Shown here: piece after piece, positions 1 to 64,000 of the stretch | Layout of the letters: each line of letters opens with the position of its first letter | How positions within the stretch are numbered: position 1 is the first letter of the stretch | Assembly (NCBI RefSeq): GCF_058153355.1 | Contig: NZ_CM177019.1 | Length of the DNA stretch: 64,000 nucleotides | Direction: 5' to 3' (one strand) | Made by a program: the position numbers and the translations under genes | Notes under the pieces: generated by a model | Seen by the model: only the letters and a program-made list of their open reading frames with translations | Told to the model about the DNA's origin: nothing | Database searches by the model: none

Positions 1-390
1 CAGAATCTGAAAGTTGCCATCTTCGAGAAAGGCACCACTACCAACCTTATCGGTGGTAACACGGCCATTGCGCTTAATAAAACATATGTGGCCAAACTGT
101 ACTCGGATGAAAACCAGAACGATAAATACGACGCAGGTACGGATATGGACGTTACCGCTAACTATGACTTTGCATGGGTCTTTAACGGTAACAGTAAACA
201 ACTCCGTGCTGCAGGCGGTATTGCTAATGCCAGCTTCGATAACAATGACATTGTTATCCCGCAAACTAACGAAGAAGCAAGAACCAGCCTTAACGGTAGT
301 GACCGTAATGGTAAGAGTGGTCTTGCGATCCCAGCAAACGGCGACGGCGTTCAGGGCTATACGCTGTCAATTATTTACAAACACCACTAA
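1..390 (+). CDS. 3' end of an ORF whose start lies upstream of the window; tentatively an intimin/invasin-family (SinH/SinI-like) accessory surface protein
   Basis: Frame 1 is open from base 1 to the TAA at 388-390 (..NLKVAIFEKGTTTNLIGGNTAIALNK..SIIYKHH). Product guess rests only on position beside the RatA-like gene at the xseA locus. Confidence 0.4.
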   Translation, partial: QNLKVAIFEKGTTTNLIGGNTAIALNKTYVAKLYSDENQNDKYDAGTDMDVTANYDFAWVFNGNSKQLRAAGGIANASFDNNDIVIPQTNEEARTSLNGSDRNGKSGLAIPANGDGVQGYTLSIIYKHH

Positions 391-499
391 TGCGCACGAC
401 TGCATTCCCGTAGGGGAATGCTGTTTTCCGCCTGTTTTGCTTAGCGACGCGTTAAGCAAAACAGGTTGATGTTTTGTTTATCATGTTGGAGTTTTCTAC

Positions 500-3400
500 A
501 TGTCGGTATGTCTGAAACCAGGGAAAATCATTATGCTTCTGGGCATGTTGGCAGCGTTTATGCTGTCTGACTTTGCACGAGCAGGGGTGGAATGGCAGAC
601 ATATCCTGATTCTACAGGCGAGTTTAACGGAACCGTTCCTTTTGCCGACAGCGCCAGCGTACCCGTCTATCAGGGCAGTGTTCAGCTTAATCCTGGCGAA
701 TCTCATGATGTCGGGTTTTCTGCTAAACCGAATGAATTTAGCGTTGACGATGACGCCGCTAACCTGATTGTTGCTAATCCTCAGGACAATGAAGGCGACC
801 AGTTTTCCACACCACCTGCGCTGCGCTGGGAAAATCAAACACCCCCTACCGTCAGCCTGGTGTGGGCCGATGCCGCCACGCCCGATGTACCCCTTAACCC
901 ACAACCCATTGCTAACCGTAGCTTTTGTGCTCAGGGGCTCGCCGGACGCTCGCTGGTGGCCTGGCCGCAGATTGATGCGCAGCAAACCCTCCCACTGCTC
1001 TACCTGTTGACCTCGACCGGCTATCCCTATGCGGGGACGGTGGCGCTGGTGGACCAGAAAGTGACCCTGAACATCGCGCCCGCGCAGGGCGATTTAATCT
1101 CGGTGAGCGCCAGCGGTTATAACGAAACGATCGCGGCGGCAAAAACCACCGTTGGCGACACCATCACGCTCACCGTCACCACTAAAGATTGTCAGGGCAA
1201 CGTCGCGGGTAATATTCCGTTTATTATCAAACGTAAAGATGCTGAAAATCGCCAGGGGGCAGTGAATAATAGTGCGCCAGTGGTACTGGATAGCACCGAG
1301 TTAACGACGACGGCTACCGAATACCATGGCACCTCTGATGCCAACGGCACGGCCACCATCACGGTGAGCCAACCGAACGGCCCTGGCGTCAAAACGCCAC
1401 TGGTGGTCAGCATTTCCGGCATTGCGCAAACCAGCGAAACCGCGGTGATTTTTACGGTGCTCACCAGCCCGGACGCGGCGCAGGCTACGATGTGGGGCCA
1501 TATGGCGGAAACGGTAGAAGCGCACGGTTACACCTTCAGTCGACCAAAGCTGGCGGCAGAAGTCAGCAATGAAAGCGCCACGGTCGTCGATCACAACGAA
1601 ACCTGGTCCACCTTCACCTGGAGCGGCGCAGATAACCACTGCACCGTGCTGCCCGGCATGCGCCACTTCGGCGCGCTGGCGACCGTTATCCCCACATCGG
1701 TGCAGACAGTCCTTGGCTGGCCGATGCAGGGGGATTATTACTGGTCATCGCTGGCGGGCACCACCGGGCAGCACCATGCGGCGGATGTCTCTAACCGTGG
1801 TGAAACGCAAAAGCCGGATAGCACCCCGTTTCTTGTAAGCTGCGTGGATAAACCCGCGCCTGATGTCGAGCCGAAAATCGTCCTTACGCCCGAAAACTAT
1901 GATGATACGGCACAGGCGATGAAATCGCAGGTGGGCGAAGACGCCACGATGCGTCTGACGATCACCGACAATAAAAATAACGATCAACCACTGGCGTATT
2001 ACTACTTCTCGCTGCATCTGGATGACGGCGTTAACCGCAAAAATCAAACCGATTCCGCCTGGGAAGCCCATCCGGTGCAGATTACTGGTGGTTCGAATTT
2101 GCAACAGGTTGATGCTCACACCTATGAAGGCATGACCGATGTCAACGGTCAGGCTTCGCTAACCCTGAGTCAGCCCGACGGCGCAGGCGTGAAAACCCAT
2201 ATCACGGCGAAAATGCGCAGCAATTTTACGGCTACAGATGCCAAAGACGTGATTTTTACTGTGATCACCAGCCCGGACAGCGACAAGGCGCGGATGTGGG
2301 GCCATATGCGCGGCATTGTTGTATCTGGCAGTCTGTTCAAACGCCCAGTGCTGGCGGATGAAACTGAGCATGAACTGGGATCGGTGCGGGAAAATAACGA
2401 AGACTGGGCGCTGTTCGATCAAGACACCAGTATGCAGGCTGAATGCGGCGTCGGCCATACGCCAAGTCAGAGTGGGCTGGAAAGCCTTTTTTCAGCCCAT
2501 CCCGGTAACGCGATTGGCACTGAGTATGGCTGGCCCACCGCACAACAGAACTACCTAAGCGCGGTGGAGCAAGCCACGCATTCATCGGTGAATTTGGCGA
2601 ACGGAAACGTCGACAGCTACCCCGGCTTTAAGCGAAATTACCTCTCCTGTTCGGGCAATGAGATGGTCGCGAAGGTTGAAGTGAGCACCGATCACGATGT
2701 CACCCCTGGCAGCAAAGCGCAGGCCAAAGTGGGAGACACCGTCGTGATGACCGTGCGTACGGTTAACGCGCTCAATAATACCCCCGTTCCCTTTACTGCC
2801 TTCACCATCACTAAAGGCATGGGGTATAACCGAGCGGGGCTGGTGAGCGGGTTTGATGACCCGAGCAGCGGCGCAATCTCGATGAATGGCACGCAATACG
2901 GCACATCGCAGCCGTCGATGGTTTATACGGGTACGACAGATGCACAAGGCGTGGCAACGGTCGAAATAGAGCAACCACAAGGCGTCGGGCTAAGAACGGC
3001 GCTGAGCGTAACGCCGGTAAATTCCTACCTGCCGAATACCGTTAATTACAGCGTTATTTTCACCACCCCAACCAGCCCGGACGTTATTGGCGCGCAGATG
3101 TGGGGCCATATGGATGAAACGATTACTGTTGATTCATTAACCTTTACCCGGCCTAAGCTGGCAGCAGAAATCGCCAGTCCGGATGGCACACTAACGGAAA
3201 AAAACGAAGTCTGGGCGCGCGTTAGCCAGGCCAGTACGGCCATTACCAGTAAAGGCGGTTGCGGAGCCAATATGCTGCCGCGTCGCTCACAGCTCAGTGC
3301 GCTCTATGACGCTAATAACGGCAATGCGGTGCAAACCACACACGGCTGGCCGACGCAGCGTCAGCCCTACTGGAGCAGTTCCCCCGCGGATGTAACGCCG

Positions 3401-6400
3401 CACTATTACACCATTGCCCTGGATAACGGCGCACAGGCTATCGGCGGCGATACGCCGGTTTACGTCAGTTGCCTGACGACGGCGAACAAACCTGCCAGCA
3501 GCATTACGCTGGATGTGGTTGATAACGCACAGTGGGCTGCCGGAAATAACGCGGCGAAGCTGAAAAAAGGCGAAACGCTACGGGTTAAGGTAACGGTAAA
3601 AGATGCGCAGGGTAATCCGCTCACGGATATGCCATTTAAACTGAGTCGCGGAGACGGTTATACCCGCACGGGCGAAAAACATATTGCCGGTAGTGGCGAT
3701 GCGCTGGTGGCACCGGTGGTGATTAACAGTGGGCTGGCGGATGAAACGACGTTGAACGACACCGCGGGATTTTATACTGCCATGACCGGTAGCGACGGCA
3801 GCAAAATCCTCAATATTACCCGCCCGGATACTCACGGCACCAAAACGGCGCTGACGGCGACGTTGTATTCCGATGCAACAAAAAAAGACAGCCTGGATAC
3901 GATCTTTACTGTGGTCACCAGCCCGGATAGTAGCAAAGCGAAAATGTGGGGGCATATGCCGGAAACGGTGACGGCTGCGGACGGTACGGTATTTAAACGC
4001 CCGCTGTTGTTGAAGGAACTGGCCTATCAGACTGGGCGAACATCGACGTCTGAAGACAATGAAAACTGGGCGTTGTTTAACATTAATTATGCGAGTTCTT
4101 CCACGACGTATAGTGGCTGTGGAACCAACTATATTCCGACTCAAGCCGGTCTGACGTCACTGTTTGCTAATAATGCGGGCAACACCATGAAAACCGTGCA
4201 GGGCTGGCCGGTGGCAACACGCTATTTGTCCAACACGTCCGACAACGGCAGCATGGAGCAGCGTAACTACAAGGCGGTAGATCTCAGCAATGGCACGAGT
4301 GCGGCAGTGTCATCAACGGCGCTGCAACTGCTGACCTGCCAGACCACGCCGGTAACCACGGTGGGCCAAATTCTGCTGGAAGCGGCAGATCCGGCGACGC
4401 TGGATACCACCTATAACGTGGTAAAAGCGAAAAAAGGCGAAGAATCCGTGGTGCGCGTCACCACCAAAGATACGCAAGGCAACCTGGTGGGCAATACGGC
4501 ATTTATCCTGACGCGTGCCAACAGCGTGAGTCGGGCTAACGCATCAGCAACCGCGAGCGTGGGCGCGCTGACGGTGACGGATGCTTGGGGAAATACGCGA
4601 AATAATTTCCAGTCGACGAGTGAAACGATTTACGGCGTGACTGGTGCAGACGGGTCAACGACATTTACCCTGAAACAGGATAACAGTACCGGGTTAAGAA
4701 CCGATCTCACGGCAAAACTGGATACGTCCAGCAGCGTCAAGGCGACGCTACCGGTGGTCTTTACTGTCGTGACCAGCCCGGATTCGCCAAAAGCGAATTT
4801 TTGGGGACATATGGCCGAAACGGTGATGGCCTCCGACGGTACAATCTATAAACGACCACTGTTGTTGAAAGAGCTGAGTAACACCAGTGGTCGAAATTCT
4901 ACGGCTGAAAACGGTGAAGATTGGGCAAGATTCACCTGGACTCAGTCGGCTGACACCAGCATGAATGGGTGTGGTACAGATTATATGCCGACGCTGGATG
5001 GACTGAAGTCTTTGTATGACGCCAATAGCGGTAATGTGATGAGTACGGTGCAGGGATGGCCGGTAAAAACGACCTATCTCACCAATACCCCGAGTGATAC
5101 GCAAACAGGGAGCCGTTACTACAATGTGGTGCAACTGAATACTGGTGCAGTCTCACAAATCTCGACGAACACAGTCGTGCTACAAACCTGCCGCACAACG
5201 CCGTTGACGGCTGCTAGCCAGATTACGCTGGAGGCCTCAGACCCCGCGCAATTTGTCAGCATTGACAGTACGCTTAGCGCGATCAAAGTGCAGAAAGGCG
5301 ATAGCGTGTCGATCCGCATTTCGACTAAAGATGCACAGGGGAATTTAGTCGGCAATACGCCGTTTGCCCTGAAACACGCTAACCCGGTCAATCGCCAAAA
5401 TGTGGCGTCAACATCGCAGAAAGTGTCGGTCACGACTGCGTCGGGTACGACGGTGGATACCACTGCATCGACCATTCTGTATGGCGTGACCGGGCCAGAC
5501 GGAACCACCACGATGACACTCCGACAGGATGCGTCTACTGGACTCAAAACCGACTTTTATGCTCTGTTGAACGATACCGGCGTGTCGTCGAACACCTTGC
5601 CAGTGATCTTCACCGTCGTCACCAGCCCGGATACACCGCTGGCGGCCAACTGGGGGCATATGGCAGAAACCTTTACCAGCAGCAAGGGAGTCACCTTCAA
5701 ACGGCCTTTCCTCAAAGCTGAACTTTCTGGTGGTACGGCGGTAACGACCAATAATGAAGTCTGGTCGCGCCTGACAGCAACGGAGAAAACGGATGCCAGC
5801 AAGGCTGGGTGTGATGAGAGTTATCAACCGCTGATGACTGACATGCAGGGGTTGTATGCGGATTACCCTAACAACCAGTTGGGCACGGTGCTCGGCTTGC
5901 CGACTTCCGCCGGGTATATGTGGGCCTACGACATGATGACGGTTTCTGGCAGCAGCTGGAGCAACCAGGCATATTCGCTCGTTAATGGTCAGACAGTTCA
6001 GGCATCGTCCAGTTATACGGCGGTAGTGATGTGCCTGGTGGAACCGCATACCGTTCCGGCGATGATAGAGATCACTTCAACAGCACAGGATGCGGCAAAA
6101 ACGGTCAGCAATGGTGGTCGACCGAGCGCCGTAGCGAAGAAAGGTGAGACGATTCCGCTGACGGTGACCGTACGTGATAGCACCGGGAATCCGGTACCCT
6201 ACGCCGACTTTACCCTCACGCGTGGAACGACGCTGGATCGCTCGAAAGCAACCGTTAACTCGAGTGCGGACGATCTTACCGTGAAGTCATTGATACCCGC
6301 GAACAGTGACGCTGGGCTGACGGCAAATGGGGCAAAAGTGCTCAGAACAACGGGCAGTGATGGCACAGCCACCTTTGAAGTGAGCCAGAATGCCACGACA

Positions 6401-8590
6401 GGACTGGCGACCCCCATAACCGTCACGCTGGCGCGTGATGTAACCAAAACCGCCACGCTGGATGTTATCTACACGGTGATAACCAGCCCGGACTCACCGA
6501 GCGCGAAATTCTGGGGGCACATGCCGGACACCTTTACCAGTTCGGCAGGCGTCACCTTCAGACGACCGCTGCTGAAAGCCGAAGCGACTTCAGGGTCATC
6601 GATTAGCACTAACGGCAATGGTGAAGTGTGGTCGTATATGAGCAACGTTCAAAATTTAACATCGACAGATTGTCCGCTGGAGAATCAACCGCGCAGTAAT
6701 GAATTGTTGGATTTGTATAATGATCATCCCAACGGCGCGATAATGACTGACCTGGGGCTGCCGATATATGCAGGCAAGTGGTGGGCTTATGATATGGTCA
6801 TGCCGGATTTATATACGTGGCAGTATCAGACGGTCAGCCTGAGCGCAGGAGATATCGCGAAGAGCTCGGCAAGCAACGCGCTGATGCTTTGCCTGACGAA
6901 GCCGCATCCGGCAGGCGTCAGCGTAATGTTGACGTCATCCGCAATGGATAACGCCAGAACCCTCAGTAATGGCGGGCGACCCAGCGCGTCAGTGAAAAAA
7001 GGTAACCCACTGCCAATTGTGGTGACGGTCAAAGATCGTGATGGCAACCCGCTGGCGGGAGAGGCCGTGACGCTCAGGCGTGGTTCAGCGATGAGTCGTT
7101 CAGGAGCAGGAGTGGGCACGCCGGCAAATGCAATGACGTTGACAGAATTGACACCTGTGTCGGCGGAGTTTTCTCTGGCCGCACACGATACGCAATGGCA
7201 AGGTTTCACCGGCAGTGATGGTACGGCCACTTTCAATGTTGAACAGCCTGAGACCATCGGCCTGGCCATTTCGTTCACCGCTATACTGGCGCGAGATGTA
7301 GCAACTACCAGCGTCCTTGATGCGATCTTTACCGTCGTTACCAGCCCGGATTCCGCAATGGCGACCTACTGGGGCCATATGCCGGATACGGTAACGGCGG
7401 AAAACGGCGTGGTCTTTGAACGGCCTAAATTGTTGAAAGAGCTGCCGTCGAGCGCCGGAGTCAGTCAGGTGACGGATAACAATGAAGTGTGGCCGTTGTT
7501 TAAGGCAACGCAAAGGGAAGATAGCAGCCTCAGTCCTTGTGAAGCGGCACGTCGGCCATTGAGCGATGATTTATTATCGCTCTACGCGCGCTATCCGGGG
7601 AACACGCTGACGACTCAAATCGGCTGGTCTACGAAGTATGCATGGTGGGCACTGGATAACAAGCAGGGGAATGCCCTGGTTGTCAGTCTGAATAATGGTT
7701 TTGAGTCGTCGACGGCGAGTACGGGGTATCAGGGATGTCTGGTCAATCCCCGCGCGACCGTCTCCAGCGTCACGCTGACATCGACGGCGCTGGATGCCAC
7801 TACGCAGGCAGCGAAGGTAAAAAAAGGTGAAGCCGTGCCCCTCGTTGTTACCGTAAAAGACAACGCCGGGAAGCCGGTACCGAATGTCGCTTTCACCTTA
7901 AAACGTGGTGATGCCATGCCACGTAACAGCGGGGCGACGTTGTACGGTGATGTTGCGGCGATGGATGATATGACGGTACAACCTGCCAGCGGGACGGTGG
8001 TAACGCTGGCTGACAGTGGGAATACGGTCGACGGAGTGACTGGGGCGGACGGTACGGCAAGTTTTACCGTTCGTCAGGATAATACGCCAGGATATAAAAC
8101 GCCGTTGACGGTGACGCTGACGGATAACGCCACAATAACGGCGATGCTGGATACGATTTTCACCGTCGTTACCAGTCCAAATGTACCCACAGCCCATTTT
8201 TGGGGACATATGTCGGATACCACTGTGGTAAACGGTAAAACGCTACATCGTCCACAGTTGGAATCAGAACTGCCATCGGCAGCCATCATGGTGGCAACAC
8301 CGAACGTCAATAATGAGACGTGGGCACTGGCGCATACTGTTGACTCGCAAAAATGGGATATTTCGCAGCAGTGCGGCCTCCTTGATTTTGCACCGAATTA
8401 TGCGGATTTAGAGGCTCTGCACACTAACTTCAGTACTCTCGGATGGCCGTCAATGCCTAATACCCCCTATCTATCTAAAGACAGAGAGCGGTCAGGTAAG
8501 TATTACTGCGGTATGATTGAAGAGACAGGTTCTCAATCTTGCAGTATTGAGCCTACCAGCACGCCGGGATTTGCTACTTGTGTCAGGTAA
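500..8590 (+). CDS. Giant secreted repeat protein, 2696 aa, RatA/RatB-like Ig-domain repeat protein
   Basis: Single uninterrupted ORF. GGAG at 486-489 precedes the ATG at 500. N-terminus has a signal-peptide-like stretch ([17 protein letters not shown]). Nine repeats each carry the motif [13 protein letters not shown]. Confidence 0.8.
1100..8400 (+). repeat. Nine tandem, divergent ~800-860-bp coding repeats inside the giant ORF
   Basis: The motif accagcccggac (TSPD) recurs near 1463, 2267, 3071, 3917, 4772, 5621, 6482, 7340 and 8171. Each is preceded by a KKGE..V.VT.KD..GN block and followed by a NE.W..CG..GWP..YW block. Confidence 0.8.
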
Positions 8591-8628
8591 AAAAAACAGA
8601 GCCAGCACGACGATGCTGGCGCGTTTTA
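8591..8628. terminator. Bidirectional intrinsic terminator between the convergent giant ORF and xseA
   Basis: Stem gccagc/gctggc (8601-8620) has an A-run on one side (8589-8597) and gcgtttt on the other. Confidence 0.6.
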
Positions 8629-8634
8629 TCTGAT

Positions 8635-10041
<1,407 letters not shown>

Positions 10042-10124
10042 TTATTCAGTCGATAGTAACCCGCCCTCCGGGGATAGCAAGCATTTTTTGCAAAAAGGGG
10101 TAGATGCAATCGGTTACGCTCTGT

Positions 10125-10130
10125 ATAATG
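10125..10130 (+). promoter_or_regulatory. Candidate -10 hexamer (TATAAT) of the guaBA promoter
   Basis: Perfect TATAAT lies 43 bp upstream of the guaB start, with TAGATG 17 bp further upstream as a weak -35. Confidence 0.35.
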
Positions 10131-10172
10131 CCGCGGCAATATTTATTAACCACTCTGGTCGAGATATTGCCC

Positions 10173-11639
10173 ATGCTACGTATCGCTAAAGAAGCTCTGA
10201 CGTTTGACGACGTTCTCCTCGTTCCTGCACATTCTACCGTTCTGCCGAATACCGCTGACCTCAGCACCCAGCTGACGAAAACTATTCGTCTGAATATCCC
10301 TATGCTCTCCGCAGCAATGGATACCGTAACGGAAGCGCGCCTGGCTATCGCCCTGGCTCAGGAAGGCGGTATCGGCTTTATCCACAAAAACATGTCCATT
10401 GAACGCCAGGCTGAAGAAGTTCGCCGCGTGAAAAAACACGAATCTGGCGTGGTAACCGATCCGCAGACTGTTCTGCCAACCACGACGCTGCGCGAAGTGA
10501 AAGAGCTGACCGAGCGTAACGGTTTTGCAGGCTATCCGGTTGTGACCGAAGAAAACGAACTGGTCGGCATTATCACCGGTCGTGACGTGCGTTTTGTTAC
10601 CGATCTGAACCAGCCGGTTAGCGTTTACATGACGCCGAAAGAGCGTCTGGTAACCGTGCGTGAAGGCGAAGCCCGTGAAGTGGTGCTGGCAAAAATGCAC
10701 GAAAAACGCGTTGAAAAAGCGCTGGTGGTTGATGATGAATTCCACCTGATCGGCATGATCACTGTGAAGGACTTCCAGAAAGCGGAACGTAAACCGAACG
10801 CCTGTAAAGACGAACAAGGCCGTCTGCGTGTAGGTGCAGCGGTTGGCGCAGGTGCGGGTAACGAAGAGCGTGTTGATGCGCTGGTTGCCGCAGGCGTTGA
10901 CGTTCTGCTGATCGACTCCTCTCACGGTCACTCTGAAGGCGTTCTGCAGCGTATCCGTGAAACTCGCGCTAAATATCCTGACCTGCAAATCATCGGCGGC
11001 AACGTGGCAACAGCTGCAGGTGCCCGCGCGCTGGCAGAAGCCGGTTGCAGTGCCGTTAAAGTGGGTATCGGCCCAGGTTCTATTTGTACTACCCGCATTG
11101 TTACTGGCGTCGGTGTACCGCAGATCACTGCCGTTGCTGACGCAGTAGAAGCCCTGGAAGGCACCGGGATTCCGGTTATCGCTGACGGTGGTATTCGTTT
11201 CTCTGGCGATATCGCCAAAGCTATCGCTGCTGGTGCAAGCGCGGTGATGGTAGGTTCCATGCTGGCGGGTACTGAAGAATCCCCAGGTGAAATCGAGCTC
11301 TACCAGGGCCGTTCTTACAAGTCTTACCGTGGGATGGGCTCTCTGGGCGCGATGTCCAAAGGTTCTTCTGACCGTTACTTCCAGAGCGACAACGCTGCCG
11401 ACAAACTGGTGCCGGAAGGTATCGAAGGCCGTGTAGCCTACAAAGGTCGTCTGAAAGAGATCATTCACCAGCAGATGGGCGGCCTGCGCTCCTGTATGGG
11501 CCTGACCGGCTGTGGTACTATCGACGAACTGCGTACTAAAGCGGAGTTTGTACGTATCAGCGGTGCGGGCATTCAGGAAAGCCACGTTCACGACGTGACC
11601 ATTACTAAAGAGTCCCCGAACTACCGTCTGGGCTCCTGA
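10173..11639 (+). CDS. guaB: IMP dehydrogenase
   Basis: Start placed at [21 protein letters not shown], internal to the 511-aa track ORF, giving 488 aa. CBS and IMPDH catalytic motifs ([11 protein letters not shown]) are present. Confidence 0.95.
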
Positions 11640-11707
11640 TTCTCTTCGCCCGACTTCATGTCGGGCGATTTATATTATCTGTTTCACTTGCCTCGGAATA
11701 AGCGTCA

Positions 11708-13285
11708 ATGACGGAAAACATTCATAAGCATCGCATCCTCATTCTGGACTTCGGTTCTCAGTACACCCAACTGGTTGCGCGCCGCGTGCGTGAACTGGGT
11801 GTTTACTGCGAACTGTGGGCGTGGGATGTGACAGAAGCACAAATTCGTGACTTCAATCCAAGCGGCATTATTCTTTCCGGCGGCCCGGAAAGCACCACCG
11901 AAGAAAACAGCCCGCGTGCGCCGCAGTATGTCTTTGAAGCAGGCGTACCGGTATTCGGCGTTTGCTATGGTATGCAGACCATGGCAATGCAGTTGGGTGG
12001 TCATGTTGAAGCCTCTAACGAACGTGAATTTGGCTATGCGCAGGTTGAAGTCGTAAACGACAGCGCCCTGGTTCGCGGTATCGAAGATGCTCTGACAGCA
12101 GACGGTAAACCTCTGCTCGATGTCTGGATGAGCCACGGCGATAAAGTTACCGCTATCCCGTCCGACTTCATCACCGTAGCCAGCACCGAAAGCTGCCCGT
12201 TCGCCATCATGGCAAATGAAGAAAAACGCTTCTATGGCGTACAGTTCCACCCGGAAGTGACTCACACCCGCCAGGGGATGCGCATGCTGGAGCGTTTTGT
12301 GCGTGATATCTGCCAGTGTGAAGCCCTGTGGACGCCAGCGAAAATTATCGACGATGCAGTAGCCCGTATCCGCGAGCAGGTAGGCGACGATAAAGTGATC
12401 CTCGGCCTCTCTGGTGGCGTGGATTCCTCCGTGACTGCAATGCTGCTGCACCGCGCAATCGGCAAAAACCTGACTTGCGTATTCGTCGACAACGGCCTGC
12501 TGCGTCTCAACGAAGCAGAGCAGGTTCTGGATATGTTTGGCGATCACTTTGGTCTGAACATTGTTCACGTTCCGGCAGAAGATCGCTTCTTGTCAGCGCT
12601 GGCTGGTGAAAACGATCCGGAAGCAAAACGTAAAATCATTGGTCGCGTTTTCGTTGAAGTATTCGATGAAGAAGCGCTGAAACTGGAAGATGTGAAGTGG
12701 CTGGCGCAGGGTACTATCTACCCTGATGTTATCGAATCTGCCGCGTCTGCAACCGGTAAAGCGCACGTCATCAAATCTCACCACAACGTGGGCGGCCTAC
12801 CGAAAGAGATGAAGATGGGCCTGGTTGAACCGCTGAAAGAGCTGTTCAAAGACGAAGTGCGTAAAATTGGTCTGGAGCTGGGCCTGCCGTACGACATGCT
12901 GTACCGTCACCCGTTCCCGGGACCAGGGCTTGGCGTTCGTGTGCTGGGCGAAGTGAAGAAAGAGTACTGCGACCTGCTGCGCCGTGCTGATGCCATCTTC
13001 ATTGAAGAACTGCGTAAAGCGGACCTGTACGACAAAGTTAGCCAGGCGTTTACCGTGTTCCTGCCGGTACGTTCTGTTGGCGTAATGGGCGATGGTCGTA
13101 AATACGACTGGGTTGTGTCTCTGCGTGCCGTCGAAACCATCGACTTTATGACCGCACACTGGGCGCATCTGCCGTACGATTTCCTTGGTCGCGTTTCCAA
13201 CCGCATTATCAATGAAGTGAACGGTATTTCCCGCGTGGTGTATGACATCAGCGGCAAGCCACCGGCGACTATTGAGTGGGAATGA
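11708..13285 (+). CDS. guaA: GMP synthase (glutamine-hydrolysing)
   Basis: 525-aa ORF beginning [40 protein letters not shown]. Confidence 0.95.
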
Positions 13286-13310
13286 TTTGATCCCTGCACT
13301 ATGAATTAGC

Positions 13311-13342
13311 AAAACCCTCTGTTACTACAGAGGGTTTTTTAT
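13311..13342. terminator. Intrinsic terminator between convergent guaA and yfgI
   Basis: Stem ccctctgt/acagaggg with a 4-nt loop, followed by tttttt and preceded by aaaa. Confidence 0.75.
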
Positions 13343-13378
13343 ACTCACGAATCATAGGATTGAAGTTACTGACATCGC

Positions 13379-13918
13379 TTAGTTAAACCAGCTGTCCGAT
13401 TTGTTCTCTTCTGCTTTGCCCACGCTTTTCATCAGATCGCGACCGCCTTCAGTCATATTCCTGTTTGCGTCAGCTTCAGATTGCACCACATCGGTTTGCG
13501 CAGCTTTGTGCTTCAGTTCCTGATCGATAAATTCGTTTTCTCGCTTAACGCGGGCTTCTTCTTTCGCCAGCGCCAGTTTTTGTTTCTGAATCTCTAAGCT
13601 GCGTAGCTCATCTTCATAACTTTGATCGCGTTTCTTGTCCGCAGTGGCTTCGGCGTCCAGTTTATCCTGACGAGCTTTCTTATTCGCCGCTGCCGTTGCC
13701 GCTCTTTTATTAGCCGCGGCCTGGGCGTTTGCGCGACGTTGCTTCTCTTGCTGGATTTCCCTGTTGCGCTCCGCGACCCATTCGTCATGCTGCCTTTGCT
13801 CTTCATTTTTACCTTGCTGTTCCGCTTCTGCGACAGCAGAGAGTTGATCCTGCAATGATGAGGCGATAGCCGGATAGCTTAAGGAGGCTAAGATGGCGCA
13901 AAGAAAAACTTTCTTCAT
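13379..13918 (-). CDS. yfgI: Uncharacterised secreted protein YfgI
   Basis: 179-aa ORF with signal peptide (MKKVFLCAILASLSYPAIA) and a charged, coiled-coil-like body; position matches K-12 yfgI. Confidence 0.8.
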   Translation of the reverse strand: MKKVFLCAILASLSYPAIASSLQDQLSAVAEAEQQGKNEEQRQHDEWVAERNREIQQEKQRRANAQAAANKRAATAAANKKARQDKLDAEATADKKRDQSYEDELRSLEIQKQKLALAKEEARVKRENEFIDQELKHKAAQTDVVQSEADANRNMTEGGRDLMKSVGKAEENKSDSWFN

Positions 13919-13933
13919 GACTCCTCCTGATTA

Positions 13934-14452
13934 TTAGCTCTTTTCAGGACATTTGGTATTTGGCTGAATACGCGTTTCGTTATACGTCGTGGTAATAACA
14001 ACGGCTAAACCTGTCGTAAACTGGCACTCTTTACCCACCTGGGTGGAGGTATACACTTTGGTGCCTTCCTTATACGTTAGAGAAACACCTTCCACTAAGG
14101 TTTTATCATTCACCATAGAACCTGCTGCCGCGCCAACAGCTCCGCCGCCAACTGCACCTGCCGTCGTTCCGGAATTGCTGCCAGACCCCACGTTGTGGCC
14201 GATAACACCGCCAGCGACTGCACCAATAAGCGCGCCGAAGGCTTGTGCGTTTCGTTTATTTTGGGAGTTGTCTACGGCAACTTTTGCGGGAAGAATGGAA
14301 ATAATATTAACGGTTTTAGTTTCTTGTTTGGTATTCAGTTGATCGGTTTGATAAACATCGGCGGCATGATCATCAGCATTTGACTGGCATCCTGCCAGAG
14401 TGAATGACGCTAACATTGCCACAGGTAGAAGACATTTTTTAAATTTCATCAC
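13934..14452 (-). CDS. yfgH: Outer-membrane lipoprotein YfgH (glycine-zipper)
   Basis: 172-aa ORF with a lipobox (LAGC) and a Gly-rich zipper (GALIGAVAGGVIGHNVG). Confidence 0.8.
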   Translation of the reverse strand: MMKFKKCLLPVAMLASFTLAGCQSNADDHAADVYQTDQLNTKQETKTVNIISILPAKVAVDNSQNKRNAQAFGALIGAVAGGVIGHNVGSGSNSGTTAGAVGGGAVGAAAGSMVNDKTLVEGVSLTYKEGTKVYTSTQVGKECQFTTGLAVVITTTYNETRIQPNTKCPEKS

Positions 14453-14762
14453 TATTCCTTGTTATACACATTACGAAAAATAAGACATTTAAGATCATCA
14501 AAAGAGGAAAGTAAATGTATTGCGTATAAAGGAATAGATTAAATTTATTAAAATTCATGTGGAAAATAATTTATAAAAATACATCATTAAAACATATGTA
14601 TTAATTTTATATTTATTTCGCAGCCAAACAGGATAAACATCAGTCAGGACAAAGACGTAAAATTTAAGATGAAAGAATATCTGCCGCTTTGATAATCCCA
14701 AAGAGCAAAAGCATCCGACAGCGAGGTGCCGTTATGTTCTGTGAAAGTGGAGAAGGTAACCG

Positions 14763-14954
14763 CTAACGTTGTACCGGTGATTCGACGGAGAGTGTGGATT
14801 GCTGAGCTTCTTTTTTGCTCTGATGGTGCTGCCATGCACCGACGGACGAGTAGATAAAACGGCCAAAGAAGAAGATAAAGCTGATGAGCAGTACGATACG
14901 GGTCATGCGACTGTTAAATCGGTGTCGTTTTCGCATACTGGTTGCCTGACTCAC
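14763..14954 (-). CDS. yfgG: Small membrane protein YfgG
   Basis: 63-aa ORF at the K-12 yfgG position, in an AT-rich intergenic tract, with one hydrophobic segment. Confidence 0.6.
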   Translation of the reverse strand: MSQATSMRKRHRFNSRMTRIVLLISFIFFFGRFIYSSVGAWQHHQSKKEAQQSTLSVESPVQR

Positions 14955-15305
14955 AAAAGGTTCCTTGAAGTATGTCCCACGCCGTGGACGGTACTTACAT
15001 TAAGGCACAACAGGACAAAATGGTCAATTCTTCGTTATGTAAAAAAGCGTCAGTGGATACATATTTTAATGTTATGGAAGTTAATTTAATTATTTACAAT
15101 GATGATGTAATAATGATGAATTAACATGATAAACGTAATAATTCATTAATCAGGGGTATTTTGTTTGATATATATCAATTGGAACTTTCATATGACACTT
15201 AGAATCAATGCTCTCTATAGTGATGAATAATCATCATTCGAAGTCAGGTGGGATGCCTGTCTGAATACACCTCCTTCAGGATGTGGGGGATTCTGCTGAG
15301 CATCT

Positions 15306-17549
15306 ATGAAACTGAATGCAACCTATATAAAAATACGTGATAAATGGTGGGGGCTTCCGCTGTTCCTGCCTTCTTTAATCTTGCCCATTTTCGCCCATAT
15401 TAATACTTTCGCGCATATTTCTTCCGGTGAGGTTTTTCTCTTTTACCTGCCTTTGGCACTGATGATCAGCATGATGATGTTTTTCAGCTGGGCGGCATTG
15501 CCAGGGATCGCCTTAGGGATTTTTGTCCGCAAATATTCAGAGCTGGGTTTTTACGAAACGCTCTCATTAACAGCTAATTTTATTATCATTATCATTCTCT
15601 GTTGGGGCGGTTACAGGGTCTTTACTCCCCGGCGTAACAACGTTTCACATGGTGATACCCGTTTAATTTCCCAGCGTATATTCTGGCAGATTGTGTTTCC
15701 TGCAACGCTGTTTCTGATACTTTTCCAGTTTGCCGCATTTGTAGGGTTACTGGCGAGTAGAGAAAATCTGGTCGGCGTCATGCCTTTTAACCTCGGGACC
15801 TTAATCAATTATCAGGCCTTACTGGTGGGCAATCTGATTGGTGTTCCGCTGTGCTACTTCATCATTCGGGTGGTGCGAAATCCGTTTTATTTACGCAGCT
15901 ATTATTCGCAATTAAAACAGCAAGTTGATGTGAAAGTCACCAAAAAAGAGTTCGCGCTCTGGCTACTGGCATTAGGTGCGTTGTTGTTGCTGTTATGCAT
16001 GCCGTTAAATGAAAAAAGCACGATTTTCAGCACCAATTATACCTTGTCATTATTGCTACCCCTGATGATGTGGGGAGCCATGCGCTATGGTTATAAGTTG
16101 ATTTCGCTGCTCTGGGCGGTCGTGCTGATGATCAGCATCCACAGCTATCAAAATTACATTCCCATTTATCCTGGCTATACCACGCAACTGACCATAACCT
16201 CCTCCAGTTATCTGGTATTCTCTTTTATTGTCAATTATATGGCTGTACTGGCAACCCGTCAGCGAGCGGTAGTCAGACGCATTCAGCGGCTTGCGTATGT
16301 GGACCCGGTGGTTCATCTGCCAAATGTTCGCGCCCTGAATCGCGCGTTGCGTGATGCCCCCTGGTCTGCGCTTTGTTATTTACGCATCCCCGGCATGGAA
16401 ATGCTGGTTAAGAACTATGGCATCATGCTACGGATTCAATACAAGCAAAAACTTTCTCACTGGCTGTCACCATTGCTGGAACCGGGTGAAGATGTTTATC
16501 AGCTTTCGGGTAACGATCTCGCGCTGCGACTGAATACAGAATCGCACCAGGAGCGCATTACCGCACTGGATAGCCATCTCAAGCAATTTCGTTTCTTTTG
16601 GGATGGAATGCCGATGCAACCGCAGATTGGCGTCAGTTACTGCTATGTACGCTCGCCGGTGAATCATATCTACCTGCTGCTGGGAGAGCTAAATACGGTT
16701 GCTGAACTCTCCATCGTGACCAACGCTCCAGAAAATATGCAGCGCCGCGGGGCTATGTATTTACAACGTGAATTGAAAGATAAAGTCGCGATGATGAATC
16801 GGCTACAGCAGGCATTGGAGCATAACCATTTTTTCCTGATGGCCCAGCCGATTACCGGTATGCGTGGTGATGTCTACCATGAAATTCTTCTGCGCATGAA
16901 AGGTGATAATGATGAACTGATCAGCCCCGACAGCTTCTTGCCGGTCGCGCACGAATTTGGTTTATCGTCGAGTATCGACATGTGGGTCATTGAGCATACG
17001 CTGCAATTTATGGCTGAAAACAGAGCGAAGATGCCCGCTCACCGTTTTGCGATTAATCTGTCGCCAACCTCGGTATGTCAGGCTCGTTTTCCCGTTGAAG
17101 TCAGTCAGCTGCTGGCTAAATATCAAATTGAAGCGTGGCAACTTATTTTTGAAGTCACCGAAAGTAATGCTCTGACCAATGTTAAGCAGGCGCAGATCAC
17201 CTTGCAGCATCTTCAGGAATTAGGCTGCCAGATTGCGATTGATGATTTCGGAACCGGCTACGCCAGCTATGCACGGCTTAAAAATGTGAATGCCGATCTG
17301 CTTAAAATTGACGGCAGTTTTATCCGCAATATTGTGTCAAATAGTCTGGATTATCAGATAGTGGCGTCGATTTGCCACCTGGCGCGAATGAAGAAAATGC
17401 TGGTAGTGGCAGAGTACGTTGAAAACGAAGAGATCCGCGAGGCGGTGCTCTCTTTGGGGATCGATTATATGCAGGGTTATCTTATTGGTAAGCCGCAACC
17501 GTTAATTGATACGCTGAATGAAATCGAACCCATTCGCGAAAGTGCCTGA
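15306..17549 (+). CDS. pdeF: Cyclic-di-GMP phosphodiesterase PdeF (YfgF): MASE1, degenerate GGDEF and EAL domains
   Basis: 747-aa ORF with a multi-TM N-terminus and a C-terminal EAL domain (EVTES.., DDFGTGYAS). Confidence 0.88.
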   Translation: MKLNATYIKIRDKWWGLPLFLPSLILPIFAHINTFAHISSGEVFLFYLPLALMISMMMFFSWAALPGIALGIFVRKYSELGFYETLSLTANFIIIIILCWGGYRVFTPRRNNVSHGDTRLISQRIFWQIVFPATLFLILFQFAAFVGLLASRENLVGVMPFNLGTLINYQALLVGNLIGVPLCYFIIRVVRNPFYLRSYYSQLKQQVDVKVTKKEFALWLLALGALLLLLCMPLNEKSTIFSTNYTLSLLLPLMMWGAMRYGYKLISLLWAVVLMISIHSYQNYIPIYPGYTTQLTITSSSYLVFSFIVNYMAVLATRQRAVVRRIQRLAYVDPVVHLPNVRALNRALRDAPWSALCYLRIPGMEMLVKNYGIMLRIQYKQKLSHWLSPLLEPGEDVYQLSGNDLALRLNTESHQERITALDSHLKQFRFFWDGMPMQPQIGVSYCYVRSPVNHIYLLLGELNTVAELSIVTNAPENMQRRGAMYLQRELKDKVAMMNRLQQALEHNHFFLMAQPITGMRGDVYHEILLRMKGDNDELISPDSFLPVAHEFGLSSSIDMWVIEHTLQFMAENRAKMPAHRFAINLSPTSVCQARFPVEVSQLLAKYQIEAWQLIFEVTESNALTNVKQAQITLQHLQELGCQIAIDDFGTGYASYARLKNVNADLLKIDGSFIRNIVSNSLDYQIVASICHLARMKKMLVVAEYVENEEIREAVLSLGIDYMQGYLIGKPQPLIDTLNEIEPIRESA

Positions 17550-17554
17550 ATAAT

Positions 17555-17581
17555 GCGGGCCGACATTTCTTGTCGGCCCGC
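17555..17581. terminator. GC-rich hairpin between convergent pdeF and ppx
   Basis: Stem gcgggccgaca/tgtcggcccgc with a 6-nt loop; no strong U-tract. Confidence 0.45.
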
Positions 17582-17587
17582 AAAGCA

Positions 17588-21200
<3,613 letters not shown>

Positions 21201-21370
21201 TACCACTTTTACTCCGTTTTATTCACGGGACACTGCCTGGATATTATGGCGAGCAATATTGGCAGATGTCCAACTATGCCAGAAAAGGGGGAAAAAAACT
21301 GCTGGAGCTTGCGATTTACAGGTGAATTGAAAAACGCCAGCGGCAGAGCTGGCGCTTTAACTACGGGGCA

Positions 21371-22008
21371 TTACTCGTCGGCAGCGTAGCCCTGCGGCGG
21401 CAGACGTTGACCATCCAGCCACGCGGCGTTTTCGTGCATTTTCAGACGACCATCGGCAAACCAGCTAATCACCAGTGGATAAATAGCGTGTTCCTGGGTT
21501 TGCACGCGGGCGGTGATGTCATCCTCCGTATCACCAGCAAATACCGGGACTTTCGCCTGTAAAATAACCGGGCCACCGTCCAGTTCATCGGTGACGAAAT
21601 GCACCGATGTACCGTGCTCTTCATCGCCATTTTCCAGCGCCTGACGATGGGTGTGTAATCCGGGATATTTCGGCAGCAGAGAAGGGTGAATATTCAGCAA
21701 ACGCCCGGCATAGTGGGAGACAAACGCCGGGCTGAGAATGCGCATAAAACCAGCCAGCACGACCACATCGGGTGCGTACATGTCGATTTCATGAATCAAC
21801 TCCCGGTCATAGGCTTCACGACTGTCAAACGCGCTGGCGATGAGCGTATGCGTTGCAATACCCGCCTGGCGGGCGCGTTCAAGGCCGAACGCGTCGGCCT
21901 TATTGCTGAAAACTGCCCGTAGGGTGCCTTTAATTTTGTTGGCTTTGCAGGCGTCAATTATTGCCTGCAAATTACTTCCGTTGCCGGAAATAAGCACCAC
22001 AATATTCA

Positions 22009-22009
<1 letters not shown>
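21371..22009 (-). CDS. purN: Phosphoribosylglycinamide formyltransferase 1
   Basis: 212-aa ORF beginning MNIVVLISGNGSNLQAIIDAC; its start overlaps the purM stop. Confidence 0.95.
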
Positions 22010-23064
<1,055 letters not shown>

Positions 23065-23111
23065 TTACTTGCGGTAGAAAAATAAAAATTCGGCGCAATT
23101 CTAACAGGGAA

Positions 23112-23125
23112 AGCAAACGTTTGCG
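23112..23125. promoter_or_regulatory. PurR operator (pur box) in the purMN control region
   Basis: Palindrome AGCAAACGTTTGCG matches the PurR consensus core GCAAACGTTTGC, about 65 bp upstream of the purM start. Confidence 0.65.
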
Positions 23126-23323
23126 AGACTGCTTTACACAACCTTTTTGCACTTCATTTTCCCAAGCGCGCGGCGAAAGAATAGCTGCACCGTGGCAAAG
23201 GAGAGTTTTTGGATGGAATAATATTCTTTCATAACCACATGAATATAAAGTAACTTTATCTAAAACCGTTATCATTTTGACTAAAGTCAACGAAAATAAT
23301 ATTGCCGCCTTGAAGAAAGGAGG

Positions 23324-23345
23324 TATAATCCGTCGATTTTTTTTG
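23324..23345 (+). promoter_or_regulatory. upp promoter -10 (TATAAT) and initially transcribed G-A-T8-G tract (UTP-sensitive reiterative transcription)
   Basis: TATAAT at 23324-23329 is followed by GATTTTTTTTG at 23335-23345, 27 bp before the upp ATG. Confidence 0.65.
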
Positions 23346-23371
23346 TGGCTGCCCCTCAAAGGAGAAAGAGT

Positions 23372-23998
23372 ATGAAGATCGTGGAAGTCAAACACCCACT
23401 CGTCAAACACAAGCTGGGACTGATGCGTGAGCAAGATATCAGCACCAAGCGCTTTCGCGAACTCGCTTCCGAAGTGGGTAGCCTGCTGACTTACGAAGCG
23501 ACCGCCGACCTCGAAACGGAAAAAGTAACTATCGAAGGCTGGAACGGCCCGGTAGAAATCGACCAGATCAAAGGTAAGAAAATTACCGTGGTGCCAATTT
23601 TACGTGCCGGTCTGGGGATGATGGACGGTGTGCTGGAAAACGTTCCGAGCGCGCGCATCAGCGTCGTCGGTATGTACCGTAATGAAGAAACGCTGGAGCC
23701 GGTACCGTACTTCCAGAAACTGGTTTCTAACATCGATGAGCGTATGGCGCTGATCGTTGACCCAATGCTGGCAACCGGTGGTTCCGTTATCGCGACCATC
23801 GACCTGCTGAAAAAAGCGGGCTGCAGCAGCATCAAAGTTCTGGTGCTGGTAGCTGCGCCAGAAGGTATCGCAGCGCTGGAAAAAGCGCACCCGGACGTCG
23901 AACTGTATACTGCATCGATTGACCAGGGACTGAACGAGCACGGATACATTATTCCGGGCCTCGGCGATGCCGGTGACAAAATCTTTGGTACGAAATAA
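23372..23998 (+). CDS. upp: Uracil phosphoribosyltransferase
   Basis: Start placed at the internal ATG ([21 protein letters not shown]) after GGAGAAAG, giving 208 aa. Confidence 0.95.
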
Positions 23999-24012
23999 AG
24001 AATAAAAATTAT

Positions 24013-24043
24013 TAAAGCCGACTTTAAGAGTCGGCTTTTTTTT
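24013..24043 (+). terminator. Intrinsic terminator-like hairpin between upp and uraA
   Basis: Stem agccgact/agtcggct followed by a T8 run. Confidence 0.6.
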
Positions 24044-24083
24044 GAGTAAAGCGCCTATAACACATAATACAGAGGAATATACT

Positions 24084-25373
24084 ATGACGCGCCGTGCTAT
24101 CGGGGTGAGTGAAAGACCGCCACTTTTACAAACAATCCCGCTTAGTTTGCAACATTTGTTCGCCATGTTTGGTGCAACCGTCCTGGTGCCCGTCTTATTT
24201 CATATTAACCCGGCGACTGTACTGTTATTCAATGGTATCGGGACGCTGCTGTATCTCTTCATCTGTAAAGGGAAAATCCCGGCTTATCTTGGTTCCAGCT
24301 TTGCCTTTATTTCACCGGTATTGTTACTGTTGCCGTTAGGGTATGAAGTCGCGCTGGGCGGCTTTATTATGTGCGGCGTGCTGTTCTGCCTGGTTTCTTT
24401 TATCGTGAAGAAAGCGGGGACCGGCTGGCTGGACGTGCTGTTTCCACCTGCGGCAATGGGCGCAATCGTTGCCGTCATCGGTCTGGAGTTGGCGGGCGTA
24501 GCTGCCGGTATGGCAGGTTTACTCCCGGCTGAAGGGCAAACGCCAGACTCCAAAACCATCATCATCTCCATTACCACGCTGGCAGTCACGGTTTTAGGTT
24601 CCGTGCTGTTTCGTGGTTTCCTGGCAATTATCCCGATTTTAATTGGCGTGCTGGTGGGCTACGCGCTCTCTTTCGCAATGGGAATTGTCGATACCACGCC
24701 GATTATTAACGCCCACTGGTTTGCGCTGCCAACTCTCTATACGCCGCGCTTCGAGTGGTTTGCCATTCTGACTATTCTGCCAGCGGCGTTAGTGGTTATT
24801 GCCGAACACGTAGGGCACCTGGTAGTAACGGCTAATATCGTCAAAAAAGATCTGCTGCGCGATCCAGGTCTGCACCGTTCGATGTTTGCTAACGGCTTGT
24901 CGACCGTGATCTCCGGCTTCTTTGGCTCTACGCCAAACACCACCTACGGGGAAAACATTGGCGTGATGGCGATCACCCGTGTTTACAGTACCTGGGTTAT
25001 CGGCGGGGCGGCGATTTTCGCTATCCTGCTTTCCTGCGTCGGTAAACTGGCTGCAGCTATCCAGATGATCCCATTGCCGGTGATGGGCGGCGTTTCGCTG
25101 CTGCTTTATGGTGTTATCGGTGCTTCCGGTATTCGTGTTTTGATCGAATCGAAAGTGGATTACAACAAAGCACAGAACCTGATCCTGACTTCTGTCATTT
25201 TGATCATCGGTGTCAGTGGCGCGAAGGTAAACATCGGCGCGGCGGAGCTGAAAGGTATGGCGCTGGCGACCATCGTCGGTATCGGCTTAAGTTTGATCTT
25301 CAAACTGATTAGTGTGCTGCGCCCTGAAGAAGTGGTGCTGGACGCAGAAGACGCGGATATAACAGACAAATAA
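24084..25373 (+). CDS. uraA: Uracil:H+ symporter
   Basis: Start placed at [36 protein letters not shown] after AGAGGA, giving 429 aa. Confidence 0.93.
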
Positions 25374-25467
25374 TGTACCGACCGGGCAGTGCTGCTGCCC
25401 GGTTCAAACATCATGGGATTCTGTGGTAAACTTCTCGCGATTTTGTGAAATCCTGGTTGAGGTATCT

Positions 25468-26169
25468 CTGAACACACCGGCACAGCTCTCTTTGCCACTT
25501 TATCTTCCTGACGACGAAACCTTTGCAAGTTTCTGGCCGGGGGATAACTCCTCTTTACTGGCCGCGCTGCAAAACGTGCTGCGTCAGGAACATAGCGGTT
25601 ACATTTATCTCTGGGCACGCGAAGGCGCGGGGCGCAGTCATCTGCTGCACGCGGCTTGCGCGGAATTGTCGCAGCGTGGCGATGCGGTGGGCTATGTCCC
25701 GCTGGATAAACGCACCTGGTTTGTTCCGGAAGTGCTCGACGGTATGGAGCATTTGTCGCTGGTCTGTATCGACAACATTGAGTGTATTGCAGGCGATGAG
25801 TTGTGGGAGATGGCGATTTTCGATCTCTACAATCGAATTCTGGAATCGGGTAAAACACGGTTGTTAATCACCGGCGATCGTCCACCGCGGCAGTTGAATC
25901 TGGGATTACCGGATCTCGCGTCGCGACTCGACTGGGGGCAGATCTACAAATTGCAGCCTCTTTCTGATGAAGATAAGTTGCAGGCGCTACAGTTACGCGC
26001 GCGTTTGCGTGGTTTTGAACTGCCGGAAGATGTGGGGCGTTTCTTGCTGAAGCGGCTCGACAGAGAGATGCGCACGTTATTTATGACGTTGGATCAGTTG
26101 GATCGTGCGTCGATTACCGCGCAACGTAAGCTGACCATTCCGTTTGTGAAAGAAATTCTGAAACTGTAG
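25468..26169 (+). CDS. hda: DnaA-inactivating protein Hda (regulatory inactivation of DnaA)
   Basis: AAA+ fold protein ending ..[11 protein letters not shown]. Start assigned to the CTG at 25468 ([19 protein letters not shown]) by analogy with K-12, giving 233 aa. Confidence 0.8.
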
Positions 26170-26274
26170 ACAAGACGTTTATCGTCGGATGCGCGCCCAT
26201 TGTATTCGTAGGCCGGATAAGACGCGGCAAGCGTCGTATCCGGCAACGTGACTTAACTCGCGAAAAGGCGCATA
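26170..26274. repeat. REP/BIME-type extragenic palindromes
   Basis: Inverted GCCGGATAAGACGCG-type units (gtaggccggataagacgcggcaagcgtcgtatccggcaac). Confidence 0.6.
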
Positions 26275-26634
26275 TTAACCCACGATTTCCAGCACCTGCT
26301 CCGGTGGACGACCAATTCGCGCTTTGCCATTGGCGACCACAATCGGGCGCTCCATTAGCTTCGGATTATCCACCATTGCCTGAATCAGCGCCTCTTCGCT
26401 AAGCGAACTGTCAGCCAGGTTCAGTTCTTTATAAAGATCCTCTTTCTGGCGCATCAATTCACGAGCGCTATTCATTCCCAGCATTTTCAGCAAATCGCGC
26501 AGCGTTGCCGCATCGGCGGGTGTCTCAAGGTAGAGCACCACTTCTGGCTCCACGCCGTTTTCTTTCAGCAGGTTCAGCGTTTCCCGGCTCTTTGAACAGC
26601 GTGGGTTATGGTAGATTTTTACCTGTTTGGTCAT
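26275..26634 (-). CDS. yfgD: ArsC-family reductase YfgD
   Basis: 119-aa ORF with MTKQVKIYHNPRCSKSRETL, the ArsC/Spx CxxS motif region. Confidence 0.85.
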   Translation of the reverse strand: MTKQVKIYHNPRCSKSRETLNLLKENGVEPEVVLYLETPADAATLRDLLKMLGMNSARELMRQKEDLYKELNLADSSLSEEALIQAMVDNPKLMERPIVVANGKARIGRPPEQVLEIVG

Positions 26635-26654
26635 TGTTCTTCCTTTAATGCGAA

Positions 26655-28118
26655 TTACATCTTGGTATAAGGCTTAAAGCGTTCCTGCAGCTGGCGCAAC
26701 TGGTCGATGCGCGCATCGTAACGCGCTTGTTGCAGGCTGCCTAATTTCACCTGAGAACTGGCGCTACTCAACAAGGAAATGGCCTGATCGAGTCGCCCGG
26801 CGAGCGCATAACCTTCTGCTCGCGCTGCCAGTTCCTGATCGCGGTTATTTAGCGCGGCCTCCGCCTGTGCCAGTAAATCCCAGCCATTGCTGTCATCTTT
26901 ATTATTAAAAGTGTAGCGATTCAGAATATTGGCCGCTTCCTGTGGTTGCCCCCCTTGCAGATAAGCGTTCGCCAGGTTGAGCTGCAACACCGGATTGGTG
27001 CGCAAATCGCGGGCATTTTTCAGGCGATTGATAGCGTCATTGGCTTTGTTTTGCCCAAGATCGATATCGGTAGCCAGATCGAGATACCATGCGTTGCCAG
27101 GTTCTGCCGCCAGTAACGGTTGCAGCGTTTTACGCGCTTCGTCGTATTTATTGGCTTCCATCGCCTGTAAAGCACGACCATATTGCGCCGCTCGTTGCTG
27201 ACGAACGTTTCCTTTCGCCCATTCATCCAGCAAATCACTGGTGAGCTGATTACGTCCGGAATTATACATCCCCAGTGTGCGCGCTTTCGCCAGATAGAAA
27301 TCCTCCGACGACTGCACCACCATCGGGCGCATCTGATTAGCACGGTTACGGGCATCCGCCAGACGGCTTTCCGGCAACGGGTGAGTCAATAAAATTTCCG
27401 GCGGACGCGAGGAGTAACGCGCCTGATCGAGTAATTTTTCGAGGAAGGTTGGCATCGCCTGCGGATCGAATCCTGAGCGTTGCAGCACCTGAATACCAAT
27501 GCGGTCCGCTTCCTGTTCATTTTGCTGGGTGAAGCTGATCATCCCCTGGCGCGTTCCCGCCAGTGTACCGGTCAGCGCCGCCATCCCCGCTTGCGGACTG
27601 GCCATCGCCAGTAAAATAGAACCTAACGCGCCGACCCAGGTAAGCGGTGCGCTGCGCTGTTGATCTTCCATCGCTCGCGCCAGGTGACGTTGGGTGACGT
27701 GGGAGATTTCGTGCGCCATAACTGAAGCCAGTTGACTTTCGTTATCGGAATAACGGAACAGGGCAGAGTGCAGCACCACGTTGCCGCCAAAGAAAGCAAA
27801 GGCGTTAATTTCGTCGTTATTGATCAAAAAGAAATGGAACGGCGTCTTAACCGAATTGGCATGCGAAACCAGACGCATCCCCAGCGAATTAATGTACTGC
27901 GTTAACAACGGGTCATTAATTAACGGCGCACTGCCGCGTAATTGGCGGACATAATAGTCGCCCATCTGCATTTCCTGACCAATGGAAAGCGTGCTTCCTG
28001 CGGAGGTTCCCATATCCGGCAAGGTGTCTGCGCTATCGGCAAACGCCGGGGCTACCTGACCGATAGTCATAGCAGCAATGAGGGTAGCAACCAGGTTTTT
28101 TTTCAACTGCCTGAACAT
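26655..28118 (-). CDS. bepA: Periplasmic beta-barrel assembly-enhancing protease BepA (M48 peptidase with TPR)
   Basis: 487-aa ORF with signal peptide, [10 protein letters not shown] zinc motif and a TPR-like C-terminus. Confidence 0.9.
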
Positions 28119-28330
28119 AACCTCTGTCCTGTGTTTCTGGAGATAGTCATTTGACCGATACTGTGAAATATCGTTCCCACCGCGCCGCCTTTGAGTGTAA
28201 CGGCGAAGATTAGCCCACTCAAATGACTTTTCAGTTTCCTGAATTCGTCATAAAAAGCGAAGTCTTTTTTGTGACATTTCGATACAATTGCGGATCGCAA
28301 TCCCGCTCTTGAGGTTCAGGGAAGGTCTTT

Positions 28331-29392
28331 ATGCTCGAAATGTTGATGCAATGGTATCGCCGCCGTTTTAGCGACCCGGAAGCGATTGCCTTGCTGGTTA
28401 TTTTAGTTGCCGGATTTGGCATTATCTTTTTCTTTAGCGGCCTACTCGCACCGTTGCTGGTGGCGATTGTGCTGGCCTATTTACTGGAATGGCCAACCGT
28501 GCGCCTACAATCAATAGGCTGCTCCCGACGTTGGGCGACATCGATTGTATTGGTCGTTTTCGTCGGTATTTTGCTGCTGATGGCGTTCGTGGTAATGCCT
28601 ATCGCCTGGCAACAGGGCATCTACTTAATCCGTGATATGCCGGGGATGCTCAATAAGCTCTCTGATTTTGCCGCCACGTTGCCGCGCCGCTATCCGGCGT
28701 TAATGGATGCGGGGATTATTGATGCAATGGCCGAAAATATGCGCAGCCGGATGCTCACCATGGGCGATTCGGTGGTGAAAATTTCCCTCGCCTCGCTGGT
28801 CGGTTTGCTGACCATTGCCGTCTATCTGGTGCTGGTGCCATTGATGGTCTTCTTCCTGCTGAAAGACAAAGAGCAAATGTTGAACGCCGTTCGTCGGGTG
28901 CTGCCGCGTAACCGTGGACTGGCAGGACAGGTGTGGAAGGAGATGAATCAACAAATCACCAACTATATCCGCGGCAAAGTGCTGGAGATGATCGTGGTGG
29001 GGATTGCCACCTGGCTGGGATTCTTACTCTTCGGGCTGAACTATTCGCTGCTGCTGGCGGTGCTGGTCGGCTTCTCGGTACTTATTCCGTACATTGGTGC
29101 ATTTGTGGTGACCATTCCGGTGGTTGGCGTGGCGCTATTCCAGTTTGGTGCTGGCACGGAATTCTGGAGCTGCTTCGCGGTGTATCTGATCATTCAGGCG
29201 CTGGACGGCAACCTGTTAGTACCTGTGTTGTTCTCCGAAGCGGTTAACCTGCATCCGCTGGTCATTATTTTATCAGTAGTGATCTTCGGTGGTTTGTGGG
29301 GATTCTGGGGCGTATTCTTCGCCATTCCATTGGCGACGCTGATCAAAGCCGTGATTCACGCCTGGCCCGATGGGCAAATCGCGCAAGAATAA
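28331..29392 (+). CDS. perM: AI-2E-family permease PerM (YfgO)
   Basis: 353-aa polytopic membrane ORF at the K-12 perM position. Confidence 0.85.
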   Translation: MLEMLMQWYRRRFSDPEAIALLVILVAGFGIIFFFSGLLAPLLVAIVLAYLLEWPTVRLQSIGCSRRWATSIVLVVFVGILLLMAFVVMPIAWQQGIYLIRDMPGMLNKLSDFAATLPRRYPALMDAGIIDAMAENMRSRMLTMGDSVVKISLASLVGLLTIAVYLVLVPLMVFFLLKDKEQMLNAVRRVLPRNRGLAGQVWKEMNQQITNYIRGKVLEMIVVGIATWLGFLLFGLNYSLLLAVLVGFSVLIPYIGAFVVTIPVVGVALFQFGAGTEFWSCFAVYLIIQALDGNLLVPVLFSEAVNLHPLVIILSVVIFGGLWGFWGVFFAIPLATLIKAVIHAWPDGQIAQE

Positions 29393-29428
29393 TCTTCAGC
29401 CCGACGAACTGTTTCGCCGGGCTGATTT

Positions 29429-30277
29429 TTAGGGTTCCTGACGTAAATAAATAGCCCGATAACAAATACTCACCAGCACTGCACCGCCGATAATATTACC
29501 CAGCATCACCGGGAGCAGATTGGCGGTAATAAAATGGCTGACCGTCAGTGCCGGAAAATTGTCTGCGCTACTGTGCGCCAGTTGCCAGAAGGAGGTAGGG
29601 GCGAAATGGCGAATGGCAATGGCGAACGGAATCACAAACAAATTGGCGATACAGTGCTCAAAGCCACTGGCGACAAACAGGGTGATGGGCAAAATCATGG
29701 CGACGATTTTGTCGCATAATGAACGTCCGCAATAACTCATCCACAGCGCCAGACAAACCATCAGATTGCACATAATGCCGAGGCTGACTGATTCAGTAAA
29801 TGTATGATGCATTTTGCCCTCGGCGCAGTGTAAAACCGCGACTCCCCACATCGCGTTTTCACTCATCACCAGCCCGGAAAACCAGATTAACAAACTGAAA
29901 CAGGCAATACCTGCCAGATTACCGCAGGCCACCAGAAGTGCATTAATCAGCCATGTTCGCAAGCTAATAACGCCCCGACTTTTTGCCATCACCGTCATTA
30001 CCGACGAGGTGAACAGGCTGGTGCCGCAAACCGCCAGCAAAATAAAGCCGAGTGTAAAGCAAAGGCCACCCACCAGATGGGTTAATGCCTGTGAAGACGG
30101 GGCATCGGCGATAACGGTAAGGTAAAAAGTAAATCCGATCGCCATAAACACGCCTGCGGACATCGCCATTAAAAAGACCGACACTTTGCTGCGGACAATT
30201 TTATGGGCGGCAATCCGTTCAGCGATTGCCGCTTTTCTGGCGCTCAACTGCAAGTCGAAAGAGAGTTTGTTTCTCAT
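29429..30277 (-). CDS. focB: Formate channel FocB (FNT family)
   Basis: 282-aa membrane ORF immediately downstream of hyfR. Confidence 0.85.
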   Translation of the reverse strand: MRNKLSFDLQLSARKAAIAERIAAHKIVRSKVSVFLMAMSAGVFMAIGFTFYLTVIADAPSSQALTHLVGGLCFTLGFILLAVCGTSLFTSSVMTVMAKSRGVISLRTWLINALLVACGNLAGIACFSLLIWFSGLVMSENAMWGVAVLHCAEGKMHHTFTESVSLGIMCNLMVCLALWMSYCGRSLCDKIVAMILPITLFVASGFEHCIANLFVIPFAIAIRHFAPTSFWQLAHSSADNFPALTVSHFITANLLPVMLGNIIGGAVLVSICYRAIYLRQEP

Positions 30278-30298
30278 GCATACTCCTGCAAAAACAGA

Positions 30299-32314
30299 TT
30301 ACAACACCTCGCGAACCGAGATCCCCAGCCGCTGCATTCGTGATAGCAGCGTGGTGCGCTTCATCCCTAATCGCGTCGCCGCGCCACGGGGCCCGGCAAC
30401 AATGCCATTGGTTTCTCGCAATACCTGAACAATGCGCTGACGTTCTTCTTCGTCATTCTCTGGCGTCGTCGGGTGCAGTAACTGCGCCATTGAACTGCGA
30501 AGCGCCGAATTTTCATTTAACGTCGGCAGTAAACGGCTTTGTCGGACATTAAGATGTAAATTCAGACTGTTACCGCGAGTCAGCAGTACCGCTCGCTCAA
30601 TCACGTTTTCCAGCTCGCGCACGTTGCCCGGCCAGTCCCACGACATCAACTGGCGTAGCGCTTCTGTTGGAATGGCATCAATTGTGCGATTCATATGGCG
30701 AGCCATTTTTTGTGTAAAATGTTTTGCTAAAAGAGGGATATCTTCCGGACGGTCGCGTAGCGGCGGCAATTCCAGTGGAAAGACATTCAGGCGATAAAAG
30801 AGATCGCTGCGAAACTGGCGATCTTCTACCATTTGCCACAAATCACGGTTGGTGGCGGCAATGACTCTGACATTCACCGGGATCGTTCTACTCCCACCGA
30901 GACGCTCAATTTCCCGCTCCTGTAATACGCGTAGCAGTTTGGGCTGAAGTTCTAACGGTAGATCGCCAATTTCATCGAGAAATAACGTGCCGCCATCGGC
31001 AATTTCAAAACGACCACGATGAGTGTTAATCGCGCCAGTAAATGCCCCTTTGTCGTGACCGAATAACTCACTTTCCAGAAGACTGGCGGGGATAGCGGCG
31101 CAGTTGATTTTGACCAGCGGCTTGTCGCGTCGCGGGCTCAGTTGATGGATCGCCCTGGCGATCACCTCTTTGCCGGTTCCGGTTTCACCACAAATCAACA
31201 CCGTACTGTCGCTCTTCGCCACAATATCTACCTGCTGGAGTAAATCTTCCATTGCCTGGCTTTGGTAGATAATGTCACCGACGCCCAGATTCGAAAGGAG
31301 CTGCTCGCTAAGCTGGTGATTTTCTTGCTGTAAGCTTTCCTGCAAATCGGTCATGCTACGCCAGGCATCGGCATTGCCAACGGCAATAGCGATGCGATCG
31401 GCAATATGTTGTAGTAGCTGGCAGTTTTCCTCACTAAAGAGAGTGGGAGAGGTATGCGCCAGCAACAATGCACCCGGTGTATGGTTGCCAAAGGTGAGCG
31501 GTATAAGGAGCGCAGATTCGCAGCCGTTAGATGCAAGTAAGTGTAATAACGGGTCGCGTTGCCAGAGAAACAGATCGTCTGCACGGTGCGTCAAGGTCGG
31601 TTGTCGGGTTTGTAGCGTTTGTGTCAGCAATACACTTTCGCCAGGCATACAGCGTGGCAGACACGCACAATGTGAGGCAGAAAGATCGCTGCACCACAGG
31701 CTGAACTTCTCGTTCTTTCGATGATCGCCCAGTACCATACTGACTGAAGCCAGACCGAAAAAATGATGGATCTCACGAGCGACGTCAGCGATCAGATCGT
31801 CGAGATCAAGATGTGACAACACTGCATTGGTGATATCCACCAGTACCCGATGATGATCGCGATCTTTCTCCAGCAAACGCAGCGCCACCTGCTGTTCTTC
31901 ATCATTGAGCCATGATTGCAGAACCGGAGTGATTATGTGTGCCAGCCAGTTAAACAGTGTGCAATCCTGGGGAGTAAAACGACTGCCGTGGGTGCGAATA
32001 AAGCGTAGCTCCGCCATTCCACTACTGCCGAGAAGGACGGCGTGGCGCGAATAATCGACCATCTCGCCCTGATACTCTGTTGTTGCCGTCACATCGCTGC
32101 CATCATCATGGTAGCGATAATAGAAGTTGCTTTTGAGAACATGCAGTTCAATAAGTTGTACCGGGCTGAACGGCGGCGGCAGCGGGATGAAGGCGCGTAA
32201 TAAAGACGCCTTGCCGTGTTTCTGCGCTAACCGCTCCGCGAGCATTCCGTTTACCGCTTCAATTGTTATTCCTTGTGGCGGGGCAAACATCGCCTCGTCT
32301 GACATAGCCATCAA
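30299..32314 (-). CDS. hyfR: Sigma54-dependent transcriptional activator HyfR (FhlA-like)
   Basis: GAF N-terminus, AAA+ sigma54 module with Walker A GETGTGKE and GAFTGA, C-terminal HTH. True start may be the second Met (32311). Confidence 0.9.
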   Translation of the reverse strand: MMAMSDEAMFAPPQGITIEAVNGMLAERLAQKHGKASLLRAFIPLPPPFSPVQLIELHVLKSNFYYRYHDDGSDVTATTEYQGEMVDYSRHAVLLGSSGMAELRFIRTHGSRFTPQDCTLFNWLAHIITPVLQSWLNDEEQQVALRLLEKDRDHHRVLVDITNAVLSHLDLDDLIADVAREIHHFFGLASVSMVLGDHRKNEKFSLWCSDLSASHCACLPRCMPGESVLLTQTLQTRQPTLTHRADDLFLWQRDPLLHLLASNGCESALLIPLTFGNHTPGALLLAHTSPTLFSEENCQLLQHIADRIAIAVGNADAWRSMTDLQESLQQENHQLSEQLLSNLGVGDIIYQSQAMEDLLQQVDIVAKSDSTVLICGETGTGKEVIARAIHQLSPRRDKPLVKINCAAIPASLLESELFGHDKGAFTGAINTHRGRFEIADGGTLFLDEIGDLPLELQPKLLRVLQEREIERLGGSRTIPVNVRVIAATNRDLWQMVEDRQFRSDLFYRLNVFPLELPPLRDRPEDIPLLAKHFTQKMARHMNRTIDAIPTEALRQLMSWDWPGNVRELENVIERAVLLTRGNSLNLHLNVRQSRLLPTLNENSALRSSMAQLLHPTTPENDEEERQRIVQVLRETNGIVAGPRGAATRLGMKRTTLLSRMQRLGISVREVL

Positions 32315-32340
32315 CAGTCCTTATTAATGAGAAATCCTTC

Positions 32341-32754
32341 TCACGCAATTTTTCTGGCCATCAGATAGATGGCCGGTTCCTGCATAATTTCATCCAACAG
32401 ATGAATGAATTGAATGCTACGCGCCTGCCACACAGACGTCGCGTCATCTGCCAGTGGCGCGAATGCCCGGATCAACAGGGCGGTGTGGCTGGCGTCAATA
32501 ACAATCTCACCAAAGGTCATCACCCCCAGCATCTTACGTCGGGCTTGCTCCTCTTCGACCTGTGCAAGCCAATCTTCGTATTCCGTCTGTGGGCAGCGGA
32601 AGGCGACATTCAGACAATCAATCACGCCAACGTGATGACCGATAGCCAACGAGTAATACATTACCTGGGAGCTGTGTTCCGGCATCTCGTCGCTACTGGC
32701 GATAAATTTTTTTCGCAGCGTCCAGAAAACAATTTCCCCGCACTCCTCAGCCAT
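32341..32754 (-). CDS. hyfJ: Hydrogenase-4 component J
   Basis: 137-aa ORF at the end of the hyf gene block. Confidence 0.85.
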
Positions 32755-33505
32755 GTAACCCCCGGAGAACGCGAAAGAGTTGCTGAACGATACTATTGAG
32801 ACGCGGATCGTCGGCTTCGCGCAACCAGGTGTTAACCCGATTTCCTGTAGGATCGTCGCTTAAATGGCGCAGGAGCCGATCGCAAATTTCTCGCCCCTGA
32901 CGATAGCCCGCCAGCCGCCTCGCTTCTCGCTCAATGGCGATACGCTGTGATGGCGGGATCTGCGGCCACAGCGGTTGCATGGTCACCCCGGTGGGATCGC
33001 GATAATCCACCGCGTGAATCTTCTGTTGTAGCAAACCGAGCGCCACGGCGAAACCGTGAATGGTGGCGGCCGGTGTTGGCGGACAGCCGGGGATCCAAAC
33101 ATCAATGGGGACAATGGTGTCGCTGCCGCCCCAGACGCTGTAGAGATCGTGGAAAATACCGCCGCCGACACCGCACGCGCCGTAGGAAACACAGATTTTA
33201 TGATCGGGGGCAGACTCATATGCCCGAAGTGCAGGCATACGCATCGCCCGGGTGACTGCGCCAGTAAATAACAAAATATCGGCGTGACGAGGTGATGAAA
33301 CAACCTTAATGCCAAAGCGTTCTGCGTCGAACACTGGCGTGATGGCGGCAAAAATTTCGATTTCACAGGCGTTGCAGCCGCCACAATCCACGCGATAAAC
33401 GTAGGCCGAACGACGGATATCCTGTAGCAAATGCTGCTTCATCTTTTGCGTTTGTTCGTCCAGCGTGATGGGCTGGCTGACATGTTGCGTAAGCACTGGA
33501 CTCAT
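32747..33505 (-). CDS. hyfI: Hydrogenase-4 small subunit (NuoB-like Fe-S)
   Basis: 252-aa ORF with NuoB-type cysteine motifs ([12 protein letters not shown]). Confidence 0.9.
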
Positions 33506-34047
33506 AGCTGCTCCTTAGCCACCAGCGGTTCATCTGTGTCGTCGTTGATCAGCGTCGCGCGTTGTTTGCATTCCGGGCAGACGCTCGCTTGCGCCCACAA
33601 CATTTCGCGGTTTTGTGGTGCATTTTGTTGCTGTGCCAACAGTTCTGCAGCCAGTGCGACGGTTTTTTGCGGGGCAAACGGGCGTTCGCAACGGCTGCAA
33701 CGTTGTAGATGGAACGTCGCGCGGGTATAGAGATCGGCTTTATTGGTGACGGTCAGTTCAAAGTTATTGGTAAGCTGAATGGCTCTGGTCGGGCACACTT
33801 CTTCACAACGTCCGCAGTAAATACAACGCCCCAGATAGAGCTGCCAGGTGCGCGTATTTTGCTGGTCGTCGGTCTGGATAGTCAGCGCATTTGCCGGACA
33901 AGCACAGGCGCAGGCACCGCAGGCAATACATTGGCTGGGCATCAGGTCCGGTTTCCCGCGAAAGCCTGGGCTGACCTCCAGTGGCGCGAAGGGATATTTC
34001 ACCGTCGCGGTTTCGGCGCGCATAATAGTTTTCAGTAACTTCAGCAT
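33502..34047 (-). CDS. hyfH: Hydrogenase-4 ferredoxin-type subunit (2x[4Fe-4S])
   Basis: 181-aa ORF with two CxxCxxCxxxCP motifs. Confidence 0.9.
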
Positions 34048-34056
34048 TTTCTGTCC

Positions 34057-35772
34057 TTACTTCAGCGGCGAACGGTTACGATCAATGCCGTAGCGTTCGA
34101 TCTCTTTATACGGCACGGTTTTTGACTGGCGCTTGCGCACATCAACCAGCGTCACACGGTCGGTACAGGTGTAGCAGGGATCAAGGCTACCGATAATCAG
34201 CGGTGCGTCAGAAACGGTATTGCCGCGCAGCATGTAACGCAGCACTGGCCAGTTGGCGTAGGTGGCGGCACGACAGCGCCAGCGGAACAATTTTTGGTTA
34301 TCACCGAGCATGCTCCAGTGCACGTCTTCACCGCGTGGCGCTTCAACAAAGCCCAGCGCGAATGCGTGAGGTTTATAGCTAAAGCCTTCGGTCAGCAGTG
34401 GGGTATCCGGCATGTTGTCGAGGGCAAATTCCAGCATTGTCAGCGAATCAAACGTCTCTTTGACACGGACCATCACGCGGGAGAAGACATCGCCGCCGGT
34501 AAAGGTAAACAGCGTTTTTGGAATATTGCCGTAGTCGGCGTAGGGGTGATCAAAGCGCAAATCACGGGCAAAACCACTGCCACGGATCAGCGGCCCTACG
34601 GGGCTATAATCACGGGCGATTTGTCGGTCGAGAATGCCAATGCCCTGAGTGCGTTGTTCCATATTCGGCGTGGCAAGCAGCATCTCTACCAGCTCCGACA
34701 CGTCGGCGCGCATCTCGCGCACCAGTTTCATCGTTTGCAGACGTTGCTCTTTGAGAATATCGCGGCGAACACCACCAATCAGATTCAGACCGTAGGTTTT
34801 ACGCGACCCGGTCAGCAATTCCGCCATCGTCATCGACTTTTCCCGCACGCGGAAAAATTGCATAAAACCGGTATCAAAACCAACAAAATGGCAGGAGAGA
34901 CCAAGGTTGAGCAAATGACTATGCAGCCGTTCGACTTCCAGCAGAATCGAGCGAATAGTATGCGCTCGTTGCGGCACCTCAATCCCCAGTGCATTTTCAA
35001 CCGAGTTGGTATAGGCCACACTGTGGGCAAAACCGCAAATCCCACACACGCGGTCCGACAAGAAGGTCACTTCGTTGTAGCCCATCCGCGTTTCTGCCAG
35101 TTTCTCCATGCCGCGATGGACATAAAACAGGCGGTAATCAGCATCGACAATTTGCTCGCCATCCACAAACAAGCGGAAGTGACCTGGTTCATCGGAGGTG
35201 ATATGCAGCGGGCCAACAGGGATCACCCGCGCATCGCTGTTGCCCTCGTTGATAAACGGATACGTTTCGGTATCAGTCGTCGGTTCAGGGCGCAGTCGAT
35301 AATCCATCGCGTCTTTGCGCAGCGGATGCATATCTTCCGGCCAGTCATCGGGCAACACCAGGCGACGCTGATCCGGCAGGCCAACCGGAATCAGCCCGTA
35401 CATATCGCGAATTTCTCGCTCGCCCCAGACCGCGGCAGGGACGCGCGGTGTGACTGACGGAAACTCCCGACTGTCGGCATCGACCAGTGCCTTCACCACG
35501 ATCCAGCATTTTTCGGCCCCTTCCATTGAAAGGGCATAATAAACCGCGTAATGACCGTTAAGTGTCCGCTCGTCGTTGCCAAACAGGACCGGAAGCCAGC
35601 CATCATGTTGATAATAAAGATAATGTACAACGTCAGGCAGCAGATTTATTTTCACCGTAATGGTGACCTGTTCAGGCGTTTGTCGCTCTTCATCCAGCAC
35701 CGCGCCGGGGAACTGCGTTTTCAGGGCGGCGAGAATCGCTTCGCCACGATTTGACGATGAATTAACGTTCAC
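34057..35772 (-). CDS. hyfG: Hydrogenase-4 [NiFe] large subunit
   Basis: Start assigned to the GTG (codon 35770-35772) preceded by GGAGA ([14 protein letters not shown]). N-terminal RGxCGxCxxxH-type and C-terminal DPCxxC nickel-binding motifs. Confidence 0.9.
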
Positions 35773-37342
35773 TGTGTTTCTCCGAAACAGATGCGGTGCC
35801 TGAAGGCAAAAAATCATGCCAGGTGCTACGTTGTGCAGGCAGGTCGTGCGTCCCTGAGAGGACTATAGTGGAAGCGCCCGCCAGGATCCTGATGACAGGT
35901 TGTGGAATATGCGTTCCCATCGCCAGCATCATGACCAGCAGAATCACCATTGGCGAGGTGGTCAACCAGCCAAGTTCACCCCGGTTAACGGCCTGCGGCG
36001 GTTTCGCCATTAACACCCGCGCAGCCATCCGTACCAGGCCCGCCAGCACCAGCGTTAACAGCAATAACAGCAGGACGATAATCAACAGGTGATTACGAGC
36101 CAGTCCGGCGGTAACGGTCATAAATTCGCTAAGAAAAATGTTGAAGGGCGGCATCCCGGCCAGCGCCAGCGCACCGCCGCCAAACAGCACGGCGGTAAAT
36201 GGCATGATTTTGAGCATTCCGCAGACGACGTTGAGATCGCGCGTGCCGTACTTGAGCAGTACATTGCCGGAACCGCAGAACAGCAGCGTTTTTGCCAGAC
36301 TGTGGTTTAAGGTGTGCAGCAGCGCAGCAAAAATTCCCAGCGGCCCGCCAATGCCTAGCGCCACCGCGACCAGTCCCATGTTCTCCACGCTGGAGTACGC
36401 CAGCAGACGCTTAATGTCCCGCTGTACCAGAATGAAAAATGCCGCCACGGCAACCGACAACATGCCGAAGATGAGCAACAACCGGTTGGGGAAATCGCTG
36501 CCGATGGCCTGGCAAATAATGATGTAATAGCGAATCAGCACCAACAACGCGCAGTTCAGCAATACGGCGGAGAGCAGGGCGCTGACCGGACTCGGCGCTT
36601 CACTGTGAGCATCCGGCAGCCAGGCGTGCATGGGAAATAGCCCGGTTTTGGTGCCAAAGCCAATTAGCACAAACACAAAGGCCAACAGCATTAATGTTGG
36701 GTCAAGCAAGGACGATTGCTTAAGAACCTCGCTCCAGAATATCGCCATTTCTGCCTGCGGCATAACGCTGGCGGCGTTGGCGTATACCAGCACGGTACCG
36801 AACAGACCAAAAGCGACACCAACAGTACAAATAATGATGTACTTCCATGCAGCTTCCAGAGATGAACGCTGACCGTAAATGCCTACCAGAAACGCCGAGC
36901 TTAAGGTGGTGGCTTCGATTGCCGCCCACATCACAATCAGGTTATTGCTGGTAACAACCAGCAGCATGGTGAACAAAAACAGATGGAAGAAACCGTAGTA
37001 ATCGCACAGCGTAACGGGTGAAAGCTCGCCGTGAGCCACTTCATGACGCATGTAGCCAATCGAGTAAACACCGGTGAGAAAGCCAATCACACCAAGAATG
37101 GCGAGGAACAAACCGCCCAGACCATCAATATGAAGCCACAGTCCCGCAGCGAATATTTCTCCCGCATCAGCGGCAGTTTGGACCACCCACAGTGCCAGAA
37201 TCAGCAGCAGTGTGATCCCTAAGCTATGTAGTACTGTCACCGTGCGAGTCGCAGAGTGTTCCCGTTTCCGGCAGGCAAAACAGAGCAGCGAAAAAAGTAG
37301 CGGCGTGAGCAGGAGTAAAGCGAACATCACAGAATAACTCAT
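35762..37342 (-). CDS. hyfF: Hydrogenase-4 membrane subunit F (NuoN/antiporter-like)
   Basis: 526-aa polytopic ORF. Confidence 0.88.
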
Positions 37343-37346
37343 CTCA

Positions 37347-37997
37347 TTATCCCTTCAGCGCGGTCAAGTTGTTCACGTCCAGCGTGCCGTGGGTACGCCA
37401 TATTTTTCTTGCCAGTAACACCATCACAATGACGGCGAAGATGGCGTCGGTAGCGATACCAATTTCCACCAGTTCCGGTGCACGCCAGGCAAGAAGCGCC
37501 AGCACCAGATGGGAGCCGTTTTCCATCAGGCAGTAACCAAAAATTTGCCGCAGGATATTGCGCTGGCTGACAATGCACAGCAGGCCAAGTAGAAAATGAC
37601 CTAACGCCACCGCCAGCGCCGGTTTCAGCCCGGTAGCCATCGGTAGCTTCACGGGCTGAACGACAAATGCGCAAAGCAGGACAATTAATGCCGCGAGCAA
37701 TGCCATCATTGCCGGACCGAATAACGCTTTTTCCGGGAGGTTCTGGGGAATATTTCGTGCAGCGTAAATCATGATTAACGGTACCATCAGTACTTTGGTG
37801 ATAAAGGCGCTGGCGGACCAGATCAGCAGTTGCTCTGCGGCGAACAGGCACGAGAGGGTGGCGAAAATAGACACCAGCACCAGCGACTGGCAGGCGTAAA
37901 ATCCGCATGACAGGCGATAGCTTTTGACACTAATCACAAACAGCGATGTCAGCATCATCAGTCCCGCCAGATTATTTACGATCATAGAACCGGTCAT
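37347..37997 (-). CDS. hyfE: Hydrogenase-4 membrane subunit E
   Basis: 216-aa hydrophobic ORF. Confidence 0.85.
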
Positions 37998-38008
37998 TCA
38001 TCATCTCC

Positions 38009-39448
38009 TTACTGCAACCAGGTCGCGGCGAATACGCTGGAAATCAGCGACATCACAATCAGTACAATCAACACCAGGCGCATTGATCCTGGCAGCGGTG
38101 CGGCATCGGCGACGGCTTCGCTCGGTTTGCCAGGCACGATGCGACCAAACCAGCGAATAAACCAGGCGAAACTGGCGACCGATTCAATCATCAGCAGAAT
38201 CATGGCGGGCAGCAGGATCCAGTACTCCTCTGACAACGAAAAACCGGCAGCAAACAGTGGGAATTTACTGAAGAAGCCGTTGAACGGCGGCACGCCAGTA
38301 ATCGCCAGCGCGGCCACGCAGAAACCCACGCCAGGCAACGGCAGGGTGTGCAATACGCCACGCAGACGCGGCAACAAGCGCGTGCCGCAGCTGTAACTCA
38401 GCGCACCTGCTACAAGGAAAAACAGGCTTTTAGCGAACGCGTGGTTGACGATGTAGGCGATGCTGCCCTCCAGTGCCAGCCGCGAGCCGAAGATGGAGAG
38501 CGACAAGCCGAAGAACATCCAGCCAAGTTGAGTGATGGTCGACCAGGCCAGCAACCGCTTCATATCCTGCTGCGGCAAATACATCAGGAGGCCGTAAAGA
38601 ATGGTGACCAGTGCCATGACCATGCCAATGCCGCCAATCACATGCGGGATATTGCCGCCGTCGATAATGGCGCGGGCAAAAATGTAAACGCCCACTTTCA
38701 CCATCGATGCGGCGTGGAGATAGGCGCTGATCGGTGTTGGCGCTTCCATTGCATCCGGTAGCCACGCTTGCATCGGTAGCTGGGCCGATTTTCCCCACGC
38801 GGCAAACAGGATGCCGCCATAAACCAGATAACGTGCGTCGCCGTGTAACTCGCTCATCGCGCTAAGCGCAAACGTTCCGGTCTGCAAAAACAGCGTGGCG
38901 GCGGCAAGATACAACCCCAGCGAACCGATATGAGTGATAAGTAACGCTTTTAGTGCTGAACGTTGCGCTTTATCGCTCTGGTAATAACTGATCAACGCCC
39001 AGGAGCAGCCGCCCGTAATTTCAAAAAACAACAACTGACCGAGCAGCGTCGAGGAGAGTACCAGTCCCGCCATCGCGCCGATAAAAACCAGCAAAAATGC
39101 GTAATAACGATTCGTGCCGTTATGCGGGTGTTCGCGATTTTTATCCGTCAGATAACCCGTGGAGTAGATCGTGACCAGCAAACCGAGGAACACCACCACA
39201 AACAGAATCAGCGTACTCACGCGATCAATGACCAGGCCAAACAACGCCACATCCCCCACGTTGACCAACGTCAACGTGACGGCAACTTTATCGGCCTGAT
39301 AAAACGCGGAGATCAGCGACAACATGCACAGCGTGGTCAGCGCGGCGAACAAAATCCCCCATTCGGCGGCCCGACGTTGTGGCGAAAACGAAACGACCAG
39401 TGCGCCGATAAAAGGCAGCAATAACGTCGTCAGAGCAAGATTTTCCAT
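38009..39448 (-). CDS. hyfD: Hydrogenase-4 membrane subunit D (antiporter-like)
   Basis: 479-aa polytopic ORF. Confidence 0.88.
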   Translation of the reverse strand: MENLALTTLLLPFIGALVVSFSPQRRAAEWGILFAALTTLCMLSLISAFYQADKVAVTLTLVNVGDVALFGLVIDRVSTLILFVVVFLGLLVTIYSTGYLTDKNREHPHNGTNRYYAFLLVFIGAMAGLVLSSTLLGQLLFFEITGGCSWALISYYQSDKAQRSALKALLITHIGSLGLYLAAATLFLQTGTFALSAMSELHGDARYLVYGGILFAAWGKSAQLPMQAWLPDAMEAPTPISAYLHAASMVKVGVYIFARAIIDGGNIPHVIGGIGMVMALVTILYGLLMYLPQQDMKRLLAWSTITQLGWMFFGLSLSIFGSRLALEGSIAYIVNHAFAKSLFFLVAGALSYSCGTRLLPRLRGVLHTLPLPGVGFCVAALAITGVPPFNGFFSKFPLFAAGFSLSEEYWILLPAMILLMIESVASFAWFIRWFGRIVPGKPSEAVADAAPLPGSMRLVLIVLIVMSLISSVFAATWLQ

Positions 39449-39464
39449 ATTCCGTCAGTGCTCC

Positions 39465-40412
39465 TTACAGACCGGTTAACCAGAAGACCCAGGCAAGCGC
39501 AGCAAGGCTGAAGCCAAGCCAGGTCACATGGTGAATGAGTAAAAAACGCCCGCGTGCCAGCGTGTTTTCTGCGATAGAGGCCAGAACAAAAATCAGCAAA
39601 ACCTTGAGCAGCGTAACGACAAGTGAAGTCAGCAGGCAGGTGAGAGAAAGCTCTTGCGCGCGCCCAAAGGGCAGAAACAGGGCCACAAACAGTGCTGCCA
39701 TCACGACCTGTTTCAGCCCCAGCCCCAACTTCGCCAGCGCCAGCCCGGCACCGGAATATTCGGTCAGCGGGCCTTCCTGTAATTCCTGTTCTGCTTCAGC
39801 AACATCAAAGGGAATTTTTCCCATCTCAATGAAGCAGGCAAAACCACAGGCCAGTAACGCCAGTACGGTGGTTAGCGGCGAGTTCCAGCCCGTCGCCAGC
39901 GTCTTGCTGATCATCTCGATATGCGTGGAATCCGCTATCAGCGCCAATACCAGCAGTGAGAGAATGAGCATTGGTTCGACCAGAATGCCGAGCGTCAACT
40001 CGCGACTGGCACCGACTCCCGCAAACGGGCTTCCGGTATCCAGCCCGGAAAGAGCAAAGAAAAAACGAAACAGGGCAAGAAGATAGATAAGGGTGATCAG
40101 ATCGCCGCCGCCCGCAAAAGGGGAAACAGTAATAAATAGTGGTAGGGCCATCGCCAGCACCAGCATGCTGCTGATTAATACCCACGGCATCAGGCGGAAC
40201 ATCAGACCTGAAGATGTCGGCGCAACTTCCTGGCGTTTAAACAGTTTGTGGATATCGCGATAATCCTGCCAGATCCCCGGTCCGCGACGGGAGTGCATAC
40301 GCGCGCGTATCTGCCGGGAAATCCCTGTAAACAGTGGGGTTAGCGCCAGCAGAATCACGGCCTGTGCTAACGCAAAAATGATCAGATATCCGTCGCAAAG
40401 AGTTTGTCTCAT
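39465..40412 (-). CDS. hyfC: Hydrogenase-4 membrane subunit C (NuoH-like)
   Basis: Start placed at MRQTLCDGYLIIFALAQAV, internal to the track ORF. Confidence 0.85.
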   Translation of the reverse strand: MRQTLCDGYLIIFALAQAVILLALTPLFTGISRQIRARMHSRRGPGIWQDYRDIHKLFKRQEVAPTSSGLMFRLMPWVLISSMLVLAMALPLFITVSPFAGGGDLITLIYLLALFRFFFALSGLDTGSPFAGVGASRELTLGILVEPMLILSLLVLALIADSTHIEMISKTLATGWNSPLTTVLALLACGFACFIEMGKIPFDVAEAEQELQEGPLTEYSGAGLALAKLGLGLKQVVMAALFVALFLPFGRAQELSLTCLLTSLVVTLLKVLLIFVLASIAENTLARGRFLLIHHVTWLGFSLAALAWVFWLTGL

Positions 40413-40422
40413 GGTGATTTCC

Positions 40423-42441
40423 TTAGACGGCAATAGCGATTAGCAGCACAACCAGTGCGGCGACCACATACAGGCAATAGAGACGAAAGTCGCCGCTTTG
40501 CAGATGCTGTATTTCTTTGGCCAGCCGTTGGGTGGCGCTCACGATGGGGCGGAGCACCCGCTCATCCCAAAAGGGTTCTGTGCTCTGAGCCCTGGCGGTG
40601 ATGTGCGCGAGACCTTTGTTCAGCCTCAGCGTAGGGTCGAGCTGTTGTCGTAGACGAAATAGCGCAGAAAAGACCACACGCAGCGGCTGCATCACGCCAT
40701 TGCCTGACGGGGCCATCGCATTTTCCCAGCCGTAGCCGCATGCCCAGGCATCTCCTGTGCGACGAAACGCTGCGCGGCGCGAACGACACCACAGCCAGTA
40801 AAGGCCAGGCAGCAAAGGCATCGCCAGTAGTAACAGCAACAGTAATGAGGGAGTGACCTGTGTATGAAACGTGCCGGGGACAAGTGCCATTCCGCTGGCG
40901 ACAGTGACGGCAGGGGTATTGGTAAACGCATGGGCAATGTGCATTATTTTCGGTGCCAGCCAACTGGCACTAAGCGCAATTAATACGCAGAAAGCCGCGA
41001 GCAGTAACATGGCGACGATCATCGTATTTGGCACGTCCTGTGCCTCTTCAGCGTGTGTACTGCGCGGCGCACCACAGAAAGTAATGCCGTACATTTTGAC
41101 GAAGCACATTACTGCCAGCCCACCAGTGACTGCCAGCATCACCATAGCAATAGGACCCGCAAGTTGTAGCGCTACGGCTTCCACACGACTTAGTGAGAAC
41201 AGTGACTGCCAGGTGTACCATTCGCTGATAAAACCATTCAGCGGAGGAATGGCTGATATCGCGAGGCAACCAATCAGGCATGCTGCGGCTGTCCACGGCA
41301 TCCGTTTTGCCAGTGCCCCCATTTTTTCCATGTCGTGGGTATGCAAACGCGAAATAATCGCACCCGCGCCGAGAAATAGCAGCCCTTTGAACAGCGCATG
41401 GTTGAGCAGATGAAACAGTGCGCCGAGCAGTCCAACCACGGTGAGCAGCGGGTCGTGCAGTGACAGACCGACCATGGACACACCGACCGCCAGCAAAATA
41501 ATGCCGACGTTTTCGACGGTACTCCAGGCCAGCAGCCGTTTGATATCCTGTTCCGCCAGCGCATACAGCACGCCCAGGAGCGCGGAGATTGCGCCGATCG
41601 CCATCACCAGAATGCCCCACCACAGCGGCAAACCCGTTTGCGCCAGCAGATCCATCGCCACTTTCAGGATGCCGAAAATACCGATTTTGACCATTACGCC
41701 AGACATCAACGCCGAAGCGTGCGATGGTGCGGCAGGGTGAGCGCGCGGCAACCAGCTGTGCAACGGCATCATCCCGGCTTTCGCGCCAAAACCGAAGAAG
41801 GCCAGCAGGAACACCGCCGACGCCAGCCCCGGAGAAAGTGAAAGCGTGCGGAAACTGGCAAAATCGAGGTTGCCGCTTTCGCGCCACATCAGCAAGAAGG
41901 CAATCATAATCAGCACCGATCCGGCGTGGGCGATAAAAAAGTAGAGCATGCCAGCGTTGATTGACGTTTTATCCTGCCTGGCAATGACCAGAAACCAGGA
42001 AGACAGCGACATCATTTCAAACAGCACGATGAACCAAAAAGCGTTGTCCATCACCAGCAGGGCAACCATCGAGGCGATGAAAAGATTCATAAAGAAGCCC
42101 ATCGCCGCCGCGCCTTTGCCCTCGTATTCGCGCATATAAGTCAATGAATAGAGCGAACAAACCACCACCAGCAAGGAGATAACCAGCACCATAAATGCCG
42201 AGAGGCTATCCATTCGCAGGGTTAAATCGGCAAAGTCAAAAGGCGTGGCAAAACGGGCGACTAAAGTTACGCCTGCATGTAATTGCGTAATTCCGCTGAT
42301 GATGCCAATCGCGCCGCCCACCAGCGATGTGATGCCGGAAAGCTTAATAGCCAGTCTGTCCAGACCGAGTAAAAACAGCGAAGCCAGACTGGCAAACAGA
42401 TAGAGGATCAGCGACCAGGTTAATAATTGCAGGGCATCCAT
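40423..42441 (-). CDS. hyfB: Hydrogenase-4 membrane subunit B (NuoL-like)
   Basis: 672-aa polytopic ORF. Confidence 0.9.
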   Translation of the reverse strand: MDALQLLTWSLILYLFASLASLFLLGLDRLAIKLSGITSLVGGAIGIISGITQLHAGVTLVARFATPFDFADLTLRMDSLSAFMVLVISLLVVVCSLYSLTYMREYEGKGAAAMGFFMNLFIASMVALLVMDNAFWFIVLFEMMSLSSWFLVIARQDKTSINAGMLYFFIAHAGSVLIMIAFLLMWRESGNLDFASFRTLSLSPGLASAVFLLAFFGFGAKAGMMPLHSWLPRAHPAAPSHASALMSGVMVKIGIFGILKVAMDLLAQTGLPLWWGILVMAIGAISALLGVLYALAEQDIKRLLAWSTVENVGIILLAVGVSMVGLSLHDPLLTVVGLLGALFHLLNHALFKGLLFLGAGAIISRLHTHDMEKMGALAKRMPWTAAACLIGCLAISAIPPLNGFISEWYTWQSLFSLSRVEAVALQLAGPIAMVMLAVTGGLAVMCFVKMYGITFCGAPRSTHAEEAQDVPNTMIVAMLLLAAFCVLIALSASWLAPKIMHIAHAFTNTPAVTVASGMALVPGTFHTQVTPSLLLLLLLAMPLLPGLYWLWCRSRRAAFRRTGDAWACGYGWENAMAPSGNGVMQPLRVVFSALFRLRQQLDPTLRLNKGLAHITARAQSTEPFWDERVLRPIVSATQRLAKEIQHLQSGDFRLYCLYVVAALVVLLIAIAV

Positions 42442-43058
42442 TAGCGTTGCTCCTGAGTGAGGGAAAGGGGATCCTCCCCGCCATTGGCAAACCAGCTTGC
42501 GGCAAGGCGCTGTTTTTCTTTCATCTGACGTTGCAGGCTATCGTCGGTGATCAGCCGTAACGCATGATTCGGGCAAGCGCGAACGCAGGCCGGACCTTCT
42601 GGCAAGAAATCACACAGGTCGCATTTCACCGCGACGGTCTGGACACCCGGTTCCCAGCGCAGCAAAGCATGTTGGGTCGGCGCGTTTTCTTCGCCGTCTT
42701 TGAGTGAGCCGTCAGCCTGAAAAACATATTGCGCAGGGGCATTCACCGGACGGCTTCCTGAAGCGCTGATTGCGCCAAATGGGCAGACCACGGCGCAAAG
42801 CTTGCAGCCAATACAGAGGCTTTCGTTGAGTTGGATCGCATCATCTCTCTGGGAGATGGCATTGACCGGGCAGACCTGCAGGCAAGGGGCTTCCTCACAG
42901 TGATGACACACGACAGGGGCAGTGAGTGTTGACGTCTTCGCCAGGGCCAGGCGCGGGTGTTGCTGTAAACCTTGCGTTTTATGCACGTCCGAACAGGCAG
43001 CGAGACAGGTATTACATCCTGTACACCACAGTGGTTCGGCCACCACAAAGCGGTTCAT
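42441..43058 (-). CDS. hyfA: Hydrogenase-4 ferredoxin-type subunit A
   Basis: Start placed at MNRFVVAEPLWCTGCNTCLAAC; multiple 4Fe-4S Cys clusters. Confidence 0.85.
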   Translation of the reverse strand: MNRFVVAEPLWCTGCNTCLAACSDVHKTQGLQQHPRLALAKTSTLTAPVVCHHCEEAPCLQVCPVNAISQRDDAIQLNESLCIGCKLCAVVCPFGAISASGSRPVNAPAQYVFQADGSLKDGEENAPTQHALLRWEPGVQTVAVKCDLCDFLPEGPACVRACPNHALRLITDDSLQRQMKEKQRLAASWFANGGEDPLSLTQEQR

Positions 43059-43099
43059 GTCGGCTCCTTGAAAATGATATGAAACATTGCATTTCATAT

Positions 43100-43115
43100 T
43101 GCATAAAGGATGCCA
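43100..43115 (-). promoter_or_regulatory. Candidate sigma54 (-24/-12) promoter of the hyf operon
   Basis: Minus strand reads TGGCATCCTTTATGCA, with GG and GC at the consensus spacing, about 42 bp upstream of the hyfA start. Confidence 0.5.
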
Positions 43116-43310
43116 GTCTGATTAATTTAATATATTCAATAAGTTATGTGTTAACTGGATTCTGAGCGGTACAAAAATGATGGTCATTAACGTTCAGCAA
43201 TAAATGGATTCGACACCCGTGTCGCAGGGGAAAGCGAGAATGTGATCTTGATCACGAGAAGTGAGATGTGCTGACCGCAAGCGCAGCCAGCACGGAATGG
43301 AGTAAAGTAA

Positions 43311-43781
43311 TCAGGCGTGTTCTTTCAGCCAGTTCAGCACAACGTCGTGGTGATTGCTGGTTTTGAAATCGTCAAAGACATGTTCGATTTTGCCATCAGC
43401 GTCAATCAGGAAGCTGATGCGATGAATACCATCGTAGGTTTTGCCCATGAAGGACTTTTCACCCCAGACGCCGAATTGTTCGCACACCTGGTGGTCCTCA
43501 TCAGACAGGAGCGTAAAGTTAAGCAGCTCTTTTTCCGCAAAACGGGAGAGTTTTTCGGGTTTATCGGTGCTGATACCCAGCACATCAACGCCCGCTTTTT
43601 TCAATTCATCCATGTTATCGCGTAAGCTGCAGGCCTGTACGGTACAGCCGGGAGTCATGGCTTTTGGGTAAAAATAAACCAGAACACGCTGTCCCTGGAA
43701 GTCGGTCAAATTAACTTGTTCTCCGTCTTGATCCGGCAAGCTAAATTTCGGTGCGATATCACCGGCTTTCAGTGGATTCAT
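43311..43781 (-). CDS. bcp: Thiol peroxidase / bacterioferritin comigratory protein (peroxiredoxin)
   Basis: 156-aa ORF with the peroxidatic Cys motif region (FYPKAMTPGCTVQAC). Confidence 0.9.
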   Translation of the reverse strand: MNPLKAGDIAPKFSLPDQDGEQVNLTDFQGQRVLVYFYPKAMTPGCTVQACSLRDNMDELKKAGVDVLGISTDKPEKLSRFAEKELLNFTLLSDEDHQVCEQFGVWGEKSFMGKTYDGIHRISFLIDADGKIEHVFDDFKTSNHHDVVLNWLKEHA

Positions 43782-44353
43782 TACTTAACTCCATCCTGTT
43801 CATCATGTGGGGAATAATTGACGACGTTTATACTGCCTTGTGCATTGAGTTCTGTACATAGGGCTTTAAACGCTTGCTCAATATTTGCTGCATCCGCAGA
43901 GGCGGGACTGTGGGCGGTTATCTGAATATGCAACTGTACAGCCCGTTCATTTTCAGCAGGTTGCGTGCGCGACACCAGCTCCGCAATGTTCATATGGTGC
44001 GCGTCGAAAAGTGCCGTGAAGCGTTCAATTAAATGCGGGGAGTCTGCCACATCGACCTGAACCCAGACAGATGCTGGCATTGGCGGACGCGGACGCGCCG
44101 TCGTGCGCTTCATCACGATTAAAAGATCCAGTTCGGCACCTTTCAACGGTAACGTTGATTCAATCAGAGTGATGGCATTCCATGAACCGGAAAGCAGCAT
44201 GATAAACGTGAACTCTTCTCCCAGCATTGCCAGGCGACTGTCTTCGATATTACAGCCGCAACTACTGACATGACGGGTGATGGTGTTCACAATTCCAGGG
44301 CGATCGGCACCCAACGCAGTGATCACCAGATAATGTTGCGATGACAGTGTCAA
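43781..44353 (-). CDS. gcvR: Glycine cleavage system transcriptional repressor GcvR
   Basis: Tandem ACT-domain protein. Start assigned to the TTG at 44351-44353 (..TLSSQHYLVITALGADRPGIV), giving 190 aa; the track ORF extends 22 codons further upstream. Confidence 0.75.
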   Translation of the reverse strand: MTLSSQHYLVITALGADRPGIVNTITRHVSSCGCNIEDSRLAMLGEEFTFIMLLSGSWNAITLIESTLPLKGAELDLLIVMKRTTARPRPPMPASVWVQVDVADSPHLIERFTALFDAHHMNIAELVSRTQPAENERAVQLHIQITAHSPASADAANIEQAFKALCTELNAQGSINVVNYSPHDEQDGVK

Positions 44354-44498
44354 ACTGGTTATTCCTTTAAGGGGTGAGTTGTTCTTAAGGAAAGCATAAA
44401 AAAAACATGCATACAACAATCAGAACGGTTCTGTCTGCTTGCTTTTAATGCCTTACCAAACGTACCATTGAGACACTTGTTTGCACAGAGGATGGCCC

Positions 44499-45377
44499 AT
44501 GTTCACGGGAAGTATTGTCGCGATTGTTACTCCGATGGATGAAAAAGGTAATGTCTGTCGGGCTAGCTTGAAAAAACTGATTGATTATCATGTCGCCAGC
44601 GGTACTTCGGCGATCGTTTCTGTTGGCACCACTGGCGAGTCCGCTACCTTAAATCATGACGAACATGCTGATGTGGTGATGATGACGCTGGAGCTGGCTG
44701 ACGGGCGCATTCCGGTAATTGCAGGGACCGGCGCTAATGCCACTACGGAAGCCATTAGCCTGACGCAGCGTTTCAATGACAGTGGTATCGTCGGCTGTCT
44801 GACGGTAACCCCTTACTATAATCGTCCGTCGCAAGAAGGTTTGTATCAGCATTTCAAAGCCATCGCTGAACATACTGACCTGCCGCAAATTCTGTATAAT
44901 GTGCCGTCCCGTACTGGTTGCGATCTGCTCCCGGAAACGGTGGGCCGTCTGGCGAAAGTAAAAAATATTATCGGAATCAAAGAGGCTACAGGGAACTTAA
45001 CGCGTGTAAACCAGATCAAAGAGCTGGTTTCAGATGATTTTGTTCTGCTGAGCGGCGATGATGCGAGCGCGCTGGACTTCATGCAATTAGGCGGTCATGG
45101 GGTTATTTCCGTTACGGCTAACGTCGCAGCGCGTGATATGGCCCAGATGTGCAAACTGGCGGCAGAAGGGCATTTTGCCGAGGCACGCGTTATTAATCAG
45201 CGTCTGATGCCATTACACAACAAACTATTTGTCGAACCCAATCCAATCCCGGTGAAATGGGCATGTAAGGAATTGGGTCTTGTGGCGACCGATACGCTGC
45301 GCCTGCCAATGACTCCAATCACCGACAGTGGTCGTGAGACGGTCAGAGCGGCGCTTAAGCATGCCGGTTTGCTGTAA
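44499..45377 (+). CDS. dapA: 4-hydroxy-tetrahydrodipicolinate synthase
   Basis: Start placed at [19 protein letters not shown], giving 292 aa. Confidence 0.95.
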
Positions 45378-45390
45378 AGTTTAGGGAGAT

Positions 45391-46428
45391 TTGATGGCTT
45401 ACTCTGTTCAAAAGTCGCGCCTGGCAAAGGTTGCGGGTGTTTCGCTTGTTTTATTACTCGCAGCCTGTAGTTCTGACTCACGCTATAAGCGCCAGGTCAG
45501 TGGTGATGAATCCTACCTGGAAGCAGCACCGCTTGCGGAGCTTCATGCCCCGGCTGGAATGATTTTGCCGGTGACCTCCGGTGATTACGCAATCCCGGTG
45601 ACCAACGGTAGTGGTGCTGTCGGTAAGGCGCTGGACATTCGTCCGCCAGCCCAGCCGCTGGCACTGGTTTCTGGCGCGCGTACCCAGTTCACGGGCGATA
45701 CCGCTTCATTGCTGGTGGAAAATGGTCGTGGCAATACTCTGTGGCCGCAGGTAGTTAGCGTGCTGCAGGCGAAAAACTACACCATCACCCAACGTGATGA
45801 TGCGGGTCAGACGCTGACCACCGATTGGGTACAATGGAACCGTCTGGACGAAGACGAGCAGTATCGTGGTCGTTATCAAATCTCTGTTAAACCGCAAGGT
45901 TATCAGCAGGCGGTTACGGTTAAACTGCTGAACCTGGAACAGGCGGGCAAACCGGTTGCAGACGCGGCTTCCATGCAGCGTTACAGCACGGAGATGATGA
46001 ACGTTATTTCCGCCGGTCTGGATAAATCTGCCACTGACGCCGCGAACGCTGCGCAAAATCGTGCCTCCACCACTATGGACGTACAAAGTGCAGCTGATGA
46101 CACCGGTTTACCGATGCTGGTCGTACGCGGGCCGTTCAATGTGGTTTGGCAACGTCTGCCAGCGGCGCTGGAAAAAGTGGGCATGAAAGTGACCGACAGC
46201 ACCCGTTCGCAGGGCAACATGGCCGTAACTTACAAGCCGCTATCTGACAGCGACTGGCAGGAACTGGGCGCGAGCGATCCAGGCCTGGCATCCGGTGACT
46301 ATAAACTGCAGGTTGGCGATTTAGATAACCGCAGCAGCCTACAGTTCATCGATCCGAAAGGTCATACTCTGACTCAGAGTCAGAACGACGCGCTGGTAGC
46401 TGTCTTCCAGGCTGCGTTTAGCAAGTAA
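45391..46428 (+). CDS. bamC: Outer-membrane protein assembly factor BamC (lipoprotein)
   Basis: 345-aa ORF with lipobox LLLAAC. Confidence 0.9.
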
Positions 46429-46435
46429 AAATACA

Positions 46436-46462
46436 GGGCTGGAGTCATCCGGCCCTTTTTTC
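46436..46462 (+). terminator. Intrinsic terminator after dapA-bamC
   Basis: Stem gggctgga/tccggccc with loop gtca, followed by a T7 run. Confidence 0.7.
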
Positions 46463-46471
46463 TGATATGAT

Positions 46472-46487
46472 ACGCAAACGTGTGCGT
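46472..46487. promoter_or_regulatory. PurR operator (pur box) upstream of purC
   Basis: ACGCAAACGTGTGCGT is a close match to the consensus ACGCAAACGTTTTCNT. Confidence 0.55.
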
Positions 46488-46525
46488 CGGCAGAAAAATG
46501 CGATTTTAGCGGTAATTCGCACGAA

Positions 46526-46570
46526 ATTTGTTTGTCGGACGCAGGTCGGATAAGGCGTTCACGCCGCATT
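46526..46570. repeat. REP-like palindromic unit
   Basis: gtcggataaggcgttcacgccgcattcgac resembles the REP consensus (GCCGGATGCGGCGTGAACGCCTTATCCGGC) in inverse orientation, with mismatches. Confidence 0.45.
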
Positions 46571-46639
46571 CGACAAACATCTGGCACATCAGACAGCAAA
46601 AGATTTTAAAACGTTAATTCACACCCAGGAGTGATAAAG

Positions 46640-47353
46640 ATGCAAAAGCAAGCTGAGTTGTATCGTGGTAAAGCGAAAACCGTATACAGCACGGAAAACC
46701 CGGACCTGTTGGTGCTCGAATTCCGCAATGATACGTCAGCAGGGGATGGCGCGCGCATTGAGCAGTTTGATCGCAAAGGTATGGTGAACAACAAGTTCAA
46801 CTACTTCATTATGAGCAAACTGGCTGAAGCGGGTATCCCGACTCAAATGGAGCGTCTGCTCTCCGATACCGAGTGTCTGGTGAAAAAGCTGGATATGGTG
46901 CCGGTTGAGTGTGTCGTGCGTAACCGTGCTGCTGGCTCTCTGGTGAAACGTCTTGGAATCGAAGAAGGTATTGAGCTGAACCCGCCGCTGTTCGATCTGT
47001 TCCTGAAAAACGACGCCATGCACGATCCGATGGTCAACGAATCTTACTGCGAAACCTTTGGCTGGGTAAGTAAAGAGAACCTGGCGCGTATGAAAGAGCT
47101 GACCTACAAAGCGAACGACGTGCTGAAAAAACTGTTCGATGATGCTGGTCTGATTCTGGTCGACTTCAAGCTGGAGTTTGGCCTGTACAAAGGCGAAGTG
47201 GTTCTGGGCGATGAGTTCTCCCCGGACGGCAGCCGCCTGTGGGACAAAGAAACGCTGGAGAAAATGGATAAAGACCGTTTCCGCCAGAGCCTCGGTGGCC
47301 TGATCGAAGCCTATGAAGCCGTTGCCCGCCGCCTGGGTGTACAGCTGGACTGA
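46640..47353 (+). CDS. purC: SAICAR synthetase
   Basis: Start placed at [28 protein letters not shown], giving 237 aa. Confidence 0.95.
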
Positions 47354-47520
47354 TTTTTCTATTCATCATCTTGCCGTGCTGCTGGCACGGCAAGACAACC
47401 GCTCTCATAAGATGTGCATTGAACGCTCATTCCTCCGCCATTTCATCCCGCTTTCCTGTGGTAATCTTCCTCTGAACCACCTACGATCATTTCTATAATG
47501 AATATATTGTTGAGGTATCT

Positions 47521-48384
47521 ATGCGTTGGCAAGGGCGACGTGAAAGTGACAATGTTGAAGACAGGCGCAATAGCTCCGGTGGTCCGTCAATGGGCGGTCC
47601 CGGTTTCCGTCTGCCAAGCGGTAAAGGCGGGCTGATTTTACTGATAGTCGTGCTGGTTGCAGGCTACTATGGCGTTGATTTAACCGGATTGATGACCGGA
47701 CAGCCGGTTTCCCAACAACAATCAACGCGGTCAATTAGCCCTAATGAAGACGAAGCCGCAAAATTCACCTCGGTGATTCTGGCAACCACCGAAGACACCT
47801 GGGGACAGCAGTTCGAGAAGATGGGTAAGACCTATCAGCAACCGAAGCTGGTCATGTACCGTGGAATGACGCGCACCGGCTGCGGGGCGGGCCAGTCCAT
47901 TATGGGACCGTTCTATTGCCCGGCGGATGGCACGGTTTATATCGATCTCTCCTTCTATGATGACATGAAAGACAAACTTGGCGCGGATGGCGATTTTGCC
48001 CAGGGGTACGTTATCGCCCATGAAGTCGGTCATCATGTGCAGAAACTGTTAGGCATCGAGCCGAAAGTTCGTCAACTGCAACAAAACGCGACGCAGGCGG
48101 AAGTAAACCGCTTATCTGTGCGTATGGAACTCCAGGCCGACTGTTTTGCCGGTGTCTGGGGGCATAGCATGCAGCAGCAAGGCGTTCTGGAAACCGGCGA
48201 TCTGGAAGAAGCGCTGAACGCGGCGCAGGCCATCGGCGATGACCGTTTACAGCAGCAAAGTCAGGGGCGAGTCGTACCAGACAGTTTCACTCATGGCACT
48301 TCTCAGCAACGCTACAGCTGGTTTAAACGTGGTTTCGACAGCGGCGATCCGGCACAATGCAATACTTTTGGTAAAAGCATTTAA
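47521..48384 (+). CDS. ypfJ: Predicted zinc metallopeptidase YpfJ
   Basis: 287-aa ORF with an N-terminal TM segment and HExxH ([10 protein letters not shown]). Confidence 0.85.
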
Positions 48385-48398
48385 CTTTCGGGGCAGGG

Positions 48399-50414
48399 AT
48401 GGCTGAACTGACTGCGCTTCACCCATTAACAGCGCAAATGAAACGTGAAGGGATCCGCCGCTTGCTGGTGTTGAGCGGGGAAGAACGTTGGTGCTTTAAC
48501 CTTGCGCTTAAGTTGAGTGATGCCTTACCTGGCGACTGGTTGTGGGTTTCGCCGCAGCCAGTCGCTGAAAACTACTGTACTCCCTCGACGCTACAAACTT
48601 TACTTGGACGCGAGTTCCGGCATGCGGTATTCGACGCCCGCCAGGGCTTTGATGCCGCTGCCTTTGCGGCACTTAGCGGAACGTTGAAAGCGGGAAGCTG
48701 GCTGGTGTTGTTACTCCCTGTATGGGAAGAGTGGGAGAACCAACCTGATGCCGACTCGCTGCGCTGGAGTGATTGCCCTGACCCTATTGCGACGCCGCAT
48801 TTTATCCGGCACCTCAAACGCGTACTTACGGCGGATCACGACGCTATCCTCTGGCGGCAAAACCAGCCGTTCACGTTGACGCATTTTATTCCCCGTACTG
48901 ACTGGCAACCCGCGACTGGCGCACCACAACCAGAACAACAGCAACTCTTACAGCAGCTACTCACCATGCCGCCGGGCGTGTCAGCGGTAACTGCTGCGCG
49001 TGGGCGCGGTAAGTCGGCGCTGGCAGGGCAACTCATTTCTCGTATTGCGGGTAGTGCGATTGTCACCGCGCCTGCAAAAGCGGCAACGGATGTACTGGCA
49101 CAATTTGCGGGCGAAAAGTTTCGCTTTATTGCGCCGGATGCGTTGTTAGCCAGCAATGAGCAAGCCGACTGGCTGGTGGTTGACGAAGCCGCGGCCATAC
49201 CTGCGCCGTTGTTGCATCAACTGGTATCGCGTTTTCCTCGAACGTTGTTAACCACTACGGTGCAGGGCTACGAAGGTACCGGACGTGGTTTTTTGCTGAA
49301 ATTTTGTGCGCGTTTCCCGCATTTACACCGTTTCGAATTGCAACAGCCGATCCGCTGGGCGCAGGGATGCCCGCTGGAAAAAGTGGTCAGCGAGGCACTG
49401 GTTTTTGACGATGAAAACTTCACTCACGAACCACAAGGTGACATCGTCATTTCCGCTTTTGAACAGACCTTATGGCGAAGCGATCCGGATACACCGTTAA
49501 AGGTATATCAGCTATTGTCTGGCGCGCACTACCGGACCTCGCCGCTGGATTTACGCCGCATGATGGATGTACCTGGGCAACATTTTTTCCAGGCGGCTTG
49601 TGAAAACGAGATCGCCGGGGCGCTGTGGCTGGTCGAGGAGGGCGGATTATCTCAAGAACTCAGCCAGGCGGTATGGGCAGGTTTTCGTCGCCCGCGGGGT
49701 AATCTGGTAGCCCAGTCGCTGGCGGCGCACGGCAGCAATCCACTGGCAGCGACATTGCGCGGACGGCGGGTCAGCAGGATAGCAGTTCATCCAGCTCGTC
49801 AGCGTGAAGGCATTGGGCAACAGCTTATTGCCCGTGCTTTAAACTATACGCATGACCTCGACTATCTTTCGGTGAGTTTTGGCTACACCGCGGAGTTATG
49901 GCGTTTCTGGCAACGCTGCGGTTTTGTGCTGGTGCGAATGGGTAATCATCGTGAAGCCAGCAGCGGTTGCTATACGGCGATGGCACTGTTACCGATGAGT
50001 GATGAGGGTAAACAGCTGGCTGAACGTGAGCATTACCGTTTACGTCGCGATGTGCATGCTCTCACGCAGTGGAATGGCGAAACGCTCCCCGTCGATCCAC
50101 GAAATGATGCCGTCCTTTCTGAGGACGACTGGCTTGAACTGGCCGGTTTTGCTTTCGCTCATCGTCCGCTATTAACGTCGTTAGGTTGCTTAACGCGTCT
50201 GCTACAAACCAGTGAACTGGCATTACCGGCGCTGCGTGGTCGTTTACAGAAAAACGCCAGTGACGCGCAGTTATGTACCACACTTAAACTTTCAGGCCGC
50301 AAGATGTTACTGGCCCGTCAGCGAGAAGAGGCCGCGCAGGCGCTGTTCGCACTTGATAATGTTCGCACTGAGCGTCTGCGCGATCGCATAACGCAATGGC
50401 AATTTTTTCACTGA
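48399..50414 (+). CDS. tmcA: tRNA(Met) cytidine acetyltransferase TmcA
   Basis: 671-aa ORF with helicase-like Walker A (ARGRGKSA) and a C-terminal GNAT region. Confidence 0.9.
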   Translation: MAELTALHPLTAQMKREGIRRLLVLSGEERWCFNLALKLSDALPGDWLWVSPQPVAENYCTPSTLQTLLGREFRHAVFDARQGFDAAAFAALSGTLKAGSWLVLLLPVWEEWENQPDADSLRWSDCPDPIATPHFIRHLKRVLTADHDAILWRQNQPFTLTHFIPRTDWQPATGAPQPEQQQLLQQLLTMPPGVSAVTAARGRGKSALAGQLISRIAGSAIVTAPAKAATDVLAQFAGEKFRFIAPDALLASNEQADWLVVDEAAAIPAPLLHQLVSRFPRTLLTTTVQGYEGTGRGFLLKFCARFPHLHRFELQQPIRWAQGCPLEKVVSEALVFDDENFTHEPQGDIVISAFEQTLWRSDPDTPLKVYQLLSGAHYRTSPLDLRRMMDVPGQHFFQAACENEIAGALWLVEEGGLSQELSQAVWAGFRRPRGNLVAQSLAAHGSNPLAATLRGRRVSRIAVHPARQREGIGQQLIARALNYTHDLDYLSVSFGYTAELWRFWQRCGFVLVRMGNHREASSGCYTAMALLPMSDEGKQLAEREHYRLRRDVHALTQWNGETLPVDPRNDAVLSEDDWLELAGFAFAHRPLLTSLGCLTRLLQTSELALPALRGRLQKNASDAQLCTTLKLSGRKMLLARQREEAAQALFALDNVRTERLRDRITQWQFFH

Positions 50415-50463
50415 CTCCTTCAATTTTCTCCCATGGTCATTGTGAGTCAGCGGCGTAAAATTA

Positions 50464-51189
50464 ATGACATCAGTTAAGGAGTTCGCCATGAAACATGACC
50501 ATTTTGTTGTTCAAAGCCCGGATAAACCTGCACAACAGTTGTTACTGCTTTTCCACGGTGTCGGGGATAACCCGGTAGCGATGGGTGAGATCGGCAGCTG
50601 GTTTGCGCCGCTGTTTCCTGATGCACTGGTGGTGAGCGTCGGTGGCGCGGAGCCGAGCGGTAATCCGGCGGGGCGTCAGTGGTTTTCGGTGCAGGGTATT
50701 ACGGAAGATAATCGCTAGGCGCGTGTGGATGCCATCATGCCGACGTTTATTGAGACGGTGCGCTACTGGCAGAAACAGAGCGGAGTAGGGGCAAACGCCA
50801 CGGCGCTAATCGGTTTCTCACAAGGCGCGATTATGGCGCTGGAGAGCATTAAAGCCGAACCGGGTCTTGCTTCGCGCGTCATTGCCTTTAACGGACGTTA
50901 TGCCAGCTTGCCGGAAACCGCGTCTACAGCCACGACAATTCACTTGATTCATGGCGGTGAAGATCCGGTTATCGATCTGGCGCATGCGGTTGCGGCGCAG
51001 GAAGCGTTAATCAGTGCAGGTGGTGATGTGACGCTGGATATTGTGGAGGATTTAGGCCATGCAATCGACAATCGCAGTATGCAATTTGCCCTGGATCACT
51101 TGCGTTATACCATTCCGAAACATTATTTCGACGAAGCGCTAAGTGGTGGCAAACCTGGCGATGATGATGTAATTGAAATGATGCAATAA
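50464..51189 (+). pseudogene. ypfH: Esterase YpfH interrupted by an in-frame amber codon (TAG at 50716-50718)
   Basis: Track ORFs 50464-50718 and 50725-51189 are in the same frame and read straight through one TAG (..GITEDNR*ARVDAIMPTF..). The intact homolog as I recall it has Gln here. Confidence 0.7.
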
Positions 51190-51256
51190 TAGCCTGGTAG
51201 ATACTGTTATGGCCTGCAAGTTTTTTTCTACCCCGGTTTCCCAGATTGCAGGCATG

Positions 51257-52560
<1,304 letters not shown>

Positions 52561-52563
52561 AGC

Positions 52564-52764
52564 TTACTTCTTCGGTTGATCCTTTTTCGGCCAGTCATCG
52601 TCATCGTCCCACTTATCGTTGAAATCACGATGCGGGGGAAGCTCCGGTTTGTTGGCGAGAAATTTCTTATGGTCGACGCGCTTGAGATCTTTAATCACGT
52701 TCAGCAGGACGCCTACCAAAAAGACAATCACCAGAATCCACCAATATTTAGCCAGCCAGTCCAT
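52564..52764 (-). CDS. ypfN: Small membrane protein YpfN (UPF0370)
   Basis: Start placed at [24 protein letters not shown], giving 66 aa. Confidence 0.8.
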
Positions 52765-52791
52765 GCTTATTTCCTCTTGCAGAACCACTCA

Positions 52792-53919
52792 TCAGGCGAC
52801 GAGCTGTTCCATGATACGTTGATACATACGGGCAAGTAGCTGCAGGTCGGCAGCGTTCACACATTCATTAATTTTATGAATAGTGGCATTGACCGGCCCG
52901 AGTTCCACCACCTGCGCCCCCATGCGGGCAATAAAGCGCCCGTCAGACGTTCCGCCTGTGGTCAGTAGCTGCGGTTTAATTTCATTATAGTGCTCAACCG
53001 CGTTAACGACCGCATCCACCAGTTTGCCGCGCGCGGTCAAAAATGGCTGCCCGGAAAGCCACCAATCCACCGTATAACGCAGTTGATGTTTTTCAAGCAG
53101 GGCAAGCACCTGCGCTTTGATCATCTCATCCGTCAGTTCGGTGCTAAAGCGGAAGTTAAACTGCACAAACAGTTCACCCGGAATAACGTTGTTACTGCCC
53201 GTTCCCGCCTGAATATTGGCAATCTGCATACTGGTCGCCGGGAAGAATTCATTACCCTGATCCCACTCAATAGCCACTAATTCATTAAGGAAAGGTGCTG
53301 CGCGATGTACCGGGTTGTCAGCCAGATGCGGGTAGGCTACATGCCCCTGCACGCCATGAATGGTGAGGTTGCAGGTTAACGATCCGCGACGACCATTTTT
53401 CACCACGTCACCAACCACTTCGATGCTCGATGGTTCGCCGACCAGGCAGTAATCGAGACGCTCATTACGCGCCATTAACGCTTCGACGACTTTTACCGTA
53501 CCGTTGTGGGCACTGGCTTCTTCATCAGAAGTGATCAGAAATGCCAGTCGGCCTGTATGGTTGGGATGTTGCGCGACAAAACGTTCTGCTGCTACCACCA
53601 TCGCCGCCAGTGAGCCTTTCATATCTGCCGCACCACGCCCGAACAACATGCCGTCACGAATGGTTGGTTCAAACGGCGGATTAATCCAACGGTCGGCGTC
53701 GCCAGGCGGTACCACGTCGGTATGTCCGGCAAAGGCTAACGTTTCGCCCTGCCCACGCCACGCCCAAAAGTTTTGCGTATCGGCAAAGTCCATGCGTTCA
53801 ACGGTAAAACCGATCGCCTGCAGACGTTCGATCATGATTGCCTGACATCCCGCATCATCAGGGCTTAAGGATGGGCGGCGAATAAGCTGCTGGGTCAGCT
53901 CAATAACCGGGCACGACAT
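52792..53919 (-). CDS. dapE: Succinyl-diaminopimelate desuccinylase
   Basis: 375-aa ORF beginning [26 protein letters not shown]. Confidence 0.95.
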
Positions 53920-53922
53920 AGA

Positions 53923-54297
<375 letters not shown>

Positions 54298-54659
54298 TTA
54301 TGAGAATAAATACTCATTTAAGGGTGAAAACATTTTGCCTGCAAATGATTATCAAGAAATATAACATTATCGAAGTATTCAAATTAACAACTATTAAATA
54401 ATATTAAACATTTTTAACGTAAACATTAAGAATATTCATCTTGTTATCTGTCTGTATTTTAACCAGAATTAAATAAGTATTAGATGCCGTATGAATATCT
54501 CGAAATGTTGCTGTGTATCACATACAAATCATCACCGCAGGACCATAGTATTTACATAAGGTTTGTCCCCCGGAGGTAGTCATCGCAGCAATCGAGTAAA
54601 TTAGCTTCACCACGGTATATTGTTTCCGTAGAATACCCATAATTATAAGAGAGGTTGTT

Positions 54660-54719
54660 ATGATTGAACGTGAACTGGGGAACTGGAAAGACTTTATCGA
54701 AGTTATGCTTCGTAAGTAA
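54660..54719 (+). CDS. ypfM: 19-aa small protein YpfM
   Basis: ATG..TAA encoding MIERELGNWKDFIEVMLRK after AGAGAGG; absent from the ORF track because of its size. Confidence 0.55.
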   Translation: MIERELGNWKDFIEVMLRK

Positions 54720-54780
54720 TTCCTGAGACAAAGTACAAACAGAAAGTACCTGCTGAACAGGTTCTTTATCGGAAAGTTGA

Positions 54781-54811
54781 AAAAGGCGACACATTGGTAT
54801 GTCGCCTTTTT
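54781..54811. terminator. Bidirectional intrinsic terminator between ypfM and acrD
   Basis: Stem ggcgac/gtcgcc flanked by aaaa and ttttt. Confidence 0.65.
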
Positions 54812-54817
54812 AATTGC

Positions 54818-57800
54818 TTATTCCGGGCGTGGCTTCAGCGGAAAGCGGCGGCGCACCAGCACAAAGAACAGCGGCACGAAGTAAATAGCCAGAATCGTGG
54901 CCGAAATCATCCCGCCCATTACGCCAGTACCCACCGCATGCTGGCCACCGGAACCGGCCCCTGTGCTGGTTGCCATTGGCAATACGTCGAAGATAAAGGC
55001 CAGAGAGGTCATCAGAATCGGACGTAAACGCTGACGGCAGGCGTGGAGCGTCGCTTCAAACAGGTCGTGACCTTTTTGGTTCATCTCGTTAGCAAATTCG
55101 ACGATCAGGATGGCGTTTTTCGCCGATAAACCAATCACCGTTAACAGGCCTACCTGAAAGTAAACGTCGTTTTCCAGCCCGCGAAGCCAGGTTGCCAGCA
55201 GCGCGCCGATAACGCCCAGCGGCACGACCAGCATTACCGAGAACGGCACCGACCAGCTTTCATACAGCGCCGCCAGACACAGGAATACCACCAGCAATGA
55301 AATGGCATACAGCGCCGGAGCCTGCGCGCCGGAGAGTCGCTCCTGATACGACATCGCCGTCCATTCCAGACCAAAGCCGCTTGGCAACTGCTTCACTAAC
55401 GATTCCATAATATCCATCGCCGTACCGGTGCTGACCCCCGGCGCGGCTTCCCCGACAATCTCTACCGCTGAATAACCGTTATAGCGTTCCAGACGCGGCG
55501 AGCCTGTTTCCCAGCGTGAGGTCGCGAAAGCAGAGAAGGGGACCATGCCACCATCTTTATTTCGTACATACCAGAGATTGATGTCATCTGGCAGCATGCG
55601 ATATGGCGCAGCGGCCTGCACATAGACTTTCTTCACGCGACCGCGATCCATAAAGTCATTCACATAGCTCGAACCCCACGCGGTTTGCAGCGTGTCGTTA
55701 ATATCGTCGATAGCAACGCCCAGCGCCTGAGCTTTACGCTGATCGATATCAATCTGCAACTGCGGACTGTCGTCGAGGCCGTTATGGCGTACACGGGTTA
55801 ACTCCGGATTTTCCGCCGCCAGAGCCAGCAACTGGTTACGTGCTGCCATCAGCGCATCGTGACCCGCACCAGCGTGGTCCTGCAACTCCATATCAAAACC
55901 CGCAGAACTGCCAAGGCCACTAATTGCTGGCGGGCTGCTGGCGATAACGCGAGCTTCTTTAATCTTATTAAATTCCTTCGTTGCACGTTCGATAATGGCA
56001 AACGAGGTGCCGGTCTTACTGTCGCGTTCGCTCCAGTCTTTCAGGCGGATAAACATTCGCGCCACGTTTTGCCCGTTACCCCCAGGGCCAGAACCAACGG
56101 TGGCAAACACCGACATGATGTTGTCTTTTTCATGGGTGAAGTAATATTTCTCGATTTGCTCAACGACTTTCAGGGTCTGTTGTTGGGTTGAACCGCTGGG
56201 CAACTGTACCGAGGTAGTAAACATGCCACGGTCTTCCAGTGGCAAGAACGACGTCGGCAAACGCAGGAACAGGAACACCATGCCGCCAAGCAGCAGGACA
56301 TAAATCACAATCCAGCGCAGGCTACGGTGGAGAATTTTTGCTACCCCTTTTTCGTAGCGTTCGGCGTTACGATTAAACATCTGGTTAAACCAGGCAAAAA
56401 AGCCTTTTTGTCCGTGATGCTCACCTTTTTTCAGCGGCTTAAGTAGCGTGGCACACAGAGCCGGAGTGAGGATCATTGCTACCAGTACTGACAGCACCAT
56501 CGCCGCAACAATGGTAATAGAAAACTGGCGATAGATAGCTCCGGTGGTGCCACCGAAGAAGGCCATTGGCACAAATACCGCCGACAGCACCATCGCAATC
56601 CCGACCAGTGCCCCCTGGATCTGCCCCATCGATTTACGTGTGGCTTCGCGAGGAGTGAGTCCTTCCTCACTCATAATACGTTCGACGTTTTCCACCACCA
56701 CGATGGCGTCATCCACCAGCAGACCGATCGCCAGCACCATCGCGAACATGGTTAAGGTGTTGACGCTGTAACCGAAGGCGTAAAGTACGGAGAAGGTTCC
56801 CATCAACACCACCGGCACGGCGATAGTTGGTATCAGCGTGGCACGGAAGTTTTGCAAGAACAGATACATAACGAGGAAAACCAGGGCGATAGCTTCCAGC
56901 AGCGTTTTCACCACGTCTTCAATGGAGGCTTTAACAAATGAGGTGGTTTCATATGCCACCTTGTATTCCAGTCCGTGTGGGAAGTACTGCGCCAGTTCGT
57001 CGAGACGATTGAGTACCAGCTCCGCTGTTGCCATTTCGTTCGCGCCGGAGGCCAGTTTTACCCCCAGCCCGGAGGCTGGCTTACCGTTGAAGCGGCTGAG
57101 ATAATCGTATTTCTCTGCCCCCATTTCCACGGTGGCGACATCGCCCAGCCTTACTTCTGAGCCGTCCTGATTCACCCGTAAGGTGATATCGCGGAACTGT
57201 TCTGGTGTTTGCAGCAGTGACTGGGCGTTAATGGTGGCGTTGAGCGCCTGCTTATCGACGGAAGGCGTACCACCAAGTTGCCCAACCGCAATCTGCGCGT
57301 TCTGTGACTCAATGGCATCAGTGACATCTTTAGCCGTCATCTGAAAACTGTTGAGTTTCGCCGGGTCCAGCCAGATACGCATTGAATATTGCGAACCATA
57401 GGCATCGATATCCCCGACGCCATTCACGCGGCTTAATGGGTCCTGAATATTACTGGCAACGTAATCGGCAATATCCTGCTTATCCATCGAACCATCGGTA
57501 GAGACGAAGGCAATGGTAAGAATGTTGGTATCGCCGGTTTTACGCACCGTCACGCCCTGATTTTGCACCGCCTGCGGCAACTTTCGCATGGCTGATTGCA
57601 GCTGGTTTTGTACTTGCTGCACTGCTTCGTCCGGATCGGTGCCCGCTTTAAAACTTAAGGTGACAGATGCCTGACCGGTGCCACTGCTTTGAGACGACAT
57701 ATACATGAGATTATCGAGGCCGGTCATATTTTGCTCGATAACCTGGGTCACGGTGTTTTCCAGCGTCTGAGCCGATGCGCCGGGGTAGTTAGCGGTTACT

Positions 57801-57931
57801 CGCACGTTAGGCGGTGCAAGATCCGGGTATTGTTCAACGGGCAATGAGAAAATCGCCAGGGTTCCTGTCAGACACAACAGGATTGCCAGCACCCAAGCAA
57901 AAATGGGGCGATCAATAAAGAAATTCGCCAT
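54818..57931 (-). CDS. acrD: RND aminoglycoside efflux pump AcrD
   Basis: 1037-aa ORF beginning [23 protein letters not shown] with 12-TM RND architecture. Confidence 0.95.
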
Positions 57932-58001
57932 TAAAAGAGGACCTCGTGTTTCTGCGTATTGTTGTTGGCATGCCTTGCTTCACTGTAGCGGCAAGGTACG
58001 G

Positions 58002-58020
58002 ACCAATCGTGGAGAAAAAA
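58002..58020 (-). promoter_or_regulatory. Candidate BaeR box upstream of acrD
   Basis: Minus strand reads TTTTTTCTCCACGATTGGT, close to the BaeR consensus TTTTTCTCCATDATTGGC, about 70 bp upstream of the acrD start. Confidence 0.5.
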
Positions 58021-58094
58021 AGGAGTTAATGTAAATTATCATGCCCTTTTATACTGAACCTTAAGTGCAAGTATTCTTTGGTCAGTAGGTGGCA

Positions 58095-59795
58095 TTACAT
58101 TAGCTGGCTTTCCTCACCCTCCGCAGAGCGAAAGCTAATACTCACTAACGTGCCGCCACCGGAAGGTTGTGAAAAAGTCAGCGTTCCACCCAGTCGTTCC
58201 GCGCGTTCGCGCATAATATTCAGACCATAGTGACCTTCGGGTTCTTTCGGTTCTCCGATGCCAATCCCGTTATCACGGATATAGACTGTGTGATTGCCGT
58301 CCGGCGCGGTGACGCAACTAACGGCTATTTCGCTGGCGTTGGCGTGCTTCATCGCATTGAGTACCGCTTCGCGAATAATTTGCAACAAATGCACCTGCAT
58401 TTGCGCATCCAGCGCCAGTGTTGGCAGACGGCAGTCGAGAGTCAGTTTTGCGCTGGTTTGATTTTGTAACGTATCCAGCATTTCCCGCAACGCGGAGGGA
58501 AGATCCGCTTGCTGCAGCGTCAGGCGGAACGTGGTCAACAGCTCGCGTAACTGTCGATAAGCATCATTCAATGCCTGGGAGAAATCGGCCATGATATTTT
58601 GTGCGGTGGCGTTATCTTCCGGTATCGAACGTTTAAGTAACGTCAACTGGATACGTAAGTAAGAAAGCACCTGGGCCAGCGAATCATGTAATTCCCGTGC
58701 GATGGTGGCACGTTCTTCCATCAACAGTAACTGCTGAAAATGCTTCTGCGCCTGATTAAAGTACAAACCGCGCCCCAGCATCGACGAAACGCTGTTAAGC
58801 AGCGGTTCTGATGATGACACGTGGCTATTTTGCCAGTGCAGTTCGCCGTAAACCGTCTCTTGCATCGTTACCGGTAAAATCTGCATCGGCAATTCGGGGT
58901 TTGGTTTCCCTTCACTAATCCGCCAGTTTTCACCGACATTCAATTCCAGATATTCAGCCGCTTCATTGTCGCGAACAATCTGCAAAATATGGCGGAAACA
59001 ATGCACATCTATCTGGCTGGTGTTCAGCGCCTGCGAACACTGATACAACACCTCCAGGCGACGCTTGGCCTCGTGGAGATCACGGGTTTTTTCTTCTACT
59101 GACGCTTCCAGCGAACGATACAATTTATGCAGCTCGCTCGACATCTGGTTAAAGGTTTTGGCCAACAGTCCCAGCTCATTGGGCAGACTGGTATCCAGCG
59201 GCGGCGAATCGAACTGGCCGTGTTCAATACGCTGACTGGCGGTAACCAGCTGATTCAGCGGGGCAACCACCTGATGGCGTATGCGGCGCAGAGTAAAAAA
59301 GACCAGCGTGAAAATACCGATGCCGCCAGTCAGGGAGATCGCCACCACCAGCAGCATTTTGCGTTCGGCGTAGTGCTGTAAAGCCAGCACGAACAGGTCT
59401 ATCTGATTAACATAATTATTAATATTGGCCTGATACCACGGCAAATCGCCCTTGCTGAGCCGATTATTCATCTCCAGCCAGTTGGCATTCAGATGCGCAT
59501 AGCGGGTTTTTACTGCCTCTGGCACATACCAGACGTTGAGATTGGTTAACACCGGTGAGTGCAGTGCCTGTTGGAACAGCTGGCGATGCGCATTGAGTTG
59601 TGGACTGCCGCTTTGCAAGTCGTAGCCTAGGCGGTAACTCTGCATACGCAACGATCCGGCAATATTGATAGCCTCAGCGTCGCGCAAACTGCTCGCCAGA
59701 GTTAGCAGTGCGATACCCGTGGAAAGAATCGACAGCAGCACAATGTAAAAAAAGGCCCGGGCCAAACTGGCCGAGACGGGGCGTTTAACAATCAC
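58095..59795 (-). CDS. narQ: Nitrate/nitrite sensor histidine kinase NarQ
   Basis: Start assigned to the internal GTG (MIVKRPVSASLARAFFYIV), giving 566 aa. HAMP and HisKA_3/HATPase regions are present. Confidence 0.9.
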   Translation of the reverse strand: MIVKRPVSASLARAFFYIVLLSILSTGIALLTLASSLRDAEAINIAGSLRMQSYRLGYDLQSGSPQLNAHRQLFQQALHSPVLTNLNVWYVPEAVKTRYAHLNANWLEMNNRLSKGDLPWYQANINNYVNQIDLFVLALQHYAERKMLLVVAISLTGGIGIFTLVFFTLRRIRHQVVAPLNQLVTASQRIEHGQFDSPPLDTSLPNELGLLAKTFNQMSSELHKLYRSLEASVEEKTRDLHEAKRRLEVLYQCSQALNTSQIDVHCFRHILQIVRDNEAAEYLELNVGENWRISEGKPNPELPMQILPVTMQETVYGELHWQNSHVSSSEPLLNSVSSMLGRGLYFNQAQKHFQQLLLMEERATIARELHDSLAQVLSYLRIQLTLLKRSIPEDNATAQNIMADFSQALNDAYRQLRELLTTFRLTLQQADLPSALREMLDTLQNQTSAKLTLDCRLPTLALDAQMQVHLLQIIREAVLNAMKHANASEIAVSCVTAPDGNHTVYIRDNGIGIGEPKEPEGHYGLNIMRERAERLGGTLTFSQPSGGGTLVSISFRSAEGEESQLM

Positions 59796-60000
59796 ACGCG
59801 TCTTCTCCACATAAAATCATTAATGTTCCAGTTTGCTGAAATGCAATTTAATCAGTGATGGGATTATTTGATCTGCCACAGTTTATAGCGAAATAGTGAC
59901 TTATTCTGGGCACATGAACATTGCCGATTCCCCTGTAAGTCGGGTAATAACAACACTCATATAAAGAATAAGGTTTTTACAACCAAAAAAGAAGGTCGTT

Positions 60001-61980
60001 ATGAATCGTTTTATTATGGCCAACAGTCAGCAATGTCTGGGTTGTCATGCTTGTGAAATCGCCTGTGTCATGGCTCACAATGATGAGCAACATGTCCTGA
60101 GCCAACACCATTTTCATCCCCGAATTACGGTTATCAAACATCAGCAGCAACGTAGTGCGGTGACCTGTCACCATTGCGAAGATGCGCCCTGCGCCCGTAG
60201 TTGCCCTAATGGCGCGATCAGCCATGTTGATGACAGCATTCAGGTCAATCAGCAAAAGTGTATTGGCTGTAAATCCTGCGTGGTAGCTTGTCCATTTGGT
60301 ACGATGCAAATCGTCCTGACACCCGTCGCGGCAGGCAAAGTTAAAGCCACGGCGCATAAATGCGACCTTTGTGCAGGTCGCGAAAGTGGTCCTGCCTGTG
60401 TCGAGAATTGTCCGGCGGACGCTCTGCAACTGGTCACTGACGCCGCACTCTCCGGCATAGCGAAATCTCGCCGCCTGCGCACCGCACGTCAGGAGCATCA
60501 ACCGTGGCATGCCAGTACTGGGGCACCAGAAATGCCGGCGATGAGTAAAGTCGAGCAAATGCAGGCAACCCCCGCGCGAGGCGAGCCGGATAAACTGGCG
60601 ATTGAAGCGCGCAAAACTGGTTTTGATGAAATTTATCTGCCATTTCGCGCCGACCAGGCACAACGGGAAGCCTCGCGTTGCCTGAAGTGCGGCGAGCACA
60701 GCGTTTGTGAATGGACCTGCCCTCTGCATAACCACATTCCGCAGTGGATAGAGCTGGTGAAAGCCGGAAATATCGACGCCGCCGTCGAGCTTTCTCACCA
60801 GACCAACACCCTGCCAGAAATTACCGGACGCGTTTGCCCGCAAGACCGTCTGTGCGAAGGAGCCTGCACCATTCGCGATGAGCACGGAGCGGTAACTATC
60901 GGCAACATCGAACGCTACATTTCGGATCAGGCGTTGGCGAAAGGTTGGCGTCCTGACTTAAGCCATGTCACCAAAGTGGATAAGCGGGTGGCGATTATCG
61001 GTGCAGGTCCGGCAGGGCTAGCCTGTGCGGATGTTCTGATCCGCAATGGCGTGGAGGTGACGGTGTACGATCGCCATCCAGAAATCGGTGGCCTGCTCAC
61101 CTTCGGCATTCCTTCTTTCAAACTGGATAAGTCCCTGCTGGCGCGTCGCCGGGAAATCTTCAGCGCGATGGGGATTCACTTCGAACTCAATTGTGAAGTG
61201 GGTAAAGATGTCTCTTTGGATTCGCTTTTGGAACAATACGACGCGGTCTTCGTTGGCGTAGGCACTTACCGTTCCATGAAAGCGGGTTTACCTAATGAAG
61301 ATGCGCCGGGCGTTTATGACGCGCTGCCATTCCTCATCGCCAACACTAAACAGGTGATGGGACTTGAAGAGTTACCTGAAGAGCCGTTTATCAATACCGC
61401 CGGACTCAATGTCGTGGTACTGGGCGGTGGCGACACCGCGATGGACTGTGTGCGTACCGCGCTGCGCCATGGCGCGAGTAACGTCACCTGTGCCTATCGT
61501 CGTGATGAAGCTAACATGCCTGGCTCGAAGAAGGAGGTGAAGAACGCCCGCGAAGAGGGGGCAAACTTCGAATTTAACGTCCAGCCGGTGGCGCTTGAGC
61601 TGAATGAGCAAGGTCATGTTTGCGGAATTCGTTTCCTGCGTACGCGTCTTGGCGAGCCGGATGCCCAGGGGCGTCGGCGTCCGGTGCCGGTGGAAGGCAG
61701 TGAGTTTGTGATGCCAGCCGATGCGGTGATCATGGCATTTGGTTTTAATCCTCATGGTATGCCGTGGCTGGAGTCGCACGGTGTAACGGTGGATAAATGG
61801 GGCCGCATCATCGCGGATGTGGAAAGCCAGTACCGTTACCAGACCACGAATCCGAAAATCTTCGCAGGTGGCGATGCCGTGCGTGGTGCGGATCTGGTGG
61901 TTACCGCAATGGCAGAAGGACGTCATGCGGCACAGGGGATCATTGACTGGCTGGGGATAAAATCAGTCAAATCTCACTAA
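60001..61980 (+). CDS. aegA: Fe-S flavin oxidoreductase AegA (GltD-like)
   Basis: 659-aa ORF with N-terminal 4Fe-4S Cys clusters and C-terminal FAD/NAD(P) motifs (GAGPAGLA, GGGDTAMD). Confidence 0.9.
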   Translation: MNRFIMANSQQCLGCHACEIACVMAHNDEQHVLSQHHFHPRITVIKHQQQRSAVTCHHCEDAPCARSCPNGAISHVDDSIQVNQQKCIGCKSCVVACPFGTMQIVLTPVAAGKVKATAHKCDLCAGRESGPACVENCPADALQLVTDAALSGIAKSRRLRTARQEHQPWHASTGAPEMPAMSKVEQMQATPARGEPDKLAIEARKTGFDEIYLPFRADQAQREASRCLKCGEHSVCEWTCPLHNHIPQWIELVKAGNIDAAVELSHQTNTLPEITGRVCPQDRLCEGACTIRDEHGAVTIGNIERYISDQALAKGWRPDLSHVTKVDKRVAIIGAGPAGLACADVLIRNGVEVTVYDRHPEIGGLLTFGIPSFKLDKSLLARRREIFSAMGIHFELNCEVGKDVSLDSLLEQYDAVFVGVGTYRSMKAGLPNEDAPGVYDALPFLIANTKQVMGLEELPEEPFINTAGLNVVVLGGGDTAMDCVRTALRHGASNVTCAYRRDEANMPGSKKEVKNAREEGANFEFNVQPVALELNEQGHVCGIRFLRTRLGEPDAQGRRRPVPVEGSEFVMPADAVIMAFGFNPHGMPWLESHGVTVDKWGRIIADVESQYRYQTTNPKIFAGGDAVRGADLVVTAMAEGRHAAQGIIDWLGIKSVKSH

Positions 61981-62047
61981 TAGCCTGCGCAGACAAATCC
62001 GGCTTCACAGCGTAAGATAATTGTTCATTTCGCGCTGTGGAGTCGGT

Positions 62048-62623
62048 ATGACGCAACAAATCACCCTCATCAAAGACAAAATTCTCTCCGATAACTATTT
62101 CACCCTGCACAACATAACTTACGATCTCACGCGAAAAGATGGCGAAGTTATCCGCCATAAACGTGAAGTTTACGATCGCGGTAATGGTGCAACGATCCTC
62201 CTGTACAACGCGAAGAAAAAGACCGTGGTTCTGATTCGTCAGTTCCGCGTCGCTACCTGGGTTAATGGCAATGAAAGCGGGCAGCTGATTGAAACCTGCG
62301 CCGGGCTGCTGGATAACGACGAACCGGAAGTGTGTATTCGTAAAGAAGCGATTGAAGAGACGGGGTATGAAGTTGGCGAAGTGCGCAAATTATTTGAACT
62401 GTATATGTCGCCAGGCGGTGTGACTGAGCTAATCCACTTTTTTATCGCCGAATACAGTGACAGCCAGCGCGCTAATGCGGGCGGTGGTGTCGAAGATGAA
62501 GATATTGAAGTGCTCGAGCTGCCGTTCAGCCAGGCGCTGGAGATGATCAAAACCGGCGAGATACGTGACGGTAAGACGATGTTATTGCTTAACTATTTGC
62601 AAACATCACATTTAATGGACTGA
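62048..62623 (+). CDS. nudK: GDP-mannose pyrophosphatase NudK (Nudix)
   Basis: Start placed at [18 protein letters not shown], giving 191 aa; Nudix box region ([21 protein letters not shown]). Confidence 0.9.
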
Positions 62624-62748
62624 AAAATAACAATAATATTTCGTTGTTTATTATTGGCTCAATCCGATAAATCCGATTGAGCCGCGCTACCTGCGCAACG
62701 AAGATACGACTTGTGCTGTTTGTTTGAACTTCTGGGGTCGTACCGTCC

Positions 62749-63792
62749 ATGCGCTATCGCATTTTCCTTCTCTTTTTTTTCGCTTTGTTGCCGACGTCTT
62801 TGGTGTGGGCGGCACCAGCGCAACGGGCATTTTCCGACTGGCAGGTCACCTGTAATAATCAAAATTTCTGTGTGGCGCGCAATACGGGCAATCATAATGG
62901 ACTGGTGATGACCCTGAGCCGCAGCGCCGGGGCGCATACCGATGCCGTTTTACGTATTGAGCGCGGCGGGTTGAAGTCGCCGGATGCGTCAGAAGGGGAG
63001 ATAGCGCCACGGCTGCTGTTAGATGGCGAGCCGTTGGCGTTAAGTGGTGACAAGTGGCGGATTTCACCATGGTTATTAGTAACCGATGATACGACAACCA
63101 TCACCGCGTTTTTGCAGATGATTCAGGAAGGGAAAGCGATCACCTTACGCGACGGCGATCAGACCATTTCACTGAGTGGCTTAAAAGCAGCGTTGTTGTT
63201 TATTGATGCCCAGCAAAAGCGCCTCGGCAGTGAAACTGCGTGGATCAAGAAAGGGGACGAACCGCCGCTCAGTGTACCGCCAGCGCCTGCGCTAAAAGAG
63301 GTCGCGGTAGTGAACCCGACGCCGACCCCACTTTCTCGTGAAGAACGTAACGATTTGCTGGATTACGGTAACTGGCGGATGAATGGTCTGCGCTGTTCGC
63401 TTGATCCGTTGCGTCGTGAAGTGAATGTGACTGCGCTGACCGACGATAAAGCATTAATGATGATTAGCTGTGAAGCAGGCGCGTATAACACCATTGATCT
63501 TGCGTGGATTGTGTCGCGTAAAAAGCCACTGGCCTCGCGCCCGGTACGGTTGCGTTTACCGTTCAACAACGGTCAGGAGACCAATGAACTGGAACTGATG
63601 AACGCAACATTCGATGAAAAATCGCGTGAACTGGTGACCTTAGCGAAAGGGCGCGGATTAAGCGATTGTGGCATTCAGGCGCGCTGGCGCTTTGACGGTC
63701 AGCGTTTTCGCCTGGTGCGTTACGCCGCAGAACCCACCTGCGATAACTGGCATGGGCCAGACGCCTGGCCCACGTTGTGGATCACCCGTTAA
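62749..63792 (+). CDS. ypfG: DUF1176-family periplasmic protein YpfG
   Basis: 347-aa ORF with signal peptide MRYRIFLLFFFALLPTSLVWA. Confidence 0.85.
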   Translation: MRYRIFLLFFFALLPTSLVWAAPAQRAFSDWQVTCNNQNFCVARNTGNHNGLVMTLSRSAGAHTDAVLRIERGGLKSPDASEGEIAPRLLLDGEPLALSGDKWRISPWLLVTDDTTTITAFLQMIQEGKAITLRDGDQTISLSGLKAALLFIDAQQKRLGSETAWIKKGDEPPLSVPPAPALKEVAVVNPTPTPLSREERNDLLDYGNWRMNGLRCSLDPLRREVNVTALTDDKALMMISCEAGAYNTIDLAWIVSRKKPLASRPVRLRLPFNNGQETNELELMNATFDEKSRELVTLAKGRGLSDCGIQARWRFDGQRFRLVRYAAEPTCDNWHGPDAWPTLWITR

Positions 63793-63799
63793 ACATAAT

Positions 63800-63850
63800 A
63801 GCGGGAACATGTCAGCCTGATAAGACGCGTCAGGCCGGATAAGACGCGGT
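63800..63850. repeat. REP palindromic units hosting the second IS621 insertion
   Basis: gcctgataagacgcgtcaggccggataagacgcgg. Confidence 0.5.
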
Positions 63851-63852
63851 AG

Positions 63853-64000
<148 letters not shown>

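What the first reader, a model, noticed from the sequence alone, without database searches (positions are those of the whole stretch)
1..390. Second accessory ORF upstream of the giant gene, truncated by the window edge
The open frame from base 1 ends 110 bp before the giant ORF on the same strand, which suggests co-transcription. Its C-terminal 129 residues are not similar to the repeat units, so it is a distinct protein, possibly the SinH/SinI-like partner found in this island in other enterobacteria.
Basis: inference. Interest (0 to 1): 0.3.

Follow-up and report, generated by a model that had tools for sequence, protein, structure and literature searches.

The report
Tail end of the sinI gene
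The open frame at the window's left edge is the last 129 codons of sinI, a known small exported partner protein encoded between the sinH adhesin gene and the giant RatA-like adhesin gene in an E. coli/Salmonella genomic island; it is an ordinary, already annotated gene.

Summary
Frame 1 is open from base 1 to TAA at 388-390, and the giant ORF starts at 500, after a 109-nt spacer. The 129 residues are the C-terminal third of SinI (330 aa full length; NCBIfam NF040711, E 1.3e-39). E. coli chromosomes up to 98.8% identical show der – sinH – sinI – giant RatA-like adhesin – xseA – guaBA.

The fragment is not related to the giant protein's repeats. It is homologous to the C-terminal tip domain of SinH (31% identity, E 3e-10). 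It models confidently (pLDDT 92.5) as one Ig-like beta-sandwich with no close solved relative. The sinH–sinI–rat order is kept in 8 of 8 loci examined, from five genera.

Co-transcription with the giant gene is not established. The spacer holds a terminator-like hairpin and a palindrome conserved in sequence in six of seven loci, and it has no sigma-70-like promoter.

The published, untested hypothesis is that SinI is a ZirS-like substrate or partner of SinH.

One lead may be new. SinI and the Rat-like proteins share a motif directly after the signal peptide (hhalign E 1.1e-6), which could be a common recognition signal.

Novelty: already known. Interest: low.

The parts
1..390 (+). 3' end of sinI: codons 202-330 of a 330-codon gene plus the TAA stop. 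The 5' 603 nt lie outside the window.
   Evidence: Translation. 98.8% nt identity to an annotated SinI gene in NZ_CM148325.1, L001 11398-12390. NF040711 E 1.3e-39, model positions 187-299 of 299. Third-codon-position bias.
1..387 (+). Single Ig-like beta-sandwich domain (seven strands, one helix), homologous to the C-terminal tip domain of SinH.
100..135 (+). Acidic loop YSDENQNDKYDA (family consensus LWSDKNGNGxYDxGE; D36 invariant). It resembles the W.D.N.NG..D.GE loop of GEVED, SdrD_B and DUF7282 beta-sandwich domains. Calcium binding is inferred, not shown.
   Evidence: Alignment A3. Partial multi-stretch profile hits to giant proteins that carry GEVED, SdrD_B or DUF7282. Weak DUF7282 hit on the fragment, E 0.059.
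343..357 (+). Invariant DGVQG motif that starts the last beta-strand. It is shared by every SinI and SinH C-terminus aligned.
   Evidence: Alignment A3: invariant columns D115 G116 V117 Q118 G119. A related [DA]QG[FY].L.V ending occurs in a distant IAT/partner pair.
402..429 (+). Hairpin 1 (GCATTCCC-GTAG-GGGAATGC) followed by TGTTTTCC. A terminator-like element right after the sinI stop codon.
   Evidence: Terminator scan. Fold z = -6.05 for 385-505. In the aligned loci from other genera a hairpin with a different sequence plus a T-run sits at the same place. 4 of 8 pairs change on both sides.
430..466 (+). Hairpin 2: a sequence-conserved palindrome (core TTTGCTTAGC-N3-5-GYTAAGCAAA) followed by GTTGA, upstream of the giant gene. 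Role unknown; it could be an RNA element or an operator.
   Evidence: 10 of 16 pairs change on both sides, and the inner pairs are nearly invariant. No Rfam family. Unique to this locus in E. coli genomes.
488..491 (+). GGAG, a likely ribosome-binding site 8 nt before the giant gene's ATG.
   Evidence: Read directly from the sequence.
500..8590 (+). Giant RatA-like adhesin gene (2696 aa; BIg21/InvE_AD repeats). It is the downstream neighbour of sinI.
   Evidence: ORF list. NF011844 RatA-like, 5386 bits. Nine BIg21 and nine InvE_AD stretches.
593..646 (+). N-terminal motif of the giant protein (W32-A49, [18 protein letters not shown]) just after its signal peptide. It is shared with the mature N-terminus of SinI.
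   Evidence: Alignments A1 and A2. hhalign probability 91%, E 1.1e-6. SinI-N HMM hits 10 of 10 Rat-like N-termini, with best background E 0.77 among 2705 ORF segments.

Best explanation
**Shown.** Window 1-390 is the 3' end of sinI (also called sivI; the middle gene of the E. coli 'ila' locus and the Salmonella CS54 island). It encodes the C-terminal Ig-like domain of SinI. This is the only part of SinI that is homologous to the tip domain of the upstream inverse autotransporter SinH. Full-length SinI, seen in near-identical genomes, is about 330 aa. It has an N-terminal Sec-type signal peptide ending A-x-A, a conserved short motif at the mature N-terminus, a first beta-sandwich domain, a GGGS/acidic linker and this C-terminal domain. 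It has no beta-barrel. The gene order sinH-sinI-rat is conserved across genera.

**Inferred.** SinI is exported to the periplasm by Sec. It is then handled by SinH as a ZirS-like partner of an inverse-autotransporter 'two-partner' system, and ends up secreted or displayed on the cell surface. There its SinH-like tip domain would either bind the same kind of ligand as SinH or dock onto SinH by Ig-Ig contact. The N-terminal motif that SinI shares with the Rat-like giant adhesins is the best candidate for the element that the common partner recognises.

**Transcription (inferred).** sinH-sinI form one transcription unit that mostly ends at hairpin 1. The giant gene is then expressed by read-through or from an unrecognised promoter, with the conserved palindrome as a possible control element.

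The identity of the gene is near certain (above 0.95). The confidence given here is for the whole statement, including the inferred mechanism.
For: **Identity.** Megablast matches SinI-annotated genes in 1727 of 5426 complete E. coli genomes, best 98.8%. The annotated context is der-sinH-sinI-adhesin-xseA-guaBA. NF040711 gives E 1.3e-39 for the fragment and 377 bits against a 165-bit cut-off for the intact orthologue. Codon-position bias supports the frame.

**Domain.**
- The fragment is homologous to the SinH C-terminus.
- In the Salmonella pair the similarity is confined to this domain: 35% identity, E 1e-17.
- AF2 models it as a single beta-sandwich, pLDDT 92.5; the full-length model has two domains, pLDDT 80.6.
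- No IAT_beta, BIg21 or InvE_AD domain is present.

**Linkage.** sinH (IAT_beta), sinI and a Rat-like giant gene are adjacent in 8 of 8 loci. These include two Leminorella genomes where the flanking genes differ. A distant SinI-like gene sits directly after an 898-aa IAT_beta gene.

**Shared N-terminal motif.**

**Terminator.**. By contrast the sinH-sinI spacer is only 55 nt and has no terminator-like hairpin.

**Literature.**
- SinI lacks a barrel and resembles SinH's Ig-like domains; a ZirT:ZirS-like translocator:substrate model has been proposed (Heinz 2016, PMC4943183; Goh 2019, PMC6714894).
- ZirS is secreted in a ZirT- and Sec-dependent way (Gal-Mor 2008, PMC2270342).
- sinH is co-transcribed with sinI (review PMC12525524 citing Shea 2022).
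Against: - No experiment known to me shows that SinI is secreted, surface-exposed or dependent on SinH.
- IatB, the E. coli SinH orthologue, mediates biofilm formation without the downstream gene (PMC6714894).
- Homology of SinI to ZirS or ZirU themselves was not tested here.
- A distant SinI-like gene (P0144) stands alone, with no inverse autotransporter within 10 kb. The pairing is therefore not obligatory.
- The N-terminal motif match is short (27 columns, hhalign probability 91%). It could reflect a shared fold element or a signal-peptidase context rather than a recognition signal.
- The 5' two thirds of the gene are outside the window, so intactness in this particular genome is assumed from relatives.
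Confidence: 0.55

Rival explanations
1. SinI is a periplasmic Ig-fold chaperone or adaptor. It stays in the periplasm and assists folding or export of SinH and/or the giant Rat-like adhesin, and is not itself exported.
For: It has a Sec signal and Ig-like beta-sandwich domains. Heinz 2016 notes that IgSF folds are common among periplasmic chaperones. It is tightly linked to both genes.
Confidence: 0.2
2. SinI is a free soluble paralogue of the SinH tip domain. It acts as a decoy or modulator by competing for the SinH ligand, and its release does not depend on SinH.
For: The ligand-facing tip domain is shared. From memory, not checked here: Shea 2022 reported that loss of the ila locus increased adherence to bladder cells, which would fit an inhibitory role. 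An orphan SinI-like gene exists with no nearby inverse autotransporter.
Against: No route across the outer membrane other than SinH is evident in the locus. Strict synteny with sinH holds in 8 of 8 enterobacterial loci.
Confidence: 0.15
3. In this particular genome the frame is a remnant. The 5' part of sinI, outside the window, is disrupted, so the 129 codons are not expressed as a functional protein.
For: The window starts inside the gene. Truncated SinI forms of 196-220 aa, each standing for 55-82 member sequences, are present in the protein collection.
Against: Only 1 nonsynonymous against 8 synonymous codon differences separate it from an intact 330-aa orthologue. All listed close genomes annotate an intact gene. 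Some of the short database forms may simply be contig-end truncations.
Confidence: 0.05

Closest known systems
SinI / SivI of the Salmonella CS54 island and the E. coli 'ila' locus (NCBIfam NF040711, SinI family autotransporter-associated protein; EcSMS35_2660 downstream of iatB)
   Same: Same family, gene order, size and domain layout. About 43-45% amino-acid identity to the Salmonella proteins and 95-97% to its closest E. coli clusters.
   Different: The window carries a distinct E. coli allele class. It is 90-99% identical at nucleotide level in 749 complete genomes, but only about 72% identical to the CFT073/NU14-type allele found in 939. Relative to the 23 more distant family members aligned, including Salmonella and Citrobacter, it has an extra 6-13 residues (around RNGKSGLAIPAN) before the DGVQG motif.
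C-terminal tip domain of the inverse autotransporter SinH (IatB)
   Same: Homologous domain: 31-54% identity (E 3e-10 for the window fragment vs its SinH, 1e-17 for the Salmonella pair). It has the same invariant residues and the same extreme C-terminal position.
   Different: SinI has no beta-barrel and no membrane anchor, and its N-terminal half is unrelated to SinH. Within-genome identity is not higher than between-genome identity, so the duplication is old rather than maintained by gene conversion.
ZirS/ZirU, exoproteins secreted through the inverse autotransporter ZirT in Salmonella
   Same: A small Sec-dependent protein without a barrel, encoded right after an inverse autotransporter gene and resembling that transporter's Ig-like C-terminal part (PMC2270342; PMC4943183).
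   Different: This is an analogy only. Sequence homology was not tested here, and secretion of SinI has not been shown. The zir locus has no Rat-like giant gene.
TpsA/TpsB two-partner secretion (FHA/FhaC)
   Same: A separate cargo carries a conserved N-proximal element right after the signal peptide, and a dedicated outer-membrane beta-barrel partner is encoded next to it. The SinI/Rat N-terminal motif would play the part of the TPS domain.
   Different: The barrel is an inverse-autotransporter barrel (PF11924), not an Omp85/POTRA protein. The motif is about 20 residues, not a 250-residue beta-helical TPS domain. No function has been shown for it.

Membership tests
SinI family autotransporter-associated protein (NCBIfam NF040711) | Scores above the curated cut-off (165 bits) on the family model | tested here: met
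   The intact orthologue at 98.8% nt identity scores 377.3 bits. The truncated window fragment alone scores 136.5 bits (E 1.3e-39) because it covers only model positions 187-299 of 299.
SinI family autotransporter-associated protein (NCBIfam NF040711) | Encoded immediately downstream of the inverse autotransporter gene sinH | tested here: met
   Cannot be seen in the window itself, because the upstream part is missing. It holds in 8 of 8 related loci, including the 98.8%-identical genome.
SinI family autotransporter-associated protein (NCBIfam NF040711) | No beta-barrel; C-terminal domain similar to the C-terminus of SinH | tested here: met
   No IAT_beta in the fragment or in the full-length orthologue. 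SinH similarity at E 3e-10 and 3.7e-12.
Inverse autotransporter (intimin/invasin/SinH) | IAT beta-barrel domain (PF11924) | tested here: not met
   PF11924 is found in the upstream SinH (E 1.9e-105) but not in SinI.
Rat-like repeat adhesins (RatA/RatB; BIg21 + InvE_AD repeats) | BIg21 (PF05688) and adhesion-domain (PF05689) repeats | tested here: not met
   Neither domain is in the fragment or in full-length SinI. BLASTP gives no significant hit. The domain profile scores 0.8 bits against the giant ORF.
ZirS-like secreted substrates of inverse-autotransporter translocators (functional class) | Small Sec-dependent protein without a barrel, encoded after the IAT gene, sharing an Ig-like domain with it | tested here: met
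   The signal peptide was judged by inspection of the orthologue's N-terminus (MKPDMKRGLTKVALALMLAGYCAVPAAMA|ED), not by a predictor.
ZirS-like secreted substrates of inverse-autotransporter translocators (functional class) | Secretion across the outer membrane that depends on the cognate inverse autotransporter | not testable with these tools
   Needs fractionation of tagged SinI with and without sinH. No report was found in the library searched.
ZirS-like secreted substrates of inverse-autotransporter translocators (functional class) | Sequence homology to ZirS/ZirU | not tested
Sequence and profile searches of PDB chains found nothing.
Rho-independent (intrinsic) terminator, for hairpin 1 at 402-429 | G+C-rich stem-loop directly followed by a U-rich tract, at the 3' end of a gene | tested here: met
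   8-bp stem with 5 G-C pairs, a 4-nt loop and the tail UGUUUUCC, 11 nt after the stop codon. The equivalent hairpin plus T-run occurs in all 7 aligned loci, from five genera, with different stem sequences.
Rho-independent (intrinsic) terminator, for hairpin 1 at 402-429 | Terminates transcription in vivo | not testable with these tools
   Needs Term-seq, Northern blots or reporter fusions.

The most novel reading that the evidence does not exclude
SinI and the giant Rat-like adhesins share a short conserved motif at the very start of the mature protein (W-x5-6-[ST]-T-G-x-[IF]-x-G-T-x-P-[WF]). This motif is the secretion or recognition signal by which the inverse autotransporter SinH selects its cargoes. 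The sinH-sinI-rat module would then be a two-partner secretion system built on an inverse-autotransporter barrel, with a defined and mutable targeting signal. Heinz et al. 2016 proposed the translocator:substrate idea but described the Rat N-terminus as highly divergent, and the papers read here do not mention the motif.
Probability: 0.25. Interest if true: 0.55.

Novelty: already known. Interest (0 to 1): 0.15.

Why it matters
As given, the finding matters little. It is the truncated end of an annotated gene in a described island (CS54 in Salmonella, 'ila' in uropathogenic E. coli). What it adds is correct annotation of the window edge.

The locus itself has some medical interest. SinH is a vaccine candidate and a fitness factor in urinary tract infection. 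How the barrel-less SinI and the 2696-aa RatA-like protein reach the cell surface is still unanswered.

Two by-products of this check make that question more testable:
- A short N-terminal motif common to SinI and Rat-like proteins gives a concrete target for mutagenesis.
- A conserved terminator-plus-palindrome between sinI and the giant gene argues that the two are not simply co-expressed.

Tried and rejected
- **Similarity to the giant protein's repeats:** none by BLASTP, Pfam or domain profile.
- **Beta-barrel in SinI:** none.
- **Known RNA family in the spacer:** only a chance miRNA hit, 20 bits against a gathering score of 95.
- **Hairpin 2 as a dispersed repeat (REP-like):** rejected. 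It occurs only at this locus; the two 'places' per genome are the two strands of a palindrome.
- **Sigma-70 promoter for the giant gene in 1-900:** none found.
- **Concerted evolution of the SinH and SinI C-domains within a genome:** not supported. Identities are 34-54% regardless of genome, with only Leminorella richardii SinH somewhat closer.
- **SinI as a lipoprotein:** the invariant Cys22 sits in 'AGYC', which has Tyr at -1 and is not a canonical lipobox. Judged by inspection only.
- **Primary paper on transcription of the locus (Shea 2022, PMC8853676):** not held in the library. Further literature searches gave no operon data for sinI-ratA.
- **N-terminal motif in very distant SinI-like proteins:** the enterobacterial HMM finds it in four of the eleven proteins that show the motif (E 2.3e-6 to 0.57). 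The other seven show it only by eye or with a loose pattern, so generality beyond Enterobacterales is not established.

Full report
**1. Observation**

Reading frame 1 of the + strand is open from base 1 and stops at TAA 388-390. It gives 129 residues, QNLKVAIFEK...GVQGYTLSIIYKHH. The next gene on the same strand is the 2696-aa ORF at 500..8590, so the spacer is 391-499, which is 109 nt.

An open run of 129 codons is already unlikely by chance, and the frame carries the marks of a real gene:
- It matches a curated family model at E 1.3e-39.
- Against a 98.8%-identical genome, 8 of the 9 differing codons are synonymous.
- Against the CFT073, Salmonella and Citrobacter alleles, nucleotide differences are concentrated at third codon positions: 23/22/69, 44/45/75 and 43/39/77.

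- BLASTP finds nothing significant.
- Pfam finds BIg21 and InvE_AD only in the giant ORF.
- A profile of the domain scores 0.8 bits against the giant ORF.

**2. Identity**

Window 1-3000 matches the chromosome of 1727 of 5426 complete E. coli genomes, the best at 98.8%. The features under the match are annotated 'SinI family autotransporter-associated protein' and 'adhesion domain-containing protein'.

In the best genome the order is der – zinc-ribbon gene – sinH (724 aa) – sinI (330 aa) – giant adhesin – xseA – guaB – guaA. The window begins at codon 202 of sinI.

On NCBIfam NF040711 (partner_SinI) the intact orthologue scores 377 bits against a cut-off of 165. The fragment covers model positions 187-299 of 299. 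The giant ORF is NF011844, 'RatA-like protein', at 5386 bits.

The rest of the window is ordinary E. coli core chromosome: xseA, guaBA, ppk/ppx, the hyf operon, acrD and narQ.

The locus is described in the literature as the CS54 island of Salmonella (sinH/sivH, sinI/sivI, ratA, ratB, shdA) and as the 'ila' cluster of uropathogenic and avian E. coli (sinH, sinI, ratA) (PMC4943183; PMC12928451; PMC12525524).

**3. What the fragment is**

The part of SinI that lies in the window is the only part that SinI shares with SinH:
- The fragment aligns to SinH residues 622-721 at 31% identity, E 3e-10.
- It matches positions 623-729 of the 730-position SinH model.
- In the Salmonella pair the similarity is likewise confined to the last ~120 residues: 35% identity, E 1e-17.

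An alignment of 22 SinI and 7 SinH C-termini has the invariant residues L16, Y29, D36, Y55, W59, S65, P87, N90, A93 and D115-G-V-Q-G119, in fragment numbering.

The full-length model (pLDDT 80.6) has four parts: a disordered signal-peptide region, a first beta-sandwich, a GGGS/acidic linker and this C-terminal domain.

An exhaustive profile search of 1.84 billion representative proteins finds only 70 hits at E ≤ 1e-3. The domain sits at the extreme C-terminus of ~300-400-aa SinI-like proteins and of ~730-750-aa SinH-like proteins.

Partial multi-stretch hits in unrelated giant proteins come from the loop 'LWSDKNGNGxYDxGE' (YSDENQNDKYDA in the window). This resembles the acidic loop of GEVED, SdrD_B and DUF7282 domains. 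Calcium binding is my inference from that resemblance.

Within-genome SinH/SinI identity is not higher than between-genome identity (34-54%), so the duplication is old.

**4. Family and linkage**

A word-indexed search of 5.8 billion proteins returns 151 SinI relatives. Those with names come from Escherichia, Shigella, Salmonella, Citrobacter, Pseudocitrobacter, Superficieibacter and Leminorella.

In 8 of 8 loci inspected, the order is an IAT_beta protein of 724-737 aa, then SinI, then one or two BIg21/InvE_AD giants. These loci include two E. coli alleles, CFT073, E. albertii, Salmonella, Citrobacter and two Leminorella species. In Leminorella the module lies in a different chromosomal neighbourhood.

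Further out, the picture is mixed:
- A distant SinI-like protein (P0169) follows an 898-aa IAT_beta gene with no Rat gene after it. Both proteins end in a related [DA]QG[FY].L.V strand.
- Another distant relative (P0144) is an orphan, with no inverse autotransporter within 10 kb.

**5. The spacer and the co-transcription claim**

Window 385-505 folds far better than shuffled controls (-47.6 kcal/mol, z = -6.05). It forms two hairpins.

Hairpin 1 (402-421, then UGUUUUCC) starts 11 nt after the stop codon. In Salmonella, Citrobacter, E. albertii and both Leminorella loci there is a hairpin of different sequence plus a T-run at the same place.

Hairpin 2 (430-466) is a palindrome whose core, TTTGCTTAGC…GYTAAGCAAA, is conserved in sequence in six of the seven loci. 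It is followed by GTTGA. Its outer pairs covary.

On a 7-locus alignment:
- 91% of cells are paired.
- 14 of 24 pairs change on both sides.
- No shuffle out of 500 reaches the observed values.
- Slid controls drop to 36-55% paired.

With seven related sequences this is supportive rather than conclusive.

Other checks on the spacer:
- No Rfam family matches.
- The palindrome is unique to this locus in E. coli.
- No sigma-70-like promoter is found in 1-900.
- The sinH-sinI spacer is only 55 nt, with no terminator-like hairpin.
- A review citing Shea et al. 2022 states that sinH is co-transcribed with sinI. The primary paper was not available.

My reading is as follows. sinH-sinI form one unit that ends, at least partly, at hairpin 1. 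The giant gene depends on read-through or on an unrecognised promoter. Same strand and 109 nt apart do not by themselves argue for simple co-transcription.

**6. How it most likely works**

Shown here:
- The gene, the domain, its paralogy to the SinH tip, the absence of a barrel, and the conserved three-gene module.

By inspection of the orthologue:
- A Sec-type signal peptide ending AMA|ED.

Inferred, following the hypothesis of Heinz et al. 2016 and Goh et al. 2019 and the ZirT/ZirS precedent:
- After Sec export, SinI is taken over by SinH and ends up outside the cell or on its surface.

One new piece of circumstantial support came out of this check. The mature N-terminus of SinI (consensus GNLKSGQWQivSesTGTIQGTVPW) and that of every Rat-like protein examined carry the same motif right after the signal peptide. 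Examples are Salmonella RatA ALLKGGTWQELNSVTGAVNGTAPL and the window's giant [23 protein letters not shown].
- Profile-profile comparison gives probability 91%, E 1.1e-6, over 27 columns.
- An HMM of the SinI motif finds 10 of 10 Rat-like N-termini at the same position (E 8e-7 to 0.78, nine of them ≤ 0.03).
- The best of about 2690 other ORF segments from the same DNA scores E 0.77.
- SinH itself lacks the motif.

A shared N-proximal element on two otherwise unrelated exported proteins encoded behind the same barrel protein is what a common recognition signal would look like, by analogy with the TPS domain. That reading is an inference and could be wrong.

Rivals are a periplasmic Ig-fold chaperone or adaptor, a SinH-independent soluble decoy, and a remnant gene in this particular genome. 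They are listed with their tests in the rival explanations.

**7. Comparison and novelty**

The gene is a member of the SinI family; all the defining features that could be tested are met. It is not an inverse autotransporter and not a Rat-type adhesin; those defining domains were tested and are absent. It works like ZirS only by analogy.

The allele in the window belongs to a class 90-99% identical in 749 complete E. coli genomes. It is only about 72% identical to the CFT073/NU14-type allele found in 939.

Nothing about the finding as written is new, so I score it low.

The most novel reading not excluded is that the N-terminal motif is the cargo signal of an inverse-autotransporter-based two-partner system. 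I give that about 0.25.

Noticed in passing
window 593-646 (giant ORF residues 32-49); L001 11497-11547 and the equivalent SinI N-termini in L002-L009: SinI and all Rat-like giant adhesins examined share a conserved motif directly after the signal peptide (W-x5-6-[ST]TG-x-[IF]-x-GT-x-P). hhalign gives E 1.1e-6. The motif HMM hits 10 of 10 Rat-like N-termini and nothing else in about 2700 ORF segments. It may be a common recognition signal. The papers I read do not mention it, and Heinz 2016 calls the Rat N-terminus highly divergent.
   Followed up: yes
window 430-466: A sequence-conserved palindrome (core TTTGCTTAGC-N3-5-GYTAAGCAAA, then GTTGA) lies between the sinI terminator and the giant gene. 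It is found in E. coli, E. albertii, Salmonella, Citrobacter and Leminorella richardii. L. grimontii has a different hairpin at that place. It is unique to this locus in E. coli and matches no Rfam family. It could be an operator or an mRNA leader element for the rat gene.
   Followed up: partly
L001 11398-11484 (SinI signal peptide; outside the window): The signal peptide of SinI is unusually conserved. A19, G20 and C22 are invariant and Y21 nearly so ('LALxxAGYC') across genera whose mature proteins are only 40-45% identical. 'AGY/AGF' recurs in very distant SinI-like proteins. It is not a canonical lipobox, and the reason for the conservation is unknown.
   Followed up: no
L007 10967-11256: In one E. 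coli allele the sinI-rat spacer is 290 nt instead of about 110. REP-like palindromic sequences are inserted next to the hairpin-1-like sequence, which occurs on both sides of the insert. Hairpin 2 stays next to the rat gene.
   Followed up: no
L012 7181-10999; L011 10001-11074; L010: Distant SinI-like proteins occur in three arrangements. One follows an 898-aa inverse autotransporter with no Rat gene and has a strong terminator after it (L012). One is an orphan gene between slyX and a ribosomal-protein cluster in a 2.6-Mb genome (L011). One sits in a tandem of partner-like genes (L010).
   Followed up: partly
protein P0136: A database 'protein' that looks like SinH translated from C-to-T-converted DNA: Ala becomes Val, Thr becomes Ile/Met, Ser becomes Phe, Pro becomes Leu and Arg becomes Cys throughout. 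It is probably an assembly of bisulfite-type or otherwise deaminated reads, an artefact in the collection.
   Followed up: no
proteins P0014, P0018, P0034, P0053: Several clusters of shortened SinI (196-220 aa), each standing for 55-82 member sequences. They may reflect recurrent truncation of sinI in E. coli lineages, or contig-end artefacts.
   Followed up: no
window 13300-38000 versus 38000-62900: The best full-length match among 5426 E. coli genomes is 99.0% for the first stretch but only 96.6% for the second (hyfB…acrD…narQ region). This suggests a mosaic or recombinant segment, or an under-sampled lineage.
   Followed up: no
window 14-469 (+, frame 2) and 452-985 (-): Two long ORFs (151 aa and 177 aa, both with TTG starts) overlap sinI, the spacer and the start of the giant gene. 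The codon-position pattern supports frame 1 only, so they are most likely spurious.
   Followed up: partly

Follow-up and report, generated by a model that had tools for sequence, protein, structure and literature searches.

An 8.1-kb gene near the start of the window (the 64,000-nucleotide stretch of DNA analysed here) is the RatA-like member of the E. coli ila island (sinH-sinI-ratA), and the unit repeated nine times in its product is the one that single-chain InvE-type inverse autotransporters have as their C-terminal tip; the Sec-exported protein is probably displayed by SinH and SinI as a long multivalent colonisation adhesin, with its N-terminus proximal and an exchangeable tip distal. 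The protein scored 5386.4 bits against NCBIfam NF011844 (PRK15316, 'RatA-like protein'; cut-off 3870), its residues 3–2695 aligning to profile positions 1–2682 of 2683, and a 100% identical protein (P0001) is already in NCBI as 'RatA-like protein [Escherichia coli]'. The gene is not a discovery: it has been catalogued, annotated and named, has been mutated in UPEC and is virulence-associated. The island is a recognised colonisation locus of ExPEC and Salmonella, and SinH is under development as a vaccine antigen, which makes the biology of its giant neighbour RatA relevant; the N-terminal peptide of SinI and RatA, the intergenic hairpins and the swappable tip offer footholds on the route of RatA to the surface and on its binding partner.

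The locus is the counterpart of the Salmonella CS54 island

Over 14,590 nt the window is matched without a difference by a contig (L054) that has full sinH and sinI and the order der-yfgJ-sinH-sinI-ratA-xseA. This is the position, between xseA and yfgJ, of the Salmonella enterica CS54 island, from which the UPEC cluster named ila (sinH, sinI, ratA) is derived (PMC12928451, PMC3739510); unlike CS54, the E. coli island lacks shdA and ratB. The window begins within sinI (Table 1), whose product is annotated in the closest complete genome as a 330-aa SinI family autotransporter-associated protein and scores 377 bits against NCBIfam NF040711 (partner_SinI). In K-12 MG1655, yfgJ abuts xseA with nothing between them. 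The gene order on the identical contig, the Rat profile matches and the K-12 arrangement bear out the preliminary description, which had placed the gene at the CS54 locus and had K-12 without such a gene beside xseA. The locus could be detected in 1741 of the 5426 complete E. coli genomes, and the E. coli RatA of the UPEC CFT073/Nissle-type allele has the same site, neighbours, nine-repeat architecture and length (2683–2696 aa).

The order sinH-sinI-rat was kept in all 22 Rat-type loci with upstream DNA available, drawn from Escherichia, Citrobacter, Pseudocitrobacter, Superficieibacter and Leminorella, although SinI is only 39–45% identical across these five genera. Salmonella loci were not returned by this genome scan, probably because the exact peptide patterns used differ there, and Salmonella is covered through NCBIfam profiles and protein matches only. 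Salmonella RatA (NF011843) and RatB (NF011842) have the same N-terminal domain as the window protein (E = 2e-66 and 9e-63) and are likewise built of BIg21/InvE_AD (DUF823/DUF824) repeats, in line with the Rat-family similarity proposed earlier; its scores of 1957 bits against NF011843 (1860 positions, cut-off 3700) and 2254.2 bits against NF011842 (2435 positions, cut-off 4079) fall below the cut-offs, so that by NCBI's criteria it belongs to a sister family and is not an orthologue.

By direct reading of the window sequence the ratA ORF is intact across 8.1 kb, and this length, together with a dN/dS of ~0.17 against its alleles, argues that it is not a chance ORF. Its GGAG Shine-Dalgarno sequence is kept in an alignment of the sinI-ratA intergenic DNA of relatives, and ratA and xseA are convergent.

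Table 1. Features of the ratA region, in window coordinates
Feature	Position (nt)	Strand	Remarks
sinI 3' end	1..390	+	last ~129 codons; window begins within sinI
Two successive hairpins, each followed by a T-run	402..466 (402-421, 430-466)	+	terminator-like scan
ratA Shine-Dalgarno GGAG	488..491	+	8 nt 5' of ATG; direct reading
ratA-like CDS	500..8590	+	2696 aa + stop; ATG start, single terminal stop
Sec-type signal peptide, aa 1-28	500..583	+	predicted cleavage ARA|G; direct reading and hydropathy
Conserved N-terminal all-beta domain, aa 29-218 (190 aa)	584..1153	+	hallmark of Rat proteins
Mature N-terminal peptide, aa 29-50	584..649	+	motif in common with SinI mature N-terminus
Repeat 1: BIg21 aa 219-321, InvE_AD aa 324-449	1154..1846	+	Pfam
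Repeat 2: BIg21 aa 483-589, InvE_AD aa 592-718	1946..2653	+	Pfam
Repeat 3: BIg21 aa 745-856, InvE_AD aa 860-992	2732..3475	+	Pfam
Repeat 4: BIg21 aa 1024-1139, InvE_AD aa 1142-1280	3569..4339	+	Pfam; modelled; PDB 5n40 sequence match
Repeat 5: BIg21 aa 1313-1424, InvE_AD aa 1427-1564	4436..5191	+	Pfam; modelled
Repeat 6: BIg21 aa 1600-1707, InvE_AD aa 1710-1846	5297..6037	+	Pfam
Repeat 7: BIg21 aa 1882-1994, InvE_AD aa 1997-2131	6143..6892	+	Pfam
Repeat 8: BIg21 aa 2168-2280, InvE_AD aa 2283-2413	7001..7738	+	Pfam
Repeat 9: BIg21 aa 2443-2557, InvE_AD aa 2560-2695	7826..8584	+	Pfam
C-terminal tip cassette, aa ~2556-2696	8165..8587	+	last adhesion domain, four Cys; allele comparison
ratA/xseA intergenic hairpin, T-runs on both strands	8601..8620		candidate bidirectional terminator; terminator-like scan
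xseA	8635..10011	-	downstream boundary of island

RatA is an array of nine InvE-type tip modules

The N-terminal domain is followed by nine divergent repeats of 248–287 aa. The motifs FT[VT]xTSP[DN] and WGHM occur nine times each, with repeat motif positions at aa 318, 586, 854, 1136, 1421, 1704, 1991, 2277 and 2554 (spacing 268–287 aa), and Pfam found nine BIg21 + InvE_AD pairs with E-values of 1e-18 to 1e-38; with a pairwise protein identity of 26–44% among the repeats, the earlier account of a 2696-aa protein built of nine divergent tandem repeats stands. There is one Cys pair, 66–74 residues apart, in each adhesion domain, and the last adhesion domain has four Cys.

Repeats 4 and 5 are covered by an AlphaFold model with a pLDDT of 88.8. 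One RatA repeat, whose structure prediction had been proposed as a check in the preliminary description, superposes on the last two domains of Yersinia pseudotuberculosis InvE (PDB 5n40) at 1.7 Å over 246 residues, with 28% identity and the motifs TSPD, WG(H/N)M, RP, NE.W and GWP in common. Each module pairs an Ig-like BIg21 domain, in rigid coupling, with an InvE-type adhesion domain whose fold is that of the C-type-lectin superfamily. Of the Ig-like plus lectin-like block described earlier, the fold is upheld by Pfam and the InvE superposition; Ig-like and adhesion families were found, as BIg21 and InvE_AD, and not as the Big_1 and Lectin_C that had been named. Lectin_C had no match in Pfam (only Lcl_C, at E = 0.013), EPN and WND are absent from the RatA adhesion domains, and QPD occurs once, by chance; with no conserved EPN/QPD...WND sugar/Ca2+ motif, these domains are lectin-like in fold only.

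InvE combines an N-terminal beta-barrel and one tip module in a single chain, whereas RatA has nine modules and no barrel: three Pfam scans spanning the whole of RatA gave no match to the IAT_beta (PF11924) barrel of type Ve inverse autotransporters, which lies in the neighbouring SinH. In all 12 loci checked from Xenorhabdus, Yersinia and Pantoea, the RatA-type module forms the end of a barrel-containing ORF. Like type Ve passengers, RatA is made of Ig-like domains with a C-type-lectin-like adhesion domain at the end; it does not have the N-terminal TPS domain (Haemagg_act) of TpsA proteins of two-partner secretion. The correspondence between the RatA repeat and the InvE-type tip finds no mention in the literature searched.

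The array is old and its last domain has been exchanged

The window allele is of a rare class, DNA at least 95% identical to it being present in only 13 of the 5426 complete E. coli genomes, and differs from the common alleles (~86% and ~74% identical to it in DNA) in carrying a rare C-terminal tip domain. Synonymous divergence between ratA alleles is 0.5 and >1.6 for two other allele classes, and the best match of each repeat in these classes is the repeat of the same number; sequence comparison thus supports the preliminary view that the array is old and maintained. Recent slippage or duplication was rejected, since at the DNA level only blocks of at most 119 nt are recognisable between repeats (60–78% identity) and orthology is one-to-one across old alleles.

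Many database entries are shorter (6–8 repeats or partial), one genome (H55) keeps only a 204-nt ratA remnant and in host-adapted Salmonella lineages ratB is a pseudogene (PMC8011750), all of which would suit a ratA that is decaying or silent, left over from an island acquired horizontally and without present function in E. coli. We give that reading scarcely any credence, because the 8.1-kb ORF is intact in the window and in the three other alleles examined (2683–2696 aa), and the low dN/dS against its alleles holds over synonymous divergences up to >1.6.

Judged from allele comparison, the last adhesion domain of the window allele is a recombinational swap. The closest allele is otherwise 98% identical, yet the tip cassette is only 61% identical to it where all other domains are 93–100%, and its dS is 2.7 against 0.04–0.06 elsewhere; the nearest cassettes are that of the identical P0001 and then those of E. 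albertii alleles, at 80%. The saturated dS of the divergent tip points to recombination and not to positive selection. Diversifying selection was rejected as the force behind allele divergence, dN/dS being 0.09–0.24 everywhere across ratA. Exchange of the last adhesion domain goes unmentioned in the literature searched. From xseA to guaBA the DNA is only ~93.5% identical to most E. coli, whereas positions 14–38 kb of the window are 97–99% identical to nearly all E. coli, which marks the former as a local import tract; an origin in a cryptic Escherichia species was rejected on the same ground.

RatA and SinI begin with a common peptide

The signal peptide reported in the preliminary description was recovered by direct reading and hydropathy: its n-region is basic, its hydrophobic core spans 13 residues (Kyte-Doolittle mean 2.76) and an A-x-A site is present. 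An equivalent leader is found in all RatA orthologues compared. Hydropathy over the mature protein gave no further membrane-like segment, and Pfam scans of the whole protein with direct reading gave no beta-barrel, lipobox or membrane segment. A lipoprotein or beta-barrel anchor inside RatA was rejected on the missing lipobox and barrel match.

A Sec signal with neither barrel nor lipobox would also fit a RatA that stays in the periplasm or cell envelope in a structural or envelope role and is not an adhesin, and an 18-domain, 2668-aa folded rod would be a hard substrate for a 12-stranded inverse-autotransporter barrel, whose lumen is blocked by a single helix (Heinz et al.). We nevertheless consider such retention quite improbable: the domains of RatA are those of extracellular invasin tips, alleles have exchanged its distal domain, which would be expected of a host-exposed part, and island mutants are reported to be attenuated in infection models.

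SinI and RatA have in common a ~20-residue mature N-terminal consensus, G-x-W-x(5-7)-[ST]-T-x-x-[FIL]-x-G-T-x-P, found from Salmonella to Leminorella; in the AlphaFold model the first 12 mature residues of RatA are flexible or of low confidence. The motif is kept at the protein level and not at the codon level, and gene conversion was rejected as its source, the same codon being used in only 2–6 of 9–13 identical residues. As the DNA runs on without a break from the sinH 3' end through sinI to the ratA 5' end, co-variation of the two N-termini may partly reflect physical linkage. The literature searched makes no mention of this shared peptide. The N-terminal domain of RatA matches all three Rat NCBIfam profiles, and a search found neither a known fold nor a solved relative for this domain or for SinI.

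Conserved hairpins lie between sinI and ratA

Two successive hairpins follow the sinI stop and precede the ratA start (Table 1). Both are conserved in seven loci from three genera, in which four pairs hold their pairing despite changes on both sides. The double hairpin is, from its sequence, a candidate partial terminator or attenuator that would probably reduce ratA transcription relative to sinHI; it could equally mean that ratA is mostly untranscribed from the sinHI promoter. A scan of the interval between the hairpins and the ratA ATG found no promoter-like site. A conserved double hairpin at this place is not mentioned in the literature searched.

Strong terminator-like hairpins parting ratA from sinI would suit a RatA that exits the periplasm without SinH or SinI (by type II secretion, vesicles or lysis) and acts as a soluble or loose bridging adhesin or matrix protein, its adjacency to sinHI reflecting co-regulation or shared ancestry only; so would the lack in RatA of any domain recognisable as the anchor or targeting element of a known secretion system, and the finding that IatB, the E. 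coli orthologue of SinH, needs no downstream gene to promote biofilm (Goh et al. 2019, PMC6714894). This independent exit seems unlikely to us, given that the sinH-sinI-rat order is invariant in five genera despite the divergence of SinI, that the same module is covalently part of inverse autotransporter passengers elsewhere and that SinI and RatA have their N-terminal motif in common.

RatA may be displayed by SinH and SinI

In the display by SinH and SinI that we favour, RatA would be exported by Sec and then carried to the surface, or kept there, by SinH and SinI together, its conserved N-terminal end serving as the proximal docking end and its exchangeable C-terminal adhesion domain as the distal tip. 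By analogy with invasin the fibre would measure ~60–70 nm if extended, and it may bind host or mucus ligands and so aid colonisation. A two-partner-like model for SinH/SinI/Rat was proposed by Heinz et al. 2016, and a model like that of ZirT-ZirS/ZirU by Heinz 2016 and Goh 2019 (PMC6714894). In the Salmonella Zir system, as in SinH/SinI/Rat, an inverse autotransporter barrel protein is followed by co-encoded barrel-less Ig-fold proteins; ZirS and ZirU, which are secreted, are small proteins, against the 2696 aa of RatA, and the comparison is one of gene layout. Gene order lends circumstantial support to SinH/SinI-dependent export of RatA. An adhesin or colonisation role agrees with published work on island mutants, ila mutants being attenuated in mouse UTI according to PMC12928451, which cites Shea 2022.

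More tentatively, and with some doubt on our part, SinH, SinI and RatA may form a three-component, head-to-tail extension of the type Ve system, in which the N-terminal peptide would be a docking or export signal for the common SinH/SinI C-terminal domain, at aa ~615–724 in SinH. SinH, the barrel protein, would receive and hold RatA, with SinI as a possible adaptor, and the exchangeable last adhesion domain would decide which receptor is bound. This arrangement is suggested by the peptide shared by SinI and RatA together with a C-terminal domain that is common to SinH and SinI.

Identity of the gene and its island

The gene downstream of sinI is a single ORF with an ATG start, 2696 codons and one stop, the terminal one. 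Its product matches the NCBIfam equivalog NF011844, 'RatA-like protein', end to end (5386 bits against a cut-off of 3870), with matches to the Salmonella RatA and RatB equivalogs falling below their cut-offs; Pfam resolves it into nine consecutive pairs of BIg21 (PF05688, formerly DUF823) and InvE_AD (PF05689, 'adhesion domain', formerly DUF824). A public contig (L054), with 100% identity to the window across 14,590 nt, has der, yfgJ, sinH and sinI upstream, sinH encoding a 724-aa product with an IAT_beta barrel and sinI a 330-aa product. This gene order is shared by the closest complete genome and, with divergent alleles, by Nissle 1917 and a clinical isolate from Cambodia. The literature names the cluster ila (sinH, sinI, ratA), derived from the Salmonella CS54 island (PMC12928451), and STEC O117 carries the same island (PMC3739510); PMC12928451, citing Shea et al. 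2022, states that ila deletion attenuated UPEC in mouse urinary tract infection. The window's allele is rare and its tip unusual; the exact 2696-aa protein is already deposited in NCBI as 'RatA-like protein [Escherichia coli]'. From the NCBIfam match, this entry, the island order and the ila literature, the gene is a known, named RatA-like gene of a well-described island, annotated and experimentally mutated.

There are nine copies each of the motifs FT[VT]xTSP[DN] and WGHM, spaced 268-287 residues apart, and the nine units share 26-44% protein identity in alignments spanning the full unit; at the DNA level only blocks of at most 119 nt are recognisable, at 60-78% identity. Read directly from the sequence, the N-terminus looks like a Sec signal peptide, with a basic n-region, a hydrophobic core of 13 residues and ARA|G, and we found no membrane-like segment, lipobox or aromatic C-terminal residue in the mature protein. 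In K-12, yfgJ directly adjoins xseA with no gene between. The preliminary description, of a nine-repeat gene that encodes a leader and is missing from K-12, was thus right in every checkable respect.

Features of the window and of compared loci
Feature	Sequence	Coordinates	Strand
Hairpin with T-run, between sinI stop and ratA start	window	402-421	
Hairpin with T-run, between sinI stop and ratA start	window	430-466	
ratA-like ORF	window	500-8590	+
Shared peptide, RatA	window	584-649	
Shared peptide, SinI mature N-terminus	L054	4986-5050	
Last adhesion domain (aa ~2556-2696)	window	8165-8587	
xseA-guaB-guaA flank	window	8635-13500	
IS621 copy	window	51201-52478	
IS621 transposase ORF (326 aa)	window	51306-52286	-
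REP-derived naRNA4 element	window	52480-52556	
Rat-type array, 12 repeat matches	L016 (Leminorella grimontii)	7100-18243	
Second Rat-like gene	L016 (Leminorella grimontii)	16066 onward	

Architecture of the repeats and N-terminal domain

Modelling of repeats 4-5 (aa 995-1570) with AlphaFold, from an input of 32 repeat pairs taken from paralogues and orthologues, gave a confident structure (pLDDT 88.8, pTM 0.77). The suggestion that part of each repeat is lectin-like holds for the fold; no EPN/QPD...WND site is conserved in the adhesion domains, so the term is a fold label and not demonstrated sugar binding. The adhesion domains carry a single pair of Cys each, spaced 66-74 residues apart and presumably joined as a disulfide in the periplasm; in the last domain there are four Cys. 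Residues 29-218 match no Pfam family, are common to Salmonella RatA and RatB, and are 49-99% conserved over five genera.

An old array with a divergent tip

By megablast, 1741 of 5426 complete E. coli genomes have a ratA homologue, always chromosomal and single-copy, in three allele classes: at least 95% identity (13 genomes), ~86% (743) and ~74% over the first half (980), the last including Nissle 1917. For every repeat of the window protein, the best match in each of the other two classes is the repeat with the same number, and between alleles synonymous divergence is 0.5 and >1.6, with dN/dS of 0.09-0.24; together these point to an old nine-repeat array under purifying selection, bearing out the earlier view that the array is old and maintained. 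That ratA is a decaying remnant is very improbable, given the intact ORF and the purifying selection on the gene. Full-length relatives have 6 to 12 repeats.

Compared with an allele that is 93-100% identical elsewhere, the last adhesion domain reaches only 61% identity; dS is saturated in this domain, at 2.7 against 0.04-0.06 elsewhere, and its closest relatives, at 80%, come from E. albertii. By these comparisons the tip, presumed to be the distal domain that binds ligand, has been swapped by recombination.

The downstream flank is unusually divergent: xseA shows 80-90% identity to K-12 and guaBA forms a mosaic at 92-98%, the figure for the rest of the window being 97-99%. This flank is matched at >95% identity in only 18 of 5426 genomes. 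The divergence suggests that the island came in together with, or itself drove, an import by recombination reaching ~5 kb into core genes.

Scanning a single genome for each species revealed two kinds of locus. In one, a multi-repeat Rat protein follows sinH and sinI (all 22 loci with upstream DNA), mostly with yfgJ and xseA on either side; this kind occurs in Escherichia, Citrobacter, Pseudocitrobacter, Superficieibacter and Leminorella. In the other, seen in Xenorhabdus, Yersinia and Pantoea, a 1000-1185-aa ORF with an inverse-autotransporter barrel ends in a single C-terminal unit (12 of 12 checked). Compared with an InvE-type invasin, RatA is in effect its tip module, with the barrel detached and the module multiplied.

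Several scanned loci stood out. Pseudocitrobacter vendiensis (L006) and 'Citrobacter sp.' MAG loci (L005, L007, L012) carry islands nearly identical to the window's (sinI 3' end 97%, RatA N-terminal domain 98%, repeats 4-5 83-91%), which indicates either recent inter-genus island transfer or mislabelled records. A 3.1-kb MAG contig (L033) labelled Collinsella sp., an actinobacterium, codes for a B2-type E. coli sinH-sinI-ratA fragment with the N-terminal sequence of Nissle 1917, and is almost certainly a binning contaminant. The Leminorella grimontii array is the longest Rat-type array seen; it does not adjoin xseA, and after it comes a further Rat-like gene sharing the N-terminal motif, an arrangement that recalls Salmonella ratA-ratB.

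Possible attenuation and proposed display of RatA

The two hairpins between sinI and ratA are kept in three genera, Escherichia and Pseudocitrobacter among them, with compensatory changes: four pairs stay paired despite changes on both sides. We found no promoter-like site between the hairpins and the ratA ATG. The hairpins agree with the published co-transcription of sinH with sinI (PMC12525524), and their conservation suggests reduced read-through into ratA.

RatA combines a Sec leader and passenger-type domains with invariant linkage to the gene of a barrel protein, and no anchor or barrel was found within it. Display of Rat-like proteins via a barrel partner has been hypothesised by analogy with ZirT-ZirS/U (PMC4943183; PMC6714894); by the same analogy, RatA would be exported to the periplasm and then shown on or through SinH/SinI, its conserved N-terminus proximal and its C-terminal adhesion domain distal. 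The main alternative, that RatA is released independently of SinH, we consider unlikely, and a purely periplasmic role less likely still.

We found that mature SinI and mature RatA share an N-terminal motif of ~20 residues, directly after the signal peptides. It falls into two classes that co-vary within loci: in the window's class a 20-residue RatA peptide accompanies SinI EDAAWVASGATAEFEGTIPW, and in the other RatA LKSGTWQEVNTSTDAINGTVP accompanies SinI LKSGQWQIVTDSTGTIQGTVP. When a RatA-peptide profile was searched against 4730 six-frame ORFs from all loci, only SinI N-termini were recovered after the Rat proteins themselves, 13 at E 6e-6 to 1e-2, with SinI of the window's class matched more weakly (E about 1-2.6). 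Salmonella SinI and one Salmonella Rat fragment also have the motif. Identical residues mostly use different codons, the peptide being kept at the protein and not the codon level, which rules out gene conversion as the source of the similarity. Such a pattern would be consistent with a docking or export signal used by both proteins; the similarity could instead be inherited, and the co-variation of classes may be plain linkage. A three-component SinH-SinI-RatA assembly mediated by this peptide is put forward only tentatively. RatA mature residues 1-12 are low-confidence or flexible in an AlphaFold model, and the C-terminal ~110 residues of SinI are common to SinH (31% identity, E 1.5e-9).

An insertion elsewhere in the window

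Between ypfH and ypfN, adjoining the naRNA4 element, the window carries a copy of IS621, an IS110-family element with an RNA-guided (bridge-RNA) transposase. The closest complete genome does not have this insertion; IS621 occurs in 2244 of 5426 E. coli genomes, at a median of 5 copies.

Follow-up and report, generated by a model that had tools for sequence, protein, structure and literature searches.

Two AT-rich promoter regions flanking yfgG in Escherichia coli and the FNR-controlled promoter of pdeF

The DNA between yfgH and pdeF in Escherichia coli, at positions 14453-15305 of the 64,000-nucleotide stretch analysed here (the window; contig NZ_CM177019.1 of NCBI RefSeq assembly GCF_058153355.1), was found to contain two short AT-rich promoter regions that flanked yfgG and were ordinary and already explained. 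Very probably, three E. coli transcription units had their promoter DNA in this tract, with H-NS bound to it and pdeF under the control of FNR. The base composition, the FNR box, the promoter hexamers with their spacing, and the conservation of these elements were observed in the sequence itself. The FNR dependence, the H-NS occupancy and the yfgG transcription start site (TSS) of the tract had already been published and were hence known. As a finding the tract matters little: raw sequence recovered a known promoter region. It is also a tidy case of an oxygen-sensing activator that works at a c-di-GMP gene in opposition to silencing by nucleoid proteins.

The window was part of the E. coli chromosome and carried guaA (plus strand), yfgI, yfgH and yfgG (minus strand), pdeF, also called yfgF (plus strand), and ppx (minus strand). 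The annotated genes in and around the tract were the following.

13379-13918, minus strand: yfgI
13934-14452, minus strand: yfgH
14763-14954, minus strand: yfgG, 63 codons, DUF2633, 49% GC
14972-15124, plus strand: PGAP "hypothetical protein" WP_000017552.1, 50 codons, probably not a gene
15306-17549, plus strand: pdeF/yfgF

The names and coordinates of yfgH, yfgG and pdeF in the original prediction, including the 63 codons of yfgG, were correct according to RefSeq and K-12, whose annotations of the locus were in agreement. A 1.5-kb query of the tract found matches of 95-100% identity, with the same annotations, in 5,424 of the 5,426 complete E. coli genomes, the pdeF protein was 99.6% identical to the K-12 protein over its full length, and at the yfgF promoter locus the strain of the window differed from K-12 by few substitutions and in nothing essential. 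Published coordinates were converted with w = 14954 + (2629290 - x), where x was the K-12 coordinate in U00096.3 and w the position in the window; U00096.2 coordinates were those of U00096.3 minus 1,977, as confirmed with a published FNR-site coordinate. A role of yfgG in nickel/cobalt tolerance has been reported from Dub-seq (PMC6338753). That the tract held only yfgG matched the K-12 annotation, in which the additional ORF called by PGAP was missing. This ORF, probably spurious, was located on the strand opposite to the yfgG promoter and overlapped it. Its start or frame was gone in Escherichia sp. E1V33, Citrobacter and Salmonella, an intact frame being confined to Escherichia, and we rejected it as a gene.

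The GC content of the tract was 36.3% compared with 52.3% for the 64-kb window, about 4.6 standard deviations under the mean, and no 853-bp stretch of the 64 kb had less GC than the one that started at 14397 (35.2% GC), 56 bases before the tract. The claim of about 850 bp of markedly AT-rich DNA was right in that the low GC content was real and far beyond chance; however, the tract was bipartite, and the extreme composition was limited to about 350 bp.

14453-14640, no strand: AT core 1, the upstream region of yfgH(I); 188 bp, 21.8% GC, 78% AT
14641-14762, minus strand: yfgG 3' flank; 43% GC, ordinary composition
14731 to 14716, minus strand: weak terminator-like hairpin in the yfgG 3' flank
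15040-15200, no strand: AT core 2, between the divergent yfgG and pdeF; 161 bp, 23.6% GC, 76% AT

The interval 15200-15399, which spanned the pdeF leader, had 43% GC. Cores 1 and 2 were the first- and third-lowest-GC 200-bp stretches in the 64 kb, and there was one comparably AT-rich site elsewhere in the window, at about 54284. The long A/T runs that had been noticed were confirmed, since all three of the window's longest uninterrupted A/T runs (18, 19 and 20 nt) were located in core 1, at 14538-14618; homopolymer runs of A or T in the tract did not exceed 6 nt. In both cores the AT content was well above the genome mean over at least 100 bp, as is expected of H-NS-bound DNA. A search for repeats and tandem repeats gave no sign of a mobile element, and a permissive Rfam scan of 13300-15900 returned one chance lncRNA match (E = 0.83).

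For comparison between species, loci were gathered by PdeF protein similarity from 16 species-level genomes of Escherichia, Citrobacter and Salmonella, and five more distant homologs, including those of Enterobacter soli, C. rodentium and E. fergusonii, were added to this set. In every locus with an upstream region, yfgG and pdeF were divergent and about 350 bp apart (415 bp in Salmonella), and the 100-bp GC minimum of the spacer was 0.20-0.38 in all genera examined. The yfgG-pdeF pair, its promoters and the AT-rich spacer were syntenic with ppx-ppk and were kept across at least five genera. Therefore, core 2 was considered to be old core-genome DNA. The following elements were found on its yfgG side.

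14955-14992, minus strand: yfgG 5' UTR, with the Shine-Dalgarno sequence AAGGAA at 14966 to 14961 and a 5' stem-loop at 14974-14989
14999-15027, minus strand: yfgG promoter, with the -35 hexamer TTGACC at 15027 to 15022, a 17-bp spacer and the -10 hexamer CTTAAT at 15004 to 14999
15037-15044: ATGTAAAA, a conserved island of core 2 upstream of the yfgG -35 hexamer
15047-15053: GCGTCAG, a second such island
15070-15075: TGTTAT, a third such island

The three islands were invariant, with no factor assigned to them. The -35 and -10 hexamers of yfgG were invariant in 20 loci from five genera, and the 5' stem of its leader covaried in the alignment (GTCC/GGAC in Escherichia, GCCC/GGGC in Citrobacter and Salmonella). 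This promoter was named in Shimada 2014, and its TSS was reported, together with a sigmaS ChIP-seq region, at 2627275 of U00096.2, which corresponds to 14992 in the window (PMC4447067). Additionally, a sigma70 ChIP-seq peak with a height of 11,933 was located on it at 2627279, or 14988 in the window (Myers 2013, PMC3688515). No convincing candidate for a yfgH promoter was identified upstream of yfgH.

The pdeF side of the spacer contained a complete FNR-dependent promoter.

15165-15178, plus strand: FNR box TTGATATATATCAA, perfect consensus
15200-15205, plus strand: pdeF -10 hexamer TAGAAT, 21 bp past the FNR box
15212-15213, plus strand: inferred pdeF TSS, computed from spacing

The box matched TTGAT-N4-ATCAA at 14 of 14 positions and was the sole perfect match in 64 kb. 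The spacing between its end at 15178 and the start of TAGAAT at 15200 placed the TSS at 15212-15213 and the centre of the box at -40.5 to -41.5. As summarized in PMC3718329, which cites Lacey 2010, the yfgF promoter is a class II FNR promoter with the box at -41.5 and the -10 hexamer TAGAAT; according to the same summary and the RegulonDB curation, yfgF expression is maximal anaerobically and depends on FNR. The box at 15165-15178 and its TAGAAT are this published promoter. Across genera, the box was kept as TTGA(T/C)N4(A/G)TCAA at the same distance to pdeF in all 19 loci with an upstream region, and the -10 hexamer was kept as TAnAAT at fixed spacing in Escherichia, Citrobacter, Salmonella and Enterobacter. 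In wild-type cells, an FNR ChIP-chip/ChIP-seq peak at 2627100-2627146 was located on the box (Myers 2013, Tables S5, S6 and S9, PMC3688515); Tables S5 and S6 gave the predicted site as bound, and Table S9 listed no FNR-dependent change of yfgF expression in the wild type in glucose minimal medium. It had been suggested that the tract may carry the anaerobic control region of pdeF, and the perfect box, the published class II site and the ChIP-seq peak bore this out for core 2 only. Our literature search found no paper in which pdeF, under its new gene name, was linked with FNR. Two other candidates in this part of the spacer were rejected: a sigma70 promoter picked by a consensus scan (ATGACA-18-TATAGT, 15192-15221) was conserved nowhere outside Escherichia, and a NarL heptamer at 15152-15158 was not conserved even within Escherichia.

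Occupancy of the tract by FNR, H-NS, sigma70 and sigmaS is documented in the literature, and so is an effect of the Δhns ΔstpA deletions. The H-NS ChIP-chip region in anaerobic cells was 2626274-2628408 of U00096.2, or 13859-15993 in the window, and in aerobic cells it extended over 4.5 kb, at 2624400-2628963 or 13304-17867 (Myers 2013, Table S3, PMC3688515). By our coordinate mapping, both regions contained the entire tract. Moreover, the yfgF/yfgG spacer carried SELEX sites for both H-NS and the RpoD holoenzyme (Shimada 2014). Thus, the description of the tract as nucleoid-protein-bound agreed with binding both in cells and in SELEX. The absence of both nucleoid-protein occupancy and promoter activity was to count against the original prediction; published occupancy and promoters contradicted this outcome, and the idea was therefore not refuted.

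In the Δhns ΔstpA mutant, the average of the FNR peak rose from 0.35 in the wild type to 1.68, a significant increase of about 5-fold (Myers Table S7, PMC3688515), and yfgF was placed, with a +O2/-O2 ratio of 0.23, among the genes that were regulated by O2 only in this mutant (Table S11 of the same paper). This ratio corresponded to a 4.3-fold anaerobic induction, seen in Δhns ΔstpA only; the effects of the two deletions on yfgF could be indirect. Table S6 of Myers 2013 (PMC3688515) gave "None" for nucleoid-protein overlap at the yfgF FNR site, which conflicts with the H-NS region of Table S3 that spans the same site. This entry and the coarse resolution of ChIP-chip were counted against our main explanation. 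The pdeF mRNA of strain CFT073 was more abundant at 37 °C than at 23 °C, as is often seen for H-NS targets; this fits H-NS control of pdeF and is no proof of it. With respect to other proteins, an IHF region mapped to 15755-16034, inside pdeF and outside the tract, core 2 was an in vitro SELEX target of PgrR, and a weak in vitro SELEX peak of FlhDC mapped to about 14633, at the edge of core 1 and the yfgG 3' flank. The literature search returned nothing on Fis at the tract.

The most probable arrangement would then be as follows. Core 1 is the upstream region of yfgHI, and core 2 belongs to a divergent control region of about 350 bp, with a strong sigma70/sigmaS promoter of yfgG (TSS 14992) directed leftward and the class II FNR-activated promoter of pdeF directed rightward. 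Both AT cores would be the binding substrate for H-NS (and StpA), presumably its nucleation sites, within an in vivo H-NS domain of 2-4.5 kb that extends from yfgI into pdeF. The yfgG promoter, located between the cores, is strongly occupied by RNA polymerase in spite of this domain; because the very strong sigma70 peak on it lay inside the domain, the latter was not uniformly silencing. Without oxygen, [4Fe-4S]-FNR would bind the box near -41.5 and recruit RNA polymerase to pdeF. Competition of H-NS and StpA with FNR would keep FNR occupancy low and pdeF nearly silent in glucose minimal medium, and the removal of both proteins would lift this near-silence. We infer that H-NS acted directly at the pdeF promoter and that its competition with FNR was direct. 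That FNR is bound here but has no effect as long as H-NS and StpA are present is apparently a point without previous discussion for pdeF.

Several other readings of the AT-richness were considered. It is possible, if rather doubtful, that it marked horizontally acquired and xenogeneically silenced DNA, with the yfgHI module and core 1, and perhaps pdeF, forming an H-NS-coated islet. In accordance with such an origin, the only loci in which yfgHI and the AT-rich upstream region adjoined yfgG were those of Escherichia, E. fergusonii among them, and of a single C. amalonaticus strain, in which the composition of core 1 was maintained and its sequence was not; in other Citrobacter, Salmonella and Enterobacter, yfgG had guaA, a gene for an oxidoreductase, other unrelated genes or genes of prophage lysis next to it. 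This patchy distribution looked like that of a module of the kind typically coated by H-NS. A paper from 2024 described SdiA-regulated yfgHI orthologs in S. Typhi (srgIL) that are absent from S. Typhimurium; the same paper found that an E. coli yfgHI fusion was not regulated by SdiA. The GC content of yfgH (46.8%) and pdeF (46.7%), lower than the 52.3% of the window, and the 4.5-kb extent of the aerobic H-NS region would also suit an acquired islet. However, the conservation of yfgG, pdeF, their promoters and the AT-rich spacer in at least five genera, in synteny with ppx-ppk, argues against it. Since core 2 appeared to be old core-genome DNA, acquisition would fit only core 1 and yfgHI, where it complements the explanation by H-NS-bound promoter DNA.

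It is improbable that the composition was merely that of ordinary intergenic promoter DNA under a mutational AT bias, with a passive H-NS signal that had no regulatory role. Such a bias would agree with the strictly intergenic location of both cores, the normal composition of the coding DNA between them, and the middle of core 1, whose sequence drifted freely among Escherichia species while its composition was maintained. The motif searches were also in line with it: consensus scans for H-NS, IHF, Fis, ArcA, CRP, NarL, Fur, NikR, RcnR and CpxR gave weak, AT-biased or non-conserved matches only, those for H-NS, Fis, IHF and ArcA being uninformative, and in the promoter/terminator consensus scan, which missed the FNR-dependent promoter, promoter-like sites were no commoner than in shuffles. 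On the other hand, the GC ranks of the two cores were approached at only one other locus of the 64 kb, the removal of H-NS and StpA altered FNR occupancy and the O2-response of yfgF, and core 2 contained many islands that were invariant across genera. It is very unlikely that intrinsic curvature, and not AT content as such, drove protein binding and promoter function. Our estimate of curvature, made with a wedge model, was a rough one. It gave a single peak above the 99th percentile of the window, at 14488 in core 1 (17.4° per turn), and a slight rise of the mean, 7.2° per turn in the tract compared with 5.8° in the window. However, ten places in the window were predicted to be more curved than this peak, core 2 had no peak, and the A-tracts of the tract were short and without obvious phasing. 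In the original prediction, which was otherwise supported, the mention of curved DNA was the weak point. The high-affinity motif of H-NS (TCGATAAATT-like) was matched only with two mismatches, at 14542 and 14568, and these weak matches and the modest predicted curvature were counted against our main explanation as well.

The only forward-looking lead from the tract was the leader of pdeF, in which a control element acting at the RNA level appeared plausible on the basis of its sequence.

15213-15305, plus strand: pdeF 5' leader
15219-15238, plus strand: leader hairpin
15243-15264, plus strand: invariant 22-nt block GTCAGGTGGGATGCCTGTCTGA
15272-15290, plus strand: stem-loop UCCUUCA[GGAUG]UGGGGGA

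No other part of the intergenic region was as well conserved as the 22-nt block, which was neither AT-rich nor the FNR box. It was identical in 13 of the 14 protein-selected loci and invariant from Escherichia to Salmonella, nearly so in Enterobacter, and it varied slightly in the distant loci around the core C[A/G]GGU[G/U]GGAU[G/A]CCUGU. Among the 5,407 E. coli genomes with a match, 5,402 had at least 99% identity to the block region across 33 nt; with 5,409 places in all of these genomes, the block was practically a single-copy sequence. A metagenome scan gave 52 matches, 45 in pdeF leaders and 7 in unrelated contexts, where about 7 chance matches were estimated for a pattern of this length. 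When the block was folded on itself, 94.7% of cells were paired; in an alternative pairing of its GGAUGC with GCAUCU directly before the start codon, the value was 98.4%. RNAalifold and pair counts were compatible with both candidate helices and showed no covariation in them, because the columns hardly varied. The stem-loop at 15272-15290 was present in 21 of 21 sequences, always with GGA in the loop, and its stems changed in a compensatory manner (CCUACA/UGUGGG versus CCUGCA/UGCGGG; AACCUUC/GAAGGUU); shuffles rarely equalled it (0-25 of 300 per sequence). A single-sequence fold of the leader was no more stable than shuffles (z = -0.32). The mini-ORF ATG-CCT-GTC-TGA and longer uORFs ending in ..SGGMPV were rejected as peptide-coding, since their starts, stops and N-termini were not conserved and the nucleotides were invariant even at third positions.

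Two hairpins with GGA in their loops are a hallmark of CsrA targets. In all 21 sequences, both the CAGG/CCUG hairpin of the block and the covarying stem-loop presented a GGA in their loops, which gave the two or more GGA motifs expected of such targets. A GGA overlapping the Shine-Dalgarno sequence or the start codon was not found: the nearest was at 15279-15281, 25 nt before the AUG, and the sequence directly before the AUG, GAGCAUCU, was without GGA. The leader loop of E. coli, CAGGAUGU, resembles the repeat of CsrB and the SELEX core. Tentatively, the block and the covarying GGA stem-loop may constitute a previously undescribed element of post-transcriptional control beyond FNR and H-NS. 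It is conceivable, with similar reservations, that the pdeF leader is a two-site CsrA target that would link Csr to an anaerobic c-di-GMP phosphodiesterase. In a looser reading, the leader may be an RNA switch with two alternative states, the block being folded on itself in one and paired with the six bases directly before the start codon in the other. The available parts of the CsrA CLIP supplements of Potts 2017 had no entry for yfgF or pdeF; if those cultures were aerobic, pdeF would have been barely expressed in them. Our literature search found no paper on control of yfgF or pdeF by its mRNA leader. If real, the element would add a translational layer to c-di-GMP turnover of E. coli on entering anaerobiosis.

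Four known systems can be compared with this locus. Jonas and co-workers are said to have described, in 2008, the binding of CsrA to the mRNA leaders of the c-di-GMP genes ycdT/dgcT and ydeH/dgcZ. The pdeF leader would be similar to them in having two GGA in hairpin loops before the start codon; unlike them, it had no GGA over an obvious Shine-Dalgarno sequence. With the class II FNR promoter of yfgF in E. coli K-12, as represented in the summary of Lacey, Partridge & Green 2010, the promoter of the window shared the locus, the box and the -10 hexamer. The csgD/csgB spacer, which bears the same HNS mark in Shimada 2014, was likewise divergent and of "type-A", had SELEX sites for RNA polymerase and H-NS, and was bordered on one side, as is the yfgG/pdeF spacer, by a gene linked to stress or to sigmaS. 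However, the yfgG/pdeF spacer was much shorter (351 bp) and, in contrast to csgD/csgB, had direct evidence of binding in cells for two regulators only, FNR and H-NS.

The remaining comparison is with the FNR sites that are masked or damped by H-NS and StpA (Myers 2013: hlyE, ttdR; "Category 7"). The box of pdeF, at an activating position, was likewise located inside an H-NS ChIP region, and, as at the "Category 7" sites, FNR occupancy increased and an O2-response was present in Δhns ΔstpA. In Myers 2013, yfgF was grouped in Table S9 with the peaks that had no accompanying change of expression, and it was not discussed. Unlike at the fully masked sites of that study, the FNR peak of yfgF was already visible in the wild type, and for this reason we consider the yfgF site to be damped rather than fully masked.

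The 5' leader of pdeF contained the 22-nt block with the strongest conservation in the intergenic region, and the following features were identified in it:

15243-15264, plus strand: 22-nt block GTCAGGTGGGATGCCTGTCTGA
15272-15290, plus strand: stem-loop with GGA in its loop

The block was unchanged throughout Escherichia, Citrobacter, and Salmonella and almost unchanged in Enterobacter according to the leader alignment, and among the homologous upstream regions it was better conserved than the FNR box. It was present in approximately one copy per E. coli genome (5,409 places in 5,407 genomes). Two pairings were possible for this block, namely formation of its own hairpin or pairing with the 6 nt preceding the pdeF AUG, and the leader alignment contained no covariation for either of them.

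A human gut metagenome contig (L057) had the E. coli pdeF leader and approximately the first 7 codons followed by unrelated sequence; the probable cause of this change just within pdeF was either an inserted element or a break in the assembly. In E. coli CP53 (locus L076), an IS5 element was located in place of yfgH, yfgG, both AT-rich cores, and the FNR box, and the replaced part corresponded to 13938-15197 of the window. The end of the IS5 adjoined TTAGAATC; therefore, the -10 element of pdeF was retained and its upstream control was exchanged. At least 80% of the region was absent in 65 of the 5,424 genomes. The left neighbor of yfgG varied by genus (comparison loci L009-L017 and L071-L075), being guaA with nothing in between, a molybdo-oxidoreductase with a TAT signal, a LysR regulator, prophage holin/lysozyme genes, or yfgHI. 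Judging by sequence comparison, the 3' side of yfgG is a variable insertion point.

On the opposite side of yfgG, three further features were located:

14974-14989, minus strand: stem-loop GUCCACGGCGUGGGAC, beginning 3 nt into the yfgG mRNA
15037-15075: invariant islands ATGTAAAA, GCGTCAG, and TGTTAT, upstream of the yfgG -35 element
14972-15124, plus strand: 50-aa hypothetical protein WP_000017552.1, annotated by PGAP antisense to the yfgG promoter

The islands occupied positions -45 to -83 relative to the yfgG transcription start. In the alignment, the stem of the minus-strand stem-loop covaried across genera (GTCC/GGAC versus GCCC/GGGC), and this structure may serve as a 5' stabilizing hairpin of the mRNA. 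It was not favored in the single-sequence fold. According to Table S12 of Myers 2013 (PMC3688515), the yfgG level was 2.2-fold higher anaerobically in wild type, and the nik nickel-uptake operon was likewise higher. This joint rise fits the role of yfgG in nickel/cobalt tolerance (PMC6338753). The start or the frame of WP_000017552.1 was not kept beyond E. coli and its close relatives, and thus it was probably an annotation artefact rather than a gene.

In Table S3 of Myers 2013 (PMC3688515), an H-NS region covered the FNR site at K-12 position 2627088 (15165-15178 in the window). However, Table S6 gave the nucleoid-protein overlap at this site as none, reflecting either a local dip of the signal or a differing threshold. 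The only other stretch of the 64-kb window with a similar AT-richness was located at ~54284-54500, with 22.5% GC over 200 bp and a 17-nt A/T run at 54392.

The GGA stem-loop was found in all 21 of the 21 homologous pdeF leaders; its stems varied, and the changes were compensatory. No evidence of CsrA binding to the pdeF (yfgF) leader was found in the CsrA CLIP supplements (Potts 2017). At the level of sequence, the stem-loop together with the 22-nt block resembled a two-site CsrA target.

Follow-up and report, generated by a model that had tools for sequence, protein, structure and literature searches.

PurR, a dimeric repressor of the LacI family, uses hypoxanthine or guanine as corepressor and bends its operator via the minor groove; for the way in which it blocks RNA polymerase, a 2024 review takes purMN as the worked example. 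As a rule, PurR sites are found between the -35 and -10 elements, where they control initiation (PMC3159470). To judge from the citations given in PMC3266220 and PMC3159470, the purMN operator is credited to He et al. (1990) and Meng et al. (1990), the latter naming purMN in its title. A ChIP-chip study of PurR in K-12 lists for purM-purN the motif TCGCAAACGTTTGCTT at 2,619,140-2,619,155 (PMC3159470, Table 1). The corresponding ChIP-chip region spans 2,618,847-2,619,484, and its log2 enrichment was 2.08 with adenine and 0.98 without (PMC3159470). In the same study, adenine repressed all genes of purine biosynthesis in the wild type; the effect was absent once purR had been deleted, and the PurR-repressed units listed include purMN. 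The purine- and PurR-dependent change in purM expression, on which the initial annotation of the locus studied here had staked its reading, is on record in these data. In a second study, the upp-purMN spacer was cloned on a high-copy plasmid; the PurR site was named as CGCAAACGTTTGCTT and was put "28 nucleotides upstream" of purM (PMC3266220). Deletion of AAACGTTTGCTT (pInterD2) led to a weaker protective titration effect of the cloned spacer (PMC3266220).

The purMN operator and its locus

The window analysed here, a stretch of 64,000 nucleotides, comprises the ppk-purN-purM / upp-uraA-hda region of E. coli, with arsC located beyond hda; the arrangement is the same as in K-12 MG1655. The names of purM and upp were taken from the RefSeq annotation of an E. 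coli chromosome which is 99.8% identical (locus L001). The first gene of the operon is purM (22009-23046, minus strand; ORF list and RefSeq annotation of L001 and K-12), which starts with a GTG at 23046 and encodes the 345 residues of phosphoribosylformylglycinamidine cyclo-ligase. The second gene, purN (21371-22009, minus strand; ORF list and RefSeq annotation), encodes phosphoribosylglycinamide formyltransferase (212 residues) and has an overlap of one base with the purM stop. On the plus strand, upp occupies positions 23372-23998 with an ATG at 23372 (ORF list and RefSeq annotation). As had been proposed, the box lies between the two divergent, RefSeq-annotated genes purM and upp, in a spacer of 325 bp. 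E. coli is a species carrying purR; the gene itself is absent from the 64-kb window. In K-12, purR is located at a distance of about 0.9 Mb from this region, according to the coordinates of PMC3159470.

The initial annotation had placed the PurR operator of purMN at 23112-23125 and had described it as a palindrome, AGCAAACGTTTGCG, which matches the core of the pur box. By direct reading, these are exactly the plus-strand letters of the window. The palindrome is perfect for the inner 12 bases, GCAAACGTTTGC, only; the outer A/G pair is not complementary, and a comparison of the 14-mer with the reverse strand gives two mismatches. The operator contains the 14-mer, but its true length is 16 bp: it extends over 23111-23126 on the minus strand, reads TCGCAAACGTTTGCTT in the purM sense, with the central CpG at 23119/23118, and AAGCAAACGTTTGCGA in plus-strand letters. 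The functional unit at this position is a near-palindrome of 16 bp with imperfect ends. The proposed resemblance to the pur box holds over the complete 16-mer: 14 of the 16 positions agree with the ideal box ACGCAAACGTTTGCGT, the central CG is present, and the box is off-consensus at the outer positions 1 and 15, both of which are T. The distance to the purM start codon is 65-80 nt.

The 16-mer of the window is identical, letter for letter, to the purM-purN motif of PMC3159470. It is the known K-12 operator itself, a RegulonDB/EcoCyc site, found in another strain of E. coli, and as such it was already known. Identity to the ChIP-chip motif and to the site deleted in PMC3266220, the matrix score, conservation, and the fixed spacing to the -10 element all support the original assignment, and we regard it as almost certain that 23111-23126 is the operator through which PurR acts on the E. 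coli purMN operon. Every defining feature of a PurR operator which can be checked by computation is present; for binding and repression in vivo, the evidence comes from published work on the identical sequence.

Matrix scores and further PurR sites in the window

The scan with a PurR matrix, which had been suggested as a check, was performed with a leave-one-out weight matrix, deduced from the 27 other motif sites listed in Table 1 of PMC3159470; the purMN site was excluded. The purMN box reached 17.24 bits and was the third best site in the window; it was the second best when the matrix was based on classical operators only. The published PurR sites span 12.1-24.9 bits. The score of the purMN box is inside this range, and the box ranks only 21st of 28 because its outer positions are off-consensus. 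Among 200 dinucleotide-preserving shuffles, values of at least 17.24 bits occurred 0.245 times per window and were observed in 45 of the shuffled windows; therefore, for a window of this size, the matrix score by itself does not decide the matter. Multiplying this rate by 325/64000 gives an expectation of about 0.001 inside the purM-upp spacer; by similar arithmetic, about 5e-4 exact copies of any given 14-mer are expected per 64 kb, counting both strands. The strongest evidence for the operator is its conservation together with the experiments on the identical sequence, above the matrix score.

The window contains four of the 35 published PurR-bound regions, and the purMN site is colinear with the three other published sites (guaB, yfgO/yfgC, and purC). 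The best-scoring site is the purC box ACGCAAACGTGTGCGT (46472-46487), which agrees with the ideal box at 15 of 16 positions, scores 19.6 bits, and is located about 150 nt upstream of purC, just after a TATGAT; Table 1 of PMC3159470 gives the identical sequence as the motif for purC. The guaB box (10104-10119, minus strand), GCGTAACCGATTGCAT, scores 16.7 bits, abuts the TATAAT upstream of guaB, and has exactly the sequence of the guaB-guaA motif published in the ChIP study (PMC3159470). The extension of guaB in the ORF list to an ATG inside this box is probably spurious. At 28376-28391, 45 nt inside an ORF which starts at 28331 (yfgO/perM by position), the 16-mer CCGGAAGCGATTGCCT scores 15.6 bits; it is identical to the yfgO/yfgC motif of the ChIP-chip study (PMC3159470).

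Three further candidates were rejected. Within uraA, the box-like 16-mer ACGGCAACGATTGCGC (24460-24475, minus strand) scores 17.75 bits, which is above the value of the real purMN operator. A function as a roadblock operator of the purB type was considered and dismissed: the 16-mer encodes the invariant peptide GAIVAV, while the synonymous positions drift freely in 15 species (matrix scores of -2.2 to 18.0), and its distance from the purMN ChIP region is about 1.35 kb, with no separate peak in the table of PMC3159470. It looks like a coding by-product. The sites at 25995-26010 (in hda) and 38866-38881 score 13.5-13.9 bits, are lower with the classical-site matrix and absent from the ChIP table; they were treated as chance matches.

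Conservation within E. coli and across species

A 601-bp query across the spacer (22900-23500) had matches in 5424 of 5426 complete E. coli genomes with an identity of up to 99.8%; for 5412 genomes, the identity over this region was 95-99%. In 5400 of 5424 complete genomes, the 40-mer with the box at its centre (23099-23138) is the same as in the window. In one variant 40-mer that was inspected, the change is at 23136 and thus outside the box. An alignment of the window with K-12 showed about 24 substitutions, which are clustered in the middle of the spacer, and no differences in the segment that begins 25 nt before the box and includes the -10 region. Likewise, the stretch from the box to the -10 element is invariant among the window, K-12, and a third strain.

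Two peculiarities of the window were noticed in these comparisons. An identity of at least 99% over 22900-23500 was found for only 13 of 5425 E. coli records, the differences being concentrated mid-spacer; at the purM-upp locus, the window belongs to a minority lineage of E. coli. In addition, five A (read as T in the direction of purM) form the run at 23084-23088 in the 5'UTR of purM, compared to four in K-12 and in the strain of 99.8% identity. This extra base, which is either a one-base indel or a sequencing error, is the sole difference between the leaders of the window and K-12 and is located downstream of the inferred transcription start.

For a comparison across species, we compiled 80 purM loci, one per species, ranging from Escherichia albertii to Pseudoalteromonas. 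For each locus, the best matrix score in the 400 nt upstream of purM was determined; the cut-off was 15 bits, and blocks of the same size from the same loci served as controls. Scores of at least 15 bits were reached upstream of purM in 63 of the 80 loci, but in only 6 of 715 control blocks; the median best scores were 17.0 and 4.2 bits, respectively. Each of the 41 Enterobacterales loci has the box, with at least 14.4 bits, and so have most of the purM loci from Pasteurellales, Vibrionales, and Aeromonas. Among the 80 loci, those of Alteromonadales, of the Shewanella type, and of Orbales have no box upstream of purM. In an alignment anchored at the box, the information content is close to 2 bits over CGCAAACGTTTGC but almost zero upstream of the box.

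The putative purM promoter and the proposed mechanism

The box-anchored alignment also revealed a conserved element downstream of the operator. In 50 of 67 sequences, a gap of exactly 7 nt separates the box from a -10-like hexamer (42 times TAGAAT); the gap usually ends with CTGn, and the information content is raised at the CTG and at the hexamer columns. In Enterobacterales and Pasteurellales, TGnTAGAAT is conserved at this position. The arrangement in the window, given in the purM sense, is TCGCAAACGTTTGCTT-tccCTGT-TAGAAT with the TG at 23106-23105. Guided by this cross-species conservation, we read TGtTAGAAT (23098-23106, minus strand; TGt at 23106-23104, TAGAAT at 23103-23098), which begins within the 7-nt gap that separates operator and hexamer, as the putative extended -10 promoter of purM. 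Transcription would then start at a G/A at 23090-23091 (minus strand), 6-7 nt after the -10 hexamer, and the position of the -10 element would place the operator at about -35 to -20, with its centre at about -27.5.

A scan with the sigma-70 consensus called no promoter on the purM strand; the only call was the upp promoter (23302-23329). The putative purM promoter escapes such a scan because the -35 position is taken by the operator and reads TCGCAA, which has 3 of 6 matches to TTGACA. As the box is 65-80 nt away from the start codon, the "28 nucleotides upstream" of PMC3266220 were taken relative to the transcription start. The predicted centre at about -27.5 agrees with this value and with the general placement of PurR sites (PMC3159470).

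These findings suggest the following mode of action. A PurR dimer carrying hypoxanthine or guanine binds the 16-bp near-palindrome TCGCAAACGTTTGCTT, which occupies the usual place of the -35 hexamer and of the upstream part of the spacer, directly upstream of the putative extended -10 element. Because the operator overlaps the core promoter, bound PurR would block RNA polymerase, presumably by steric exclusion; the transcription of purM-purN is lowered when purines are plentiful.

The spacing differs in some of the loci. In Vibrionaceae (L046, L051, L058, L065-L069, L071, L075-L077; about 1403-1460), the distance between the box and TGnTAGAAT is 16-18 nt, and in Aeromonas (L059, L073; about 1403-1460) it is 23 nt, compared to 7 nt in Enterobacterales; thus, the operator would lie about 1 to 1.5 helical turns further upstream in these species, with the extended -10 element being kept.

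The divergent upp-uraA operon and alternative readings

The upp promoter (23302-23329, plus strand) consists of TTGCCG, a spacer of 16 nt, and TATAAT (23324-23329), with 10 of 12 matches; CCGTCGATTTTTTTTG is found after this promoter (23302-23346). The T-run of this sequence, in the initially transcribed region, is presumably where the known UTP-sensitive choice of the start site and the reiterative transcription at upp take place. Upstream of the upp promoter, TTGACTAAAGTCAA forms a perfect palindrome of 14 bp at 23277-23290. It was described as an FNR site and deleted in PMC3266220; the distance of its centre to the inferred upp start is about 52 nt, while PMC3266220 gives 61.5.

Another target of the box, in place of purMN or besides it, might be the divergent upp-uraA operon. 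We consider this quite unlikely, although adenine lowers the uraA transcript 17.6-fold, the purR deletion mutant shows a 2.04-fold change (PMC3159470), and no conserved PurR box belonging to upp-uraA itself was found. A distance of about 217 nt separates the centre of the box (23118.5) from the upp start region further downstream (about 23335-23336), which puts the box far outside the upp core promoter. It is the spacing to the purM -10 element which is fixed, and the box also exists in species whose purM does not have upp next to it on the upstream side, such as those of the loci L005-L008 and the Pasteurellaceae; the response of uraA may be an indirect one, mediated by nucleotide pools. The operator serves purM and not upp. 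A form of coupling in which PurR at the purMN operator would also affect upp-uraA, for example by altering the local DNA geometry in the 325-bp spacer shared with the FNR site, is unlikely, too; if it existed, it could explain part of the 17.6-fold adenine response and of the 2-fold response of uraA to the purR deletion.

Even less probable is that the site belongs mainly to, or is shared with, another regulator of the LacI family, such as GalR/GalS, CytR, RbsR and the like. The core AANCGNTT is indeed common to LacI-family operators, and the GalR ChIP-chip study reports GalR sites overlapping the PurR operators upstream of purR; however, the list of that study contains no purM site, and GalR sites have outer arms of the type GTG...CAC, with TTAC instead of TTGC. 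The conserved columns CGCAAACGTTTGC fit the PurR motif, for which occupancy was determined directly (PMC3159470).

That the palindrome is a chance match without any regulatory role has a negligible probability: 45 of 200 shuffled windows do reach at least 17.24 bits and the coding by-product in uraA (24460-24475) scores a similar 17.75 bits, but the purMN site is identical to a sequence bound in ChIP-chip (PMC3159470) and functionally deleted (PMC3266220), does not vary among 5400 of 5424 E. coli genomes, in contrast to the adjoining spacer, and is kept in the non-coding DNA of 63 of 80 species at a fixed spacing to the -10 element. An RNA hairpin or terminator was rejected: each of the two transcripts is inferred to start downstream of the palindrome, and the scan detected no terminator-like site.

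Comparison with known PurR operators

The purMN operator is real, conserved, and ordinary, and nothing about it is new. By coupling the expression of purM-purN to the pool of hypoxanthine and guanine, it is a textbook element of the pur regulon; the value of delineating 23111-23126 is a correct annotation only, and no open question is advanced. The example indicates that an initial look at raw sequence can bring a real operator to light. In addition, the purMN box is a clean positive control, as it combines identity to a ChIP-verified site with near-invariance in 5424 genomes and a footprint across orders.

The closest relative is the K-12 purMN operator, which has the identical 16 bp at the corresponding place between purM and upp, an unchanged gene order, and an identical flanking promoter from the box to the purM start. 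The strain of the window differs by the one extra T in the 5'UTR and by the approximately 24 mid-spacer substitutions; from a comparison of the sequences, no functional difference is expected. The operators of purF, purL, purHD, purEK, and purT are likewise 16-bp near-palindromes with a central CpG, which overlap the promoter; their scores are 21.8-24.9 bits, compared to 17.2 bits for the purMN box. The purC operator (46472-46487), which is bound by the same repressor and listed in Table 1 of PMC3159470, is with 15 of 16 positions close to the consensus. It follows just downstream of the -10-like TATGAT and is thus located at or after the transcription start, whereas the purMN operator lies over the -35 region. 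The intragenic operators of purB and purR share protein and motif with the purMN site. They are located inside an ORF and block elongation in the manner of a roadblock (PMC3159470); in contrast, the purMN operator lies upstream of the transcription start and is expected to block initiation.

Follow-up and report, generated by a model that had tools for sequence, protein, structure and literature searches.

A conserved Escherichia coli upp-uraA promoter with the sequence arrangement of UTP-sensitive start-site selection and reiterative transcription

Does the DNA upstream of upp and uraA at this locus hold the elements through which RNA polymerase itself could respond to UTP, such that these salvage genes would be controlled without a repressor? 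The initial annotation had placed TATAAT, 5 bp, and a G-A-T8-G tract at 23324-23345 and had likened this arrangement to the known type of UTP-sensitive start-site selection and reiterative transcription at upp-uraA. In the window, by which we mean the whole 64-kb stretch of DNA that was analysed, both coordinates and description proved to be exact on the + strand, and the likeness was borne out by identity with the promoter of E. coli K-12, by the quotation of the same 11-mer in a published account (PMC7039003), and by conservation in 80 of 80 species. As judged from sequence identity with the characterised K-12 promoter and from phylogenetic conservation, this is very probably the sigma-70 promoter of the E. 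coli upp-uraA salvage genes, controlled by RNA polymerase's own UTP response and requiring no repressor. The mechanism is already known; it was characterised in E. coli K-12 between 1997 and 2001, and its sequence elements appear unchanged here.

Promoter anatomy and genetic setting

The genes around the promoter are arranged as ppk-purN-purM / upp-uraA-hda, followed by yfgD/arsC and bepA, an order and annotation shared with K-12 MG1655 and with the best-matching E. coli genome. purM and upp diverge from an intergenic region of 325 bp, and a spacer of 85 bp separates upp from uraA (Table 1). Two upstream start codons in the mechanical ORF list are longest-ORF artefacts: a GTG at 23345, inside the initially transcribed motif, listed for upp, which truly begins with the ATG at 23372 preceded by AGGAG, and a TTG at 24042, inside the T8 run after the spacer hairpin, listed for uraA, which lies upstream of the annotated ATG.

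Table 1. Coordinates of the upp-uraA promoter elements and neighbouring features in the window.
Feature	Position	Strand	Basis or remark
-35-like hexamer TTGCCG	23302-23307	+	Consensus scan; 16-bp spacer to -10; same in K-12
-10 hexamer TATAAT, perfect consensus	23324-23329	+	Sequence and consensus scan
G+C-rich discriminator CCGTC, 5 bp, from -10 to start sites	23330-23334	+	Sequence
Alternative start sites G6 (23335) and A7 (23336)	23335-23336	+	Positions from sequence; roles from literature
T8 tract (8-bp T.A tract), initially transcribed region	23337-23344	+	Slippage template for repetitive U addition (PMC7039003)
Remaining part of 37-nt 5' UTR, with Shine-Dalgarno AGGAG at 23360-23364	23345-23371	+	Sequence
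upp, uracil phosphoribosyltransferase, 208 aa	23372-23998	+	ORF; annotated upp in matching E. coli genomes
Terminator-like hairpin AAAGCCGACTTTAAGAGTCGGCTTT, then T8, in 85-bp upp-uraA spacer	24014-24043	+	Scan
uraA, uracil:H+ symporter, 429 aa	24084-25373	+	ORF; RefSeq annotation of matching E. coli genomes
purN	21371-22009	-	ORF, upstream side of promoter
purM, GTG start	22009-23046	-	ORF, upstream side of promoter

The + strand reads GGAGG TATAAT CCGTC G A TTTTTTTT G TGGCTGCCCCTCAA AGGAG AAAGAGT ATG, in which the G at 23345 closes the T8 tract, positions 23335-23345 form the 11-mer GATTTTTTTTG, and the ATG of upp lies 37 nt downstream of this motif. Because the spacer is 5 bp, the G is the sixth and the A the seventh base after the -10 hexamer; they are called G6 and A7 here, in agreement with the nomenclature of Tu & Turnbough (1997). 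A consensus scan of 22900-25600 found exactly one sigma-70-like promoter, TTGCCG-16 bp-TATAAT, with 10 of 12 positions matched. The window holds a single copy of the 11-mer GATTTTTTTTG, compared with 0.08 expected from dinucleotide-preserving shuffles, and likewise a single copy of the composite TATAAT-N5-GATTTTTTTTG, even with two mismatches permitted, compared with 0.01 expected. Bare T8 runs are not unusual by themselves (6 seen and 4.9 expected in the window). The motif upstream of upp does not appear to be there by chance, and the strongest evidence for this view is its conservation in 80 of 80 species, described below.

Multiple comparisons place the promoter within E. coli and equate it with the K-12 promoter. 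First, the locus is orthologous to K-12 upp, with the same purM and uraA neighbours, and no difference from K-12 MG1655 was found from 23298 to beyond 23400, corresponding to -37 to at least +66 relative to G6. This span covers the -35 element, spacer, -10 element, CCGTC, GATTTTTTTTG, the full leader, the Shine-Dalgarno sequence, and the upp start, so that everything from -35 through the start codon is identical. Apart from strain background, the differences from K-12 are one substitution (T versus G) at 23297, or -38, which is both the nearest mismatch and the sole one between 23263 and at least 23400, and a more diverged upstream intergenic segment. Second, the window is ~97% identical to K-12 over 9 kb, and we assign the locus to E. 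coli because gene-by-gene identity to K-12 is 95.5-98.7% (98.4% at the nucleotide level for upp), compared with 91.6% for E. albertii over the same locus. A non-E. coli origin had been considered, as the intergenic region is no more than 90-95% identical to that of most E. coli genomes, and was ruled out by this gene-by-gene identity.

Upstream of about -75, the purM-upp intergenic region shows an unusual degree of divergence, with 93% identity to K-12; the diverged stretch ends well upstream of the promoter. When a 341-bp intergenic query was compared with 5,424 complete E. coli genomes, three matched at 99% or better and 5,409 at 90-95%. The central part of the region (~23140-23262) is a rare E. 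coli haplotype, which could be a local recombination patch, and since the upstream sequence is diverged, upstream modulators could differ as well. Near purM, the intergenic region also contains a palindrome, AAGCAAACGTTTGCGA, at 23111-23126, which K-12 shares without change and which can still be recognised in Serratia-like loci. This palindrome fits the PurR operator consensus and is presumably the purMN operator.

The published mechanism and its sequence footprint in Enterobacterales

In their 1997 work on the K-12 upp promoter (J Bacteriol 179:6665), Tu & Turnbough reportedly observed initiation at two sites, G6 and A7, with positions counted from the -10 region. From that study and the 2001 study of Cheng, Dylla & Turnbough (J Bacteriol 183:221), high UTP is said to favour A7 and to yield AUUUUn transcripts (n = 1 to >50) that are not extended, and low UTP is said to favour G6, whose transcripts are elongated normally. 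The 2001 study is also said to have found that trimming the tract below 7 bp progressively weakens regulation, with none left at 3 bp, and that some transcripts escape stuttering. The 8-bp T.A tract in the window exceeds the length at which regulation reportedly ceases (3 bp).

Other accounts agree on this type of control. The initially transcribed sequence of upp-uraA is quoted as 5'-GATTTTTTTTG in one of them, which places upp-uraA beside pyrBI and codBA among the E. coli promoters whose reiterative transcription yields long, non-productive poly-U RNAs and, once begun, never reverts to canonical transcription (PMC7039003). Excess UTP is described as working via switching of the transcription start site at codBA and upp, combined with non-productive reiterative initiation (PMC12709180), and two further papers concur on reiterative transcription at upp (PMC6245113, PMC4448216). 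In a full-text search for the 11-mer GATTTTTTTTG, the hits besides PMC7039003 were just primer sequences and unrelated eukaryotic matches.

Applied to the window by analogy with the published K-12 experiments, the UTP-dependent choice between G6 and A7, the slippage and release of A7 transcripts, and pyrimidine repression of upp would proceed as follows. Polymerase would start at either G6 (23335) or A7 (23336). When UTP is high, A7 starts would be favoured, the nascent AUUU... RNA would slip backwards on the 8-bp T.A tract with repetitive addition of U, and the resulting AUUUUn transcripts would be released before reaching upp, keeping expression low. When UTP is low, G6 starts would be favoured, and the G6 transcripts, GAUUUUUUUUG..., would mostly escape slippage and be elongated normally through upp, past the spacer hairpin, and into uraA. 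Salvage enzyme and uracil permease would in this way rise when pyrimidines are scarce.

We surveyed the 80 closest loci, taking one genome per species and picking them by Upp protein similarity alone. These species represent ~29 genera of Enterobacteriaceae, Erwiniaceae, Yersiniaceae, Pectobacteriaceae, and Hafniaceae, including Escherichia, Citrobacter, Enterobacter, Kosakonia, Raoultella, Pantoea, Erwinia, and Yersinia as well as Dickeya, Brenneria, Rahnella, Hafnia, and Edwardsiella. In all 80 species, TATAAT-N5-N-A-T(7-9) was present no more than 200 bp ahead of the upp ATG. The TATAAT hexamer was invariant, the spacer between the -10 element and the start sites was always 5 bp (CCGGC in 35 species, CCCGC in 27, CTCGC in 12, and CCGTC in 6), position 7 was A in 80 of 80 and position 6 was G in 79 of 80, and the tract had seven T's in 25 species, eight in 46, and nine in 9, with none shorter or longer. 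By comparison, the four nucleotides after the T tract occurred in 14 variants among the 80 species, and the -35 region and leader varied freely among genera. uraA followed upp in 79 of the 80 loci, and the remaining locus was truncated.

Homopolymers are prone to mutation, yet this tract is kept at 7-9 T's in fixed register with the -10 element, which argues for selection on tract length. Read this way, the alignment bears what looks like a clear footprint of selection on the features that the published mechanism requires. A tract held at 7-9 T's also fits the long-tract requirement attributed to Cheng et al. in 2001.

Several observations from individual species accompany this survey. The sole exception at position 6 was the type strain E. 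albertii NBRC 107761, in which G6 is changed to T (TATAATCCGTCTATTTT...); the same change occurs in E. coli O8:H8 16F5M1D1. In a genome labelled Serratia marcescens, in Ca. Symbiopectobacterium, and in Brenneria roseae, insertions lengthen the leader between the T tract and the upp ATG to ~100-170 nt. All three of these species retain TATAAT-N5-GAT7-8, and their extra leader sequence is G+C-rich with hairpin-like repeats, including two hairpin-plus-T-run elements in Brenneria.

Alternative readings and related promoters

Control by a cis-regulatory leader RNA (a riboswitch, an attenuator, or a PyrR-type element) was considered and rejected: an Rfam scan of 22800-24300 with E-values up to 1 returned no match overlapping the promoter at 23300-23400, and the 37-nt leader had no significant structure relative to shuffles, with z = 0.14 for the G6 start and z = 0.19 for the A7 start. 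The same scan gave four sub-threshold matches, all of them on the upp-uraA hairpin. The weakness of the leader folds also bears on the idea that the choice of start site controls translation in the manner of pyrC and pyrD: transcripts that differ at their 5' ends, or that carry additional U's, would fold such that the U-tract pairs with the purine-rich Shine-Dalgarno region and blocks ribosomes. In the predicted A7 fold, the U-tract does pair with CAAAGGAGA and cover the Shine-Dalgarno sequence, and the G6 fold pairs it elsewhere. Neither fold is more stable than those of shuffles, however, and the complementarity is of a generic kind, since U-runs pair weakly with any purine-rich Shine-Dalgarno sequence. 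The leader past the tract is, moreover, highly variable among genera, up to the insertions found in the three long-leader species, and stuttered transcripts are described as never being extended into upp (PMC12709180, PMC7039003). We consider translational control through start-site choice very improbable.

Alternatively, the T8 tract could be incidental AT-rich DNA, with pyrimidine control exerted mainly by a DNA-binding regulator in the diverged upstream region. An intergenic region unlike that of most E. coli, the palindromic PurR-box-like site within it, and the ordinary frequency of T8 runs in the window would all suit such a view, but the PurR-like box lies ~220 bp upstream, near the divergent purM gene, which we take it to serve. 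An incidental tract is also hard to reconcile with the survey, in which the 80 species keep the T-tract within its length class, along with the GA dinucleotide and the exact distance to TATAAT, and neighbouring bases vary, or with the identity of the core to the promoter at which, in the 2001 work of Cheng et al., tract-shortening mutations reportedly abolished regulation. Upstream control by such a regulator accordingly strikes us as highly unlikely. A further possibility is that slippage occurs and is productive, with U's being added and transcripts still extended, as at B. subtilis pyrG, so that the tract would alter mRNA 5' ends. The fraction of transcripts that reportedly escape stuttering in the work of Cheng et al. 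2001 could be taken in this sense, as could the 2025 genome-wide report that productive reiterative initiation is widespread in E. coli, but the latter study explicitly lists upp with pyrBI and codBA as non-productive (PMC12709180), and reiterative transcription at these promoters, once under way, is stated not to return to the canonical mode (PMC7039003). We regard productive slippage as extremely improbable at this promoter. Start-site selection by UTP, coupled to non-productive slippage of A7 transcripts, is the reading that we prefer.

This preferred reading places the promoter among several nucleotide-sensing relatives. The pyrBI promoter was reportedly studied by Liu, Heath & Turnbough in 1994, codBA by Qi & Turnbough in 1995, and carAB P1 by Han & Turnbough in 1998, and CTP-sensitive reiterative transcription at B. 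subtilis pyrG is said to have been described by Meng, Turnbough & Switzer in 2004. The codBA promoter, with the initially transcribed region 5'-ATTTTTTG, is most like upp, in that a UTP-sensitive switch from one start site to its neighbour determines whether the transcript enters the T-tract in the slippage-prone register, and the stuttered RNAs are non-productive (PMC12709180, PMC7039003); it differs in serving cytosine permease and deaminase genes, in its shorter T6 tract, and in the bases and positions of its start sites. At pyrBI (5'-AATTTG) and carAB P1 (5'-GTTTGC), UTP-dependent repetitive addition of U also lowers productive initiation (PMC7039003, PMC6245113), but these promoters have three T's and no start-site switching, UTP acts directly on the choice between slipping and extending, and slippage is combined with attenuation at pyrBI and with repressors at carAB, unlike upp. 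B. subtilis pyrG (GGGC) likewise senses an NTP through slippage at the start of the transcript, but with the opposite polarity: G is added at low CTP, the products are productive, and the addition creates an antiterminator, and the RNA path in the polymerase is structurally different (PMC7039003).

Tract alleles and the upp-uraA hairpin

Tract length also varies within E. coli. An 80-mer around the promoter was matched by 5,423 of 5,424 complete genomes and showed no difference in the aligned part, and hence T8, in at least 4,737. The T7 version was found exactly in 439 of the 5,424 genomes (8%), the type strain ATCC 11775 included, and the T9 version in 19, mostly O157:H7 strains such as FRIK944; taken together, at least 5,195 of the 5,424 genomes have the same core with T7, T8, or T9. 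The T7 strains 3-72 and ATCC 11775 have a distinctive upstream haplotype in common, and this shared haplotype suggests that T7 is a real lineage allele rather than a random assembly error. Since T8 is found in other O157:H7 genomes, the T9 cases of this serotype may reflect miscalled homopolymers.

A second conserved element lies between the two salvage genes. The hairpin in the upp-uraA spacer folds with -15.1 kcal/mol (z = -3.3) and looks like an intrinsic terminator within a so-called operon. Downstream of the upp stop codon, 72 of the 80 species have a hairpin of -9 kcal/mol or lower with a run of five or more T's behind it; in the surveyed loci, this hairpin is located ~15-60 nt past the stop codon. 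The stem GCCGACT/AGTCGGC and the T8 run are nearly invariant in the loci inspected, which is unusual for a plain terminator, and we found no description of the hairpin in the literature searched. Because a strong, conserved hairpin and T8 run stand in the spacer, uraA need not be controlled in proportion to upp, and the hairpin may uncouple the two genes by acting as a partial terminator or attenuator. In a more speculative joint proposal, the promoter tract alleles (T7, T9, and the E. albertii G6-to-T change) might be heritable set-points for pyrimidine salvage and the hairpin a second control point, where attenuation sensitive to nucleotides or to translation would set uraA expression independently of upp. 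The notion of a second control point arises because the stem sequence is conserved far beyond the needs of an ordinary terminator; as a whole, we think this proposal unlikely.

The upp promoter is a textbook case of repression without a repressor, and as a discovery its recognition here matters little. The motif with 7-9 T's in 80 of 80 species does provide modest independent support for the published mechanism. In addition, strains with the G6-to-T change should regulate upp differently, provided that productive initiation at low UTP occurs at G6, and the natural variants T7, T9, and G6-to-T constitute a ready set for studies of start-site selection and slippage.

Follow-up and report, generated by a model that had tools for sequence, protein, structure and literature searches.

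Translation starts of hda, gcvR, purM, hyfG and narQ in an Escherichia coli chromosome region: a conserved CTG start and four ordinary GTG or TTG starts

At which codon does translation of hda begin? In the 64,000-nt stretch of DNA analysed here (contig NZ_CM177019.1, hereafter the window), a mechanical longest-ORF track opens the gene with GTG at 25423, whereas a sequence-only reading of the window had placed the start at a CTG codon (25468-25470). The same reading had put gcvR at TTG 44353, purM at GTG 23046, hyfG at GTG 35772 and narQ at GTG 59795, and had warned that automated annotation of this strain could set all five genes wrongly. Each of these codons was found at the coordinate given and opened a frame of the expected length, and the track ORFs did begin elsewhere, at TTG 44419 for gcvR, GTG 23061 for purM, ATG 35817 for hyfG and GTG 59810 for narQ. 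The question was therefore which codons are the genuine starts, and how far the warning holds.

The window was identified as E. coli chromosome covering the purN-purM, upp-uraA-hda, hyf, gcvR and narQ region, with 95.6-97.3% identity to K-12 MG1655 and 98.9% to strain EC42405, the closest complete genome. For start comparison, 39 K-12 MG1655 genes of the region were projected onto the window. The results showed 34 ATG, 3 GTG, 1 TTG and 1 CTG starts, and the five genes listed by the sequence-only reading made up the complete non-ATG set among these 39. For all five genes, the position and codon of the start were those of the curated K-12 MG1655 annotation, and PGAP, the automated pipeline of NCBI, had set the same five codons in EC42405, CTG for hda included. 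Shine-Dalgarno pairing was also stronger at the five annotated starts (-5.5 to -7.0 kcal/mol) than at the track-ORF starts (+0.5 to -4.0 kcal/mol). The homology-guided starts were thus borne out, since they equal the K-12 and PGAP starts, have the better Shine-Dalgarno sequences and are kept across genera.

The discrepancy with the track ORFs comes from how a longest-ORF track is built, and the longest mechanical ORF start differed as well for about ten ATG-start genes of the window (upp, uraA, dapA, bamC, purC, ppk, hyfR, hyfC, hyfA and nudK). We also considered an enrichment of non-ATG starts in the window and rejected it, because 5 of 39 is below the approximately 18% usual in well-annotated bacterial genomes (10.1101/063800), with P(X>=5) = 0.86. 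When the PGAP annotation of the nearest genome was projected onto the window, two further GTG starts appeared on the reverse strand, those of yfgH (13934-14452) and yfgG (14763-14954), which the earlier list lacked; for yfgH the annotated start is the same as the longest-ORF start. Another difference from the nearest genome lies between guaA and yfgI, where EC42405 carries about 3.4 kb (positions 5169-8580 of its locus, L002) that are missing from the window (13285-13379) and encode a response regulator, an integrase fragment and an AAA ATPase.

An in-frame CTG is uninformative by itself, so the hda start has to be judged by its conservation, by the strength of its Shine-Dalgarno sequence and by stop codons. 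The hda coding sequence read from the CTG occupies 25468..26169 on the forward strand and encodes a 233-aa protein. We compared it with hda loci from 80 species-representative genomes in more than 25 genera of Enterobacteriaceae, giving 81 sequences with the window. As a result, the CTG was invariant in 81/81 sequences, while the leucine codons 9, 11, 13 and 30 of the gene were each represented by 3-6 different codons. The Shine-Dalgarno sequence GAGGT, which lies four bases 5' of the CTG (25459..25463, forward strand; -9 to -5), was conserved in at least 99% of the 81 sequences, and pairing with the 16S 3' end amounted to -7.0 kcal/mol. Variable sites were distributed 9/4/27 over the three codon positions in codons 1-30, compared with 15/15/14 in the 45 upstream bases. 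Codon periodicity was therefore present only from the CTG on, indicating that the coding constraint on hda begins at this codon. Moreover, in 46 of the 80 species the frame contained a stop codon 5' of the CTG, without ATG, GTG or TTG between the two, and even within Escherichia the upstream frame was broken by a 1-nt insertion in one locus (L004). All these results showed a CTG where the conserved protein begins, no usable canonical start and a well-spaced Shine-Dalgarno sequence, which is the pattern of a CUG start.

The locus with the insertion (NZ_JAATUR010000003.1), recorded under the name E. coli strain SCPM-O-B-8794, shares only about 91% identity with the window, and that of Escherichia sp. 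MOD1-EC7003 (L003) about 96%. Both are without the hyf operon and focB, and in both yfgO is joined directly to the bcp-gcvR region.

The protein that begins at the CTG was next compared with known Hda. It was 100% identical to residues 21-253 of PDB chain 5x06_E, and its clamp-binding motif QLSLPL at residues 6-11 agreed with the pattern QL[SP]LPL. Homologues carried PF00308 and PF22688, corresponding to the AAA+ domain and the Hda lid.

Could the gene instead be translated from the GTG at 25423..25425 (forward strand), so that a 248-aa protein is made and the CTG is an internal leucine codon? This GTG opens the longest hda ORF, was the start in K-12 annotation before 2014 and is, as a start codon, far superior to CTG (10.1101/063800), and the 248-aa Hda is common in public protein collections, where it was found on at least 1000 contigs. 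However, the GTG was not conserved in frame, 46 of the 80 species have a stop and no canonical start in front of the CTG, and the codon periodicity was absent upstream of the CTG. Its Shine-Dalgarno pairing was also weaker, with -4.0 kcal/mol compared with -7.0 kcal/mol at the CTG.

The GTG further overlaps a conserved element, TGGTAAACT (25424..25432, forward strand), which resembles the extended -10 element of promoters. A motif count written for the purpose recovered the element as TGnTAAACT: a TAnnnT hexamer stood 39-45 nt 5' of the CTG in 87 of 88 sequences, and in 86 it was accompanied by the extended -10 TG. A strict sigma-70 (two-hexamer) and terminator scan of 25300-25520 gave no hits. 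From its position and conservation we infer that TGnTAAACT is a putative promoter element of hda, and if it is the promoter, the transcript would begin 3' of the GTG.

Published K-12 data also bear on the 248-aa protein. EcoGene 3.0, citing Su'etsugu 2008, names hda as the first gene of E. coli for which a CTG start was demonstrated, and as cited there, N-terminal work on K-12 Hda placed the start at the CTG and not at the upstream GTG (PMC3531124). Tetracycline ribosome profiling (TetRP) notes that the K-12 records of 2006 and 2014 place the hda start 45 nt apart, and its signal was located at the 2014 site, which is the CTG (PMC4909307, Table S3). The crystal structure of the Hda-clamp complex, 5X06, is likewise numbered 1-233 with 6-QLSLPL-11 (PMC5397184). 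The sequence-only reading had proposed mapped N-termini or ribosome profiling as the check; for hda this had already been answered in K-12, where the N-terminal work, as EcoGene cites it, and TetRP both led to the CTG rather than to the track-ORF start. The 248-aa reading is thus already contradicted by published data, and we regard it as highly improbable. The CTG start of hda has been established database knowledge since 2008-2014; reviews of DnaA and Hda did not mention the start codon.

Some gene callers output a third form, a 225-aa Hda made from TTG codon 9 (25492). TTG is a canonical start and this form is found on at least 1000 contigs, but a start at codon 9 would split the clamp-binding motif QLSLPL, and the codon was TTG in only 43 of the 81 species, with CTG in 37. 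There was virtually no Shine-Dalgarno sequence in front of it (-1.7 kcal/mol), and codons 2-8, which would be left untranslated, were conserved as protein with the variation at the third position. This form is even less probable than the 248-aa one, so the CTG at 25468 is retained as the start of hda.

Hda from outside Enterobacteriaceae is usually annotated differently. Among the best 120 Hda clusters from a public protein search, 57 were 235 aa long and began M-x-L-N-T-P, and these came mostly from Erwinia, Yersinia, Hafnia, Serratia, Dickeya, Pectobacterium, Xenorhabdus and Proteus. We examined the DNA of seven such loci (L088-L094, bases 395-412), including Yersinia, Hafnia, Erwinia, Proteus and Dickeya, and all seven read GAG GTG NNT CTG AAY. 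The annotated GTG start is here part of an extended Shine-Dalgarno sequence, GAGGTG, two codons 5' of the conserved CTG. Pairing in front of this GTG, scored in five loci, was between +1.4 and -2.7 kcal/mol in four of them and reached -5.7 kcal/mol in Proteus, compared with -9.2 to -10.9 kcal/mol for the CTG. In the triplet between GTG and CTG, the third base was fixed as T and the first two bases varied, the inverse of what a coding sequence would show. In the 81 Enterobacteriaceae sequences, the base after GAGGT was never G, so this GTG start never occurs there. These comparative data suggested that the CTG start with its Shine-Dalgarno sequence may be conserved across Enterobacterales and that the 235-aa annotation may begin two codons too early, a proposal for which we consider the chances evenly balanced. 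If confirmed, it would be a small and concrete correction for Yersinia, Erwinia, Hafnia, Dickeya and Proteus.

The same kinds of evidence were collected for the other four genes, in all of which the conserved protein starts at a GTG or TTG that is itself conserved and preceded by a Shine-Dalgarno sequence. The gcvR coding sequence (43781..44353, reverse strand, 190 aa) begins at TTG 44353, and this start is supported by the K-12 match (b2479, TTG; same position and codon) and by conservation. Its Shine-Dalgarno sequence AAGGA (44363..44367, reverse strand) gave -5.6 kcal/mol, compared with 0.0 at the track-ORF start, and the sequence AGGAAGAAC ahead of the TTG was conserved in at least 90%. 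The TTG was kept in 55 of 56 loci, the single exception being an alignment offset, and in the codon analysis of the 53 usable loci it was present in 53/53, with variable sites of 10/5/28 downstream and 11/13/13 upstream. A stop codon 5' of the TTG with no canonical start between was found in 17 of these 53 loci. In the literature on gcvR we found no paper pairing the gene with UUG and nothing usable on its start codon.

For purM (22009..23046, reverse strand, 345 aa), the GTG at 23046 was kept in 71/71 loci and again matched K-12 in position and codon (b2499, GTG). Periodicity was 4/4/22 downstream and 13/13/15 upstream of it, and in 16 of the 71 loci an in-frame stop lay 5' of the GTG with no canonical start between. 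The Shine-Dalgarno sequence GGGGA (23055..23059, reverse strand) gave -5.5 kcal/mol, compared with -0.2 at the track-ORF start. The 90%-identity cluster into which PurM (345 and 350 aa) falls is represented by an HtpX protease and includes many HtpX proteins, apparently a clustering artefact that does not affect the window.

The hyfG coding sequence (34057..35772, reverse strand, 571 aa) begins at GTG 35772 and shares 11 nt with the end of hyfF. Its Shine-Dalgarno sequence GGAG (35780..35783, reverse strand) lies within the 3' end of hyfF and gave -6.6 kcal/mol, compared with +0.5 at the track-ORF ATG. In seven other genera (seven loci), the gene had a GTG behind GGAGAG, 4 codons upstream of the aligned position, so the comparative support for the predicted hyfG start is thinner. 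K-12 hyfG (b2487) has the same GTG at the same position as the window.

Further downstream the two hyfG genes differ, since that of K-12 encodes 555 aa, compared with 571 aa in the window, and 48 nt (16 aa) are missing from K-12. They were lost by in-frame deletion between a pair of GCCCGTGATT direct repeats; in the window they lie at 34570-34617 (reverse strand), and the deleted segment was nearly invariant in HyfG of seven other genera. Among complete E. coli genomes, an 84-nt probe across the segment matched 2179 and a control hyfG probe 4294, so that about half of the hyfG-bearing E. coli appear to be deleted as in K-12. A paper on the difficulty of studying E. coli hydrogenase-4 did not mention this deletion.

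The narQ coding sequence (58095..59795, reverse strand, 566 aa) begins at GTG 59795, in agreement with K-12 (b2469, GTG; same position and codon) and PGAP. As narQ was absent from all 80 fetched hda loci, homologues were obtained by protein search and contig look-ups. Most of the full-coverage predicted homologues (50-87% identity) began at M[ITL]VKR, and their DNA had GTG or TTG at the start, immediately preceded by TGA in 3 of 4 loci.

We also weighed whether at least one of gcvR, purM, hyfG and narQ is made as two isoforms, one from the annotated start and one from an upstream in-frame start. This is most plausible for narQ, in which a second GTG (59810) lies five codons upstream with a modest pairing of -3.3 kcal/mol, a 571-aa NarQ is annotated on 156 contigs, and other E. 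coli genes have documented dual starts. However, the upstream GTG overlaps the GGAG Shine-Dalgarno sequence (59805..59808, reverse strand) of the annotated start, which pairs with -6.4 kcal/mol, and the narQ homologues of other lineages have a stop codon immediately 5'. In addition, all four genes are absent among the alternative-start genes of TetRP Table S3 (PMC4909307). Two isoforms therefore seem unlikely, and a single start at the annotated codon is preferred for each of these genes. Experimental start mapping for the four genes was not found in the accessible literature, and the supplements of other start-site studies contained none of the five genes.

Taken together, the five sites are almost certainly genuine, already catalogued translation starts of conserved E. 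coli genes; for this strain, the evidence is the identity with K-12 at hda and the conservation of the sites. All five are already in the reference annotation, so the finding is correct and ordinary and adds nothing new.

To see how the warning about automated annotation fared, mis-set forms were counted by exact-sequence look-up of public contigs. For hda the concern was justified, as the mis-set 248-aa and 225-aa forms were each found on at least 1000 contigs, as was the correct 233-aa form, and a 241-aa form was present in Salmonella. PGAP did not fit the warning, having set all five genes correctly in EC42405. Mis-set forms of the other four genes exist too, but only as a small minority: the 212-aa form of gcvR was found on 18 contigs (correct 190 aa, at least 1000), the 350-aa form of purM on 63 (correct 345 aa, at least 1000), the 571-aa form of narQ on 156 (correct 566 aa, at least 1000) and a 570-aa form of hyfG on 20. 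Gene callers restricted to ATG, GTG and TTG cannot set hda correctly, and three Hda lengths are now widespread in public data.

The part of the warning that referred to this particular strain did not hold, as nothing in the annotation risk is particular to it. In K-12 (b2496; CTG in U00096.3 / NC_000913.3), both the 233-aa protein and the 45 nt that precede the CTG, GAGGT included, are identical to those of the window, and no difference was found at hda, with the host strain about 97% identical to K-12 in nucleotides. A strain-specific hda initiation region was rejected on this ground.

How might these starts work? In gcvR, purM, hyfG and narQ, the ribosome uses ordinary alternative start codons, TTG or GTG, each with a Shine-Dalgarno sequence before it. 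The hda gene is the one rare case: its CUG forms an imperfect pair with the initiator tRNA, and initiation at such a codon reaches only about 1-2% of that at AUG (10.1101/063800). The strong GAGGT, four bases 5', places the ribosome on this weak codon, and the protein begins Met-Asn-Thr-Pro, with the clamp-binding QLSLPL at residues 6-11. Since the CTG was never replaced by ATG, GTG or TTG in the 81 species although other leucine codons vary, we infer that the weak codon may be maintained by selection, which would keep the Hda level low. Phylogenetic inertia or an RNA constraint on the initiation region could contribute to the invariance besides selection. If the CTG is indeed kept throughout the order, this would point to a weak start as part of keeping Hda, a replication brake, scarce.

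Other non-canonical starts are known in E. coli. EcoGene 3.0 lists yfjD as another CTG start (PMC3531124). With regard to regulation, hda and infC differ, in that autoregulation has been described for infC and no such regulation has been reported for hda. The genes infC and pcnB start with AUU, and the AUU of infC is the codon through which it is autoregulated via IF3. In the codon itself they are alike: the CTG of hda, like the starts of yfjD, infC and pcnB, is a near-cognate start whose initiation rate is a few percent of that of AUG.

Follow-up and report, generated by a model that had tools for sequence, protein, structure and literature searches.

Which promoter drives the hydrogenase-4 (hyf) operon in this stretch of DNA, and does its control region hold anything beyond what is already described in Escherichia coli K-12? 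The window, that is the whole 64,000-nucleotide stretch analyzed here, carries the gene block bcp-hyfABCDEFGHIJ-hyfR-focB, with all its members on the minus strand. The upstream gene, bcp (43311..43781, -), encodes a thiol peroxidase (Pfam AhpC-TSA, E = 9.8e-42) and is annotated under that name in K-12 and other E. coli. It is followed by hyfA (42441..43058, -), whose 205-aa product is a 4Fe-4S ferredoxin-type subunit according to its Pfam Fer4 families and to the K-12 gene order, and by hyfB to hyfJ (32341..42441, -), the hydrogenase-4 subunit genes, whose ORF layout agrees with the K-12 annotation; HyfJ is HycH-like (Pfam HycH, E = 1.5e-56). The block continues with hyfR (30299..32311, -), coding for a sigma-54 enhancer-binding protein with GAF, AAA+ (GAFTGA-containing) and HTH_8 domains, and closes with the formate channel gene focB (29429..30277, -; Pfam Form_Nir_trans, E = 7.6e-63), beyond which yfgO lies convergent on the plus strand. 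The first-pass annotation had stated that the locus ends in focB and holds no hydrogenase maturation protease gene, and this was borne out: focB is the final gene, and a tblastn search of the 64-kb window with K-12 HycI found no HycI-like protease gene (best E = 2.6), while K-12 HycH as query detected HyfJ in the same window at E = 4e-36. That the protease gene is missing from the E. coli hyf operon has already been published (Finney 2020).

The same annotation had placed a sigma-54-type promoter with GG-N10-GC spacing, on the hyfA strand, within 43059..43310. This interval is exactly the 252-bp spacer between bcp (stop at 43311) and hyfA (ATG at 43058..43056). The proposed -24/-12 element, TGGCATCCTTTATGCA, is located at 43100..43115 (-), with GG at 43114..43113 and GC at 43102..43101, so that 10 nucleotides indeed separate the two dinucleotides. 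It occurs once in the window, in the orientation of hyfA, and its final base is 41 nt ahead of the hyfA ATG. Nine of the 12 sigma-54 consensus positions match and both invariant dinucleotides are present; the -12 element reads ATGCA instead of TTGCA, and position -19/-18 has TC instead of CG.

As a bare sequence pattern, this motif does not exceed chance. There are 709 instances of GG-N10-GC in the window, and TGGCACG-N4-TTGCW, at 9/12 or better with both dinucleotides, was counted 43 times against the 36 +/- 6 expected from first-order Markov simulations. The stricter TGGCA-N7-TGCW was found three times, where 2.1 were expected; its third match is TGGCAGCGTTTATGCT at 549..564 (+). We also scored the window with a position-specific matrix (PSSM) built from 25 published sigma-54 ChIP-seq motifs, the hyfA site being excluded. 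The hyfA element obtained 15.4 bits and ranked second among about 128,000 window positions, in the company of two intragenic matches on the sense strand, one in hyfF (36298..36282, -; 15.7 bits) and one at the 3' end of hyfR (30490..30474, -; 14.8 bits). These motifs, CTGGCAAAAACGCTGCT and ATGGCGCAGTTACTGCA respectively, are identical in K-12 and were not among the peaks of the sigma-54 ChIP-seq lists searched, so a high sequence score does not prove sigma-54 binding. The hyfR motif lies about 200 nt ahead of focB and could in principle serve that gene. A weak antisense site of K-12 hyfG reported by sigma-54 ChIP-seq, ACGGCACGGTTTTTGACT, is unchanged in the window at 34110..34127 (+), where it scores 6.7 bits. 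Given these counts and similar scores, the credibility of the promoter comes from its position, orientation, conservation and identity with K-12, and not from the motif itself.

The 16-mer of the window is the same as that of K-12 hyfAp, in the same locus and gene order, and the first-pass claim of a sigma-54 promoter ahead of hyf is supported. In the sigma-54 ChIP-seq table of Bonocora 2015 the K-12 hyfA site is entry OS23, with motif ATGGCATCCTTTATGCA, distance 31 and flag C, which we read as previously confirmed. With RpoN holoenzyme in gSELEX, the bcp-hyfA spacer was among the strongest peaks, at 92% alone and at 100%, as the reference peak, with NtrC (Shimada 2021). Sigma-54 binding, in vivo and in vitro, is thus established by published K-12 data on an identical 16-mer. 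The window is a piece of E. coli chromosome whose whole bcp-hyfA spacer is 96% identical (242/252) to that of K-12 MG1655, and the best match in RefSeq reaches 99.8%. K-12 shares the CRP-like site, the palindrome, the conserved block and the IHF-like site described below, as well as the leader and the Shine-Dalgarno sequence; the 10 substitutions all fall outside the five elements (these four and the -24/-12 element) and the leader. One of the differences affects the base 5' of TGGCA, which is C in the window and A in K-12, with PSSM scores of 15.4 and 13.8 bits respectively. In K-12, hyf transcription is reportedly abolished in an rpoN mutant, and primer extension is said to have placed the start about 12 nt after the GC. 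We therefore conclude, with near certainty, that the motif is hyfAp, the known sigma-54 (RpoN)-dependent promoter of E. coli hyfABCDEFGHIJ-hyfR-focB.

Counting from the -12 GC, transcription in this strain would start at 43088..43089 (-), 30-31 nt ahead of the hyfA ATG, which agrees with the distance of 31 given for the K-12 entry OS23 and with the start reportedly mapped in K-12 by primer extension. The leader is unstructured by RNA folding (z = +0.86) and contains, as read from the letters, a Shine-Dalgarno sequence AAGGAG at 43064..43069 (-), whose GGAG core is invariant in an alignment of E. coli, Citrobacter and Kosakonia spacers. Two other candidates around the start were discarded. An inverted repeat, ATATGAAA-N7-TTTCATAT (43099..43077), straddles it and is unconserved in Citrobacter and Kosakonia; with its left arm ahead of the predicted start, it is not an RNA hairpin. 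Near +1 there is also AAATGCAATGT, which we take to resemble an NsrR half-site; the idea of an NsrR site was dropped, and our search found no paper linking NsrR to the hyfA promoter.

Conservation of the control region was analyzed at two levels. We scanned for HyfA with one genome per species, which returned 45 loci, 44 of which were scored for the -24/-12 motif. In 29 of these 44 loci from other genera a motif of at least 11.6 bits was located 38-83 nt ahead of hyfA. The genera include Citrobacter (ATGGCATCCTTTGTGCA), Kosakonia, Atlantibacter, Dickeya and Pectobacterium, and the motif was also present in Morganella, Providencia, Sodalis and a Photobacterium MAG. This distribution agrees with the scores of conservation published for Yokenella, Pectobacterium, Dickeya, Brenneria and Proteus. 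The scan contained no Escherichia locus, the nearest being that of Citrobacter amalonaticus (71%); hyf is probably missing from the genome that represents E. coli, and perhaps from other Escherichia species. The comparison within the species drew on RefSeq E. coli genomes. At the second level, the spacer of E. coli was aligned with those of four Citrobacter and two Kosakonia, all with bcp upstream, and the conservation was found to be concentrated in discrete islands.

Past the hairpin that follows bcp, itself an island and treated below, comes a CRP-like site, TGTGATCTTGATCACG (43241..43256), whose centre is at about -160 relative to the predicted start. It matches TGTGA-N6-TCACA at 9 of 10 positions, a level reached by five sites in the window where 1.8 were expected, and it is conserved among the aligned genera, Citrobacter having the perfect TGTGA-N6-TCACA. 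Optimal hyf expression is said to need CRP-cAMP in K-12, and CRP presumably acts at TGTGATCTTGATCACG. Next comes a 14-bp palindrome, CGACACGGGTGTCG (43211..43224, centre at about -126), a candidate upstream activating sequence (UAS) for FhlA/HyfR. It is built from CGWCA/TGWCG half-sites and lies in the range of about 80-160 bp expected of a formate-regulon UAS; its pattern has no other match in the window (0.16 expected) and is conserved in Citrobacter and Kosakonia. The FhlA matrix motif TGWC-N6-GWCA from the Proteus paper did not fit the register of the window palindrome, where the half-sites are GACA-N4-TGTC, and for this reason the palindrome was defined from the orthologous loci. Of 33 hyfA loci, 29 have a palindrome of the class CGWCAY-N3-NGNCG in the 200 nt preceding the sigma-54 motif, where composition shuffles gave 0.1 on average and 1 at most. 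This count is partly circular, as the pattern was drawn by eye from the same loci. The class is also represented upstream of K-12 hydN, an FhlA-dependent gene, by CGTCACTAGTGTCG. An FhlA/HyfR-type protein may occupy the CGACACGGGTGTCG palindrome.

Between the palindrome and the promoter there are two further islands. The first is a block, TGACCATCATTTTTGT (that is, TGACCATCAYTTTTGT), at 43171..43186 (-), spanning -98..-83, which is the best-conserved stretch of the spacer with 15 of its 16 positions invariant in Escherichia, Citrobacter and Kosakonia. It resembles TGACATCGTTTTT, found beside the hydN palindrome, and shares bases with the -35-like hexamer of a sigma-70 promoter predicted in published work. 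The second is an IHF-like site, ATTCAATAAGTTA, at 43134..43146 (+), with one mismatch to WATCAANNNNTTR and centred at about -51. By count, the IHF-like pattern is not above chance (51 sites in the window, 48.6 expected). Its core AAC-N4-TTGA, however, is shared by Citrobacter and Kosakonia, and other genera have it at the equivalent location; IHF may act at ATTCAATAAGTTA.

These data allowed us to weigh two other explanations for the expression of hyfA. The first is that the gene owes most of its transcription to a sigma-70 promoter located in the spacer, with the hexamers ATGACC-17-CAGAAT (43187..43182 and 43164..43159), the -24/-12 element being incidental or secondary. RpoD-holoenzyme gSELEX did yield a peak in the bcp-hyfA spacer with this predicted promoter, whose -35-like hexamer sits in the strongly conserved block. 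However, each of the two hexamers matches at 4/6 positions only, and a consensus scan of 42900..43500 revealed no sigma-70-like promoter. The -10-like hexamer at 43164..43159 is unconserved in Citrobacter and Kosakonia, where the -24/-12 element is conserved, and sigma-54 binding at the 16-mer is documented by both ChIP-seq and gSELEX. We consider this explanation very improbable, and the sigma-70 sequence would be at most a weak additional promoter.

The second depends on how bcp transcription ends. A hairpin with an 11-bp stem lies 3' of bcp (43268..43293, -); it has no U-run downstream and was not called in a consensus terminator scan, but its stability is high (-20.2 kcal/mol, z = -5.3 by RNA folding), and Citrobacter and Kosakonia have GC hairpins with T-runs at the equivalent place after bcp. 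It is probably the bcp terminator. The proposal that hyf is expressed by read-through from bcp, with no promoter of consequence in the spacer, could appeal to the shared strand and to this U-less, uncalled hairpin, but it is the least probable of all, since the hairpin is so stable, the set of conserved elements (CRP-like, UAS, IHF-like and -24/-12) is intelligible only if the operon has a promoter of its own, and the deletion in genomes lacking hyf takes the spacer from just past the hairpin, so that the control region travels with hyf and not with bcp.

The first-pass annotation had described HyfR as a sigma-54 activator with GAFTGA and Walker motifs, and the protein has all of them: Walker A (GETGTGK) at residue 375, GAFTGA at 422 and the Walker B DE at 446, within a Pfam Sigma54_activat domain (PF00158, E = 4.8e-75). 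A GAF domain spans residues 169-311, and an HTH_8 domain was found at 621-661 with 21.1 bits, just below the cut-off of 22 bits. Window and K-12 HyfR are identical at 664 of 671 aligned positions. The annotation had gone on to propose that hyf expression depends on formate and HyfR. The part concerning the promoter stands, as this is a standard enhancer-dependent sigma-54 promoter; the dependence on HyfR needs one correction, the effective activator in published K-12 work being reportedly FhlA, with HyfR acting only on overexpression. Formate induction of native hyf reportedly depends on FhlA, a chromosomal deletion of hyfR is said to have no effect, and strong activation by HyfR was reportedly seen only from a foreign promoter. 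Purified HyfR is said to bind the hyf promoter region. In view of the FhlA dependence and the silent hyfR deletion, hyf is better called FhlA/HyfR-activated than simply HyfR-dependent.

A plausible order of events at this promoter can be proposed. RNA polymerase-sigma-54 would bind TGGCAT-N5-ATGCA (43115..43100, -) as a closed complex unable to open alone. An FhlA/HyfR-type enhancer-binding protein responding to formate would occupy CGACACGGGTGTCG, about 126 bp upstream, and an IHF-type bend at about -51 would loop this activator to the polymerase. The AAA+ domain, acting through the GAFTGA loop, would then hydrolyze ATP and so open the promoter, with transcription starting 30-31 nt ahead of the hyfA ATG. 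The CRP-like site at about -160 may add catabolite control.

Comparison among E. coli genomes revealed variation in both the promoter and the whole block. At -24 there is an allele series in which the CTGGCA of the window scores above the ATGGCA of K-12, and an O157:H7 strain carries CTGACA. The O157:H7 sequence, CTGACATCCTTTATGCA, aligned to window position 43113, changes the -24 GG to GA and has two further SNPs nearby. Its 61-nt promoter haplotype has an exact match in 139 complete genomes, among them EDL933, Sakai and Xuzhou21. Not every strain labelled O157:H7 shares it: at least one, TR01, carries the GG allele of the window. The -24 GG is invariant in sigma-54 promoters and a change to GA should cripple binding. 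The sequence of this allele thus predicts that the hyf sigma-54 promoter is naturally disabled in the O157:H7 lineage; a literature search found no paper on this GA allele. As for the block, the whole hyf-hyfR-focB region (from about 43261 to about 29400) is missing in about 1,127 of 5,424 complete E. coli genomes, in which yfgO comes immediately after bcp. On the left the breakpoint lies in the short interval separating the bcp hairpin from the CRP-like site, and on the right near the terminator hairpin between focB and yfgO. This absence is consistent with the presence of hyfABCDEFGHIJ in the table of gene sets whose presence or absence is tied to phylogroup B2 (Touchon 2009).

As to what all this means, the answer to the opening question is that the K-12 literature already describes the promoter and its dependence on sigma-54, as well as the FhlA/HyfR activators and the lack of a protease gene. 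The finding has little weight as a discovery, the window being a close allele of the described K-12 locus. A true sigma-54 promoter was nonetheless picked out by the first-pass annotation from sequence alone, on a motif that is in itself statistically undistinctive, and the comparison across genera yields a clean map of the elements ahead of hyf: CRP-like site, palindromic enhancer, conserved block, IHF-like site and -24/-12 element. We regard as doubtful, but worth stating, the idea that variation in hyfAp sets hydrogenase-4 expression across E. coli lineages and that, separately, the TGACCATCAYTTTTGT block binds a regulator new to hyf. If true, either the promoter variation or the TGACCATCAYTTTTGT regulator could bear on why laboratory E. 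coli are not known to have shown hydrogenase-4 activity.

Among known systems, the hyf (FHL-2) operons of Proteus mirabilis and Pectobacterium atrosepticum resemble that of the window in having a sigma-54 motif 38-83 nt ahead of hyfA and an upstream palindrome. In P. mirabilis the activity of a hyf promoter reporter falls in fhlA and rpoN mutants, and in Pectobacterium hyfR is required for FHL-2 activity. A gene for a HycI-like protease (hyfK or hycI) belongs to these operons, which produce an active enzyme, whereas the E. coli operon has no protease gene and terminates with hyfR-focB. A wider likeness is found with the formate regulon (hycA, hypA, fdhF and hydN), whose members have, as hyf does, a -24/-12 promoter, a UAS of CGWCA/TGWCG half-sites and a GAF-AAA+-HTH activator. 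The arrangement differs: upstream of hyf there is one palindrome, at about -126, and in the hyc-hyp and fdhF regions several half-sites are set out in other ways. Unlike the rest of the formate regulon, hyf encodes its own paralogous activator, HyfR, within the operon.

Follow-up and report, generated by a model that had tools for sequence, protein, structure and literature searches.

A PurR operator upstream of purC in a close relative of Escherichia coli, identical to that of K-12

Introduction

In the hands of He and co-workers in 1990, PurR reportedly bound the purC operator in vitro, and a purC-lacZ fusion is said to have been regulated in a purR-dependent manner. Later papers cite this and other early work, both genetic and in vitro (Meng et al., 1990, PMID 2404765; He, 1990; Tiedeman, 1990). 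Genome-wide, PurR sites in E. coli K-12 share the consensus ACGNAAACGTTTGCNT and generally lie between the -35 and -10 elements, as they do at 14 of the 32 regulated promoters (Cho et al., 2011; PMC3159470). The same study places the motif ACGCACACGTTTGCGT under the purC ChIP-chip peak, at 2,595,794–2,595,809, with a log2 enrichment of 2.08 in the presence of adenine, the maximum in the table, and 1.52 in its absence. The purC promoter was also used as the showcase of the IPOD-HR method (Freddolino et al., 2021; PMC8282354). In wild-type cells grown in rich medium, occupancy corrected for polymerase peaks right at the PurR site annotated upstream of purC. Deleting purR or growing the cells in minimal medium abolishes this peak, and RNA polymerase is substantially more abundant at purC in the purR deletion (Freddolino et al., 2021).

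Here we analyze the purC upstream region in a 64-kb stretch of Escherichia DNA, referred to as the window. The region contains a 16-bp near-palindrome, which we take, with a probability of about 95%, to be the operator through which the LacI-family regulator PurR represses purC. An earlier note on this DNA, made from its letters, had placed a PurR operator upstream of purC. That reading is borne out: the site is, base for base, the K-12 purC operator, for which in vivo occupancy has been published. The note was also correct in placing the site 3′ of the bamC terminator and 5′ of purC (Table 1), and its assignment of purC to the purine regulon is supported by the K-12 ChIP-chip data and the purR-dependent IPOD-HR peak. 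It was silent on two points taken up below, the overlap with the transcription start site (TSS) and the long-known status of the operator.

Results

The operator and its setting

Direct reading of the window places ACGCAAACGTGTGCGT in the 212-nt intergenic region between bamC and purC. The sequence is a 16-bp imperfect palindrome of the PUR box type (ACGCAAACGTTTGCGT / ACGNAAACGTTTGCNT): of its 16 positions, 15 agree with the perfect palindrome ACGCAAACGTTTGCGT and 14 are self-complementary. Its centre is a CpG step, with C at 46479 and G at 46480 (operator positions 8–9), and this step is invariant across all aligned species. In the structures of PurR bound to the purF operator, the hinge helices insert Leu54 at the central CpG step. 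From the end of the operator to the purC ATG there are 152 nt.

The NCBIfam equivalog scores of PurC, BamC, DapA and YpfJ are all far over the cut-off. The purC protein is 100% identical to those of the E. coli and E. albertii loci. The upstream locus carries the same name, bamC, in annotated E. coli genomes; its start is probably an ATG a few bases inside the annotated one.

Table 1. Features of the dapA-ypfJ region, in window coordinates.
Feature	Position	Strand	Basis or remark
dapA	44499–45377	+	NCBIfam equivalog, DapA 421 bits
bamC CDS, upstream gene	45391–46428 (stop 46426–46428)	+	ORF; NCBIfam NF008674 BamC, 568 bits
bamC intrinsic terminator	46435–46462	+	hairpin 46435–46456, then T-run
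Extended -10, TGaTATGAT	46463–46471	+	sequence reading; canonical spacing to published K-12 TSS
PurR operator (PUR box), ACGCAAACGTGTGCGT	46472–46487	.	read on + strand; spans -6 to +10 of purC promoter
Inferred purC TSS, A, operator base 7	46478	+	K-12 TSS, from the purC entry of a published supplement, transferred by alignment
purC 5′ untranslated leader, 162 nt	46478–46639	+	Shine-Dalgarno AGGAG 46627–46631
REP-like palindromic insertion in leader	46523–46611	+	gap of ~100 nt in other genera (alignment A2)
purC CDS (SAICAR synthetase), regulated gene	46640–47353	+	NCBIfam TIGR00081 PurC, 290 bits
ypfJ	47521–48384	+	NCBIfam, YpfJ 380 bits

The window is Escherichia DNA in reversed orientation relative to K-12. 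The 16-mer, the terminator T-run and the -10 element are the same, base for base, in K-12 MG1655, and the intergenic region as a whole is 98% identical to that of MG1655. The operator lies at 2,597,772–2,597,787 of NC_000913.3. The published motif ACGCACACGTTTGCGT is the reverse complement of ACGCAAACGTGTGCGT, and the two sets of coordinates agree after the 1978-nt offset between genome versions. Compared with 5426 complete E. coli genomes, positions 40000–52000 of the window (12 kb) are ~97.0% identical to the best match, a level more in keeping with a sister or divergent lineage of Escherichia than with typical E. coli. For the purC intergenic region the best identity among E. coli genomes is 98.4%. 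The strain of the window would be expected to behave like K-12 in both PurR occupancy and transcription start.

Terminator, promoter and transcription start

The purC entry in supplementary file 2 of Kim et al. (2012; PMC3415461) places the K-12 TSS at 2,595,803 (-) of NC_000913.2, with a 163-nt 5′ UTR and an upstream sequence ending in CTGATATGATACGCAAA; the accessible part of this supplement yielded no Klebsiella TSS for KPN_02810. By alignment, transcription would start inside the operator, so that the box, located upstream of the PurC gene, overlaps the published purC TSS and covers -6 to +10. On the same numbering TATGAT (46466–46471) occupies -12 to -7 and the TG dinucleotide (46463–46464) -15/-14. 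This extended -10 element adjoins the operator; K-12, E. albertii, Citrobacter and Pseudocitrobacter carry it unchanged. A -35 element would have to lie within the bamC terminator hairpin, where, depending on the spacer, 0 to 3 of 6 positions agree with TTGACA. A generic two-hexamer sigma-70 promoter scan of 46300–46750 found nothing, since no -35 is present, and the promoter assignment therefore rests on the published K-12 TSS. A promoter farther downstream, whose -35 the operator would cover, was also considered and rejected: the candidate -10, AAAAAT (46495–46500), is not conserved in K-12, and the mapped TSS lies upstream of it.

The bamC terminator begins 7 nt past the stop codon and consists of 9 pairs, 6 of them G-C, with a 4-nt loop and a TTTTTT tail. 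It fills the part of the purC promoter where the -35 and the spacer would lie; terminator and promoter are thus tightly packed. In alignment A2 the stem is kept across genera by compensatory changes (CTGG/CCAG, CCGG/CCGG, CCAG/CTGG).

The overlap of operator and TSS would explain repression. In the presence of hypoxanthine or guanine, a PurR dimer carrying its corepressor would occupy the 16-bp near-palindrome. Bound at -6 to +10, it would most likely prevent RNA polymerase binding or open-complex formation, and purC transcription would drop. When purines run short PurR would dissociate, and purC would be transcribed by itself, behind a 162-nt leader. Steric occlusion of RNA polymerase is the most likely mechanism, and the higher polymerase occupancy in the K-12 purR deletion agrees with exclusion of polymerase by PurR. 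This scheme assumes that the host genome has a purR gene, which would lie outside the window; in K-12 purR is near 1.74 Mb, far outside the region homologous to the window (Cho et al., 2011, Table 1).

The position of the operator, which begins 16 nt past the bamC terminator and only 10 nt past its T-run, raises the question whether PurR acts chiefly as a roadblock behind the terminator, rather than or besides blocking initiation at purC. There is precedent, as PurR blocks elongation at purB and purR (Cho et al., 2011). However, a TSS inside the operator, as the K-12 entry has it, and an adjoining -10 element suffice for repression of initiation. In addition, the bamC terminator is strong and structurally conserved, so little read-through is expected. 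We therefore regard a chiefly roadblocking operator as very unlikely. As a secondary function a roadblock against bamC read-through is possible: bound PurR could halt polymerases arriving from dapA-bamC and insulate purC from the transcription of envelope and lysine genes.

Matrix scan of the window

We built a log-odds PurR matrix from 24 of the motif sites that Cho et al. (2011) list in their Table 1. The purC site was withheld, as were the other three that lie in the K-12 counterpart of the window. This matrix scan, proposed as a check in the earlier note, ranked the purC operator first among the 128,000 positions on both strands of the window, at 18.5 bits. The score falls within the range of the 28 published motif sites (11.6–25.0 bits). 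From the exact score distribution, P is 2.9e-7 per position at 18.5 bits, corresponding to 0.038 expected chance matches per window (both strands) and 1.3e-4 in the 212-nt intergenic region. Counted as mismatches to the palindrome, three sites in the whole window have at most three, compared with 0.47 expected, and the purC operator is the only one with a single mismatch. The scan also regained three internal positive controls: purMN (23111–23126), guaBA (10104–10119) and yfgO/yfgC (28376–28391). The sequences of these sites in the window are those listed by Cho et al. (Table 1).

Two further matches lie on the - strand. One, ACGGCAACGATTGCGC, is inside the uraA coding sequence at 24460–24475. 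Its score of 17.65 bits exceeds that of the genuine purMN operator, and K-12 has the same sequence (NC_000913.3 2,619,769–2,619,784); Cho et al. (2011) list no ChIP-chip peak for it. The other, ACCGGAACGTTTGCGC, is a weak match of 14.2 bits at 38866–38881 in a region homologous to the hyf operon. It is probably due to chance, as ~0.7 such matches are expected per window.

Could the purC 16-mer itself be a chance near-palindrome with no regulatory role? Shuffled windows sometimes score as high (the largest score among 100 was 20.97 bits), and the uraA box reaches a similar score with no reported ChIP-chip peak. Against this stand the very low expectation for the purC intergenic region itself and the published purR-dependent occupancy in ChIP-chip and IPOD-HR, which refutes a chance origin. 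The 16-mer is moreover invariant in 26 species while its flanks diverge, and it is kept in nearly all E. coli genomes (see below). A fortuitous palindrome is hardly credible.

Conservation of the operator

Of 5426 complete E. coli genomes, 5414 have the 33-bp stretch comprising the -10 element and the operator, and in 5391 records it is at least 99% identical. For a broader view we sampled 80 purC loci from distinct GTDB species and searched the 400 nt before purC for boxes scoring 14 bits or more. Such a box was found in 45 of the 80 species, compared with 0 of 240 equal-sized control windows placed inside purC, downstream of it or farther upstream. The exact 16-mer occurs in 26 species of Enterobacteriaceae, whose genera include Escherichia, Enterobacter, Citrobacter, Kluyvera, Pluralibacter, Phytobacter and Siccibacter. 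In alignment A2 (14 sequences), all 16 operator columns are invariant, compared with a mean column identity of 57%, and the operator stands out as a conserved footprint between diverged flanks. Different boxes, scoring 17–24 bits, are found upstream of purC in Erwiniaceae, Serratia, Providencia, Morganella and Edwardsiella.

About 20 Enterobacterales, among them Yersinia, Photorhabdus, Pectobacterium, Rahnella, Budvicia, Cedecea neteri and Mangrovibacter, have no recognisable PurR box upstream of purC, and PurR control of purC is therefore not universal in the order. Most of these species keep bamC directly upstream. Displacement of the box farther upstream was rejected as an explanation: in 18 of 20 there is nothing of 11 bits or more within 1500 nt. 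No PurR box was found upstream of purC in the more distant gammaproteobacteria sampled. The purC PurR box is thus well conserved in Enterobacteriaceae and not universal.

The box-less bamC-purC intergenic regions (loci L019, L022, L023, L027, L028, L035, L040, L043 and others) have features of their own. In L022 and L027 there is an insertion that we take to resemble an ERIC-type repeat. A motif CGCGTTAA(A/G) is common to several other loci (L019, L028, L035).

The asymmetric base pair

The sole departure of the operator from the perfect palindrome is the G at 46482, which corresponds to +5 of the transcript. This G is kept in all 26 species with the exact 16-mer. In two loci, both labelled Enterobacter sp. 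(L021:1400–1420 and L064:1430–1450), the operator reads ACGCACACGTTTGCGT in the direction of purC, with the non-palindromic base pair in the half-site opposite to that of E. coli. Neither a perfect palindrome nor a doubly asymmetric operator was found among the species examined. This pattern hints at selection for a single mismatch. A single asymmetry would be consistent with selection for a PurR affinity below the maximum, or for a particular sequence at the start of the transcript. On a broader proposal, the box would do more than switch purC on and off, its form and position also serving to tune affinity or initial sequence and to insulate purC from read-through; we consider this unlikely.

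The purC leader

The purC leader of the window contains a REP-like insertion that was seen in Escherichia sequences only (Table 1). Due to this insertion of ~100 nt, the distance from the operator centre to the purC ATG is 160 nt in Escherichia, compared with ~57–68 nt in most other Enterobacteriaceae. The insertion is flanked by 13-nt direct repeats, CGGTAATTCGCAC / CGTTAATTCACAC, at 46510–46522 and 46612–46624; other Enterobacteriaceae have one copy of the repeat. Its inverted arms lie at 46529–46542 and 46566–46579.

An Rfam scan of 46200–46900 gave no family at threshold, including no riboswitch or leader family; the only match was a sub-threshold one to naRNA4, which is REP-derived, at 46544–46581. 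A structured regulatory leader was rejected, as the 183-nt leader plus start folds no more stably than its shuffles (z = -0.87). The palindrome could in principle form a 5-bp RNA stem (ACGCA/TGCGT) in the purC leader or at the bamC 3′ end, or bind a different LacI-family regulator, but these roles have a negligible probability: the Rfam scan gave no match at the operator, folding of the leader is not significant, transcription starting at operator base 7, as in the K-12 entry, leaves the 5′ arm out of the purC mRNA, and occupancy is lost specifically in the purR deletion.

Discussion

The purC PurR operator of the window is already known: it is the K-12 operator in a close relative of E. coli. 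PurR control of purC in E. coli was documented in 1990 and re-confirmed genome-wide in 2011 and 2021, and the present analysis therefore adds nothing on purine regulation. The site is a standard PurR control element on purC in an Escherichia genome, useful for annotation and for regulon reconstruction. Modest added value lies in the geometry of operator, promoter and terminator, in the phylogenetic extent of the box, and in the Escherichia-specific REP insertion in the leader.

Among the described PurR sites, the intragenic operators of purB and purR involve the same protein and the same box as purC. They differ in that they lie inside coding sequences and block elongation (PMC3159470), whereas the purC box overlaps the transcription start.

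The operators of purF, purMN, purL, purHD, purEK and purT have the same consensus, ACGNAAACGTTTGCNT, with the central CpG, and most of them overlap the promoter. Unlike PurR sites in general, which Cho et al. place between the -35 and -10 elements, the purC box of the window is predicted to sit at -6 to +10, over the TSS of a promoter with an extended -10 and no -35. A looser analogy is offered by the PurR/PurBox system of Bacillus subtilis, which follows the same logic, repression of purine synthesis genes. It is an analogy only: the B. subtilis PurR protein is unrelated, having a PRT-family fold and sensing PRPP, and the DNA motif is unrelated too.

The closest described system remains the purC operator of E. 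coli K-12 (RegulonDB/EcoCyc). It shares with the window the same 16 bp, the same -10 element, the same context between the bamC terminator and purC, and the same position relative to the TSS. There is no difference within the operator, and across the intergenic region the two differ at ~12 positions, one of them a 1-nt indel within the leader.
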